Below are positions 1-64,000 of a stretch of 64,000 bases of DNA, piece after piece. This stretch comes from Squalus acanthias (taxonomy: Eukaryota). Each line of letters starts with the position of its first letter. The first letter of the stretch is position 1. A program made the translations under genes and the position numbers. The notes beneath the pieces are model-generated. The model saw only the letters and a program-made list of their open reading frames with translations, did no database searches and had not been told where the DNA came from. The stretch is from NCBI GenBank assembly GCA_030390025.1, contig CM059432.1:40364001-40428000 (forward strand). Direction: 5' to 3'.

Positions 1-464
1 TCCAGCCTCTCCTCATAACTCAAGTTCCCCCATCCATGGTAACATCCTGGTAAACCTCCTCTGTACTCATTCTAAGGCCTTGACATTTTTCCTGAAGTAT
101 GGCGCCCAGAATTGTCCACAATGCTCCAGCTGAGGCCTAACCAGTGATTTAAAAAGTTCTAATCATATGATACACTAACTGAACACGTTCTTATTTCTGT
201 TGAAGATGATTAACATTTGAGCCACCTCAGTTTCACTCCAGCAGCAGCAAAGTGATCCTCCAGGATTAGCCCAGTTAAAATGCTGTTGGGCGGCTCATAG
301 ATAATACTGCTGGAGGCGACATTCAATAATGATTCCCCGCCTCAGCCTCTGAAACCCTTCTTGTGAGACGTGAATGTGACTGTGGTAAAAAACCAGGTGA
401 GCATTAGGAAGGCTCTGAAAATGGTGGGCAGGTGAAAATCATGAATTATTGGGGATGGGGAGAG

Positions 465-752
465 GGTGAGTCTCAGAATAAGGGGTAGGCCATTTAGGAC
501 TGAGATGAGGAGAAATTTCTTCACTCAAAGGCTTGCGAATCTTTAGAATTCTCTACCCCAGAGAGCTTTGGATGCTCAGCCATTAAGTATATTCAAGACA
601 GAGATCGATAAATTTTTGGGAATTAAGGGATATGGGGATAGTGCGGGAAGGTGGAGTTGAGGTAGATGATCAGTCATGATCTTGTTGAATGGCGGAACAG
701 GCTTGAAGGGCCAAATGGCCTACTCCAGCTCCTATTTCTTATGTTCTTATGT
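465..752 (+). mobile_element. CR1 LINE 3' fragment
   Basis: CR1 end (MRRNFF.QR) and 3' UTR ending tcttatgttcttatg. Confidence 0.8.
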
Positions 753-1685
753 GAGGGTGTCTAGAATATTCAGAAGCTCATCGTGATTCATCATGCTGTT
801 GGCAGAAGAGAGGAAAATTTGTTTGAAACTATGTCTGAGTAAATTTTGAATTTTTTCGGGCGTTCATTTCGGAGTTGCTGATGTGCTAAATTTTATTCTT
901 TGGGATATAGTGAACTGTCATTGCGCTTGCATCTCAACATTTTTTGCTGCAATGTGATTATGTAATTTTTTTGATGGAATGTGATTGGGAAGAAATGTTT
1001 TCACAGTATGACTGGTGAACAATAGAAAGTAGACAATAACCAATTAGAAATGAAAAACAGACAAAGCAACAAGGAAGAAAAGAAATGACCAAACAGCTCA
1101 ATATGCATGATGTAGACAACAAGCCTGATGCACATGAAGCAATACATGTTGTTAGAAAGATGCAGGTAAAGCAGTTTTCCATGCAGGAGTGGCTGGACTA
1201 GAATTCCAATTGAAACTGGCTTGCAACACTGGCAAGACAACTGGAAAAGTAATTTCATGCCCTGTTTTTTTTATTTTTGCCCTAATATCCATAGCAGTTG
1301 TTAAAACAATTTTGAAGCCTGTTATAGTAACTGTAAACAAGAAATATGAGCAATGATCATGAAAAATGCTCCCTTTACCCACCATGAAAAATGTGAATTG
1401 ATTCTGGCAAGTTGCACATAATAAAAATAAGCTCAAGTGTCACCAGAAGAATGTAAATAAATGCATGGAAACATTAATGCAAAGTAAAAGCACTAAGAAG
1501 TTTTAGAGCTTTTTTGGAGTCACAAAGTGAGTTTGTGCTATTTTAGTACACTTCAAAAGTACTTCATTGGCTGTAAAGTGCTTTGGGACGTTCGGTGGTC
1601 GTGAAAGGCACTATATAAATGCAAGTTTTTCTTTCTTTCTTAGTGTTTGCAAGCTATGCACAAACCTATGCAATTCAAGACTAAC

Positions 1686-1796
1686 CTTAATCGCAATGCA
1701 ATGTAGACCTTTAGCCATCAAGATATAAACCAAATCCCTGGTCAGATTATCCTTGATTCCAAGAATAACTCCGCCATAAACTGTTGGCACTTCCCA
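1686..1796 (-). CDS. INTS8: INTS8 coding exon 14 (WEVPTVYGGVILGIKDNLTRDLVYILMAKGLHCIAIK); gene continues beyond window start
   Basis: ORF 1611..1805; tttcag acceptor, gttagt donor, 111 nt; cumulative CDS 1752 nt. Confidence 0.95.
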
Positions 1797-1906
1797 CTGA
1801 AACAAAAATGATTTCAGCTAAATATTACAAGATAAACATTGCAGATCAAAGCTTGCAGACTATTTACAATGGTCTAGCACCACTTTGGAAATGGTCAATT
1901 ACTTGC

Positions 1907-2040
1907 CTTGTTGGAAACAGTCCAGAATTGCCGATCTGATGTCATTCCATGTAGCTCAATTAGAATCTGTCGAATTCTCCCTGGGTCAACGGTTAGGATG
2001 AGCTGGTGTTCCAGCTGACCAATACTGACACTGGCTGATG
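1907..2040 (-). CDS. INTS8: INTS8 coding exon 13 (ASASVSIGQLEHQLILTVDPGRIRQILIELHGMTSDRQFWTVSNK)
   Basis: Manual translation; ttttctag acceptor; only AAG|gcaagt (GC donor) keeps the frame; 134 nt. Confidence 0.92.
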
Positions 2041-4070
2041 CTAGAAAATATAATTGCATGCAAAGGTCAACTCACCCAAATCACAAGTTCAACGTATTTC
2101 TAAGTACACAGCTTTTATTAAAAAATACCTTTAAATAGAAAAAGAAAGACTTGCATTTATATAGCGCCTTTCATGACCACCGGATGTCTCAAAGTGCTTT
2201 ACAGCCAATAAAGTACTTTTGGAGTGTAGTCACTGTTGTAATGTGGGGTAGAGGAGGCTTGATTATGATTTTAGGTAATTAAGTGTTAGATAAACATAAA
2301 TCAGGAATCAGCAGTTGAAAAATTAAACTGAGTGTCACAATGCTACTCAGAAGGTCTCGTGGGATGGTTCTGCTGGTGACATAATGGGCAACTGTATCAC
2401 TCAATGTCACACTGAGCCATACAGACCATGGGTGCCTAAGCTTTTGTTTTTGTGAGCTGAACTGGTGTGCACCAGTGGTGTGCATGGAGTCTTGGATGCC
2501 ACATATAAAGTGTAAATCCATGTGCCCATTAATTTGCATCTCAAACTGTGGATACCAACAGATCACGACATTCTAATTCAGGATTCATCAAAAGAAGCAA
2601 CATTCTAAACACAGCCTTTCCAAAATTCCAGGCCCATAAAATTTAAACAGGACGAACTAGCAAATAAGACTGTTGGCTGGACTTCGAAGAGCAGATTGCC
2701 AGGGCCTAGACTATTAGGGCCCCAGGTTCACTCCATGGTCTGTGTTGAGTTGGTTGATTTCTGCTGGGACAACAGTGGGGCTATTACAAATAGCCTTATT
2801 TCTCCTGTACGACAGAGAGAGGGGGAGGGGACGGAAACCATTCCATCGCGGTTCTTGCTCTTTACTCCCTGGGATCTCATTTCTCTTTGCCTACTGCAAG
2901 GGCTCTACTTGTAATTAGTTTGGGTAGTCTCAAATCAGAACTGAGGGTGTGGGCACACAAAACTGGCCATAAGCTTCCACAAAATTAGTACTGTAATCTT
3001 ATAATGATGGCTGGTTTGGAAAAATTCATACTAATGTGATATAGGGTGCTCTTCTGAGGCTGGGGCAGGGATACATTGCAGTGGCTGGAAGGAGCTTTAC
3101 TCTGTGAATAAGATGTGGCCATGCTATAGCTGACAACGACGACATTGGAAGACAAAACAAAATTAAAAATAAGTTCAGTTCCTCTACACTGATGATTCTC
3201 ACTTTGATAGTCACAAAACAAAATCAACAAAAAAAAGTTATATTTAAATATTGCTCAGCAATGCAGAATCCTTACCAGATTCTCAGTTGAATGGAACATT
3301 ATACATCATCTAACTGTCATACCAAACAGATAATTTTCTCCCCCTCTACTTTTTTCCCCACCAACTCATCATACCAAAAGAAGGTATATGAAACCTTTAT
3401 TGGTACTTCAGCAAACATTCAGTAACAGCTTAGTTGGATGAACAATTGAATCTATCGAATAAGTTAGCTTCAATTACTGCTACAGGCAATCTGCAGAACT
3501 GGAGGGAAATAAAAGTCCACAAAGCAATGCAATTTCAATTTGTTTTTAAGACACACCGAGAGAAAGTTGAAAAAAAGCTTTCCCAAATGTTTCAGTAGAT
3601 AAATGCTCTGCCACGTATGGTTCTGAGCCATAGAGAACAGGAAGGTCTCAGGTTCACTCCATGCTTTGTGCATAGGTTTTTGATCTGAGCGCAGAGATGT
3701 CAGAACTACATCTGGTCTCACCGTCCCCAAGCTAACGGAATGAAAAATTAGCCAGCAATATCGGAAAGTCAGAGTTTGTGGGCATCGAGAAAGGACAGAT
3801 TTAGGCTCAGATGTGAAGCTTTCCTTCACACAGTCCAACAGATGCTCATTGACTAGGCTCACAAATGAAGAACAGCCAAGTTGGGGAGAGGGGGCCGGTG
3901 TGGAATCAAAGGGCTGTCAGCACCTGTGAAACTGTACCCTCACACTCAGGAGAAAAATTGTGAAATATAGAACTATACTGACTGATTCAAAGAAGTCAAA
4001 AACATTTGAACAACTATTGTTATATTCAGCAATATTTTGAAGTTTGATATAGATTCCGTAGCAGACTCAC

Positions 4071-4246
4071 CTGGTATATCATAGAAAACAGTCAAAGGAT
4101 TGGTAGAGAGATTAACACGAGGTGATCTCTTTCTCATTTGATCAAGTAGTAGTTTCCGCTCTTCATCCTTCAACAGTCTCATACACATATCATGTGAGGA
4201 AATCATGAAAACAAACTGAGGGTCATCCAAACTTTGGCATAAATTC
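4071..4246 (-). CDS. INTS8: INTS8 coding exon 12 (NLCQSLDDPQFVFMISSH...LLKDEERKLLLDQMRKRSPRVNL...FYDIP)
   Basis: ORF 3973..4230; cag acceptor, gtgagt donor, 176 nt. Confidence 0.95.
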
Positions 4247-4742
4247 CTGCAGAAGTGTTAACAAAAGCTGATGAATTAAGATGATTTTACATCATATTTA
4301 CTGCCTAATGCCATTCTAACTAATCACCCAGATGGCTCATGACACTATCTAATAATCGAATGCTCATCACAATGCAAAGCTCAAGTCCATCCAAGAGTTC
4401 AATCCTGTTCCCATATCTGGAGAGACTCTTTCGACGCCTCTCTGAGAAAGAGTTAGAATAGTAAACAGTGCAATAAGCCTCGATCTCAACACAGTACGGA
4501 TGCAAGAAGGGAAGGGGAGCACAGACCACAGTAGTACTTTTCCCTGGATATTTAGAAGTTAAGATCGTAGCAGTGTGAAATAAAAAGAAGGATGCAAACA
4601 AATGTTCATTCAATTGTTCTTCTTTAATCAGCCTTCATTTAATTGAGGCCAACAATTATTGCTTTTGTATTATGACATTTTCAGACTGGTGGTTTAAGGT
4701 GCCTCAGATAAACCCACCAAAGTCTGGCATACAGGTCTCGTG

Positions 4743-4811
4743 ACAGAGACAGAGACAGAGACAGAGACACAGAGACACAGAGACACACACACAGAGACAC
4801 ACACACACACA

Positions 4812-4874
<63 letters not shown>

Positions 4875-4878
4875 GCAC
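4743..4878 (+). repeat. Compound microsatellite (GAGACA)n-(CA)n
   Basis: Directly visible. Confidence 0.97.
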
Positions 4879-5366
4879 GTTACCTCAGCTCATCTACTCC
4901 CCAAGCTACTGCCCAAAATGGATTTTCACAGGATGCACGCACAGGAACTTAAAAAAAAATCCAAAAGATAGCATGGCACAGCACATTAGAGCACCAACAT
5001 GTGGTGGGATGCAGGTTTAATCCCTCTGCTTCAGGAGTCCCCAGTTGCAGCTGCACTCATGAGAGAAGAATCAAGCAGAAAAACGCCACTTCTCCATAGG
5101 ATCTGAGCAACAAAAAAGTCTCAAAAGAGTTGTCACGGAGTACTCTTGTGCTGCCCTTGGCATTTAGACTCAGAACATCACTTGGGAAGAGCAGGGACAG
5201 CAAAATATGAAAAGGAAAAAATAATACCTTTAAAAAAAATTCTGAATAATGATTGAAGAAGTAGTCTACTCTATAATACTTCAGCCTTTCAGTTTGTTGA
5301 GATGAAATAAGATAGAAATTAGACAAAGGAAACATTGATAAGTATATTTTTAAAAAGCATACTTAC

Positions 5367-5437
5367 TTTAAAAAAGCAGCCAACTTTCTTTTGGAGTCTT
5401 CTGAAGCTTGATCCAGGTTTAATGACCGTGCACATGC
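5367..5437 (-). CDS. INTS8: INTS8 coding exon 11 (ACARSLNLDQASEDSKRKLAAFLK)
   Basis: Manual translation; tag acceptor, gtaagt donor, 71 nt. Confidence 0.92.
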
Positions 5438-6111
5438 CTAAGATATCAAACATTATAATCTCACTAAAAGATTTTTTTTTACCTTATAAAATTACGATGT
5501 CATACATTCGTCTTAGGCAGTCATTTGACAAGTTTAATTAGATAAAGTCAGTATGATGATTATTTAGCTGTGCTTAATGCTTCATACATAGGCAAATCTG
5601 TACTAAACTTACTCTTTTCTAAAGCGTTCTATGAGTAACTTTCAATCAAATTTCAATCAGTTCCTTGTGTTTTTGGACAGTCAGTATCTGGCATCATATC
5701 TTGATCGCATCCTAAGATTGGAATTAACCATCAAAGGACTGTCATACTTGTTATAGATTTGACTCTCCTTGCCCAATTGTAGTTGCTAGAAGGATAATTT
5801 TAAGACAGTAACACTATCCTTTGTGTAGCACCATAGCAACAGGACAAGATCAGGATCAAGCTTGGCTTTAATACCCCCACAAGCAAATAATTGACATTCA
5901 GTGTCTAGGCTCACACATAAAGGATGAACACTTGGGTGAAATATGAGACAGTGAATAGTACCCGTGGAACTGCGCTCCAGCAAGGAGAGGAGGGGAGAAC
6001 AGGTCAAAATTGAAAACAAAAATGCTTCATACAACTAGAACTGCAGCACTTCAAATGTTGAGGCTCACACATCAAGTTGGACATTACCTGATTTGATTTC
6101 AGAAAAGATTC

Positions 6112-6476
6112 AGAAAGAGGAGATTTGATAGAGGTGTTCAAAATCATGAACGGTTTTGATAGAGTAAAGGAGAAACTGTTTCCAGTGGCAGAAGGGTCGA
6201 TAACCAGAGGACATGGGTTCAAGATAATTGGCAAAACACAAAGACTTTTTTTTTTAACGCAGCGAGTTGTTGTGATCTGGAATGCACTGCCTGAAAGGGT
6301 GGTGGAAGCAGATGTAACAGTAACTTTCAAAAGGGAATTGGATAAATACTTGAAGGGAAAAAAATTACAGGGCTATGTGACAAGAGAATGGGACTAACTG
6401 GATAGTTCTTTCAAAGAGCCGGCACAGGCACAATGGGCCGAATGGCCTCCTTAATGCTGTATCATTCTATGATTCT
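6112..6476 (+). mobile_element. CR1 LINE 3' fragment
   Basis: ORF 6125..6397 (TRGH, WNALP, FKRELDKYL); (ATTCTATG)n tail. Confidence 0.85.
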
Positions 6477-6808
6477 CTGACGAAACAGATCATTCTGAAT
6501 CTCAGGTTAAGCGAGGAATCAAGTACTTGAGCGATCTTCTCTGAGGGAGGGCAATCCATGAATCTGTCCAATACTAAAACATGTCGTAGGTTTAAGAGTA
6601 TCATTGGCCAGTTGTTTCACGAGTAAAATAACTTATAAAATGGAGTAGTCAGAGGAAGTGTGTCTGTGTGTGGGGGGGGGGGGGGGGCGGTGGAATAGAA
6701 TCAAAATGGCCAAGTAATGCCCAAAATTTAGTAATTATTAACCAAGTCTACATTTTGACAGTTGATCTTGTATTTCAGAAATACCAAAATATTCACTTAT
6801 GGCCTTAC

Positions 6809-6950
6809 CTCCAGTAGGAAGTCAATTCTTTCTTTGGTAGGTTTTAGCAGTAGTTGGTGGAATCTTACTCCAATCACCTGCTGCTCCAGGACATCCCGAA
6901 CAGTGTTGCATGCACAGACTTTAAAACAAACTTCTTCTAAGTTTCTATCC
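6809..6950 (-). CDS. INTS8: INTS8 coding exon 10 (DRNLEEVCFKVCACNTVRDVLE...KPTKERIDFLLE)
   Basis: ORF 6797..6985; cag acceptor, gtaagg donor, 142 nt. Confidence 0.95.
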
Positions 6951-8278
6951 CTGTAACAAATGGAAAATAAGTTGACATCAGTCATATCTTTTTATTGTCT
7001 AACAATTTACAAATAATGACTAGTCAATAGGTGGCTGATAAATGACTGTTGGCACTACACTCAAGGGGTTCAGAAAATAACTGAATGCAAAGCTGTTACA
7101 ACCTGGAACATGGTCTCAAACATCTTTCTATTTTTACAAAGTACCAGCTGATCTCCCATGACGGGTTCCTGAATAAAATTGGGAAAAGGATCACTGGGAG
7201 TTACAGTTCTTTGTTCTAACCAGACAAGCTTCAGCATGCAACATCAACAGCTGCTGGAGTAGAAGGCCTACCAGCATTTCTGGCTGACAGCTGAGTTTTG
7301 GCAGGTTCTGCCTGAGAATAGGATCAGGTCAGATCAGATTGGGAACTTTCTGGGAGCAGGGTTGGGTGGGGTCTGTATTTGCCTGAAAGTGGGGTCAGAT
7401 TGTGCAGGGCAGACAGAACAGGCTAGGCCAGATATAGAGACTGAGAAGGCTGGGACCTTGGAGAGGTTGGAGATTGAGGTCAGGCAGAGCAGAAAGTTTA
7501 AGGAAGGGGGATCAGGACTTGGTCATGTGAGAGAAAAAAAGTTACGAGAACTGAAAGCTGAAAATGAAAGTAGAAAATTTAAAAAAATGAAAGCCTTGTG
7601 ATTCTGATTGGTCCGTGATGTCTTGCGCTGGTATGGACCAAATAGCAACATTAGAGGCTTGATATATTACACTGACGTACAATATTACAAACATTGGCAA
7701 GACTTTTAGTACTGTACTATTTGGTCTCCTGTCACTTTGTTAATCGACTTTTAAAAAAAAAAAAATTGTGTCTCGTTCTTCCCGTAACTTTCTCTCTGCA
7801 ATTCTTTGTTTCCCTCTCTGTTTTGCAGTTTGTTTTCCACTGTTCAGCGCATCTTTCTTTGCATCTTTCTATATTCTCCTCACACATTTTATGTTGCATT
7901 TGTTCCCCTTCCTGTGACTCTTCCATTAATATCTCAATTCCCCATGCCTCCTTTACTTTCTCCATTTTCTCTCTGCTCCTCTTTGCATGTTCATTCTGCT
8001 TCTCAATTTCTGGCTGCTCTTTCTTTTTCATTGCATCTCTTAATTTGAGGTAAGGCTGGTTGCAATGTCTCTGCACACATGTATGGAGGCCCAAAAACAG
8101 TGGGACTGGCATTGCTTGTATGCATGAAGTTTGAAAAAAACAGCACTAAGGGGCAGTGGGGCCATATATACATATAACAGTGGAGAACACTGCATGGAAA
8201 GCCCATCCGAGAGATACAGCTATAGGAATGGAGTAGAAAGTAAGCCTAAGCACCCCGAGAGAGGGGCAACCCCATGAC

Positions 8279-9235
8279 TAGGGTTGGCAGTTCTGGTTGG
8301 AGGCATTCCTGGAGGTTTGATCACGTAACATTCTGACCACATGACATCTGAGCATGTGATGCCAGATCACATGACAAAGACATTGGATCACGATTAAATA
8401 TTTATCCCATTCCCTTTGCAATGAAGATTTAGTCTCTATCTCAACAGCCACATGTGGTGAAGGATCCCATGGTCTAATAGCCCTCAGTTCAAGATCCTTC
8501 CTCCTCCCTTCCCACTTGTTTCTTCCAGCGAGTATCCTTGGTTTCCGTTGCCTAGTTCCCCATTTGCCTACCAGTGGAACTAATCTTTCACTATTTACCC
8601 ACAATAAGGTCCCTGGGTTTCATTCACCCCTTTACTGGCTGCTCCTCTCTCAGTGCCACTTCCACTCACCACCTTGTTGCTGCTGCTGCTCCTGGCTCTG
8701 CAGGAAATGTTCACACCTGCCCCATTGTCATCTCCCCCACTTGAGCCCCAATTGCCTGACCCCCATTCCCCAGTACGCCCCCAACCTCTCATCCCCAGAT
8801 CCCCCCATCCGCAGTCTCCCTCGCTCCCCGAACCCCCATTGCCCAGTCTTCCTCTCCTCCACCCCAATTTCGAGCCCCCGGATTTCAGAGCCCCCCCCAC
8901 CACCCCGGATTTCAGAGCCCCCTGCTCCCGATTCCCAACTCCGGTCGCGGCTCTCTGCGGATGATGGCACTGAGCAGCAGCCGGTGACATGCTCCGTGGA
9001 ACAGCCTGGGAACTGACTGTGTTTAAAATTAATGCAGTTCAACCTCATTCTGACTCCCAGTGCCAGGCTAACAGTTAGTAGTTATTTACATTACCTCTCA
9101 CAGTGTATGTTGTTCATGTGGGCGCATGGCGGCGGGAGATTTAAATTGCATATTCTGGGCTGCTTGAGGCAGTGCTCGGGATAGTAACCCCCGATTCCAG
9201 GAAACTCCCGGTTATTCCTACCCATGGCAGGGGCA
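8279..9235. mobile_element. Related hAT-like element in the opposite orientation, with internal C-rich short repeats (8760-8940)
   Basis: Begins TAGGGTTGGCAG...CCTGGAGGTTTGATCAC, similar to the reverse complement of 46350-46391; right end approximate. Confidence 0.5.
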
Positions 9236-9440
9236 AGTAATGTAGTAATAGTTAAATAAAAATGAGAAGAGGAAATAGGGGAAGGTCAAGGAGTGAAGTT
9301 TGTCCTGTAAATTATTTGCATTCTAAGAATATGCGGGATACTTTCACATACCAAATGGACACGCCACCATATTCACAACATTTATTAGGTAGATATATAA
9401 ATGGCGTTCGTTCTATATCGTGTCAGTACTATTTTGTAAG

Positions 9441-11180
9441 AACTTAAGAATTAGGAACAGGAGTGGGCCATACAGCCCTTCGAGCCTGCTCTGCCATTCA
9501 ATAAGATCATGGCTGATCTTCGACCTCAACTCCACTTTCCCACCCGATCCCCATATCCCTTGATTCCTCGAGTCCAAAAATCTATCTCAGCCTTGAATAT
9601 ACTCAACGACTCAGAATCCACAGCCCTTTGGGGAAGAGAATTCCAAAGAGTCCCAACCCTCTGAGTGAAGAAAATTCCTCCTCATCTCAGTCTTAAATGG
9701 CCGACCCCTTGTCCTGAGACTATGTCCCCTAGTTCTAGACTCTCCAGCCAGGGGAAACAACCTCTCAGCGAGAGGATTCGAGTACAGGAGCAAGGATGTC
9801 TTGCTGCAGTTGTACAAGGCCTTGGTGAGACCACACCTGGAGTATTGTGTGCAGTTTTGGTCGCCTTATCTGAGGAAGGATGTTCTTGCCATGGAGGGAG
9901 TGCAGTGAAGATTCACCAGACTGATACCTGGGATGGCAGGAATGACATATGAAGAGAGATTGGGTCGATTAGGCTTATATTCGCTAGAGTTTAGAAGAAT
10001 GAGAGGGGATCTCATTGAAACTTATAAAATTCTAACAGGACTAGACAGACTAGATGCAGGAAGGATGTTCCCGATGGCCGGGGAGTCCAGAACCAGAGGT
10101 CACAGTCTAAGGATAAGGGGTAAGCCATTTAGGACAGAGATGAGGAGGAATTTCTTCACCCAGAGAGTGGTGAACCTGTGGAATTCTCTACCACAGAAGG
10201 CAGTTGAGGCCAATTCATTAAATATATTCAAGAAGGAGATAGATATATTTCTTAAGGCTAAAGGGATCAAGGGATATGGGGAGAAAGCAGGGACAGGGTA
10301 CTGAATTTGAATGATCAGCCATGATCTCATTAAATGGCGGAGCAGGCTCGAGGGGCCGAATGGCCTACTCCTGCTCCTATCTTCTATGCTTCTATACCCT
10401 GTCAATTCCCCCTCTGAATCTTACATGTTTCAATGAGGTCACCTCTCATTCTTCTAAACTCCAGAGTACAAGCCCAATCTACTCAATCTCTCCTCATAGG
10501 ACAATCTTCTCATTCCAGGGAACAATCTAGTGAACCTTCGATGCACTGCCTCTAAGGCATGTATGTCCTTTCTCGGTTAAGGAGACCAAAATTGTGCTCA
10601 GTACACCAGGTGTGGTCTCACCAAAGCCCTGTACAATTGTAGCAAGACTTCCTTACTCTTATACTCCAACCCCCTTGCAATAAAGGCCACCATGCAATTT
10701 GCCTTCCTAATTGCTTGCTGTTCCTGCATGCTAATTTTGTGTTTCCTGTACGAGGACACCTAAATCTCTCTGAACACCAAAATTTAATAGTTTCTCACAA
10801 TTTAAAAAATATTCTGTTTTTCTCTTCGTCCTACCAATGTGAATAAACTCACATTTCTCCACATTAAATGCTGCCACCTTATTGCCCACTCACTTAACCT
10901 GTCTATATCCCTTTGCAGGCTCTTTGTGTCCTTTTCACAGCTTACTTTTCCACCTAGCTTTGTATCGTCAGCAAACTTGGATACATTGCACTCGGTCCCT
11001 TCATCTAAGTCATTAATATAGATTGTAATTAGCTGAGGCCCAAGCACTGATTCTTGTCACACCCCACTAGTTACAGCCTGCCAACCGGAAAATGACCCGT
11101 TTATCCCTAATCTGTTTTTTGTCCGTTAACCAATCCTCTATCCATATATTACCCCCAACCCCATGAGCCCTTATCTTGCG
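9441..11180 (-). mobile_element. CR1 LINE fragment, interrupted by an opposite-strand CR1
   Basis: RT motif LGPQL...SKFADDTKL (ORF 10802..11047); 3' end at ~9445. Confidence 0.85.
9769..10392 (+). mobile_element. CR1 LINE 3' fragment nested in the above
   Basis: ORF 9933..10304 (YEERL..LGLYSLE.RR.RGDLIE). Confidence 0.85.
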
Positions 11181-11489
11181 TTTTTATGTATCAAAACTAT
11201 CCATGCATTAGATTCACCGGAGTCCATATTTTCTCTTACTGCTTCTTCCATCACTAAAGCTGCCTCCAAAAAGCTTGACTTCTGCTTTCATGCTAAATAT
11301 TTCTTTGCCTCTTGACAACTCTTAACTCTAATAAAGATAAAGCCCATCAAAATTTGAATACTGCTCCCATAGCAACAATTTAAAAAACCTTATACACTCT
11401 CAAATGGGACACAAGAAAAGGCTCATCATCTCATAGACAATCCTCTCTAATCCTCAACCTCTCTATTGCAACCTTCCTTGTTTTAGGTG

Positions 11490-11768
11490 GTAGCCGTGGC
11501 TCAGTGGTAGCACTCTCGCCTCTGAGTCAGAAGGTTGTCCCACTCCAGAGACTTGAGCACAGGATCTAGGCTGACATTCCAGTGCAGTACCGAAGAAGTA
11601 CGGTCATAGGTGCCGTATTTCGGATGAGCCGTTAAGCCGACGTTTCCATCTGCCCTCTCAGGTGAACGTAGAAGATCCTATGGGACTATTTTGAAGAGCA
11701 GGGAAGTTCTCCCATTATCCAGGCATATCCTTCAACCAACAGCACTGAAACAGATTATCTGGTCATTA
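11490..11768 (+). mobile_element. Same SINE family, 5' part
   Basis: agccgtggctcagtggtagcactctcgcctctgagtcagaagg head. Confidence 0.75.
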
Positions 11769-12020
11769 ACAGGGTGATGGATGATTTGGACTTAGTGCAG
11801 TGCAGGACAGGAAACATGTGTCAGAGTTGTGGACATGTTATAATTTATGGAAGGTGGAAGATAGCTGGCCAGAAAGGAGAGCATTAGTGTAGTTGAGTCA
11901 GGAGGTGATGAGAACAAGTAAAAGAGTTTCAATAGCAGATGGACTGAGATAGGGGTATATTAGCCGAGGTGGGGTGGAGGTACACATGTTGCAGAGTGGT
12001 CTTTGTGAGGGAGAAGATAT

Positions 12021-12901
12021 GGGCCAGAATTTTGCTGGCGCTCTAGGGGGCGGGGTTGGAGGTGGGACCGCTGGCAAAATTACAAAGATTGACAGCGGGC
12101 AGGAAACCCACTGTCAACCCACCTCCAATCAATCTTGCCAAGTGTCGGGTTCCCGATTTGCGCATGGACCCGACACCTAGCGGCGGGAAGAGGATTATAG
12201 CCACTTAACCGCCTGTTAAAGGTTGTTAACAGGCAGTTAACAGGCTCTTTCTCAATTTTGGCACTTCTACTTCGGGCTTCCCGACGTCCGGACAGCACGC
12301 CAGGTAAGTGTGGCGTGTTGCAAGTTTGCTGTAATGTTTCTGCATTGATGACAGCTGCAGAAGTGGTGTGAAGGATCCAATGGTGCACTGGTGAGTTTCA
12401 GAGGTAAGAAAATGTTGGGAAATTCATTTTTAATGCATTTAGACTTTTCTGTAGGTAACAAGTTTTGAATTGTATGTCTAGTCCCACCTCATTGGGAGAA
12501 CCTCTCTCACCAGTGATAGATCGCTTCTGTAACCTCATCTGCAGTTGCCATCTGTTCTAGCCTAAGGAGGGAGTCACTGGAGAGCCTGGGTACAAGAGCT
12601 TACCTTTGTACAGTGATTGTTAGTGTTTGCAGCACCTCAATGCTGTCAAACACTGAGAAATCAGCTGTCAAAAGAAAAAAAATTGTGCGTGGTCCCTTTA
12701 AGAAAACCGGCAGATGACGTGTCATCAAATGATGTCATCTGACCGGCTTCCTCTTAATTGGCTGGCAAGCCCGCAGGGCGGGCTTAACAAGGCCAATTGA
12801 CGTAAAATCACGTCTGTGGGCTAGATGTAGTTGGGGGCGGGACTGGAACTCGGAAACCACCTGACCCACTCCCAAGCCGCATCGATTGATAAATCGCGGC
12901 T
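12021..12901. mobile_element. GC-rich Harbinger-like MITE inserted into an old L2 fragment
   Basis: Flanks rejoin as gatatgggtctgaagctc (L2-like, compare 29730); imperfect TIR ggccagaattt / aaatcgcggc; internal hairpin at 12205-12240. Confidence 0.5.
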
Positions 12902-14062
12902 AATGGGTCTGAAGCTCATCTCAGCATTAAATAGGGCTCTGAGATTACTAACAGTCTAGTTCAACTAACAGGAAGATGGGAGGGGGGGGCGGGTGTTAAA
13001 ATCAGGAAATAACAGTTTTGAAAAAATATAATACTCCTTTATATATTACTTTTGATGGGAACAAAGCTCCCACTAATTCCTGAAGTTAGATTAAAAATAT
13101 TTCTCAATTGAAACAGCAACATTTTTCATCAGATGTGATTGTTTTTTAACTAAGGGAATTTAGAGAACATAAAACCTTGATCTGCAATATTCAGCATTAA
13201 AATTCTCATTGATATTGCACTGTTACCATGGAGCAAACCAAGAGAATTGGTTGTAGTGTACCAACACTCGGTGCCATGGAGTAGTGGGATGCAAGTTCAC
13301 ACCTGGGATTCGCACATTGCAAGTTCCTGATCTTATTTGGGTCATTTGGGAAACATGTTCAACACAGAGGAGACAGAAAAAACAGAACTTCAAATATTAA
13401 AAATGTATCAAAATGCAAATCAATTTCTTATGCACCTGTTACCAATCGGCTAGCACAAGTTCTCTGCCAGCCACATGAATCAGGTAATGATAGTGAGCAC
13501 AATCTTTAAAAAAAGGGACAAAATAAGATTAGGAGAATGGGTGATGATGTATACAACAGCACTGCCCTTTCACGTAGAGAAATTGGGCTCAAATCAATCC
13601 TGATTAACAGGATGAAAATCATGAGTTTTGATCATCTCAACTCTACCCTCAATACACCTGGGACCCCACCAAAAAAAACCTGCCAATAACTCATCAATAT
13701 TAAGCCTAAATTGGTAGCCTTTTTGAGACAGGACACAAGGTATATGGGAAATGGAAAATTCATGCAGGTGTAGGAGGGACTGCTCTTGTGAGTTGGGGGT
13801 TGAAGAGCGCTGTTAGCGAGTAGGAGCTTTGCTCTACTTCTGGTCTGTACTATATTCATCTGAACAGTTGATACTACTACCGGTAGCAAAAAAGCATTCT
13901 ATTCCCCCAGCACTAATGCCCTTTACGCCGATAAGCATAAAAGTTGACTCTTTCTCTCCCCTGTCTTCTCCCTCCCCACAAATAATGATTGCTACTGTAC
14001 AACTTAACATCAGTAACCTTTCTAAATACTGACCACACAAATGAAGTTGCAAACATTCTTAC

Positions 14063-14163
14063 CCATTTTGAGCCATTTGATAAAGCTCTCTCAGGACAGA
14101 CTGTCTGAAGTGGGACAACAAGCTAAAGGTTATGTTGTCATCAAGAAAAATCTCAATCAATCC
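14063..14163 (-). CDS. INTS8: INTS8 coding exon 9 (GLIEIFLDDNITFSLLSHFRQSVLRELYQMAQNG)
   Basis: Manual translation; ttttgcag acceptor, gtaaga donor, 101 nt. Confidence 0.93.
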
Positions 14164-15739
14164 CTGCAAAAGTTGGAAAAGAATGATTTAGCATATACCA
14201 CTATTCAGTACATTTCATCTGTATAATGCACAAAGCAAACTGTATTCTCCCCACACTGTTTAATGGGTCTTAATTCAGGAGTGTGAAAGGAAAATAAATT
14301 ACAAGCAGGAGGACTGATTTGCAGTTACTGAATAAATAAAATTCAGCTTTTATTACAAAATGACAGTCACTGAATAATCAAAACTCCAATTTTATTATAT
14401 GGGATGCTAGGATCAAATTCCACAATTTCAAACTTTTTCCTTGAAAGTTAGGCCTGCTCATTTGTGCCAGACACTGAGTTTATACTGGAATATTACGTAT
14501 ACATATATATAAAAAAACACATGGATAAAAATATTCTTGTTACATAGTGTGTGAACTGGTCACATTATACATGGCAAGTATGGTGGCAAACCAATCTCAT
14601 GGTCAGGGGTCACACCCGTGTTATTTTTGAACTTGACTGTCATAGCCCCAACTCTATCCCTCGTTCCATTTTGTAAAGTAGTCTGCCGATGAATGTTGGA
14701 CAGGGGCATGTAAACATTGTGCAGAGGGTAAAATGGAGAGGGATCCAGCTGGACATGGAAGAAATGGAAAAAAAAATCAGTGGCATATTTATTTTGCTGC
14801 TTTGACATGAGCAGCAGCTCGGAGGTCAGCCAGATTGCACAGGATGACACCAACATTACTGAAGGCAGTGCATGCCGAAAGAGGTGGTTGTAGCCAGTGC
14901 TTCCAACAGCAATGTAAATTGAAAGCTGGAGGCAGCCATATTTTATGGCTGCTGGTGGTCACTCACACCTACTCCATACAGGCCATACAAGTAGTTGTGC
15001 TGTCAGTAGTTTATCATTACCTCCGCTAATAACTGTAGGAGACATCACAGCTGAGCCTGATTCTGTTCTCACCCAAAGTCCACACACGCGCATTTCTGCA
15101 GGGGTTTACTGGATTGTGACCAGCAGCGGGAATCCTAGGTAATTTTCCATTCACTATCCCGGGGTGCAGAGTCCCAGCTGTAGCACCTCTATTACTGCCC
15201 CATCCGAGATCAGCTAGCTCAGCAGAGACTGCTAATTGAACCTGGAGCTTTCCTGGTCTGTATGGCTCAGCTACTCACTGGACAGACTTGTTGAGTTATA
15301 GGCGCGGGTAGAGCCCTGTTTGCAATTTTAAAACAACTGAATAGAAATCCAGCTGCTACAGAAATCATCCCATAAAACAAGGAGGTTTGTACAGCAATAA
15401 GGCCTACAGTCAATATTGTTTTGGGAAGTGGTTCTTCAATATAAATACAGCACAAGGAAAATTTAGGGAAGGCAACCAGAGATACACAAGGATAAAGAAA
15501 AATGAAAAAATATAAATTAGTGAAACCAAAAGAAGGAACTTAAAAAAAAGCCCAATGGCTCACAGTGAATAAAGGTCCTAGATATTAAATTACTTTGGTC
15601 AGTCTCAACCCAGCCCAATGGGCAGGAGCCACAAGAACAAAACGGTCCTAATTTGACACTAATTAGTAGTCCCATGTAGACAAACCATAGGATGGTTGAC
15701 ATTCAAAATAGAAAAAAAATGTCAGAATGGTGAAGTGGG

Positions 15740-16013
15740 GTAGGACATTTAGGACTGAGGAGGAGAAATGTCTTCACTCAGAGGGTGGTGAACCTGTGGA
15801 ATTCTCTACCATAGAAGGCTGTGGAGGCCAAGTCACTGAATATATTTAAGAAGGAGATAGATAGATTTCTAGACACAACAGGCATCAAGGGGTATGGGGA
15901 GAGAGCGGGAATATGGTATTGAGATAGGGGATCAGCCATGATCATATTGAATGGCGGAGCAGGCTTGAAGGGCCGAATGGCCTACTCCTGCTCCTATTTT
16001 TCTATGTTTCTAT
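15740..16013 (+). mobile_element. CR1 LINE 3' fragment
   Basis: Same 3' end as the other CR1 copies. Confidence 0.8.
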
Positions 16014-16984
16014 GAGACGCTTCTCTGATAATGAGTTGGGGCACATTGCTGGGGCAGAGCAAAGCTTTACTTTGCAAGCAACCATGCTAATCCAAACATG
16101 AGAGTGCTTGACGCAGACACTGGAGGTTGAAAAATGGGAAAGTGCTCCAATTCTCAACATTAACACTGCTCACCTGGTGAACACAAAATTCAATGGATTG
16201 CTAGTGGTGGTGATGCGAGTAAACAAAAAACCCAACATAAAAATAAAAATTCGTATGCCATGGAACTTCAGTGGCAGGTAGTGTCGCTTAGTGAGTGCGG
16301 AGAGCCAGTGTTACCACCCACTCATTATTGAACAGTATTGAAAAGGGTACACTGAAGTTGGGAAACAGCCCATCCTCTCGTTCAACTTAATCCCCATTAA
16401 CAGCAAAGATAAATTTGAGTAACTGAACACTACGTCTGTAACACAAATAGCATAAGCAATGGACGATGTGGAACACAACACCTAATATCACAATTAAACC
16501 CAATAATTCACAAGTGATGAAACAGTAAAAACAATCTTCACACCATATCCCACTTATCATTCAGTGGGATGATGTTGTTGTAAAAATTAAATGGTTTTCT
16601 GCCTTTCATTTTAAAACAATAAGCAAGCACTTTAATGCACTCCCCATTTGGTTATGAAAGTTCTTTAGAAGTGGCTGGCTGCCATCTTGAAAACCCCAGA
16701 GTGTGGAATCCATATGGAATCCATAAGGTTACCTCAGCCCCAAAAAAGATGTTTCATGAGTTAGTCAAGGAACTGGGCTATCATTTACTTCCCAGGATCT
16801 CTACAAAAATAAAACTTATGATAAATCCATAATTTTCCCCTTTATGTAAATAACTGCTACTATCATTACTTCAGTTCCATACGAGGAGCCACAAAGAGCA
16901 TTAAAGCACATGAATGCATTAATTTTACAGCAGTATTGGAGCAGCAAGTTATTTCAGTTATACTGTGCTATTATATAAAGGAAA

Positions 16985-17397
16985 ACCTTAAACATTCACT
17001 CCCTCCACCACCGGCGCACCGTGACTGCAGTGTGTACCATCTACAAGATGCACTGCAGCAACTCGCCAAGGCTTCTTCGGCAGCACCTCCCAAACCCGCG
17101 ACCTCTTCCACCTAGAAGGACAAGGGCAGCAGGCGCATGGGAACACCACCACCTCCAAGTTCCCCTCCAAATCACACACCATCCTGACTTGGAAGTATAT
17201 CGCCGATCCTTCATCGTCGCTGGGTCAAAATCCTGGAACTCCCTCCCTAACAGCACTGTGGGAGTACCATCACCACACGGACTGCAGCGGTTCAAGGCGG
17301 CGGCTCAACACCACCTTCTCGAGGGCAACTAGGGATGGGCAATAAATGCTGGCCTTGCCAGCGACACCCACATCCCACAAACAAATTAAAAAAAAGT
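16985..17397 (+). mobile_element. 3' end of the LINE family at 38230-40415
   Basis: Near-identical to 40018-40415; AATAAA and A-rich tail. Confidence 0.8.
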
Positions 17398-17455
17398 CAT
17401 ATTGCAGTGGAGTGTGAAATGCTTAAATTAACATTTGCTATATGAATTACTATAC

Positions 17456-17611
17456 CTGATAGTTACTGGATTTAATACAGTGGTGAACCCGGCCATATGT
17501 TGTCAGCTGTAGTTCACTCGTATCAGATGGAGTTGTTAGCACTGCACAAGCCTGGCAGTAACCATCTAATCTCCTCCGGTCAATTCGACAGTGAACAGGC
17601 TCAGGTCCAAT
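17456..17611 (-). CDS. INTS8: INTS8 coding exon 8 (IGPEPVHCRIDRRRLDGYCQAC...VHHCIKSSNYQ)
   Basis: Manual translation; tag acceptor, gtatag donor, 156 nt. Confidence 0.92.
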
Positions 17612-18034
17612 CTATATAGAATTTTAAAAAAAGTGAGGCAATACAAAAGCAAACAAAGCAATATTACTTTTTAAAAACACACACATAGAATTCTATATGT
17701 AGCAATTATTTTTAGATTTAATTCAAAGTTTCCCTCCCATCACATTTGCCCTCAAGTCTGTGCTGCTCTTCTATGGAGGTCTAATCCGCAAATAGCACCC
17801 ACAAGCACAATCAGTGCTCCCTAGTTTCTCTTTCTGCTCTATCTGTGCAGATGTCCTAACATACTCATCTCTTAGGACCTAGAGGACATCAGGGTTTTCA
17901 CTTGGGTTTCCTACTTGAGCGCCCTAGATCTACAACCGTGCTACAAGTAACAGTGTCCTCCATCAAAAACAGTTTTAAAAATAAAATTTAAAAAAAATTA
18001 AGAGAATGCAGTTAAAAAGGTGCTAGTATTGTCT

Positions 18035-18255
18035 CTTAATAGTTCAGTTAGTTAAAACAGTGACCGGCTCAGAAATGTAAAGCAGGAAGGTCCCAGGTTC
18101 AATTCCTGGTCTGTACTGCATGAGCTGATCTCAGCCGAGGGGTCCTGCCCCAATGGAAATGCACTCGTGGATGTCGGAAGAGAATACGATCAGACTTAGC
18201 TTTGATGGGCTTCCGCAGTCAAATAGCCTGCCGACACCCTGAGTCACAGCTCATA
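18035..18255 (+). mobile_element. Old tRNA-derived SINE of a second family (other diverged copies near 2700-2820, 3640-3950, 15040-15300 minus, 36050-36200)
   Basis: Recurring block gtcccaggttcaattcctggtctgt...gagctgatctcagc. Confidence 0.5.
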
Positions 18256-18329
18256 GCTATGAATAACTTACTGCACAGCAAGTAGCAGCCATATAGTCAT
18301 ACTTGCCAGTGAGGTATTTTGCAGAGTAC

Positions 18330-18437
18330 CTTTGAGAGCAGTTCACTGGTTTTGAATAAATGTTCCTTTGCTTTTTCATAGACAGTTGGGTTTGAAGAGC
18401 CTTGACTGAAGAATACTGTGCCCAGATCGTAACAAAC
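18330..18437 (-). CDS. INTS8: INTS8 coding exon 7 (VCYDLGTVFFSQGSSNPTVYEKAKEHLFKTSELLSK)
   Basis: Manual translation; tag acceptor, gtactc donor (weak), 108 nt. Confidence 0.92.
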
Positions 18438-19267
18438 CTACAATCAAATTAATTGGTGGCAAATTTATAACACTCTTTGCAATACTATTCGTAAGAAAAT
18501 ATACACGATTTCAATTTACTGATATATTAGTATAAGCATTTTCAAAAGCAGTTCTGGAATCACATGGGTAAATTACATTTGCATTTAAAAACAATCACAG
18601 AATTCATCATACTTGGGACAAGATACAAATTTTACAAGAAGCCATTATAGTTAAGCCTTTTCCAATTAATAGATTATAATGTATGCAAAATAAATATTCT
18701 TGATGTGTGTGGAGAACTCTTGTCCATTGGTTGCTGATCTACTAGCCAGAGTGCTAATTTGATCAGAGGTCCATGGTTGACGATCACAGTAACAAAAGTA
18801 TGTGCAACCATACATTTCTCATTGGTGGTTTGTTAACTGGAATATATATTAGTTGAAAAATGTAACTTGACTGAGTTGCATCTGGTCACCTAGTTCATGT
18901 TACCATGTGGTATGCTTGCACATGTTTAATTAGAAAATTGAGCTTCATTTAAGTCCCACATATCTCAATGGTCAATTCTATACTTAAGCAACCTTTAAAC
19001 ACCAAAACAAATTTTTGGTACAGCTTTTGTTTTTACTTTTGAAAGCAGCAATTCTGGCTGTTCCTTGTATAACAAGTTAACTCATGTGCAACAAAAACTA
19101 CAATGGCAGTGTAGATAGAAATGTACAGGTAAGCGATAGAAGGAGTGTGGTTCGGGTTTATTGCAGTGGGATGCGCAGGGAGTATGCACTGAGGTATGGG
19201 GCTGTGCAGAGGGAGATTGAATTGACTGTGAGGTTGAAATGAGAATTGTTTGGTTTTTGCAGATCAT

Positions 19268-20078
19268 GAGAAAGAGGGCCAGGACAATATAGATAAGTGT
19301 GAGGTAGTACATTTTGGTAGGAAGAATAAGGAGGCCACATACTCCTTGGAAAATAAGTGTCTAAATGGGATAGAGGAACAGAGGGATCTGGGGGTACAGA
19401 TACACAAATCACTAAAAGTAGTGACGCAGGTTAATAAGGCCATAAAAAAGCTAACAAAGCACTGGGGTTCATTTCTAGTCGGATAGAATTGAAAAGCAGA
19501 GATGTTATGTTAAATTTGTATAGAACCTTGGTTAGACTACACTTAGAATACTGTGAACAGTTCTGATCTCCATATTATAAAAAGGATAGAGAGGCACTGG
19601 AGAAGGTGCAAAAAAGATTTACTAGAATGATACCAGAACTGAAAGGTTATACCTATCAGGAAAGACTGAACAGGTTGGGGCTCTTTTCTCTAGAAAAGAG
19701 AAGACTGAGTGGTGACCTGATAGAGGTCTTTAAGATGATGAAAGGGTTTGATAGGGTAGACGAAGAGAAGATGTTTCCACTAGTGGGCGAGACCAGAACT
19801 TGGGGCCATAAATATAAGATAGTCACTAATAAATCCAATAGGGAATTCAGGAGAAACTTCTTTACCCAGAGAATAGTTAGAATGTGGAACTTGCTACCAC
19901 AAGGAGTAGTTGAGGCAAATAGCATAGATGCAGTTAAAGGGAAGCTAGATAAGCACATCAAGTAGAAAGGAATAGAAGGTTATGTTGATGGGGTTAGAGG
20001 AGGCTCGTATGGAGCATAAACACCGGCATGGACCTGTTGGGTCAAATGGCCCATTTCTGTGCTGTAAATACTGTGTAA
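19268..20078 (+). mobile_element. CR1 LINE 3' fragment
   Basis: ORFs 19250..19486 and 19606..19965. Confidence 0.85.
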
Positions 20079-21240
20079 AATGTGCAGTGTAGGAGGTTAG
20101 AAGAAGGGAGATACAAGGGCAGGGAAAGAGTGAGAGAGGATTGACAGAAGACATGGTGGGCGATGGAAGGGCTTTCTATGGGCACATGGTCATTGGAGGG
20201 TAGTTCTGTGGAGCCCCAGGGAGATATGGCAATGAGCTTCTGGTGGGGTGCAAGGGAAATGGCAGAGATACTAAACGGGTGCTTTGCTTTAGTTTTCATG
20301 TGGACAGTTATGTATTTTACAATTGTGGAGCTGGAGGGTGAGGGGAGTTTTGAAGCAGTTTGTGGAAGTTGCTATTTGGGGGAAGATGGTGCTGAAGAGG
20401 TTGCTTAGGCTTGGGGTGGACAGGCTAAAGGATGTGGTGGTTTCACATCTAGATATACTGGGAGAGGTGAGGAGGTGGCAGAGGCTCAGAATGTGATTTT
20501 CTGAAATCTATTGAGAGGAGGGTTGGGTTGAAAGGTGGCAGATGGAGAACACCACTTCACAAGGAAAGGTTATGGAGCAAGCCTGGGATGGGCCAGAAAA
20601 TTGTGGACTGGTTGGTCTTGCTGCAGTCGTTGATGGATGGCTGGAATTAACATTTGCAGAATAAGAATGATCCATTAAATACTCCATTAAAACTTTATGT
20701 CGTTCAACAGCTGCTCCCAATGCAGATAACTGTCAGGTCCCTTTGGCTTCTCAACGCAGGATGACGTTTATGCTGCAGAATGATTACCGCTAATACTGCA
20801 AGTTTAATCCAGAACTAATTTGGTTAACAGGGAATTCTCTATTTTTATACTTATTATTGTATTTACTCAAATATACCCCCACTTCTTAAACAAAAAAAAT
20901 GAACTTATGGGCACAGCCTACATGCAAGAAATGACTTGGGGACAGTAACAGCGAAGAGCAATTTGAGTTTGAGTGGTCTAAATGCAGGGATTACCTATGT
21001 ACAAATAAAATTGTACAAGAAACCGTAAGACCAATACTGAATTACTACCTATCAACAACCATTTGTTATTTTCAATATAAACTCTATAGTTTTTTTTTTA
21101 CTTTAACCATAATATAGGCAAATGGTTAAAAAACTATAGCAAACCTGAGCTTCTATGCCACAATGTAGTATTGCAATTTCTTCTACCCACATTTCCACCA
21201 AGTAGTTAACAGGAAATATGGCATGATTGCAGAGTATTAC

Positions 21241-21423
21241 CTGGCAATGCATTTCATCCACACTGATTCGTAATCCAGCTATTACACTCTCTGTCTCTCC
21301 ATTCGCCAGGCAAGATTCTGCTACTATCTGGTCCAGGGTCCTCATGGTGTGAACATGTAGGTCTGTGGTCAACTGAAGTGCTCCCTCCAAAACAAGAATG
21401 GAGTCTCCAGCTTGTTCCTTTAG
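21241..21423 (-). CDS. INTS8: INTS8 coding exon 6 (LKEQAGDSILVLEGALQLTTDLHVHTMRTLD...NGETES...DEMHCQ)
   Basis: ORF 21103..21390 plus manual extension; tag acceptor, gtaata donor, 183 nt. Confidence 0.95.
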
Positions 21424-22000
21424 CTATTGGTGTGAAAATGAGATACTGTTATCCATGTGCTTTTAATTATTTGAACATAATGCAAATTGCTCATAGTGGA
21501 TCAATCTGTGTAGACCTAATTTTCCTGGTTCACTGTAAACAAATCATGTTGGCTGTGGAATCTGAAGATGGACTCCAAGGCATCTCATTGAAGAAATGGT
21601 GGCTGCTTGGAAATGGTTGGTTTCTATCAGAGCCCAGAAGGCTTTGATCAAAAATCAGTCAAGTTAAATGCCATTTTAAAGGAAGTGAATATTTTAAATG
21701 CTTATTCTGAGGCCAGCCTCAGACAAGAGGATTGTTTAGATTGGTGTTCCCATAATGTCAGCTGGGATGGATGTTTCAACACTTGTGAATTAACTGCTGG
21801 ATGCATACAGCCCTTTGCTCTCATAATTGCTAACCATATTGAGATCCACTTTAAGTTGTGGTTTGGAATTGGTGTCACTGTCATGGGACAAGACACCACT
21901 GTAGTCAAGCTAATGGACGATGTTCAAATGAAATATATCCTTATAACCCAGAGACCTTCTTGTCTTCGTCAGTTTTCTATTCATTATGCTGCTACACAAG

Positions 22001-22452
22001 GTGTCAGTCTTGGCTTAGTGGTTGCACCCTCACCTCAGAGTCAAAAGGTTGTGGGTTCAAGGCCCACTCCAGTGACTTGAGCACATAATTTAGGCTGGCA
22101 CTTCAGTGCAGTACTGAGGGACTGCAGCACAGTCGGAGGTGCCGTCTTTCAGATTAGATGTTAAATCAAGGCCATGTCTGCCCTCTCAGGTGGACGTTAA
22201 AGTTCCTACAGCACTATTCGAGGATGGAGTTCTCCTGGCAAATATTTATCCCTCAATCAACACCTAAAACAGTTGATCTGGTCATTTATTTTATTGCTAT
22301 TTGTGGGACTTTGCCGTGAACAAAATGGCTGCCACATTTCCTACATTACAACAGTGGCTACAGTTCAAAAAGTACTTCATTGGTTGTAAAGCACTTTGGG
22401 ACGTCCTGAGGGCATAAAAGGATTTAAGTAAATGCAAGGGTTTTTTTTTCTT
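22001..22452 (+). mobile_element. Same tRNA/Deu SINE family, full length
   Basis: Colinear with 44573-45038. Confidence 0.78.
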
Positions 22453-22780
22453 TACTTACATAGGACAGGGGTCGATAGAACTCCACAGGCAGAGCCGAGA
22501 GAAGCTAAAACACTATTTTAAAACAGTCAACTTAGTTTTTGTATACTCCAAAGATGATGATTGTGCTGTATTGTATCTTGGCTAAAACTTTTTTGCTTTG
22601 ATACATCAATGCACGTGTAATTTTAAAAAGTCAGGAATAGTTGTTTAGTCCGTATTAGGTGGCCCAATGGCATGGAATGTTCTGCCAGCCGAGGCAATAG
22701 AGGATATAGTTGGCATGTGACATGCTCTCCAGTAAGCAAACTAACATGACTGGAGTTAATGGCTAGACCTAGGCTGTGCT

Positions 22781-22856
22781 AACCAAACTACAACAGATTG
22801 GTCCCACTGGTTAAACCAAACTACAACATATTGGTCCCACTAGTTAAACTAAACTA
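22781..22856 (-). repeat. Same 33-bp unit, ~2.3 copies, inverted orientation
   Basis: Reverse complement of the 25816 array. Confidence 0.9.
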
Positions 22857-23126
22857 TTGTAAAGCACTGGACACGTAATTTTTGACAAAACCTTATCAAA
22901 TCGCTTCTTTTATTGTGGTGGAAACAGTTTTCTTTTGAATTGAAAAACCTAGATATGAACAGGTAAAGACCCTCTGGTTCATCGAGCCTGTCCTACACAA
23001 TTGTGATACCTTGTGCATCACAATATATACACTCTCCACCCCACCCGATACCATGTGATCTCCTGGGAGCAGCGAAAAACCAGATAAAAACCCAGGCCAA
23101 TTTGGGAGGAAAAATCTGGGAAATCT

Positions 23127-24569
23127 TGAAGGGATAATTACAAGTCCTAGCCCTTTTCGGGCTACCCCAGATCAGGCGTATTCCCCAGACGTTCACCTTC
23201 AACTGAAGTTAGCGGTAGCCGAATCCTAGAGACGCTTAATTGGGTCTAAAGGTTCAGACTATCGCTCCCTAAAGGAAAGGAACGGCCTGAAGATGTTACC
23301 GTCCTCCGGATAGCACTTTTAACAAATTTAACTAGACTGTAACCTTCCGGCTATTATGAGGGTCCGGAAACCCCCCCAGAATTCTGCAACTCCTCACTGA
23401 AGAGTGTACAGAAATTGAGGTCGCGAGATTGATACAGAAATACTCTGAGACAATTTTAAAAATATATAGATTTATTAAAGAACCGACATCTAGTTAACAG
23501 CTGGTATGGCAATTGCAACTTTAACCGTTCAAAATACAAATAGCTTACATTTCTTATCAGAGATCCTTATTCTCAAATCTTAACTTCGTTACATTTCCAC
23601 ACTTCTACTTATTTCTTAATCCAGAATATCCACTAAAATCAAATACCTTGATTACCCAAGACTCAGAGTTAAAAACTTAGAGCGTGCCTGTGAAGTTGAG
23701 AAACGCTTGCCCTTCCAGCGACTTCTGACTCTCTATCTGAAAAGCTCTTACTTTTATACTCTTTTTTAGTGGTATATTCTTTGAAGTTTTCTTTTGATGT
23801 AAGCTAATTGTCTCTAGTGATACTCTATTGAATTCTTTTCTATTCTTACTGTCATTTCAGCTGCCAACTTTTAGAATTCTGTCTCTACCTTTAGGTGTTC
23901 ATATCTTCTCATAAAATATGGTATAACAGATTTATCTATTTGATGCCATTCTTAGGAAGTCTTTCTATTGAATTCTTAATATCACTTAACTGCTTGTAAG
24001 CCAGACGTCGTGACTCCGTGGTGTTCCAAGTTCAATACAAACACAATGTAATTGCTTGGTGTCATCTATTGATATTATATTTTCAAAGCCTCTCTGTAGG
24101 TATATTTTACAACTTGTAAATTGGAAACATTTCTCTTAGGGTGTTTACTTGTTTTCTTGCTATCTCAATTGGTTGCATATTTAATCGTGTTTCCTGTCTT
24201 ATTTGATGTTACTTTATGAAGGCATATGGTTGTTTAATGTTCTAAGTTTCTGTTTCCGAGTGTTAGCTTATAACACTTTACTTGGGTCATTCCATTGTGT
24301 TTCTCCCAAACTCCAGACCTTCTGGAAGCACCAATGGTTTGCTTCAATAGGGGCATTGTTTTTGTGTTTACAACCATCTCCCATTTCAAAGCTTGTGGTG
24401 TTTTACAGCTTTTGTTAACACTTCACCTCATCTCAGAAGTCTGTATTGTGTTTGCAGCCTGTGTCGCCGAGGCTTTCCAGACTTTTAAACTCAGTATGTC
24501 ATGTATTAATATTATCAAAATCTGTTCATAGGATGATGTATTTCTTGGAATATGGCTTTTTCCATTACA
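23127..24569 (-). mobile_element. Solo LTR (~1.44 kb) of an LTR retrotransposon or ERV
   Basis: TG...CA termini, 4-bp TSD ATCT (23123-26, 24570-73); minus-strand TATAAAAG at ~23755 and AATAAA at ~23473; the empty site is visible in the duplicate at ~25730-25745. Confidence 0.8.
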
Positions 24570-24630
24570 ATCTGTTGCTTCACTAACTGTAAATGGGAAT
24601 ACTATTTCATTATTCTGATGTGGGTGGATC

Positions 24631-25642
24631 CTCTGTCGTCGAATTACAGTACAGACGACGCTTGCGTCTGCGCTCACTCGGAGGTCGAACTCCAAACCAT
24701 CGACAACACCTTCACCGAAGCGTATGAGAGCATGGGCCTTACACTAAACATCCGTAAGACAAAGGTCCTCTACCAACCTGCCCCCGCCACACAGTACTGC
24801 CCCCCGATTATCAAAATCCACGACAAGGCCTTGGACAACGTGGACCACTTTCCATACCTCGAGAGCCTACTGTCAACAAGGGCAGACATCGATGACGAAG
24901 TTCAACACCGCCTTCAGTGTGCCAGTGCAGCCTTCGGTCGCCTGAGGAAGAGAGTGTTTGAAGACCAGGACCTCAAACCCGGCACTAAGCTCATGATCTA
25001 CAGAGCAGCAGTGATACCCGCCCTGCTGTATGCCTCAGAGACATGGACCATGTACAGCAGTCACCTCAAAGCACTGGAGAGGTACCACCAACGCTGCCTC
25101 CACAAGATCCTGCAAATCCATTGGCAGGATAGGCGCACCAACGTCAGTGTTCTCGCTCAGGCCAACATCCCCAGCATCGAAGCTTTGACCACGCTCGATC
25201 AGCTCCGATGGACGGGTCACATCGTCTGCATGCCCGATACGAGACTCCCAAAACAAGCGCTCTACTCGAAGCTCCGGCACAGCAATAGAGTCCCAGGTGG
25301 GCAGAGGAAACGCTTCAAGGACACCCTCAAAGCCTCCTTGAAAAAGTGCAACATCTCCACCGACACCTTGGAATCCCTGGCCCAAGACCGCACAAAGTGG
25401 AGGAGAAGCATCCGGGAAGGCGCCGAACACCTTGAGTCTCTTCGCCGGGAGCAAGCGGAAGCCAAGCGCAAGCAGCGCACGTCAACCCAAGCACCCCACC
25501 CACCCACCCACCCCTTCAACCACCGTCTGCCCCACCTGTGACAGAGACTGTAGGTCCCGCATTGGACTCATCAGTCACCTGAGAACTCATGTTTAATGTG
25601 GAAGCAAGTCATCCTCGGTTCCGAGGGACTGTCTAAGAAAAG
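24631..25642 (+). mobile_element. 5'-truncated RTE-clade LINE (RT C-terminal half and 3' end)
   Basis: ORF 24552..25541 with GLTLNIRKTKV, FPYLES, LLYASETW, RWTGHIV, RLPKQ..Y, GGQRKRFKD motifs; flanked by a ~153-bp direct repeat. Confidence 0.88.
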
Positions 25643-25815
25643 ACTCTCCACCTCACCCAAAACCATGTGATCTCCTGGGAGCAGCAAAAAAACAGATAAA
25701 AACCCAGGCCAATTTGGGAGGAAAAATCTGGGAAATTTGTTGCTTCACTAACTGTAAATGGGAATACTATTTCATTATTCTGATGTGGGTGGTTCAAAAG
25801 ATGCAACACAGTCTT

Positions 25816-25983
25816 GGTTTAACTAGTGGGACCAATCTGTTGTAGTTTGGTTTAACCAGTGGGAGCAACCTGTTGTAGTTTGGTTTAACCAGTGGGACCA
25901 ATCTGTTGTAGTTTGGTTTAACCAGTGGGACCAATCTGTTGTAGTTTGGTTTAACCAGTGGGACCAATCTGTTGTAGTTTGGT
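25816..25983 (+). repeat. 33-bp minisatellite x5 (GGTTTAACCAGTGGGACCAATCTGTTGTAGTTT)
   Basis: Five head-to-tail units, no spacers. Confidence 0.95.
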
Positions 25984-26420
25984 GTAATCTGGGAAATTCC
26001 TCTTCAACCTAGCTTAGTGATCGAAACTAGTCCAGGAGATCACTCTGGCCCTGAATTCCCTACCATTTGCAGGAGGATAAAGGGCCAATCCCCATAATGC
26101 AGTCCAAGATTGAATTGAGCAACATAGAAGAAAAAGCAAGTTGTTTAGCTGGGTAATGTCAACCTTGAGTTTTAAAAGCATATAGATCACAGGAAGGAGG
26201 GAGAACTGAAATGTGAATCTTTTCTATTCTCTAAGAATACTTCAAAACACAAAAAAGCTACAACTTTGACATTTTATCTTCACAAATTTAATTTTCTTCA
26301 CCAAAAGGTAGCTTTTGACTGAAGTACTGTTCCAAGAAAGAATACAAGCTTTAAGAATATTTTAATATTGACTCAACAGTAGCTTTTCAAAACAAAAAGT
26401 AGCACAGATGGGAAACTTAC

Positions 26421-26472
26421 CACTTTTAAAATGTTATCTGTCAATTCCTTTTCTTGCTGCATCTGACTCATT
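26421..26472 (-). CDS. INTS8: INTS8 coding exon 5 (MSQMQQEKELTDNILKV)
   Basis: Peptide within ORF 26373..26702; cag acceptor, gtaagt donor, 52 nt. Confidence 0.93.
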
Positions 26473-28179
26473 CTGTGCACAAGAGCAGAAAACAAATCAT
26501 TTAATAGAACACCAAATAGCAGCAGACAAAAAAAAAACAAGAGTAAGGTCAAATGCAAGAACGAACTTGCATTGACATAGTGCCCTATCACGGCCTCGGG
26601 GTGTCTCAAAATCTGCTGGCTGAGGGGAGAATTTGGATCAGAACACTGAGCAAAAAGTCTTGTTTTAAATTCGAATAGTGCCATGGAATCTTTTACATCC
26701 ACCTGAACAGTTTAACATTTCATTTGAAAATCGGCACATCTGCCAATGCGGCACTGGGGTTAGCCGAGATTATATGTGTTTTAAGACCAGTAACAACTGA
26801 TGTCTCTAGACTGCACAGCAAAAACTGCAATGCAGTATTCATGAATTTTGAAATTGTCAAAGAAATAATGATAAAATATACATTCTGAAAACTATATGGC
26901 CCAGTGAATTAGAATTAGCATCGAGAACCTGGATTCAAATTCTGCCCAGGCTGATGGAAGCGTCTTACAGTTCTCACTGAGAAGGTCCTACATGAACTGT
27001 TATTGGGCCAATTTTTAGTGGGCAAGCTCACCCAAATAATTCATAAGAGTAGCTGAAATGGGAATATTTATACTGTGCCATTAGATGCGTTCTTTTGAGG
27101 TTGGAGGTGATGGTACATTTTTAAGGCATAGTAGAGGGAGCTTCATGTTGTAATTGTCCTATCTGATAACTAACTTGCGGCTACATGATGCTGACACTGT
27201 GGCTTGGAGTTTCCGCAACTAGCACAATAGATCGCGGAATTTTAAGCGCAAATTACATCCTGCCCAAATTGAGTTACTGCGATCTTTTGCACTAGTTTAA
27301 AAAACATCGAACTAGAAGCCGGCCCCATTCACAAATCTGGCCACGCCCCCAGATTGAATTAATCACCATGGCGAGTTGCTGCTTAATTGCGCCCATTTGC
27401 AAGCCTTTAAGGCTCTAAAAATTAAGCTGGTTCTTTTGGGCTCAAGGACAATAAGAGGCACGTTTTAAATGCTTCTGAACATAATTTTTTTAAATCTACT
27501 AAGAAACTGACACCTGTGCACAAATATAATTAGCAAATGGTTCTGTATAGTTTTTTTTAAGTCATTGAGTTATTTAAAATTGGGTTACTCACAGGTGGTG
27601 GACAAGATTATGCCAAAGGCTGCAGAAAAGTCAAGATGGATGAGAAGGGATAGTGCACCACGGACATAGTTACAGGAGATTACATAGGATCTACAGCACA
27701 GAAACAGGCCATTGGGCCCAACTGGTCTATTGTCTACACAAGTCTCCTCCCACGACAATTACCTGTTCCCACCTTGTCCCCCATATCTTTCTGTTTCCTT
27801 CTCCATCATGTTGGATGTCTTCTGTGACTTTGATTAGGGCCATTTCAGTGCTGTGGCAGGTGTAGAAACCCCACAGGAGAGATTTAAACATGTAGTTGCA
27901 GTAAAGACGGGCACGAATTTGTGAGATGACAACACGTTCAAGGACGAGAGGAAAGCAAGGTTGGAGGTAGTGTGCAAAGACAGAAGGGTCGGGGGGTGGT
28001 ATTTTTGAGGAGGGGCTGATGACGATGGTTTTGAAAGGGATGGGGGGGACTGTACCTGGTGAGAAAGATCCATTTACAATGTCAGCTAGCATGTGGGGGG
28101 CCAGGAGGTGCAGGTTGGAGATGTAGCCCCAATTTTCCAATTCACACTTCCTGTGAGTGTGGGACCATGAAATGACCTT

Positions 28180-28879
28180 GGGGGGAAAAATTCAGTATTG
28201 ACCATTTTGGGGCGCTAACTTTAGCGCTGGTGACTGCAAAATTAAGTTTTAGCGCCCCAAGAGGGAAGTGGAACGTTAAATCAAGTGCTCCACTTCCTTC
28301 TTAGTGCCCTAACATAAGAGAGTTCAGCAGCGCTGCACAATGGGCCGTGCAGCGCTGCCGCGTTCAGAGGCTCCTTTCCTCCCTTAAAGGAAGGGCCATC
28401 GCCGCAGGCTCTGCAATTTAAAAAGTACCTATCTGGATCACCAAGGCAGCTGTGATCCCGCGCGATCAGCCCAGCACTCAAGCAGAGTGATTGGGCTGAT
28501 CGATCACGGGCAGGAACCCGCGAAAAAAACTAGAACAGGAAAGGTAAGTTTTTTTTCCCCACTTACCTTGGCCACCTCGCCTTTAATCATCGCCCGCGAA
28601 ACAGCCGGCTGCCCGATGCACGCCTCCTGCAGCTGTCGATGTTATCGACCGGCGCTGCTGCAGGGGGCGGAAGTCAATTTTGGGTCTGGGGCGCTACTGG
28701 GGGCAATGCGCACTGTGATGATGTCATGATCTCCGGGCGAAGGAGATAGGGGCGCAACGGCGTAGCGCCGCTGCAAAGCTACAGCCGAATATGGCGGGAG
28801 TTGGTGTCAACGCCGCGCCCGGTCGCAAAGCCATTTGCGCCCCCAGCGGGAGGCGCAAAGGCACCCAATTTCACCCCCC
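28180..28879. mobile_element. GC-rich MITE with G-run TIRs
   Basis: ggggggaaaaatt ... aatttcacccccc, probable CTT TSD. Confidence 0.5.
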
Positions 28880-29054
28880 TTGTATTTTCTCCCTTTGAAG
28901 CTTGATACAAAGAGTTCCATTTATTTAGATGTAAATAACACAAACACTTTCAATATTTAACCACAAGTAGAAGAGAAGTCAAATTTGCCTTTGGGGACCA
29001 ATGTCAAAATTACATGTGGACCCCAGTACTATGCTGCAAAGGCGGACGACGACA

Positions 29055-30180
29055 ACAACAAGTTGTATTTATACAGCGCCTTTAAAGTAGTAAAACGTTC
29101 CAAGGTGCTTCACAGGAGTATTATAAAACAAAAAAATTGACACTGCGCCACATAAGGAGAAATTAGGGCAGATGACCAAAAGCTTGGTCAAAGAGGTATG
29201 TTTTAAGAAGCGTCTTAAAGGAGGAAAGAGAGGTAGGGAGGTGGAGAGGTTTAGGGAGGGAGATTAGGGCCTAGGCAGCAGAAGGCACGGCCACCAATGG
29301 TTGAGCAATTAACACCAGGGATGTTCAAGAGGGCAGAATTAGAGGAGCGCAGATATCTCGGGGCGGGGTTGTGGGGCTGGAGGAGATTACAGAGATAGGG
29401 AAGGGGCGAGGCCATGGAGGGATTTGAAAACAAGGATGAGAATTTTAAAATCGAGGCGTTGCTTAACCGGGAGTCAATGTAGGTCAGCGAGCACAGGGGT
29501 GATGGGTGAACGGGACTGGGTGTGAGTTAGGACATGGGCAGCCAAGTTTTGGATGACCTCAAGTTTACGTAGGGTAGAACGCGGGAGACCAGCCAGGAGT
29601 GCTTTGGAATAGTCAAGTCTAGAGGTAACAAAGGCATGGATGAAGGTTTTAGCAGCGGATGAGCTGAGGCGGGGCGGAGACGGGGCGATGTTACTGAGGT
29701 GGAAATAGGCGGTCTTAGTTACGGTGCGGATATGTGGTCGGAAGCTCATTTCAGGGTCAAATGTCACCAAGGCCAGGAAGGAGGATGGAGTCGGTGGCTA
29801 GGGAACGGAGTTTGTGGCGGGGACCGAAGACAATGGCTTCGGTCTTCCCAATATTTAGCTGGAGAAAATATCTGCTGATCCAGAATTGGATGTCGGACAT
29901 GCAGTCTGACAATTTAAAGACTGTGGAGGGGTCGAGAGAAGTGCTGGTGAGGTAGTGCTGGGTGTTATCAGCGTGCATGTGGAAACTGACGCTGTGTTTT
30001 CGGATGATGTCGCTGAGGGGCAGCATGTAGATGAGAAATGGGAGGGAGCCAAGAATAGCTCCTTGGGGGACACCAGAGGTAACGATGCGGGAGCAGGAAG
30101 AGAAGCCATTGCAGGTGATTCTCTGGCTACGATTAGATAGATAAGCATGGAACCAGGCGAGTGCAGTCTCACCCAGCAGA
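29055..30180 (-). mobile_element. L2-clade LINE fragment
   Basis: ORFs with FHMHADNTQHYL, FLQLNIGKTE, IHAFVTSRLDYS; L2-type tail. Confidence 0.85.
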
Positions 30181-30569
30181 CAAGATGAAATGCATCACTA
30201 TAATGAATTTTGTTAATCCAAGAAATTTGCCAAGTTAACCACAGTGAGCAGAACATTTAAAAGTAGGCTGTGTGCTTTGCCACACAAGATGAAATAGTTC
30301 TACTTAAACTGCAGCTCACTATGTAATCACCAGGGAAATCACAATGAGAGGAAATGTCCCGAACTAGGAGGCAGCAGCAATTACAATTTCTGGAGGTATC
30401 GTTTCTATTTGTTTTAAAATGTTGCACATGATGGTCATGGTACATATTGGAATGCATGCTACATTAGAGATTACTTATGTACAGAAAACGACATTGAGGA
30501 TCTTGCTGCCCCTTTATATTTGTGTTGATTTTAAATTGCTCATTTACATTGTGGGGCAAATCTGAACGG

Positions 30570-32095
30570 ATGGGATGCATCCTAGGATGCTGAGGGAACT
30601 GAGGGCGGAAATCGCGGAGGTACTCACCATAATATTCCAATCCTGCATAGATACGGGGGTGATGCCAGAGGACTGGAGAATTGCAAATGTTACACCATTG
30701 ATAAAAAAAGGGTGTAAAGATAAACCCAGCAACTACAGGCCAGTCAGTTTAACCTCGGTAGAGGGGAAGCTTTTAGAAACAGTAATCAGGGACAAAATTA
30801 ACAGTCACTTGGATAGGTATGGATTAATTAAGGAAAGCCAGCACGGATTTGTTAAAGGCAAATCATGTTCAACCAACTTGATTGAGTTTTTTGATGAGGT
30901 AACAGAGAGGGTTGATGAGGGCAATGTGGTTGACGTAGTATACATAGATTTCCAAAAGGCGTTCGACAAAGTGCCACATAATAGGCTTGCCAGCAAAGTT
31001 GAAGCCCATGGAATAAAAGCGACAGTGGCAGCATGGATATGAAATTGGCTAAGTGACAGGAAACAGAGAGTAGTGGTGAACAGTTGTTTTTCGGACTGGA
31101 GGAACGCATACAGTGGTGTTCCCCAGGGGTTGGTTCTAGGACCACTGCTTTTCTTGATATATATTAATGACTTGGACATGGGTGTACAGGGCACAATTTC
31201 AAAATTTGCAGATGACACAAAACTTGGAAGTATAGTGAACAGTGAGGAGGAGAGTAATATACTTCAGGAAGACATAAACAGGCTGGTGAAATGGGCGGAC
31301 ACGTGGCAGATGAAATTTAACGCAAAAAATGCGAAGTGATACATTTTGGTAGAATGAATGAGGAGAGGACATATAAACTAAATAGTACAATCCTAAAGGG
31401 GGTGTACAAACAGAGAGACTTGGGAGTATATGTGCACAAATCGTTGAAGGTAGCAGGGCAGGTTGAGAAAGCAATTAAAAAGGCTTACGGGATCCTGGGC
31501 TTCATAAATAGAGGTATAGAGTACAAAAGTATGGAAGTACCTGTATAAAACACTGGGTCAGCCCCAACTGGAGTATTGTGGGCACCATACTTTAGGAAGG
31601 ATGTGAAGGCCTTAGAGAAGGTGCAGAAAAGATTGATGAGAATGATTCCAGGAATGAGGGATTTCAGTTATGTTGATAGACTGGAGAAGCTGGGGTTGTT
31701 CTCCTTGGAGCAGAGAAGATTGAGAGGAGATTTGATAGAGGTGTTCAAAATCATGAGGGGTCTGGTCAGAGTAGAGAGAGATAAACTGTTCCCATTGGCG
31801 GAAGGGTCGAGAACCAGAGGACACAGATTTAAGGGGATTGGCAAAAGAACCAAAGGCGATGTAAGAAAAAACTTTTTTACGCAGCGCGTGGTTAAGATCT
31901 GGAATGTACTGCCTGAAAGGGTGGTGGAAGCAGACTCAATCACAGCTTTCAAAAGGGAGTTGGATAAGTATCTGAAGGAAAAAGATTTGCAGGGCTACGG
32001 GGAAAGGGCAGAGGAGTGGGACTAGCTGAGAGTCAGCACGGGCTCGACGGGCCGAATGGCCTTCTTCCGTGCTGTAACCATTCTATGATTCTATG
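30570..32095 (+). mobile_element. CR1 LINE, RT and 3' end, disrupted
   Basis: [40 protein letters not shown] tail. Confidence 0.9.
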
Positions 32096-32694
32096 CATTT
32101 TTGCTGCAAAGTGACGAACTCGACCGGTATTACTGCAACTTTGTTCTTCTGGCCAAGACCTTTCTCGATGTCACGGAAGGTCTGTTCAGGCAAGGACTGT
32201 GGAAAACACCGTGCTGGCATATATAGAAAAGTTGAGAGGTCAGTCTGTCTGCAGCCAGGCTGATGGCAAGTTAGGAGCTGTTCAGCTTTTCTAACAGTGT
32301 CATCAACAAATATCACTGTAACAACTTGCATTTATATAGTGTGTTTAACATACAAAAATGCCCCAAGGAACCTCAGACTTTCATATTAAAATAAAACGGA
32401 TGCCAAGACAAAGAAGGAACTATTTGGAGTGGTGATCAAAAGCTTGGTCAGAGGTGGGATTTTAAGGAACGTCTTAAAGGAAGAAAGGGAGTTGGAAAAG
32501 CAAAGAGGAAGAGAATTCCAGCACTTGGGACCAAGACAGCTGAAGGTTCAGCCACCAATGGTGCATTGAAGAGACCAGAGTGAGAGCACCAGAGAGTTCA
32601 GAAATGTGGGGGGTCAGAGGAAGGGAAAACCAGCACTAAAAAAGTTCATTTTACCTCAGTTTTTGGTAAACTATTAAGCACTGAGTTAATCAGG

Positions 32695-34660
32695 ACAGAT
32701 TTGTAAAAGGCAGGTCATTCTTGACCAACCTTAAAGCATTCTTTGAAGAAATACCAGAAATGACAGATAAAGGAAATGCACTGAATGCAATTGATAACGA
32801 TTTTGACACAGTTAACCATGGCATCTTCTTCTATCATCTTTTCTCAGTATCCAGATCCTTATGGCTGTCCTTGCACAGTTCCACTCCTACTAGTCCGAAT
32901 ACTGTCAGTGCATCTCCAGAAATGGCTTCTCTTCTCGTCTCTGCACCTTCATCTTCTACGGATCTATCTCTGCCACCCTACACTGGCTCTGTCTCCAATG
33001 CATTAAATCTAACATCTCCGTCCTTGCCTTCAAATCTCTCTATTGTTTTGATCCACCCTCTCTCAACAACCTTCTCCAGCCTTCTACACCTTTTGGTCTT
33101 CTGACTCTGGCCTTTTCTGAACCTGCCCTTCATTGCCCCACCAACAGTGGTGCTACCTTGGCGCGTCTCTCTGGAACTCGTCCCCCCCCAAACCTTTCCG
33201 CCTATCCTTTCTCCACTTTTAAAAAACCTCAGCAAAACCCAGCTTTTCGACCAAGCTTATAGCCACCTAATCTCTCCCTCCACGACTTGGATTATCTATT
33301 CCTATTTATTTTTTTCTCCCCCCCTCGGTAAAACCACATGGGAGGGTTTCTATGTTAAAAGTACAACATAAATGTAAGCTGTCATGGTTTTAAAAAGCAT
33401 TTGATAATGTACCATTCAAGAGATTTATAGTAAAGGTAAAGCGATGTGGTTTTAAGGAGAATATGGCCATGTAGATAGAGACATGGTTGGAGGGCAGATA
33501 GCAAAGAATAGAGGTTGAAATTTCTTTACTGGAAAAACGTGATGAGGGATGTTCCACAGGAGTCTGTGTTTGAATCCCTCTTATTTACTGTATATACATA
33601 AATGAGCTGGCAAATTTTGTTGAGGTTTGTGAAAAACTGCAGGGGAACATAAATAGGCTAGCAGGATGGACAAATAGGTGGCAGGTGCGTTCAATGCAGA
33701 AAAATATGTAGTAATACATTTAGGAAGCAAGAATAGGGAAGGGGACTGCACCTTAAATGGTAAGATTTTAAATTGAGTAGTGGAATCAGGGTAAACCCTG
33801 GGAATGGGGCGGGAGTACTGAGTGGGATTCCTCAGGGCTTGGTACCGGGACCACTACGGTTTCTAATTTGCATAACTGACCTGGATTCAGAAACTCAATG
33901 CAGCTGTCAAATTTGCAGATAATACCAAACTAGGAAGGATAGTGGAATTAGAAGTGGCAGCTCAGAAATTTAGAATGAGTTGGACAAAATATGCGACTAT
34001 GCAGAACAATGGCAAATAAAATTTAATGCAGAATTAAATGCCACAAAAACAAATGAAAAATAAACAACATCCACATTCCATAAACAGTGTTGAAATAGTT
34101 ATGAATGAAGTTGAGAGAGACCTAGGAGATCTCGTTGATTCAACGCTAAGTATGTCCAAGTAATGCAGAGCAGTAATCAACAAAGCTAAAAGGCTGTTGA
34201 ACTGCATTGCCAAAACAGTAGAATATAAATCAGAGGAGATAATGATCAAACTATAGAGTGCTCTGGTTGACCACACCTTGAATACTGCGACTAGTTCTGG
34301 TTGCCAAAAAACTGAGAGAGACATTCGAAGGTTGGAGGCAGTGCAGAGAAGAGCCACAAAGCTAATTCCCAGTGCTAGGGGTATGAGCTAAGATAAACAA
34401 CTGGTTAGACTCGAATGATCTTAACGTATACAAGATTGTTAACCCCAAATATCACTTTAAATTAAACTGTGGGAGTCTAAGTAAAGGACAGGTGTTTGAA
34501 CTAGTAAAAGGTAACTTTAGAACTGATATCAGAGTGTAATAAACTTATAGATAGAGCCGTGGAGGCAGAAACCCTGGAATTAATTGCTTGCTACATGGGG
34601 GAGGGAGGTTAGGATTGCTCAATGGATGAATTAAGAAGGAATGATTGGCCTTCCTCCTGT
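32695..34660 (+). mobile_element. Heavily degraded CR1 sequence with an L2-like fragment (~32805-33385) inserted
   Basis: Remnant RT motifs (LTNL.AFFEE, AFD, KFADNTKL); flanks rejoin around the L2-like piece. Confidence 0.6.
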
Positions 34661-35614
34661 AATTAAGCTGTAAACTTGTAAACCATGGTGTGCAGATATA
34701 CAAGGCATTAAAGATGGAAACGCAAGTAGGTAAAGCCAAAAAAGGAGCAAAAGGAATTCTAGAGGCAGCGTGTAAAAAAGCAACAAAGTAACGTTGAACC
34801 TGACAAGACCTAGGTCGAAGTTGTAGTTTTGGGTACGGTTTTGGGTACTCCATTAATAGCATTCCTCTAGCCATCAGATACAACCCAGTAGTATAAATGA
34901 GGTTCAACACAAATCAGTACATTTGAGTGACATTACTAAAGGCGACTTTCAGGATCCCATGTAAAGATTGTTAGGAAAGTGATTCATCTTTTGCACCTTG
35001 TTAATCTTGAACCCTGATTGCAGTTTGAATACTTCTTACTTTTAAGGGTTACTGTATGAAAATAAAACTGCAAGTCACAGAAACCACTACGTTTGTTTTC
35101 ACTACTTCAATTAGAAATGCATCTATAACGTTCTTAACCTGTGGGATTTGATTTGCCACATAGATAACACATCATTGGTGGCAAAGGGCAAACAACTGAG
35201 CACATGCGGTTGTTTGTGATAAACTGCAACATAATTTCTTACCAGCAGACCTCTGATGGCTGGGGAAGATTCAGTACTGCCCAACAAGGAAAAGCTATCC
35301 TATGCTGGTGGGTTAAGTAGGACGTTTAACCATGGTCAAACAAAATGTTGGCTGACACCACCAGAGTTTACATCTGTTGCTAGAGGTGTTGCTGCCTCAT
35401 TTACTACAAATCACTGCAAAGTAAAAAGGGTATTAATCTAGCCAGATATGAACCTTAAGATATAGTTAAGTAGTACTTACTCCTACAATAGACCTCAATG
35501 TCCCAGGAGTAGAGGGAAGTGATATTAAACCTGTACAAGACCTTATATCTAGGTCATCCACTTTGGATCCAAGACAGACAAGTCGGAATATTTTGTTTAA
35601 TGTTGAGAGACTAG

Positions 35615-36038
35615 GAGCAGAGAGATTTGGGTGTCCAGATACACAAATCATTAAAAGCTAGTGCACAGGTACAAAAATGAATCCAAATGGCTAATGGAAT
35701 GTTAGCCTTTATCTCAAGGGGGGCAGATTAAAAAAGGGGAGTAACAAGGGGGTACAAGCTTAAAATGAGTGCTAAGCCATTTAGGAGTCAAATCAGGAAG
35801 CATTTTTTCCACACAAAGTGTGGTAGTTATCTGAAACTCTCTCCTTCAAAAGGCTGTGGATCCTGGGTCAATTAGAAGTTTCAAGACTCAGATCGACAGA
35901 TTTTTATTAGGTAAGGGTATCGAGGGATTATGGATCAAAGGCAGGTAAATGGAGTTGCGATACAGATCAGCCATGCTCTAATTGAATGGTGGAGCAGAGT
36001 CAAGGGGCTGAATGGCCTACTCCTGTTCCTATGTTCCT
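35615..36038 (+). mobile_element. Internally deleted CR1 3' fragment
   Basis: CR1 3' UTR ending cctgttcctatgttcct. Confidence 0.7.
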
Positions 36039-36270
36039 CTAGTTCCAACTAATCTGGAATGTGTGCGTGGATGTCACGTGGCACCAGACTGGGCTGAGCT
36101 GCAATATCTCCTATAGTCGATGTGCCTGTCAACAACATGGTCTCTAGGCTACCTGAAAGTAATTAGAGTAGCTACTGCGTATAGAACTGCACCCCAGCAA
36201 GAGAAGACGACGGGGAAAAAATGTGTTCTAAAGCCAGCAAATAAAATTTTGTTCAGAGCACTGAACTCAC

Positions 36271-36342
36271 ATGTTTAATTGCGGAGGACCAGGTTTTAAC
36301 TGTTTCACTGGAAAGCTGCTCTGGACAGTTGTTCTAACCGCC
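36271..36342 (-). CDS. INTS8: INTS8 coding exon 4 (AVRTTVQSSFPVKQLKPGPPQLN)
   Basis: Manual translation; cag acceptor, gtgagt donor, 72 nt. Confidence 0.93.
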
Positions 36343-36779
36343 CTGTTCAAAGAAGAAAAGGATCCTTCAGAATGAAATAGTCAGGAAATTATTCACTTTT
36401 ATAGTACACATAAAACACAATCACCTTTGCAGCAAACTAAAAAAAATTAATAGAACTCATTAATATACATATTATTGTGCCACAGCAGATCAGACTAGTT
36501 TGTAAATATTTTTTTGTATTACTTTCCACAAAAGTTCACACTGTTTTATCCTTCATGACATAAATGGCATAATGAATTCCACCTCTTTATAAAGTGCACA
36601 AGTAACATCTAGTGGCAGAAAACTGACAATTTATGTCTATTGCTCCACCTCACTTTTTAAAAAATCGTGAACTGTATCAAAACCTGACAACCTGATCACA
36701 GCTGCTGGCCTACCCAGTTTAGAACAAAAATATGTAATATCATAAAGGATGCATTATTACACAAGATGTCTGATCTTAC

Positions 36780-36920
36780 CATCTATTGTACACCAGTACA
36801 GCCATGGTGGTTGTCGGAGGCAGGCTGCACAGGTCCAGATCAACATGCTTTACACCTGGAGGAACCTTGCTGACACACAGCAGCTCATTCAGAAGCATAT
36901 TCAGCACTGGCACAGTCAAA
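36780..36920 (-). CDS. INTS8: INTS8 coding exon 3 (SLTVPVLNMLLNELLCVSKVPPGVKHVDLDL...MAVLVYNRW)
   Basis: ORF 36776..36994 contains the INTS8 peptide; cag acceptor, gtaaga donor, 141 nt. Confidence 0.95.
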
Positions 36921-37065
36921 CTGGTGAAAGATAATTGTATAACTAATAAATGCCATGGGTAATAACATGGACTTGTAAAAGGTGAACAATGCATTTCAAG
37001 ATCGTTTTAGTTTTTTAAATATTTAAACAGAAGGCATCACCATGAACAGAATTTTTCAAAATTAC

Positions 37066-37240
37066 CTTTTCTCCAACAACTCTAAATCCCACTTCAAGTG
37101 CGCAGCTACCTTGAGAGCGAGGAGCTTTAATGTGCGGTTCCTCTTGTTGTCGGTCGGTGGGTGCACTTGGTTCTGCTCATTTACAGAGGGTTTGGAGGCC
37201 TGTTCCAAAAACTGGTTTATCAGCTGAATTGGCGATGGAT
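37066..37240 (-). CDS. INTS8: INTS8 coding exon 2 (DPSPIQLINQFLEQASKPSVNEQNQV...KVAAHLKWDLELLEK)
   Basis: cag|AT acceptor, AG|gtaatt donor, 175 nt, in frame with exon 1. Confidence 0.95.
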
Positions 37241-37827
37241 CTGCTTCAGCAAAAAGAACATTGCCTTGTAAGGCTTAGACATAATACAATAATTGACATA
37301 TTATAGCAGCTTCTGGAGATTTTCTTATACTTAAAGAGGACTCTGCTGATCAGGTAGCTTACATGCGTTTATAGCTTCCAATTATAACCTCTCTCTTTGA
37401 TCTTAAAGTACTGGAGGAAATTTCGCAGGGGTTTCATTTTAAAATATAGAAAGTACTAGTGTACTAATACCCACAATTTCACTACTCATGATCACTGGCA
37501 CATGTTCAAATTGAAACCACCACACCCTCACATTATTTTTTATCTACCATTACTTTGTAAAAATACTCAAATTAAATTCTCTTTCATTTCACCCGCCCAG
37601 AACAATCACACTTTTCTGTTTTACAAGTCAGAGGACCTGTAATTTTGAGAGCTCTAGAACCAAACTGCGACACGAAACTTCAAGGATAATAGGTAAGGTT
37701 ATGTCCTAAACTGTTCTGATCTGGACACGGAACTGGTCAGGAGTGCCAGGAGGTTTAGAGGGAAGAATGTGTATATCATTACCATCTTCCTCCTTACCCA
37801 CTAGAAGAATCAGAAGACTCACACGCA

Positions 37828-38013
37828 GGAGGGTAAAATTAAACTTTGATGGAAGCTCAAAGCAGGCTGTAGTGGATCTGCTGCCCGTTTTACACCCTGT
37901 CTGATTTTCCTTGCCATTGACTTCAACGGAAAGGAAGATTGGGTGAGGTGTATAACAGATATGTGACCCACTACAGCCTATTTTGTGCCCTGCCAAAGTT
38001 GAATTTTACTCCC
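37828..38013. mobile_element. ~185-bp palindromic MITE
   Basis: TIR gagggtaaaattaaactttg / caaagttgaattttactccc; internal symmetry around ccattgacttcaacgg. Confidence 0.6.
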
Positions 38014-38229
38014 CCAAAAATTATTTTAGTCAGCAAGTGGGAACGGTAGCATAGTGGTTATGTTACTGGACTAGTAATCCAGAGAGCTGGTCAAATGTTC
38101 TAGAGACGCGAGTTCAAATCCCACCACGGCAGCTGGGGAGTTTAAATCCAGTTAATTAAATAAATCTGGAATAAAAAGCTAATATCAGTAAAGGTGACCA
38201 TGAAACTCCTGAAAGTGGGGCAGGTGGCG

Positions 38230-40415
38230 ACAGAATTAACACGAGGGGAAAAACCTACTTGACCTCGTCCTCACCAATCTACCCGTTGCAGATGCATCTG
38301 TCCACCGCACAGTCATTGTAGAGAGGAAGTCCCGTCTTCACACTGAGGACACTCTCCATCGTGTTGTGTGGCACTACCACCGTGCTTAATGGGATAGATT
38401 CAGAACAGATCCAGCAGCTCAAAACTGGGCATCCATGAGATGCTGTGGGCCATCAGCAGCAGCAGAATTGTATTCCACCACAATCTGTAACCTCATGGCC
38501 CAGCATATCCCTCATTCTACCATTATCAAGCCAGGTTCAATGAGGAGTGTAGAAGAGCATGCCAGGAGCAGCACCAGGCGTACCTAAAAATGAGGGAAAC
38601 TACAACACAGGACTGCATGCAGCATGCTATAGACAGAGCTAAGCGAGCCCACAATCAACAGATCAGATCAAAGCTCTGCATTCCTGCCACATCCAGTCGT
38701 GAATGGTGGTGGACAATTAAACAACCAACGGGAGGAGGAGGCTCCATCCTAAATAAAGACGGAGCCCAGTACGCAAGTGCAAAAGACAAGGCTGAAGCGT
38801 TTGCAAACCACCTCCTGAGGTCCCCACCATCACAGAAGCCAGTCTTCAGCCAATTCGATTCACTCCACGTGATATCAAGAAACAGCTGAGCGCACTGGAT
38901 ACAGCAAAGGCCCCAACAACATCCCGGCTGTCGTGCTGAAGACTTGTGTTCCAGAACTAGCTAGCCAAGCTGTTCCAGTACAGCTACAACACTGGCATCT
39001 ACCCGACAATGTGGAATACTGTCCTGTCCACAAAAAGCAGGACAAATCCAATCTGGCCAATTACCGTTCCATCAGTCTACTCTCAATCATCAGCAAAGTG
39101 ATGGAAGGTGTCGTTGACAGTACAATCAGGCAGCACTTACTCACCAATGACCTGCTTACCGATGCTCAGTTTGGGTTCCGCTAGGACCACTCGGCTCCAG
39201 ACCTCATTACAGCCTTGGTCCAAACATGGACAAAAGAGCTGAATTCCAGAGGTGAGGTGAGAGTGACTGCCCTTGACATCAAGGCAGCATGTGGCATCAA
39301 GGAGCCCTAGTAAAACTGAAGTCAATGGGAATCAGAGGGAAAACTCTCAACTGGCTAGAGTCATACGTAGCACAAAGGAAGATTGTTGTGGTTGTTGAAG
39401 GTCAATCATCTCAGCCCCAGGACATCGCTGCAGGAGTTTCTCAGGGCAGTGTCCTAGGCCCAACCATCTTCAGCTGCTTCATCAATGACCTTCCTTCCAT
39501 CATAAGGTCAGAAGTAGGGATGTTCGCTGATGACTGCACAGTGTTCAGTGCCATTCGCAACTCCTCACATAATGAAGCAGTCCATGCCCAAATGCAGCAA
39601 GACCTGGACAACATTCAGGCTTGGGCTGGTAAGTGGCAAGTAACATTCAAGCCGCACAATTGCCAGGCAATGATATATATCTCCAACAAGAGGGTCTAAC
39701 CACTGCCCCATGACATTCAATGGCATTACCATCGCGGAATCCCCACCATCAACATTCTGGGGGTCACCATTGACTAGAAACTGAACTGGACCAGCCACAT
39801 AAATACTGTGGCAACAAGAGCAGGTCAGAGGCTGGGTATTCTGCAGCGAGTATCTCACCTCCTGACTCCCCAAAGCCTTTCCACCATCTACAAGGCACAA
39901 GTAAGCAGTGTGAGGGAATACTCTCCATTTGCCTAGATGAGTGCAGCTCCAACAACACTCAAGAAGCTCAACATCATCCAGGACAAAGCAGCCCACTTGA
40001 TTAGCACCCCATCCACCACCTTAAACATTCACTTCCTCCACCACCAGCGCACCGTGGTTGCAATGTGTACCACCTACAAGATGCACTGTGGCAACTCGCC
40101 AAAGCTTCTTCGGCAGCACCTCCTAAACCCATGACCTCTACCACCTAGAAGGACAGGGGCAGCAGGCGCATGGAAACACCATCGCCTCCAAGTTACACAC
40201 CATCCTGACTTGGAAATATATCGCCATTCCTTCATCGTCGCTGGGTCAAAATCCTGGAACTCCCTCCCTAACAGCACTGTGGGAGTACCTTCACCACACG
40301 GACTGCAGCGGTTCAAGAAGCCTGCTCACCACCACCTTTTCAAGGACAATTAGGGATGGGCAATAAATGCTGGCCTTGCCAGCGACGCCCACATCCCATG
40401 AACAAATAAAAAAAA
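38230..40415 (+). mobile_element. CR1/L2-group LINE of a second family, disrupted ORF2, preceded by a tRNA-like SINE head (~38040-38205)
   Basis: NYRSISLLSIISKVME, QFGFR, QGSVLGPTIF...MFADDC; A-rich tail. Confidence 0.85.
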
Positions 40416-41149
40416 GCAAGATCCGTGAAAAGCCTTTATAAATGTCATGCAAATCAGAATGAACCTGAACGCGTGCAGCAGAAACTACCAGATGTATATG
40501 ATTTGAAGCCCATTGCAGCCATTTACTAAACAACTTTAATCTAAACGAAATAAACCACTGCCGTAAGGGGGCAAGTGTCTACTGAATGTGAAAACTTATT
40601 CGGTCAAGTCAAGATTAGGACTACTTAGAACTATCAAGTGGAAGTGCCCAATCCTTGAACCTTCCTACTTTTAGACCTGGTGCTGACAGAAGACAAAGTA
40701 CCGATGCCTGGCCTGTGAGCAGGGATTTCATGCAATATACATGAGATAAAAGTGTATCACTTCAGCGAGTGCAAAACTAGTGAGGAGATCCAGATAATGT
40801 GTCTATTCTAAAATAAATAGACACCTGCATGTGAGATTTATTTTGTTAAACTCAAAGCTCTCAAGTGTAGAAACAGCAACCAGAGAATGGGCAAATCACT
40901 GTGTGGAACAGTGAGACAGTGATGAGGAGCGAGAAATAGTCAGGCAGGGGCAATGAGCTTCTTCTATTTCTTCCTTCATGAAAGCATCATGCAGCATAAA
41001 AGTACAGTGCCATAAAACCGCAGAGTGGTAAATTCCACTGCTGAGATTATACCTTCGGAAGTCTCAATACCATCAAGAAACACAATTCAAAGGAGCCATA
41101 AGGGGTAGCAGCATTGATCAACCAAATTTGTAAACCTCTAACAAAAAAA

Positions 41150-42480
41150 AATCACCCTCAACTTTTCTGTCCTTGCAAACTACCACCCCATCTCCAATGT
41201 CCCTTTCCACTCCAAACTCCTTGATCATGTTGTGACCTCTCAAATCTGTGCCTATCTTTCCCCATGTTTGAATCTCTCTAATCAGGTTTCCAGCCCTGCC
41301 CCAGAACTGCAACATCCCTAATCAAAGTCATAAATAACATTCTCCTCTGACTGACTATGAAGCATTTTCCCTATTTGCTTTCCTCAATCTCTCTGCAGCC
41401 TTTGACAAGATCAACCATGCCATCCTCCTCCAACACCTCTCCTCCACTGTCCAGCTCAGTGCAACTGCCCTTGTTTGGTTTCACTCTTGCCTATACAATC
41501 ATAGTCAGAGCATCTCGAGCAACAGTTTCTCTTCCTCTTCCTGCACCATTACCTCTGGTGTCCCCTAAGGATCTATCCTTGTCCACCTTCGCTTCCTCAT
41601 CGACATGCTGCTCCTTGGCGACATCGTCCAAAGACATTGGGTCAACTTTCACTGGTAGGCTAACGACACTCAGCTTTAACTCTTCACCACCTCTCTCAAT
41701 CCCTCCACTGCCTCCGTGTTGTCAGACTGCTGTCTAACATCCAGTCTTGGATAAGCTGCAATTTCGTCCGGCTGAACATAGGAGAAGGCTGAAGCCATTG
41801 TTTTCGGCCCCTGCCAGAAACTCTGTACCCTTGCCACCGATTCCATCCCCCTCGCCAGCCACTGTCTCAGGTTCAGCCAGACAGCTTGCAACCTCATCAT
41901 CCTATTCAACCCCGAGCTGAGCTTCTGACCCCATATCGTCTCAATTATAAAGACTACCTACTTCCAGCTCCATAATATTAACACCCCTCTGCCCCTGTCT
42001 CAGCCATCTGCTGCTGAAAATCTGATCCATGCCTGTCACCTCCAGACTCGACCACTTTAATGTTTTCTTGGCTGGTCGCCCTCGCTCTGTCATCTTCAGC
42101 TCATCCAAAATTCTGCTGCCAGTATCCTATCCTCTACTTGGTCCTGTTTACCAGCCACCTTGTTAATCTACATTGGCTCCTGTTCCCCAATAAAAGGCCT
42201 TGCCCCTCCCCATCTCTGCAATCTCAAGCCCTAAACCAGCACCCCCCCCGCCCCACCCCCACTCGGCCCCACACTCTGGAATTCCAAACCCTTTCACCTT
42301 TCCATTTTCCTCTCCTCCTTTAAGACCCTCCTTAAAAGCCACCTCTTTGGCCAAGCTTTTGATCACACCTCCTAATATCTCCTTCTTTTGCTTGGTGTCC
42401 ATTTTTGTCTAATTATGCATTTGTGATGGGTCTTGGGATGTTTTTCTATGTTAAAGGTGCGATATAAGTGCAAGTTGTCA
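41150..42480 (+). mobile_element. Degraded L2-clade LINE
   Basis: Reverse-complement similarity to 29055-30180; L2 tail gttaaaggtgcgatataagtgcaagttg. Confidence 0.75.
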
Positions 42481-44000
42481 TCGCTATAATGCTACATTTA
42501 GAACACAGAATCACTTCTCGTAACAAAGCCCAGGAGTTTGAGCACTGCAGAATCTGCTCCGTTTATAGTTCAAGGTAGATTCCAAGGCTTCCAGAACAGA
42601 AAAACTGCACGTTTTGCTCCTTTATTTCCTGGTTACCATACCACTCCCAAACCCTCGAGAGGCCCATACAGCCTATCGAGGGAAAATCTGCGCTGCTGGT
42701 CTTAGGGACAGATTAAGCTGCTTTGCGTAATGCCAGCCCACTTCCTTTTACACTAATCTTCATGTTGCCATTGAGGCACCACTCAAGGCACCAGCAAAAC
42801 CCATCTTTTTTAGGTATGCCTTGGAGCCTCTGGTGTCATCAGCACTGCCTCCAAATCCAGACAATTATAGGCGGCAGAACTGTACTGTAAATGAAGCACA
42901 AGCAGGAGCTTATAGAGCCTAACTGTGTTACTCGTTGTATCTAGAATCTCTCAGCCCTTCTCCCCTTCTTCTCCAGACTGCACAGAGTCTGCAGGTGCAG
43001 CAGCCCTGCAATACCTTGTCCCAAAGGCCATTCTGCAAGTGTGCGATCCTGGACAGTGTCAGAAGTATCAATCATGGATGGTATAAGTTTCCAAGCTGGT
43101 CCTGCCCTCAACCTGACATCTATATACACTCACAATCCAGCAGAAAGCATGAGTCAGAATTCAGGCGCCGGAATCATGGCTGAGTTTTCTTTTTCTCTGC
43201 AGCCTAGGGGCATGGAGACCAATTGCAGCACTCCTGCCAGAGACCCAGCTCAGACCAGTTAACTTAGCACAGACTAGAAACAAGCCGGTCACGTTCTGGT
43301 TTGTATGGCTTAATGCTACACCAGATGGCACCTTTCCTCACAAAGATATTGGGACCCTTGATGATGCCTAGAGTGGGAGTCTCTTATATCTTTGTGAGTG
43401 CGCCTTCTGAGCTGAATTTTATTAAACTGGAGATATGGAACTGGCTGACTCATAATACGGGTGTTGCATGTCTCGCTCATGAAGCAACAAACTACAAGCT
43501 TGCAGGCATCTGTCGTGCCCATTGAGTTCAGTTTTCCATTTCATTTTCAAACACAAAGGCAGATGAAAGGAGGGGAAATTCTGATATCCAAAGAATCAGC
43601 AGATGGAGAATAAAAGTACATTTTTAAATTTTATACAGAATGCTTACTGCTGCCCTCATAGATCCAATGTTTTCAGCCCAGTCTCTTTAGCAGCTTGTGT
43701 GATATTTTTCCAAGAAGCTACCAAAATATTTAGTTAAAGGATGGCAGCTTGTTTTGCAAGTTTTCTTTCTTGTAACACGTTACTGCTGAGTAGCTCAGAT
43801 GTTGTGCTTCCTGTTTCATTTATAAAAAAAAGGCAGAATGACAGTCGTGGTTTTAAAAACAGCGTGACTGCAGCAACAGCACTGGATGATCTCGACAGAA
43901 GACAGTGATGGTAATTACTGGAACACTTGCTTACTGTATGCAGTAGCTGCAAACTGCACGGCACGGCACAATCCTTCGGAGGCAGAATGCCTGAACATAC

Positions 44001-44130
44001 CTGGATAAGACTTCTGCAAATGTTTTTCGAGCAGTCCTTCATCCAACAGGAACTCAAACCAAATCGTCTGCGGAGGAGTGCAGGGTCGGCTAGAGGTCAC
44101 TGCCTCACGATCAGCCGCTTCTGCACTCAT
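44001..44130 (-). CDS. INTS8: Integrator complex subunit 8, coding exon 1 (MSAEAADREAVTSSRPCTPPQTIWFEFLLDEGLLEKHLQKSYP)
   Basis: Near-identical to the recalled N-terminus of vertebrate INTS8; ATG at 44130, donor ccag|gtatgt at 44001/44000; 130 nt, phase 1. Confidence 0.96.
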
Positions 44131-44572
44131 TCTGCTCCAGAGCTAGTCCTGAAAATATGAAGGAAATTAAACGGAGTCAAAATTTAAGACTCTTCTCCCC
44201 ACCCCCATAAAAATAGTTCCCCTCTTATGGTCCTCCATCATGGAACTATACATCAGTCAGGAGGAAAGACCATCGAGACTCCAAGCCATGCCCATTGCCA
44301 ATGCTGCTTCACAAACACCCAAACATGCTCATTTCCTTCAGGGCTAGGGTTTCCAAACCTCCCGATTTTGACGGGAGTCTCCCGATACTGATGGATCGTA
44401 TCCCGAGCATTGCCACTGGCAACTCGGGAAAAAAGTTACTTTGGAGGTGACCTACCTTTTGCTGCACATTATTTTATTTAGATGGAGAACTGGGCTGACA
44501 TTTTTAAATAGTGCAGCAGCCAATCAGCTGTTCACCGCAGCCGCGCTGCGCCAGCTGGCCGCACATGTCAGC

Positions 44573-45038
44573 ATCAGCCGTGGCTCAGTGGGAGGCACTC
44601 TCGCCTCCGAGTCAGAAGGTTGTGGGTTCAAGTCCCACTCCAGAGACTTGGGCACGAAAATCTAGGCTGACACTCCAGTGCAGTACTCAGGGAGTGCTGC
44701 ACTGTCGGAGGTGCCGTCTTTCAGATGAGACGTTAAACAGAGTCTGCTCTCTCAGGTGGGTGTAAAAAATCCCATGGCACTATTTCGAAGAAGAGCAGGG
44801 GAGCTATTCCCGGTGTCCTGGCCAATATTTATCCTCAATCAACATCACTTAAAAAAAAAAATTATCTGGTCATTATCACATTGTTGTTTGTGGGAGCTTG
44901 CTGTGCACAAATTGGCTGCCGCGTTTCCTACATTACAACAGTGACTACACTTCAAAAGTACTTCATTGGCTGTAAAGCGCTTTGGGACGTCCTGAGGTCG
45001 TGAAAGGCGCTATATAAATGCAAATCTCTTTCTTTCTT
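44573..45038 (+). mobile_element. Full-length tRNA-derived SINE with Deu-type core and L2-like tail
   Basis: A box TGGCTCAGTGG, B box GGTTCAAGTCC, tail ...ctttgggacgtcctgaggtcgtgaaaggcgctatataaatgca; several copies in window. Confidence 0.8.
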
Positions 45039-45384
45039 TACTTCAGGAAGCTTGTATTTTGGGTTGAGTCAGAGTTGCTGCCTGGGTGTGCTGAGCGCAC
45101 ATGTCTGGAGCAGGGTTCCAGCACGTGGCAGGACGGAGAGGGAGTCGGGGCTGGTGTGGAGGCAGAAGAATCCATATTGAGAGAGAATTTTTTGCAAGGA
45201 TCTGAGCCAGGAGTGCCTTCAATTCTTGAAGGTAAAGAAAAACATCTCCCTGCAGCGACAGTACAGCGTAGAACAGTTACTCTCTGCTTTTATATCTGGT
45301 TGCATTAATGTTTTGTGTGTTGGCAACCCTCAAAGTTAAGATGGACACTGCTGTGAGCAAAAACCCTGGGCAATTCAAAATATT

Positions 45385-46130
45385 GGCCCAGAAATTCGGC
45401 CGAATACGGGAGAGTACGCAATGTGTACTCACCCATATTCGGTCCCGAACTGCCGGTTTCCTGCATGCACTGCGCATGCGCGGGAAACCGGCACTTCCGA
45501 TATTGCGAAGGGGGCGGTTCCTAAGTGAACCGCGTGCGCACTACAGGCTGTGCGCACGCAGCACACTTAGGTTTTTTTTCAGGTTTGAACGCGAGGGTAA
45601 GTATGGAAGATTTTACACATGAAAAAAGGAGGCGTAAGACCCCCTTTTAACAAGGTAAGTAGTTAATTAAGTATTATTTAAAAAAAATTTCAACAGGTTT
45701 ATCTTTTTTAGAGACTTTAAAGAAAGGTAAGTTTATTTTTATAACTTTTGAAAAAATTTAAATTTTTGTTTAAAGTGGTTAATTTATTTAACTATAGTTA
45801 TTTTATTAATGTGATGGTTTTTTTTTAAATTTAATTGAGGTTTAGCTGTTCTTTTGGGGGCAAGTTGTATTCATAGTTTTGACAGCTCTTCCTGTCAAAA
45901 CTATGAATGAAAGATGGTGTGCTGCCATTGGCTCTAACTGGCCCACGTGATCCCAGAGGTCGCATCGAATTAACTGCGCCTCTGGGACACGCACACACTG
46001 CGCGCCGGCACCAGGGAGAGGCCCAGGAGCAGAAGTTTGTGTGGGCCCGAACCATAAAGGCAGGCGCGGTAGGTAAGATCGCGCACGATCCTTACCCCCG
46101 CGGCAACCATCGAAGTCTAATTTCTGGGCC
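45385..46130. mobile_element. PIF/Harbinger-like MITE
   Basis: Perfect 12-bp TIR GGCCCAGAAATT/AATTTCTGGGCC, 3-bp TSD ATT, AT-rich centre, internal hairpins. Confidence 0.75.
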
Positions 46131-47761
46131 ATTGTGTTTTTCCATTTTCTTTGAACAATTTTGTTTATTAGTTATAAATATATCAGAGGGGGGAAAATAG
46201 ACTGATTGGCTGATTCTGAACTCTCAGTCGGGTAACGATGAGTCTGCTCGCTTTTCAATTGGCTGGGTAAAGCAGCACATTGTCAGGAGGGACAGGTCAG
46301 GCGACCAATGGTGGGAGAGTAGGGGCGGGACAGTTGGCAGCGGGAGGTCATGTGACAAAACCTCCAGGTCCAACCACAGTTGGCAACCCTACACAGGGCA
46401 GGCCATTTAATTCACCCACCCTTCCCCATTGGCCACCACAAATTGCTCCATCTCGTGATCTGATTTGAATGACAGATGAAATTAGGTGCTATAGGTCTAC
46501 TTGCTGGAGATCAACACATTCGAACAATAACGTGCATTTATACAGCACTTATAACATAGGAAAATGTCCCTAAAAAGGTGCTTCACAAACAAAAATGAAC
46601 ATTAGTGCCAGAGCCCATGCTGCTACAAACTTCCTGCTCATTAGAACAGAACCGAATGTAAAATGGGAGTAAATTAGCGTAAACAACCCAGGCCCAAGGA
46701 AAGCACTGAATTCACATCGTATATTTCTTCTTTAACTATGAAAATTAAAGTTTAAAGTTTCAACTGATTTAACCATCATTCATGCACATTAGGCACAGCA
46801 TGTTTAGGGGGAGCCTACAATCGGCAAGCTTTGCAATTTTTATGCGACATATACTTACGAAATAAAAATGCATTCAAAGAGACAAAAAATACAGTGCAGG
46901 TCTCAGTGAGGATAAAAAAATTAAAATGCTTACAAAAATTTCAATTAAAAAAAACAGAAAAATTACTGTTTCCTGAAAACCGAGTTGCAATTTGAAGAGA
47001 GCCTCTGAGCAAATGCAATTGCAAGAAAATCACATACAAGATAAGGTGACCATATTTTCTCAATCGAATCCAGGGACACACAGGGTGGAAGCACAGCGAA
47101 GTAGCCCTACCAAACGAATGCCGCACTCTGGTCTAGATCTGAGGCATGACGAAGATTGACATCTCAGCGGACCAATGGATATGGCCCTAATCAGGGACGC
47201 ATTTCCTGAACCGGGGACACAGTACCTCATCCGGGGACTGTCCCTGGAAAATGAGGCCGTATGGTCAGCCTAGTATAAGGCTCAGTAACTTGGGAGGCCG
47301 GGTCATTACTACGGGAGGTGATGCTTTTGGGCAGAGGGATCGATAAGACAATCGTAAAATATTGAGGAGATTTGGGCACATTGTACTTACACGCTAACTC
47401 ACTTACGGCCAAAATTCCTCGATATTTTAGGCCGGGCACTGGATTTGCACCTCACTTCCGCATGTCTCTGGGGGCAAATAACCCAGAGATGCAGGAAATT
47501 CTCGGCTGCCATGTGTAAGCAAGATGCTTGTCCACAGGCAGGGAAGAGTCGGAGTTGCTCCAGCATGCTTATGCCCGCCATCTAGTGGACAACTCGATAG
47601 TGACATCAGCAGGGGCCTAACAGCACTGTCATTTGCCTGCGTGGCTGCTTAGGAATCCATGTGCTGTCTAAGGAAACCTAGAAGGCAGAAGTGGTGGAAA
47701 ATTATCTCACCTAAATGCTCATTAAAAAAATATACTGAGTGAACGATTTACTAATGGATCC

Positions 47762-48000
47762 ACCCTACCACAGACCGTCCCTTTTGTTCTTTCCTCCCCT
47801 CCCCCACTTTCCCTGCCTCTGTACCTGCTTAAAATCTGTTACATCTCAAACTTTTTCCAGTTCTGATGAAGGGTCACGGATCTGAAATGTTAACTCTGTT
47901 TTTCTCTCTCCACGGATGCTGCCTGACCTGCTAAGTATTTCCAGCATTTTCTGTTGTTATTTCAGATTTCCAGCTTCCGCAGTATTTTGTTATTTTATTA
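47762..48000 (+). mobile_element. Penelope-like pseudo-LTR / non-autonomous fragment
   Basis: Hammerhead motif followed by ctctctccacggatgctgcctgacctgct...ttccagca, similar to 54680-54770 of the PLE 3' region. Confidence 0.65.
47859..47895 (+). ncRNA. Minimal hammerhead ribozyme motif in a solo PLE pseudo-LTR fragment
   Basis: AGTT-CTGATGA-A-GGGTC-acg-GATCT-GAAA-TGTT-AACT; stems I and II pair (with G-U). Confidence 0.7.
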
Positions 48001-48101
48001 ATTATGGATGGTGTTGGGGAAAGATGACAAACTGATGGTATATATTTGATACAAACATTAGAAGATTATTGCATGTATGTAAATTTGCAAAAAAGTTATT
48101 G

Positions 48102-49966
48102 AACATAGACATAGAAAAATAGGAGGAGTAGGCCATTCGGCCCTTTGAGCCTGCTCCACCATTCAATATGATCATGGCTGATCCTCTATCTCAATACCAT
48201 ATTCCCACTCTCTCCCCCCACACCCCTCGATGCCTTTTATGTCTAGAAATCTATCTATCTCCTTCTTAAATATATTCAGTGACTTGGCCTCCACAGCCTT
48301 CTGTGGTAGAGAATTCCACAGGTTCACCACCCTCTGAGTGAAGAAATTTCTCATCTCAGTCCTAAATGTCCTACCCCGTCTACTGAGATCGTTCTAGACG
48401 CCCCAGCCAGGGGAAACATCCTCCCTGCATCCAGTCTGTCTAGCCCTGTCAGAATTTTATACGTTTCATGGAGATCCCCTCTCATTCTTCTAACTCTAGT
48501 GAATACAGGCCTAGTGGACCCAATCTCTCCTCATACGACAGTCCTGCCATCCCAGGAATCAATCTGGTGAACCTTCGCTGCACTCACTCTGTGGCAAGTA
48601 TATCCTTTCTTAGGTAAGGAGACCAAAACTGCATAAAGTACTCCAGGTGTGGTCTCACCAAGGCCCTGTACAACTGTAGTAAGACATCCTTGCTCCTGTA
48701 CTCAAATCCTCTTGCAATGAAGGCCAACATACCATTTGCCTTCCTAATTGCTTGCTGCACCTGCATGTTTGCTTTCAGTGACTGGTGTACAAGGACACCC
48801 AGGTCCCTCTGTACATCAACATTTCCCAATCTACACCATTTAAATAATACTCTGCCTTTCTGTTTTTCCTACCAAAGTGGATAACTTCACATTTATCCAT
48901 GTTATACTGCATCTGCCATGTGTTTGCCCACTCATTCAACTTGTCTAAATCGCCTTGAAGCCTCTTTGCATCCTCCTCACAACCCCACCTAGTTTTGTGT
49001 CGTCAGCAAACTTGGAAATATTACATTTGGTTCCTTCATCCAAATCATTGATATATATTGTGAATAGCTGGGGCCCAAGCACTGATCTCTGCGGTACCCC
49101 ACTAGTCACCGCCTGCCACCCCGAAAAAGACCCATTTATTCCTACTCTCTGTTTCCTGTCTGTTAACCAATTTTCAATCCATGCCAGTATATGACCCCCA
49201 ATCCCATGTGCTTTAATTTTGCACACTAACCTCTTATGTGGGACTTTATCAAAGGCCTTCTGAAAATCCAAATACACCACATCCACTGGTTCTCCCTTAT
49301 CTATTCGACCAGTTATATCCTCAAAAAACTCCAGTAGGTTTGTCAAACACGATTTCCCTTTCATAAATCCATGTTGACTTTGTCTAATCCCGTTGATATT
49401 TTCTAAGTGTCCTGTTATCACATCCTTTATAATAGACTCTAGCATTTTCCCTACTACTGATGTTAGGCTAACCGATCTGTAGTTCCCTGTTTTCTCTCTC
49501 CCTCCTTTTTTAAATAGTGGGGTTACATTTGCCACCCTCCAATCTGCAGGAACTGTTCCATAATCTATAGAATTTTGGAAGATGACAACCAATGCATCCA
49601 CTATTTCCATGGCTACCTCTTTTAGTACTCTGGGATGCAGATTATCAGGCCCTGGGGATTTATTGGCTCAGTCCCATTAATTTCTCCAGCACTATTTTTT
49701 TACTAATACTAATTTCCTTTAATTCCTCCTTCTCACTAGACCCTTGGTTCCCTAGCATTTCTGGGAAGTTATTTGTGTCCTCTTCCATGAAGACAGAACC
49801 AAGGTATTTGTTTAATTGCTCTGCCATTTCCTTGTTCTCCATTATAAATTCTCCTGTTTCTGACTGTAAGCGACCTACATTTGTCTTCACTAATCTTTTT
49901 CTTTTTACATTCTTGTAGAAGCTTTTGCAATCCGCTTTTATGTTCCTTGCAAGTTTACTCTCATAC
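48102..49966 (-). mobile_element. CR1 LINE, RT and 3' end
   Basis: ORF 48945..49610 with the RT motif set. Confidence 0.92.
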
Positions 49967-50213
49967 CCATAGTTATGAAGTTTGATAACTAATATTTTAT
50001 ATTTTTACACTTTATAAATTAATAGCAAGGTCTTGATTTCTAGATTTATTGGGTGAGATTTACATGCTGCATTAGCCTGCAAAAAAGGCTTTTGTTTGGT
50101 AATGTACTTCACAGAACGGAATTGTAACAAACAAAGAACACAGCAACACCCTGGTTAGAGATGTGTGAGAAGTCGCACAACACCAGGTTATAGTCCAACA
50201 GCTTTATTTGAAA

Positions 50214-50250
50214 TCACAAGCTTTCAGAGCGCTGCTCCTTCGTCAGGTGA
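50214..50250 (-). ncRNA. Minimal type I hammerhead ribozyme, mirror copy in the minus-strand arm
   Basis: Reverse complement reads TCAC-CTGACGA-A-GGAGC-agc-GCTCT-GAAA-GCTT-GTGA. Confidence 0.8.
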
Positions 50251-50582
50251 AATGAAGAGATGCATATAGGCACCGCATATATAGTCAGAGAACACTGCCA
50301 GATGATTACAGTTAATCTTTCTAACTGCCCTTTATCACACCTCGGCAGAGAGATAATCACAGCAATCAAAGGTGTGGATGGTGTCCAAACAGGTCAGTCA
50401 GGAAAACATTACATCAAAGACAATGAGGTGGGGTCACAAGGGGTCAATTGTGGCAGATGCTGGGGTCTGTATGGAAAACAAAAAACTGTTTTTGCTGGAA
50501 ATCACAGCAGATCCGGCCGCATCTGTGTAGAGAGAACAAGCCAACGACGACTCGAGTCTGGATGACTCTACGTCAGGTGGAG

Positions 50583-52814
50583 TTACATGTAGCGTGACAT
50601 GAACCCAAGATCCCGGTTGAGGCCGTCCTCATGGGTGCGGAACTTGGCTATCAGTTTCTGCTCGACGATTTTGCGTTGTCGTGTGTCTCGAAGGCCGCCT
50701 TGGAGAACGCTTACCCGAAGATCGGAGGCTGAATGTCCTTGACTGCTGAAGTGTTCCCCGACTGGGAGGGAACACTCCTGCCTGGCGATTGTTGCGCGGT
50801 GTCCGTTCATACGTTGTCACAGTGTCTGCATGGTCTCGCCGATGTACCATGCATCCTTTCCTGCAACGTATGAGGTAGACAACGTTGGCCGAGTCACATG
50901 AGTATGTACCATGTACCTGGTGGGTAGTGTCCTCACGTGTGATGATGGTATCTGTGTTGATGATCTGGCATGTCTTGCAGAGGTTGCCGTGGCAGGGTTG
51001 TGTGGTGTCGTGGTCGCTGTTCTCCTGAAAGCTGGGTAATTTGCTGCAAACGATGATCTGTTTGAGGTTAGGCGGCTGTTTGAAGGCGAGTAGTGGAGGC
51101 GTGGGGATGGCCTTAGCGAGGTGTTTGTCGTCATCGATGACATGTTGAAGGCTGCGAAGAACATGGCGTAGTTTCTCCGCTCCGGGGAAGTACTGGACGA
51201 CGTAGGGTACTCTGTTGGTTGTGTCCCGTGTTCGTCTTCTGAGGAGGTCTATGCGATTTTTCGCTGTGGCCTGTCGGAACTGTCGATCGACGAATCGAGC
51301 GTCATATCCCGTTCTTACGAGGGCGTCTTTCAGCGTCTGTAGGTGTCCATTGCGTTCCTCCTCGTCTGAGCAGATCCTGTGTTTTCGCAGGGCTTGTCCA
51401 TAGGGGATGGCTTCTTTAACGTGGTTAGGGTGGAAGCTGGAGAAGTGGAGCATCGTGAGGTTGTCCGTGGGCTTGCGGTAGAGTGAAGTGCTGAGGTGTC
51501 CGTCTTTGATGGAGATTCGTGTGTCCAAGAATGAAACCGATTCTGAGGAGTAGTCCATGGTGAGTTTGATGGTGGGATGGAACTTGTTGATGTTATCGTG
51601 TAGTCTTTTCAGTGATTCTTCGCCATGGGTCCATAGGAAGAAAATGTCGTCGATGTATCTGGTGTATAGCGTTGGTTGGAGGTCCTGTGCAGCGAAGAAG
51701 TCTTGCTCGAACTTGTGCATGAAGAGGTTGGCGTATTGGGTTGCGAATTTGGTCCCCATGGCTGTTCCGTGTGTTTGGGTAAAAAACTGGTTGTCGAAGG
51801 TGAAGAAATTGTGGTCAAGGATGAAGCAGATGAGTTGTAGGATGGCGTCTGGAGATTGGCTGTTGTTGGTGTTGAGTACTGAGGCTGTCGCAGCGATGCC
51901 GTCATCGTGGGGGATACTGGTGTAGAGTGCCGAGACGTCCATCGTGGCGAGGAGTGTTCCTGGTTCAACCGGTCCGTGGGTGCTGAGTTTCTGTAAGAAG
52001 TCTGTAGTGTCGCGACAGAAGCTGGGGGTTCCCTGTACGATGGGTTTCAGGATGCCCTCGACGTATCCAGAGAGGTTCTCACACAGGGTTCCGTTGCCTG
52101 ATACGATAGGACGTCCGGGTGTGTTGGCTTTGTGTATCTTTGGGAGGCAGAAGTCTCCCACGCGGGGAGTATGTGGGATGAGAGCGCGTAGGATGCTTTG
52201 AACGTCTGGATCGAAGGTCTTGATCAGTCTATTGAGTTGGCGGGTGTGTTCTTTGGTCGGATCTGCGGGTAACTGTCTGTGGTGTTCCTGGTTGTCCAGT
52301 TGTCGGTATGCTTCTTTGCAATAGTCCATTCTGTTCTGTATGACGATGGCTCCTCCTTTGTCCGCTGGTTTGATGACGATGTTGCGGTTGGTCTTGAGAG
52401 CGTGGATGGCGTTGCATTGTGCTCGGGTGACATTCTGGACTATCTTGTGAGTGCGGCTCATGAATCTGGCATTGATGCATCTCCTGACAGCTTGAGCATA
52501 CATGTCAAGCTTAGGGCAGCGACCCTCCGGAGGGGTCCAATTTGACTCTTTCTTCTTCGGTTGCTGCACTGCGGGTCCCTCTGTCTGCTGTTCCGGATCA
52601 TTGATTGTCTCATTGGGTTCGCTGCTGACATCTTGGGATTCGTGGAAGAATTCCCGGAGCCTCATTCTCCTGATGAATTCCTCTGTGTCTGCCGCGAGAC
52701 CGATGGGGTCCATTTTGGTGGTGGGGCAGAAATTGAGCCCTCGGCTGAGAACTTCGATTTCGTCTGGTTGAAGGGTGTGGTCGGACAAGTTGACGATGGA
52801 CTTCCCTGTGGTTG
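50583..52814 (-). pseudogene. PLE RT/GIY-YIG ORF, minus-strand arm; 5'-truncated, frameshifted in the endonuclease (~50850)
   Basis: ORF 50629..52923 (genuine part ends at ~52814) plus 50583..50810; 8-nt deletion relative to the other arm. Confidence 0.9.
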
Positions 52815-54633
52815 CAACCGCAACATCGTCATCAAACCAGCGGACAAAGGAGGAGCCATCCTCATACAGAACAGAATGGACTATTGCAAAGAAGCATACC
52901 GACAACTGGACAACCAGGAACACTACAGACAGTTACCCGCAGATCCGACCAAAGAACACACCCACCAACTCAATAGACTGATCAAGACCTTCGATCCAGA
53001 CCTTCAAAGCATCCTACGTGCTCTCATCCCACGTACTCCCCGCGTGGGAGACTTCTACTGCCTCCCAAAGATACACAAAGCCAACACACCCGGACGTCCT
53101 ATCGTATCAGGCAACGGAACCCTGTGTGAGAACCTCTCTGGATACGTCGAGGGCATCCTGAAACCTATCGTACAGGGAACCCCCAGCTTCTGTCGCGACA
53201 CTACAGACTTCTTACAGAAACTCAGCACCCACGGACCGGTTGAACCAGGAACACTCCTCGCCACGATGGACGTCTCGGCACTCTACACCAGTATCCCCCA
53301 CGATGACGGCATCGCTGCGACAGCCTCAGTACTCAACACCAACAACAGCCAATCTCCAGACGCCATCCTACAACTCATCCGCTTCATCCTTGACCACAAT
53401 GTCTTCACCTTCGACAACCAGTTTTTTACCCAAACACACGGAACAACCATGGGGACCAAATTCGCAACCCAATACGCCAACATCTTCATGCACAAGTTCG
53501 AGCAAGACTTCTTCGCTGCACAGGACCTCCAACCAACGCTATACACCAGGTACATCGACGACATTTTCTTCCTATGGACCCACGGCGAAGAATCACTGAA
53601 AAGACTACACGATAACATCAACAAGTTCCATCCCACCATCAAACTCACCATGGACTACTCCTCAGAATCGGTTTCATTCTTGGACACACGAATCTCCATC
53701 AAAGACGGACACCTCAGCACTTCACTCTACCGCAAGCCCACGGACAACCTCACGATGCTCCACTTCTCCAGCTTCCATCCTAACCACGTTAAAGAAGTCA
53801 TCCCCTATGGACAAGCCCTGCGAATACACAGGATCTGCTCAGACGAGGAGGAACGCGATGGACACCTACAGACGCTGAAAGACGCCCTCGTAAGAACGGG
53901 ATATGACGCTCGACTCGTCGATCGACAGTTCCGACGGGCCACAGCGAAAAATCGCATAGATCTCCTCAGAAGACAAACACGGGACACAACCAACAGAGTA
54001 CCCTACGTCGTCCAGTACTTCCCCGGAGCGGAGAAACTACGCCATGTTCTTCGCAGCCTTCAACATGTCATCGATGACGACGAACACCTCGCTAAGGCCA
54101 TCCCCACGCCTCCACTACTCGCCTTCAAACAGCCGCCTAACCTCAAACAGACCATCGTTCGCAGCAAATTACCCAGCTTTCAGGAGAACAGCAACCACGA
54201 CACCACACAACCCTGCCACGGCAACCTCTGCTAGACATGCCAGATCATCAACACAGATACCATCATCACACGTGAGGACACCACCCACCAGGTACATGGT
54301 ACATACTCATGTGACTCGGCCAACGTTGTCTACTTCATACGTTGCAGGAAAGGATGCCCCGGAGCATGGTACATCGGCGAGACCATGCAGACACTGCGAC
54401 AACGTATGAACGGACACCGCGCAACAATCACCAGGCAGGAGTGTTCCCTCCCAGTCGGGGAACACTTCAGCCGTCAAGGACATTCAGCCTCCGATCTTCA
54501 GGTAAGCGTTCTCCAAGGCGGCCTTCGAGACACACGACAACGCAAAATTGTCGAGCAGAAACTGATAGCCAAGTTCCGCACCCATGAGGACGGCCTCAAC
54601 CGGGATCTTGGGTTCATGTCACGCTACATGTAA
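52815..54633 (+). pseudogene. PLE RT/GIY-YIG ORF, plus-strand arm; 5'-truncated, nonsense codon at 54232-54234
   Basis: ORFs 52561..54234 and 54385..54633 are in the same frame; TAG where the other arm has AAG. Confidence 0.9.
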
Positions 54634-54965
54634 CCCCACCTGACGTAGAGTCATCCAGACTCGAGTCGTCGTTGGCTTGTTCTCTCTACACAGATGCGGC
54701 CGGACCTGCTGTGATTTCCAGCAAAAACAGTTTTTTGTTTTCCATACAGACCCCAGCATCTGCCACAATTGACCCCTTGTGACCCCACCTCATTGTCTTT
54801 GATGTAATGTTTTCCTGACTGACCTGTTTGGACACCATCCACACCTTTGATTGCCGTGATTATCTCTCTGCCGAGGTGTGATAAAGGGCAGTTAGAAAGA
54901 TTAACTGTAATCATCTGGCAGTGTTCTCTGACTATATATGCGGTGCCTATATGCATCTCTTCACT

Positions 54966-55002
54966 TCACCTGATGAAGGAGCAGCGCTCCGAAAGCTTGT
55001 GA
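54966..55002 (+). ncRNA. Minimal type I hammerhead ribozyme in PLE 3' pseudo-LTR
   Basis: TCAC-CTGATGA-A-GGAGC-agc-GCTCC-GAAA-GCTT-GTGA: core boxes, stem II, stem I (TCAC/GTGA), palindromic AAGCTT helix III; AATAAA follows at 55008. Confidence 0.82.
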
Positions 55003-55990
55003 TTTCAAATAAAGCTGTTGGACTATAACCTGGTGTGCGACTTCTCACATTTGTCCACCCCAGTCCAACACCGGCATCTCCACATCATGGTTAGAGATGG
55101 GCATAGCTTAGGTGGAATTCATTTCCACCTAGAAATTAATTATAAGGTGTCATGATTATTAAAATTTGAAACTTCAAAATCTGTCTTTAGGACATCCTGA
55201 AATTACAGTCTAGATTTCAGTAACCGTGTGCTTGGTATTTATTTATTACGGATGATCAGTACTGATTGTATTGTAGTGCTCTTCTCTTGTGCTTTCTGTG
55301 ACTTAAATCAATATCTACAAATTTAAAATATCAAGCCTGTATGACGATATGCAATGAAGTTCTAAATCAGGACATAAGAACATAAGAAATAGGAGCAGGA
55401 GTAGGCCATTTGGCCCTTCGAGCCTGCTCCTCCATTCAATAAGATCATGGCTGATCTTGTACCTCATCTCCACTTTCCTGCACTATCCCCATATCCCTTG
55501 ATTCCCTTAATATTCAAAAATCTAGCGATCTGTCTTGAATATACTCAACGACTGAGCCTCCACAGCTCTCTGGGGTAGAGAATTACAAAGATTCACCACC
55601 CTCTGAGTGAAGAAATTTCTCCTCATCTTAGTCCTAAATGGCCGACTCCTTATTCGGAGACTGTGACCCCTGATTCCACACTCCCCAGCCAGGGGATACA
55701 TCCTCCCTGCATCTATCCTGTCAAGCCCTGTAACGATTTTGTATGTTTCAATGAGATCACCTCTCATTCTTCTAAACTTTAGAGAATATAGGCCTAGTCT
55801 CTCCTCATAGGACAATCCCCCCCATCCCAGGAACCAGTCTGGTGAACGTTCGTTGCACTCCCTCTATGGCAAGTATATCCTTCCTTAGGTAAGGAGACCA
55901 AAACTGTACACAATACTCCAGGTGTGGTCTCACCAGAGCTCTATATAATTGCAGTAAGATGTCTTTACTCTTATACTCAAATCTTCTTGT

Positions 55991-58900
55991 AATAAGAAAT
56001 AGGAGCAGGAATAGACCAGTTGGCCCCTCGAGCCTGCTCCGCCATTCAATAAGATCATGGCTGATCTTGGGCTCAAAGCCACTTCCCTGCCCGCTCCCCA
56101 TAACCCTTCACTCCTTTATCTTGCAAAAATCTGTCTATCTCCACCTTAAATGTATTTAATGACCCAGCCTCCACAGCTCTCTGCGGCAGAGAATTCCACA
56201 GATTTACGACCCTCAGAGAAGAAATTCCTCCTCATCTCAGTTCTAAAAGGGCGACCCTTTATTCTGAAACTATGCCCCCGAGTTCTAGATTTCCCCACGA
56301 GGGGAAACATCCTCTCTGCATCTACCTTGTCGAGCCCCCTCAGTATCTTATATGTTTCAATAAGATCACCTCTCATTCTTCTAAATTCCAATGAGTATAG
56401 GCCCAACCTGCTCAACCTTTCCTCATAAGTCAACCCCCTCATCTCTGGAATTAATATACAGGAAACTCTCGTTTAAACGGCACCTAAATATCCGGAATTC
56501 TCTAATAACCGGCAGAATTCATACTCCGAAAACTACAGTATACAGTCGTTTATAAGTTTTGTTTTACCGTTAAGTAATTAAAGAGTTATGGATTACCCTC
56601 AACTGGCATTACTGTACTTAATCAAGCTTCTTCCACCATCCATTTAACACAGCATTCTGTAGGGGAGTACCCAATTATACTGCACATTTCTTGATTTTTT
56701 TTATTTTTGTTTGTTAAAAATAGCCTCGGTAGATATACCTCTCCGTTATCCGGAATTTTTAATCAACCGGCACCATCCCGGTCCCGTCGGTGCCGGATAC
56801 GAAAGAGTTTCCTGTAGAATCGTCTCTGAAGTGCCTCCAATGCAAGTATATCCTTCCTTAAATAAGGAGACCAAAACTGTACGCAGTACTCAAGGTGTGG
56901 TCTCACCAATACCCTGTACAGTTGTAGCAGGACTTCCCTGCTTTTATACTCCAACCCCCTTGAAATAAAGGCCAACATTCCATTTGCCTTTTTGATTACT
57001 TGCTGTACCTGCATGCTAAGTTTTTGTGTTTCATGCACAAGGACCCCTAGGTCCCTCTGAACTGTAGCATTTTGTAATCTCTCTCCATTAAAATAATAAT
57101 TTGCTTTTTTATTTTTCCTGCCAAAGTGGATAACCTCGCACTTTCCCACATTATACTCCATCTTCCAAATGTTTGCCCACTCACTTAGCCTGTCTATATC
57201 CCTTTGCAGATTCTGAGTCCTCTGCACAACTTGCTTTCCCACCCATCTTTGTATCATCCGCAAACTTGGCTACATTATACTCGATCCCTTCATCCAAGTC
57301 ATTAATGTAGATTGTAAATAGTTGAGGCCCCAGCACCGATCCCCGTGGCACCCCACTAGTTACCGTTTGCCAACCAGAAAACGACCCATTTATCCCGACT
57401 CTCTGCTTTCTGTTAGTTAGCCAATTCTCTATCCATGCTGATATATTACCCCCAATTCCGTGAGCTCTTATCTTATGCAGTAACCTTTTATGTGGCACCT
57501 TATCGAATGCCTTCTGAAATCCAAATACACCACATCCACTGGCTCACCTTTGTCCACCCTGCTCATGACATCCTCAAAGAACTCCAGCAAATTTGTTAAA
57601 CATGATTTTCCTTTCATGAAACCATGCTGACTCTGCTTGACTGCATTATGATTTTCCAAATGCCCTGCTACTGCTTCCTTAATGAAGGACTCCAGCATTT
57701 TCCCAACGACAGATGTTAGGCTAACTGGTCTATAGTTTCCTGCTTTCTTAAATAGGGGTGTTACATTTGCGGTTTTCCAATCCGCTGGGACCTCTCCAGA
57801 GTCCAGGGAATTTTGGTATATTGCAACCAATTCATCCACAATCTCTGCAGCCACTTCTTTTAAGACCCTGGGATGCAGGCCATCTGGTCCAGGGGACTTG
57901 TCATCTTTTAGTCCCATTATTTTACCAAGTACTATTTCCTTAGTGATAGTCTTTAGTTTCCCCTTCCCTGTGGCCCCTTGATTATCCATTATTGGGATGT
58001 TGTTAGTGTCTTCTACCGTGAAGACAGATACAAAATATTTGTTCAGAGTCTCTGCCATTTCCCCGTTCCCCATTATTAATTCCCCAGTCTCATCCTCTAA
58101 GGGACCAACGTTTACTTTAGCTACTCTCTTCCTTTTTATATACCTGTAGAAGCTCTTACTATCTGTTTTAATATTTCTTGCCAGTTTACTCTCATAAATT
58201 CATCTTCTCTATTTTTTTTTGGTTTTTAAAAATTTCCCAATCCTCTGGTCTCCCACCAATCTTGGCAACATTGTATGCCTTCGTTTTCAATTTGATACCA
58301 TCCTTTACTTCCTTAGTTAGCCACGGATGGTGCTCCCTTCTCTTAAAATCTTTCTTTCTCACTGGAATATATTTTTGTTGAGAGTTATGAAATTTTTCTT
58401 TAATTGTCTTACCCTTTCATTTATTTTTCCAGTCCACTTTAGCCAGTTCTGCCCTCATGCCATTGTAATTGCCTTTGTTTAAGGTCAGGACACTGGTTTG
58501 AGATACAACTTTCTCACCCTCCAACTGAATTTGAAATTCAACCATGCTGTGATCACTCTTTCCTAGAGGATCCTTTACTATGAGATCATTTATTAATTCT
58601 GTCTCATTACACAGTACAAGATCCAAGATAGCCTGCTCCCTGGTTGGTTCCATTACATACTGTTCTAGGAAACCATCCCGGATGCACTCTACGAACTCCT
58701 CCTCAAGGCTACCATGGCCAATTTGATTTGTCCAATCAATATGCAGATTAAAATCACCCATGATTATTACCGTACCTTTTTTACAGGGCTCCATTATTTG
58801 TTGATTTATACTCTGTCCAACAGTATTGCTACTGCTCGGGGGCCTGTAGACTACGCCCACCAGAGACTTTTTCCCCTTATTATTTTTTATCTCCACCCAA

Positions 58901-59356
58901 ATCGATTCTACATCTTGATCTTCTGAGCCTATATCGCTTCTCACCATTGCACTGATCCCATCCTTTACCAACAAAGCTACCCCACCTCCCTTTCCTTTCT
59001 GTCTATCCTTCCGAATTGTCAAATACCCTGGAATATTCAGTTCCTAGCCCAGGTCACCTTGCAACCACGTCTCTGTAATGGTGATCAGATCATACTCATT
59101 TGTGTCTATTTGTGCCGTCAACTCATCTATCTTGTTACAAATGCTGCGTGCATTCAGATATAGAGTTTTTAACTTTGTCTTTTTACCATTTCTCCTTGTT
59201 TTGGCCCCATTTTCTGTTGCACTCTTATTTTTAAACATTCTGTCCCTTCCTGTCACACTCTGGTTATTATTTCCCCCCTCTCTATCCTGCTCTATTGGTA
59301 TCTCATTTCTCATTGACTTTTTAAAGTCCCGCTCACCTGGACCCTCCCCCCCCACT
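55991..59356 (-). mobile_element. CR1 LINE with nearly complete, frameshifted ORF2 (APE endonuclease + RT)
   Basis: YLNARSI, ITETWL, GVVYRPP, MGDFN, ILDLVL, SDH, then RT motifs. Confidence 0.92.
56459..56814. mobile_element. Tc1/mariner (pogo/Tigger-like) MITE inserted in a CR1
   Basis: TIR CAGGAAACTCT/AGAGTTTCCTG with TA on both sides. Confidence 0.8.
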
Positions 59357-60169
59357 ATAAAGGCCAACATACCATTTGCTTTCCTAATTGCTTGCTGTAC
59401 CTACATGTGAACTTTCAGTGCTTCATGTACAAGGACACCCAGGTCCTTCTGAACACCAACATTTCCCAATCTCTCACCATTTAAAAAATACTCTGCTTTT
59501 CTATTTTTCCTACCGAAGTGGATAACTTCACATTTCTCCACATTATATTCCATTTGCCATGTTCTTGCCCACTCACTTAGCCTGTCTATATCCCCTTGAA
59601 GCCTCCTTGCATCCTCCTCACAACTTACATTCCCACCCAGCTTTGTATCATCAGCAAACTTGGATATATTACATTTGGTCCCCTCATCCAAATCATTGAT
59701 GTAGATTGTGAATAGCTGAGGCCCAAGCACTGATCCTTGCGGTACCCCACTAGTTACAGCCTGCCAACCCGAAAATGACCCTTTTATTCCTATTCTCTGT
59801 TTTCTGTCCGTTAACCAATCCTCAATCCATGCTGGTATATTACCCCCAATCCCATGAACCCTAATTTCGTTTAATAACCTCTTGTGTGGCACCTTATCGA
59901 ATGCCTTCTGAAAATCCAAATACACCACATCCACTGGTTCCCGTTTTTTTTATTCTGCTAATTACAACCTCAAAAAACTCCAACAGATTTGTCAAACATG
60001 ATTTCCCTTTCATAAATCCGTGTTGACTCTGCCCAATCCTATTATTATTTTCTAAGTGCCCTGTTACCACGTCCTTAATATTAAGCACGTGGTAACATTT
60101 ATCTTTTACTGAGTGTTGTTGAACAATCAACCCCAAATTAATTGTTTTAGTTGTTCCCTCATTTAAATG

Positions 60170-61100
60170 AAATTAGCCTGTTTAAATTTATGTACCTGGC
60201 TCCTGGTCTTAAGTATTTCTGACTTTCAGGTCATGTTAAACTTTATCACTTGCAGCCGCTATCCCAGAGGTGCAACAACTTCAATGTCTTGCACATTTTC
60301 TGGGTCATTAACAAATACTAGAGATCAAGATGAGGATTGCCTTCCGAGGCTACCTCTCATGGTCGAATAGCAGTCGTGCACTACATCTACCAACTCTTAA
60401 CTCTAAACCACTTGGGTTTTCCCAGTTTATATTAGGTTGATTGAAGTTTCCCATTAACTTCATTGTTCTCCCATACTTTCCTATCTCCTGCTCAAGCAAA
60501 TTGTCCTCCTTTTTATCCTGGCACGGTAGCCTGCAGCATATCCTTAGTGTTAGCTAGGATTATTTTTAGCACTAGAGATGGAAACCAGCGTAATTCATTT
60601 TGTAGCTTTCTACCTCCAACATGTTCAACTTATTTTACCTTCAAGTGTCTGACATTCAGGGCTACACCACCTCCTTTTTTGTCCGTGTCTTTTTTTAAAC
60701 GTTCTACACCCTGAATTTATTCCCATCGTCTGGATTTAGCTGTTTGTGACATTCCCACCACATAACAGTGCACTACTGCCACAACAGATTCCAGTTCTGG
60801 CATATTATGTCCAGTGCTCCTAGCATTCATGTATCTACATCTTATTATAGATTTTCATTCTCTCATGTTCCCCAGTGTCTCTTAATCTCTGGTTCAAGCG
60901 AGTCTCTCCAAGTTTCTGATTCTGTACCTGCTTGTTGGCTACCTTCCATCCTACGATCTGTCTCCTTCGAGATCTTGTTTCCTCTCTGCCCTCTCCACGC
61001 CCACCGCCCCCCACCTGTCTACTTTAAATTATATACTGTTGCTGCGCAATGTTCCTCGCAAGACTTCTCATCCCGACTTGGTTTAAGTGTAGCCTGACTT
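60170..61100 (-). mobile_element. Very degraded CR1 5'/endonuclease region
   Basis: Remnants MGNFNQPNINW and RKKGGGVA on the minus strand. Confidence 0.5.
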
Positions 61101-62356
61101 TCCTGTACTTTTTTTTTTATTCTGGAAGGATTCCCTGTTATTTACAAAGACAACATTAAACATAAATAACGAAACATACGGCCTGCGGAACAATTTCATC
61201 CGACCTACAGTGTGACGTGCTCAGGATTGGCAAATCTCCCTTGGCGCTACTTCCAACAGTCACTCACTCTGTGATGTCAGCCCCACCCTCCCCATCCCCC
61301 CTGATGGCACAGAGAGCTAGCACTCGCTTTGGGCTGACCAGAAATGGGACCAGCTGGTGGGGGCGAAAGGTTTTGCTGGACTGGACTGGACGAGGGTGAC
61401 CAGAGACTAATTCTGTGGCCATATGTTTTGTGAAGAGTAAATATTCCAGTCTAACCAAATCTAGCTCTTAAAGTGGAAATGCATAGCTCATCACATCTTC
61501 CTTTGAGCTACTGAAATAAGGGGCTGGCAGCATGGTGCGAGTACAACAGTGTTATCTTTCCCACTTGAAGACGCTCTTTAAAACCTCTCTCTTTGACCAA
61601 GCTTTTGGTCATTTGTCCTAATAGCTCCTTATGTGGCTCGGTGTTCAATTTTGTTTGATAACTCTCCTGTGAAGTGCCTTGGGACGTTTTACTACGTTAA
61701 AGGCGCTATATAAATGAAAGTTGTTGTCGTAGAGGGCAGGAAATGAGGGATCGGGGAGAGAGGGAGACTAGCGAATGGAGTGCGGCAGGCATGGGGCACA
61801 GTATTTCCTGCAGAGTCTGGAGCAGCAGCAGTAACATGGTGAGTGGGAGCGGTGCCGAGAGTGGAGCAGCGCCGAGAGTGGAGCAGCCAGTAAAGGGATT
61901 TAGAGTGGGTAAATAGTCAAAGATTGTTTCTACTGGTGGGTGAATGGGGTGCTGCATGCCCTGATTTTACATTGCAAGCTCCAATACATGGAGGAGATGC
62001 AGGATGAACGAGTACAGGCTAGCTGTAGACCACAGAAGTGCTGTGGAGCTGGGAGGGGCACTCCTGCTCCTCTATGCTCCATAGAAGGGTTGTAAAAAAT
62101 ATTTTTCCTACCAGTTCTTCAGCAGCCTCCAGCAATCCCTTTAGGCTGCTGTAGAGCTGGCAAAACTAATCAGAGTTTGCATGGCACATGCGCCACTTAG
62201 TTTTCACGCATTTTGCAGAAGGCGCAGGACCCTTCTATACATATTTAAATTGATCCAATGCTGATTTGAGGTAGCCATCAGGTACGTCTAAAAACAGTGT
62301 GGACCAATATGGCAGCAGCGATTAGGCGCAGGACCACGTGCCCAGAAATTGGTGTA

Positions 62357-63638
62357 CATCATGGATTTGTGAAAGGTAGGTCATGCCTGACAAACCCGAT
62401 AGAATTTTTTGAGGAGGTGACTAAAGTAGTGGACAGGGGAATGTCTATGGATGTTATTTATATGAACTTCCAGAAGGCATTTGATAAAGTCCCACATAAG
62501 AGATTGTTATCTAAGGTAGAAGCCCACAGAATTGAGGGCAAATTATTGACCTGGTTAGGAAATTGGCTGAGCGGCAGGAGACAGAGAGTAGGGATAATGG
62601 GTAGGTACTCAAATTGGCAGGATGGGACTAGTGGTGTCCTGCAGGGATCTGTGTTGGGGCCTCAACTATTCACAATATTTATTAACGACTTAGATGATGG
62701 CATAGAAAGTCATATATCCAAATTTGCCGATGACACTAAGATAGGCGGCATTGTGGGCAGTGTAGATGAAAGCATAAAATTACAAAGGGATATTTGATGG
62801 ATTAAGTGAATGGGCAAAACTGTGGCAAATGGATTTCAATGTAAGCAAATGTGAGGTCATCCACTTTGGACCTAAAAAAGATAGAACAGGGTACTTTCTA
62901 AATGGTGAAAAGCTAAAAACAGTGGAGGTCCAAAGAGACTTGGGGGTTCAGGTCCATAGATCATTAAAATGTCATGAACAGGTAGAGAAAATAATTATAA
63001 AGGCTAATGGAATGCTGACCTTTATATCTAGAGGACTAGAGTACAAGGGGGTAGAAGTTATGCTGCAGGTATACAAAACCCTGGTTAGACCACTCCTGGA
63101 ATACTGTGAGCAGTTCTGGGCACCACACCTTAGGAAGGATATATTGGCCTTGGAGGGAGTGCAGTGTAGGTTTACCAGAATGATACCCAGAGGGTTAAGT
63201 TACAGTGAGAGATTACACAAATTAGGGTAGTATTCCCTAGAATTTAGAAGGTTAAGGGGTGATCTGATCGAAGTTTTCAGGATATTATGGGGAAAAAGAT
63301 AGGGTAGATAGAGAGAAACTATTTCTGCTGGTTGGGGAGTCTAGGACTAGCGGCATAGTCTAAAAATTAGAGCCAGACCTTTCAGGAGTGAAATTAGGAA
63401 ACACTTCTACACACAAAGGGTGGTAGAAGTTTGGAACTCTCTTCCGCAAACGGCAATTGGTGCTAGATCAATTGATAATTTTAAATTGGAGAGTGATAGT
63501 TTTTTTGTTAACCAAAGGTGTTAAGGGATATGGGCCAAAGGCGGGTATATGGAGTTAGATCACAGATCAGCCATGATCTCATTGAATGGCGGAACAGGCT
63601 CGAGAGGCTGAATGGCCTACTCCTGTTCCTATGTTCCT
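62357..63638 (+). mobile_element. CR1 LINE, RT and 3' end
   Basis: ORFs 62297..62797 and 62829..63230. Confidence 0.9.
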
Positions 63639-63670
63639 ACATTATGCCCAAATAACAGGCGAAACACATA

Positions 63671-64000
63671 GGGCCGTATTTTCCGATCAGAGGCTTCCCG
63701 CTTGCAGAGGCCTCCGATCTGGAAAAAATCTACAGACTTACCTGAAGGCTCCCGAGGTCCGGACACTTCCGCTCCTGGGCCTCTCCAACTCGGAATGTGC
63801 AGGGCCCACATATCCCAGAGGCGCATGTGGTTCGCATGCATCCCTGGGATCGCGTGGGCCATGGGGAGCCAATCAAAGAAGGGAATCTCCCGTCATACAC
63901 TTGACAGATAGACCTGTCAAATATATGAATGGAGATCACCCCAAAAACACTGTAAAACATTAATGTTTTTTTAAAAAATCACATTTTTAAAATGAGTTGA
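63671..64000. mobile_element. Diverged relative of the 45385 MITE, opposite orientation, cut by the window end
   Basis: Shared blocks gctcctgggcctctcc, tcccagaggcgca, ctgggatc.cgtgggcca, gagccaat and the TTGACAG hairpin. Confidence 0.65.

Follow-up and report, generated by a model that had tools for sequence, protein, structure and literature searches.

Positions 50152..55099 of the window, by which we mean the whole 64,000-nucleotide stretch of Squalus acanthias DNA that was analysed, hold a real structure: two head-to-head, 5′-truncated copies of a Penelope-like element (PLE) within one 12-bp target-site duplication (TSD). The unit was very probably laid down in one event in which both of its ends were primed on RNA. 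Its parts are as follows:

50152..50163, + strand: left copy of the TSD, 12 bp, an exact match to 55088-55099
50164..52820, − strand: left PLE copy, 5′-truncated, 2657 nt, with no tail, its 3′ end at RNA site 1
52385..52390, + strand: CGGTTG, the complement of the junction hexamer and the start of the right copy in element coordinates
52391..52814, − strand: unpaired part of the left copy, through which the ORF continues in alignment with full-length relatives and which family contigs cover
52810..52819, either strand: 10-bp palindrome GGTTGCAACC at the inverted junction; it belongs to the element's own sequence
52815..52820, either strand: 6-nt microhomology CAACCG, common to the 5′ ends of both copies
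52815..55087, + strand: right PLE copy, 5′-truncated, 2273 nt with its tail, ending at RNA site 2
55050..55087, + strand: 38-nt tail, at the right end only; family 3′ ends fall at 55087/55088
55088..55099, + strand: right copy of the TSD, host sequence; contigs of runs X15 and X19 start aligning exactly at 55088

The duplication, TGGTTAGAGATG, has no further copy on either strand of the 64-kb window, and the probability of such a 12-mer match by chance at a given place is about 6e-8; with an exact pair and only two copies in the window, the original prediction of one TSD around the whole unit is borne out. The inner junction lacks a TSD, the sole one surrounding the whole inverted unit. The first T of the right copy is ambiguous with the element's own end: in run X5, 55 contigs leave the element behind place 55088. 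The predicted one-sided tail is present at the right end, and no counterpart of 55050-55087 was found at the left end, where the copy stops at the equivalent of 55049 (RNA site 1). Because the left copy is tailless, an inverted duplication at the DNA level of a single older copy is rejected. Nor could the left copy have served as template for the tail, so priming of the right end took place on RNA.

Aligned as an inverted repeat, the arms (50164-52390 and 52815-55049) differ by 39 substitutions in 2224 aligned columns (98.2% identity) and by three indels of 3, 8 and 3 nt, in agreement with the near-identity first described. What had been taken for a 424-bp spacer between them (52391-52814) turns out to belong to the left copy, whose 5′ portion is the longer one, since the left reading frame and the family contigs run through it. 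The match of family contigs extends to 52820 in the left copy, a limit set from the loose ends of the family in run X1, and begins at 52815 in the right copy, giving a 6-nt overlap; the loose ends lie before 52815 in runs X1 and X5 and behind 52820 in X1. For a random pair of breakpoints, an overlap of this length has a probability of about 0.002. The junction hexamer has three partners within the left copy, however, so a 6-nt match would be easily found if ends were trimmed.

Independent sequencing supports the right end. In run X1, a 332-nt contig over 55065-55365 joins tail, TSD and flank with one other letter, while among the contigs listed none spans the left junction or the inner junction, and none in run X5 (about 55% of the run) crosses the right junction, an absence that carries no weight in either direction. 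In two relatives (X15 and X19), homology begins exactly at the TSD, with no element; the predicted empty site is thus seen as a flank free of the element, although the single 12-mer itself was not directly observed. Family read depth rises about 7-fold from the 5′ end of the arms to the terminus and stands five orders of magnitude above that of the flank, neither figure being a copy number. Besides a 48-nt, 83% match near 47900, the 64-kb window holds no second family copy, and no tRNA genes were found. The exact 22-nt terminal motif occurred in 0 stretches of the metagenome, viral and prokaryote collections, and of 36 pattern matches in metagenome contigs scanned at the protein level, 0 were confirmed as relatives. 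The target site itself resembles the element terminus with a score of 11, which 2.8% of 5000 random 30-mers reach; spotted after the fact, this likeness was set aside as weak evidence, as was an agreement over 6 nt between the tail and the primer end of the top strand, at a place other than the junction actually used.

Each copy retains a coding remnant:

50583..52820, − strand: left ORF remnant, with the end of the N-terminal region, the reverse transcriptase (RT), a CX4CxxC linker and GIY-YIG
52816..54633, + strand: right ORF remnant, with the DKG motif, RT (YIDD at 53551), linker and GIY-YIG with CCHH residues

PF00078 (RT) matches both copies with E about 1e-8, and the encoded proteins are colinear with full-length relatives across RT and nuclease, the left copy starting near residue 147 of an 881-aa relative. 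The match to PF01541 (GIY-YIG) is weak and covers the C-terminal part (E 9e-4, 20 bits, below the 22.6 cut-off), and a regular-expression scan for the nuclease motif gave 0 matches in the translation; by eye, the nuclease residues can be followed there as VVY..C...C....YIG and, later, R, H, H, E and N. The reading as two divergent, 5′-truncated RT + GIY-YIG copies holds. All junctions had been called intact, and they are, but both ORFs are broken, the left by an 8-nt deletion (frameshift) and a nonsense change, the right by a premature stop at 54232-54234 (nonsense change).

EN+ PLEs are defined by a CCHH motif, of which two cysteines lie between GIY and YIG, by DKG and by R/H/E/N (PMC8557442). 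Here the DKG motif lies at 52843, and 5′ truncation, absence of poly(A), a 38-nt tail within the 30-40-nt range and a TSD are further EN+ PLE traits. The cysteine linker of the left copy and its relatives, CHGNLCKTC, fits CX2-5CxxC, which occurs in Nematis too and is therefore not diagnostic of Neptune alone. Membership of the Penelope/Poseidon clade, recognised by the lack of a Cys-rich linker, was rejected, as the linker is present. Judged by these motifs, this is an EN+ Penelope-like element, probably of the Neptune type. In a 2026 preprint, vertebrate samples yielded Neptune and Poseidon only; sharks are not mentioned there.

Towards the RNA 3′ end, three further elements can be discerned:

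50214..50250, − strand: minimal hammerhead motif of the left copy, from a pattern scan, with two changes relative to the right copy
54966..55002, + strand: minimal type-I hammerhead motif of the right copy, from a pattern scan and motif anatomy
55014..55075, + strand: predicted RNA stem-loop, with site 1 (55049) in its AC-rich terminal loop (55042-55052)

The right motif has a stem I of TCAC/GTGA, a core of CTGATGA...GAA and a palindromic AGCT replacing stem III. Placed in the terminal repeat, this putative hammerhead fits the minimal PLE form of PMC4209133, sharing with the metazoan examples the short stem I, the extra unpaired base before stem II and a stem III reduced to a palindrome; in that study, motif pairs on opposite strands are 100-700 bp apart, versus 4.7 kb here. 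Rfam gave 0 matches up to E 5, hammerheads included. Site 2 (55087) lies 12 nt behind the base of the predicted stem-loop. Folding of 55010-55087 gave z −2.87, with 0/200 shuffles as good, a score that depends on the window chosen (other windows: z −1.9, −1.9, −0.9 and −0.3), and the left end, which has no tail, gave z +0.3.

After insertion, the arms decayed neutrally and evenly. The substitutions comprise 32 transitions and 7 transversions, CpG decay accounts for 10 on the left arm and 8 on the right, and 8 of the 33 coding differences are synonymous, against 10.1 expected under neutrality. At 14 listed arm positions, at least about 95% of the family depth (X1, X5) differs from the right arm; 11 of these are private to the right arm and three are common to both:

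53238, + strand: shared variant, left partner 51970; synonymous; the family majority lacks it
53467, + strand: shared variant, left partner 51741; replaces Pro by Thr in MGxxFAP, a conserved RT motif
54942, + strand: shared variant, left partner 50274; in the 3′ untranslated region

The shared variants number at least three, as the count is based on the 40 of 217 difference rows listed, of which the 14 are a non-random sample. In each of the four runs, letters other than that of the majority make up at most 0.32% at these positions, and in rarity the three variants equal the changes private to the right arm; transversions make up two of the three, against 7 of the 39 later changes (p ~0.09). 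As the family almost entirely lacks the three variants that the arms have in common, the arms derive from one donor. The rarity itself fits equally a low-output donor, gene conversion at a later stage or copying errors that fold-back doubled.

A single insertion event is thus supported by the lone TSD, with none inside, by the equal neutral decay of the arms and by the three shared private variants. Both ends of the unit fall at RNA positions that fit the two RT start sites of the Anolis element (PMC11167929). In the sequence of steps that we propose, a Neptune-type PLE would have integrated once in this shark's lineage, after its split from the two sequenced relatives. A 12-nt staggered cut with 3′ overhangs, as the TSD suggests, would have been the work of the GIY-YIG nuclease, probably acting as a dimer. 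Each 3′-OH would have primed a cDNA on RNA of a single donor locus: the top strand presumably within the loop of the terminal stem-loop (site 1), and the bottom strand 38 nt further 3′, at site 2. These cDNAs, of about 2.66 kb and 2.27 kb, would cover the same 2.2 kb of RNA, so that the template may have been one transcript with several units in tandem, a pair of transcripts from the same locus or a single RNA used twice. As in L1 twin priming, their 3′ ends could then anneal via the 6-nt microhomology at the native palindrome, each cDNA serving as template for the other's second strand. Both arms then decayed neutrally. We give this full version, twin priming with two long cDNAs, an even chance of being right. 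Of the both-strand priming originally put forward, the single event and the RNA-primed right end stand, whereas the choice between a second long cDNA and fold-back is left undecided by the sequence.

Fold-back is the main rival to twin priming, although we think it rather unlikely. It invokes a single long top-strand cDNA (2.66 kb), the 3′ CAACCG of which snaps onto CGGTTG 424 nt upstream and self-copies the right arm, while the bottom strand primes a short tail cDNA at site 2 that is joined by terminal homology. The same 6-nt overlap is predicted, the similar length of the two long arms is explained, and the variants common to the arms but missing from sister copies follow directly. The junction moreover lies on a palindrome, the basis of the self-priming proposed for PLEs (PMC3846280), and inverted duplications primed by self-annealed 3′ ends are found at L1-made breaks (10.1101/2024.12.14.628481). 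On its own, however, fold-back leaves unexplained a tail that the left copy lacks, and it would need an extra switch and the unwinding of a 2.2-kb hairpin, as the chromosome end would otherwise be sealed. A 7-nt fold-back partner at 52558, nearer and longer than the hexamer partner, was not used, which weakly favours two cDNAs. Two long cDNAs and fold-back plus a short tail cDNA nonetheless both predict the identical final sequence, and at one locus no sequence feature separates them.

Also improbable to us is a donor locus that was an inverted unit from the outset, or an antisense transcript that primed itself as proposed for rotifer PLEs, with one-ended priming at site 2 inserting the full 4.9 kb of RNA. 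Such an origin would yield one TSD, a one-sided tail and shared variants, and both antisense self-priming and two-way promoters have been proposed (PMC3846280); it would, however, take a coincidence for the left end to fall at site 1 in the terminal loop, and 2.2 kb of double-stranded RNA would make a poor template. Only 1 of the 11 polarised right-arm changes is A to G, hence no editing signature, and the evenly split arm differences look post-insertional. Closely spaced inverted repeats can undergo gene conversion, and two independent insertions at one site, or cDNAs of two donors, might later have been partly homogenised in this way. One shared variant does sit in a 214-nt difference-free stretch, but another lies in a stretch of just 36 nt between differences, where the mean spacing is 53 nt; a second TSD is absent, two 5′ ends overlap by 6 nt at the inner junction, and the synonymous excess expected between working lineages was not found, which makes this account very unlikely. 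An assembly fold-back artefact we regard as practically negligible. Long inverted repeats are known to trouble the assembly of PLEs (PMC8557442) and no listed contig covers the whole unit, but the 39 neutral, evenly split arm changes speak against one, as do the three indels, CpG decay on both arms, ends made different by the tail, the TSD at both outer ends and the X1 contig across tail, TSD and flank.

Inverted EN+ PLE insertions with an inverted copy, a one-sided tail and a TSD have already been published (PMC8557442, PMC3846280, PMC8969392), in line with the asymmetric 3′ extension named in the original prediction. In common with them, the unit has a 5′-truncated inverted copy joined at its 5′ end, inverted repeats flanking the whole, a tail (theirs 30-40 bp) of the kind often found at one end only, a TSD around the entire unit (8-10 bp in the rotifer cases, 12 bp here) and palindromes at the inverted junction. 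It differs in that both copies are 5′-truncated and coding, with no direct tandem pLTR, and in the 424-nt unpaired part and 6-nt overlap at the junction. The arms, said to be unusually long, measure 2.2 kb against about 0.2 kb in the rotifer inverted examples consulted; the rotifer paper also mentions long tandem/inverted structures, so that long arms have some precedent. In the accessible part of PMC12910113, nothing on inverted PLE structure was found.

The closest biochemical comparison is PAc, a Poseidon-clade element of Anolis carolinensis for which both target strands are cut and extended in vitro, the start site shows no strand difference, the tail is the sequence between two start sites and a dimer is predicted (PMC11167929). 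This evidence of two-site priming comes from another clade. The shark element shares with PAc an RT with C-terminal GIY-YIG, a minimal hammerhead, and candidate start sites that bracket the tail with a start in an AC-rich stem-loop, those of PAc having been shown in vitro. Unlike PAc, it has a CX4CxxC linker, which is missing in Poseidon, and its target here is not of the AT-rich ATT type that PAc favours. Most of the dimer surface predicted for PAc falls within an N-terminal region that these two copies do not have. The main text of PMC11167929 does not derive inverted insertions from both-strand priming. In L1 twin priming, as described in the available portion of 10.1101/2024.08.27.596794, both nicks prime cDNA and the ends join by micro-complementarity; an inverted product within one TSD and microhomology at the inversion junction are found here too. 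The second L1 primer, according to the same portion, anneals internally and the pieces tile the RNA, with a median internal duplication of 22 bp, whereas here the two starts, both at the RNA 3′ end, are within 38 nt of each other, 2.2 kb occurs in two copies and there is no poly(A). The mechanism works like twin priming, but not in its L1 form.

The locus adds no new kind of element, its architecture having been described for PLEs before. How tandem and inverted PLE insertions form was called undefined in a 2021 survey (PMC8557442), and the steps after priming were left unvalidated by the 2024 biochemistry (PMC11167929). Tentatively, and with more doubt than confidence, we suggest that inverted PLE insertions are a regular two-ended product in which both cut ends start on RNA of one donor at two fixed sites, the long arms being either two cDNAs of a tandem transcript or a self-copied first cDNA. 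This model was not found stated in the literature covered by the searches. One locus cannot decide between mechanisms. What it in all likelihood clearly records is that both cut chromosome ends started copying from the same donor. It is a well-bounded natural product, with one TSD, an empty flank in relatives and both ends at candidate start sites; together with the 6-nt junction overlap and the variants shared by the arms, these features make it usable as a test case and define a genome-wide test of twin priming against fold-back and a pre-formed donor, in a family very abundant in sharks. If the two-ended model is true, the private variants shared by the arms would record donor identity or copying errors in vivo, readable across the shark family.

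The 12-mer TGGTTAGAGATG occurs at 50152-50163 and 55088-55099, with no third copy on either strand of the window. Between the two lie an inverted repeat, 50164-52390 against 52815-55049 (39 substitutions per 2224 aligned columns, and three indels), and a 38-nt tail (55050-55087) without a counterpart at the left end of the unit; the coordinates of the original prediction for the 12-mers, the arm limits and the one-sided extension were all recovered. What it called a 424-bp spacer between the arms, 52391-52814, is instead coding: the left ORF continues across it, aligning there with full-length relatives, so the stretch belongs to the left copy, which reaches further in the 5' direction than the right one. 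At the left junction (50161-50167), an alternative reading has the primer pair with 3 nt of the RNA and then slip by 2 nt, and the sequence fits both. The target site (50134-50163) is similar to the element's terminus read in antisense, with a local score of 11, reached by 2.8% of random 30-mers; this weak, post hoc signal would fit a preference for the element's own repeat.

Contigs from four of 22 listed sequencing runs were aligned to 52391-55365, comprising the unpaired part, right arm and right flank. Because family contigs diverge from the window before 52815 (four in run X1, five in X5) and behind 52820 (four in X1), CAACCG at 52815-52820 must be common to the two copies; this overlap falls on a 10-bp palindrome that is part of the element's own sequence. 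Two random breakpoints would produce 6 nt of overlap with a probability of about 0.002, but under end trimming such a match is no rarity, since the hexamer has three partners inside the left copy.

Both copies are 5'-truncated, with disrupted ORFs, and encode reverse transcriptase (PF00078); the GIY-YIG region is a weak Pfam match below the cut-off. Among the best 120 of 2169 protein matches, the top ones are from sharks (91% identity for Heptranchias perlo), followed by turtle and invertebrate matches at ~35-50% identity, which makes a shark the most likely host. Alignment with relatives reveals the DKG motif, CX4CxxC linker and CCHH nuclease residues, which by the definitions in excerpts of PMC8557442 denote a Neptune- or Nematis-type Penelope-like element (PLE). 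Poseidon membership is excluded by the same motifs under those definitions. Judged by its sequence, the unit probably belongs to a Neptune-type shark PLE family. Each copy carries a minimal hammerhead motif, found by motif search:

54966-55002, plus strand, minimal hammerhead motif of the right copy
50214-50250, minus strand, minimal hammerhead motif of the left copy, in mirror image

Both agree with the minimal PLE hammerhead in the excerpted description of PMC4209133, which also describes paired PLE hammerheads on opposite strands; an Rfam search gave 0 matches. At 47863-47990 (plus strand), a second hammerhead-like core (CTGATGA...GAAA) precedes 48 nt that are 83% like the 3' region of this family; this is probably the terminus of a PLE from an older or distinct family.

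A 332-nt contig of X1, a run that possibly stems from the sample used for the assembly, spans 55065-55365 with one other letter, connecting tail, target-site duplication (TSD) and right flank. In X15 and X19, from two other organisms, one contig each aligns rightwards from exactly 55088, with unaligned letters beyond; this fits an empty site and identifies the 12-mer as host sequence. For the proposed check of an empty site in relatives, the evidence is this right-flank homology beginning exactly at 55088; a single 12-mer joined to the left flank would be the predicted arrangement there. These contigs carry 11 differences from the right flank over about 250 letters and 9 over about 280; this divergence, above the ~0.9% of each arm, is in line with insertion after the split.

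The arm differences comprise 32 transitions and 7 transversions, with 18 of the 39 at CpG (10 in the left arm, 8 in the right), and look like decay after insertion in arms of equal age. Coding changes (8/33 synonymous versus 10.1 expected) give no sign of two selected lineages as sources of the arms. Forty of 217 contig-versus-window difference rows were examined; in 14 of these, within the arm, ~95% or more of X1 and X5 depth has a letter unlike the right arm. The family letter is present in the left arm in 11, while in three (53238, 53467, 54942) a rare letter is common to both arms, the non-majority share there being <=0.32% in all four runs; therefore, the arms either share a single template or arose by copying of one arm into the other. 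X15 and X19 depart from the window almost entirely at six listed arm positions where X1 and X5 match it, which places the window copy in a lineage-specific subfamily.

A predicted stem-loop occupies 55014-55075 (z -2.87, 0/200 shuffles; weaker in other windows). The left end of the unit corresponds to 55049 (site 1), within its AC-rich loop, and the right end, 55087 (site 2), lies 12 nt behind the predicted stem. Site 2 is a family end, because 55 X5 contigs depart from the element behind 55088 into diverse flanks. Site 1 is less sharply defined and only a candidate fixed start base: the listed loose contig ends drift around 55050-55054, with four joints at 55055-55056. Four of 12 listed joints (X1, X15) link 55085-55088 via 6-15 foreign letters to 55055-55056 within the tail; such joints could mean that two insertions adjoin tail to tail at a common target site, or that there is another start position.

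The sequence itself shows one TSD, one template, arms of equal age, the junction overlap and a left copy without tail. In the excerpts of PMC11167929, an Anolis PLE, a predicted dimer, cuts and extends both strands and starts at two internal RNA sites bracketing the tail. Here, a cut staggered by 12 nt would leave two 3' ends that prime cDNA at sites 1 and 2, and the two cDNAs would meet at CAACCG, each templating the other's second strand, much as in the L1 twin priming outlined in 10.1101/2024.08.27.596794. Unlike in L1, 2.2 kb were copied twice, and the template must therefore have been a tandem transcript, a pair of RNAs from one locus, or a single RNA that was read again. We give this twin-priming model about an even chance. 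Fold-back, in which the cDNA copies itself into the second arm, is possible though doubtful: it predicts the same final sequence, accounts more simply for the rare shared variants and agrees with the self-priming idea excerpted from PMC3846280, but takes more steps and still requires RNA priming at the right end.

The predicted both-strand priming at two RNA positions is partly supported, in that the ends fit the two start sites of the Anolis element and the right end is RNA-primed; fold-back predicts the sequence equally well. A single event, as originally proposed, is favoured by one TSD, equal arm ages and one template, the alternative to the last being one arm copied from the other; independent insertions followed by gene conversion seem quite improbable, and a donor locus already inverted before insertion is unlikely. 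An assembly fold-back is hardly credible, and we reject it because the arm differences look like post-insertion decay, with CpG changes on both arms.

Other LINE fragments abound in the flanks; many of them, which we take to be CR1/L2-like, lie in both orientations (9437-10730, 48100-49965, 55372-60083, 62270-63187), and the unit lies between two of these stretches. A tandem array (25781-26020; 33-nt unit, ~6 copies) directly follows a 334-aa frame (24537-25541), presumably the end of an RTE-type LINE. Inverted 95-nt arms (1547-1641 and 2134-2228, 86%), 492 nt apart, could be a miniature inverted-repeat element; a related copy lies 42 kb off (2137-2247 against 44927-45037).

In the excerpted accounts, PLE insertions typically include a 5'-truncated copy in inverted orientation, have a tail on one side and are enclosed as a whole by a TSD (PMC8557442, PMC3846280, PMC8969392). 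No explicit twin-priming model of PLEs was found in the literature searched, PLE reviews of 2005-2006 lying beyond that scope. The unit is a real, well-preserved case of this known insertion form, its layout unsurprising to specialists; its private variants common to both arms, junction overlap and long arms suit it well as the starting point of a genome-wide test of mechanism.
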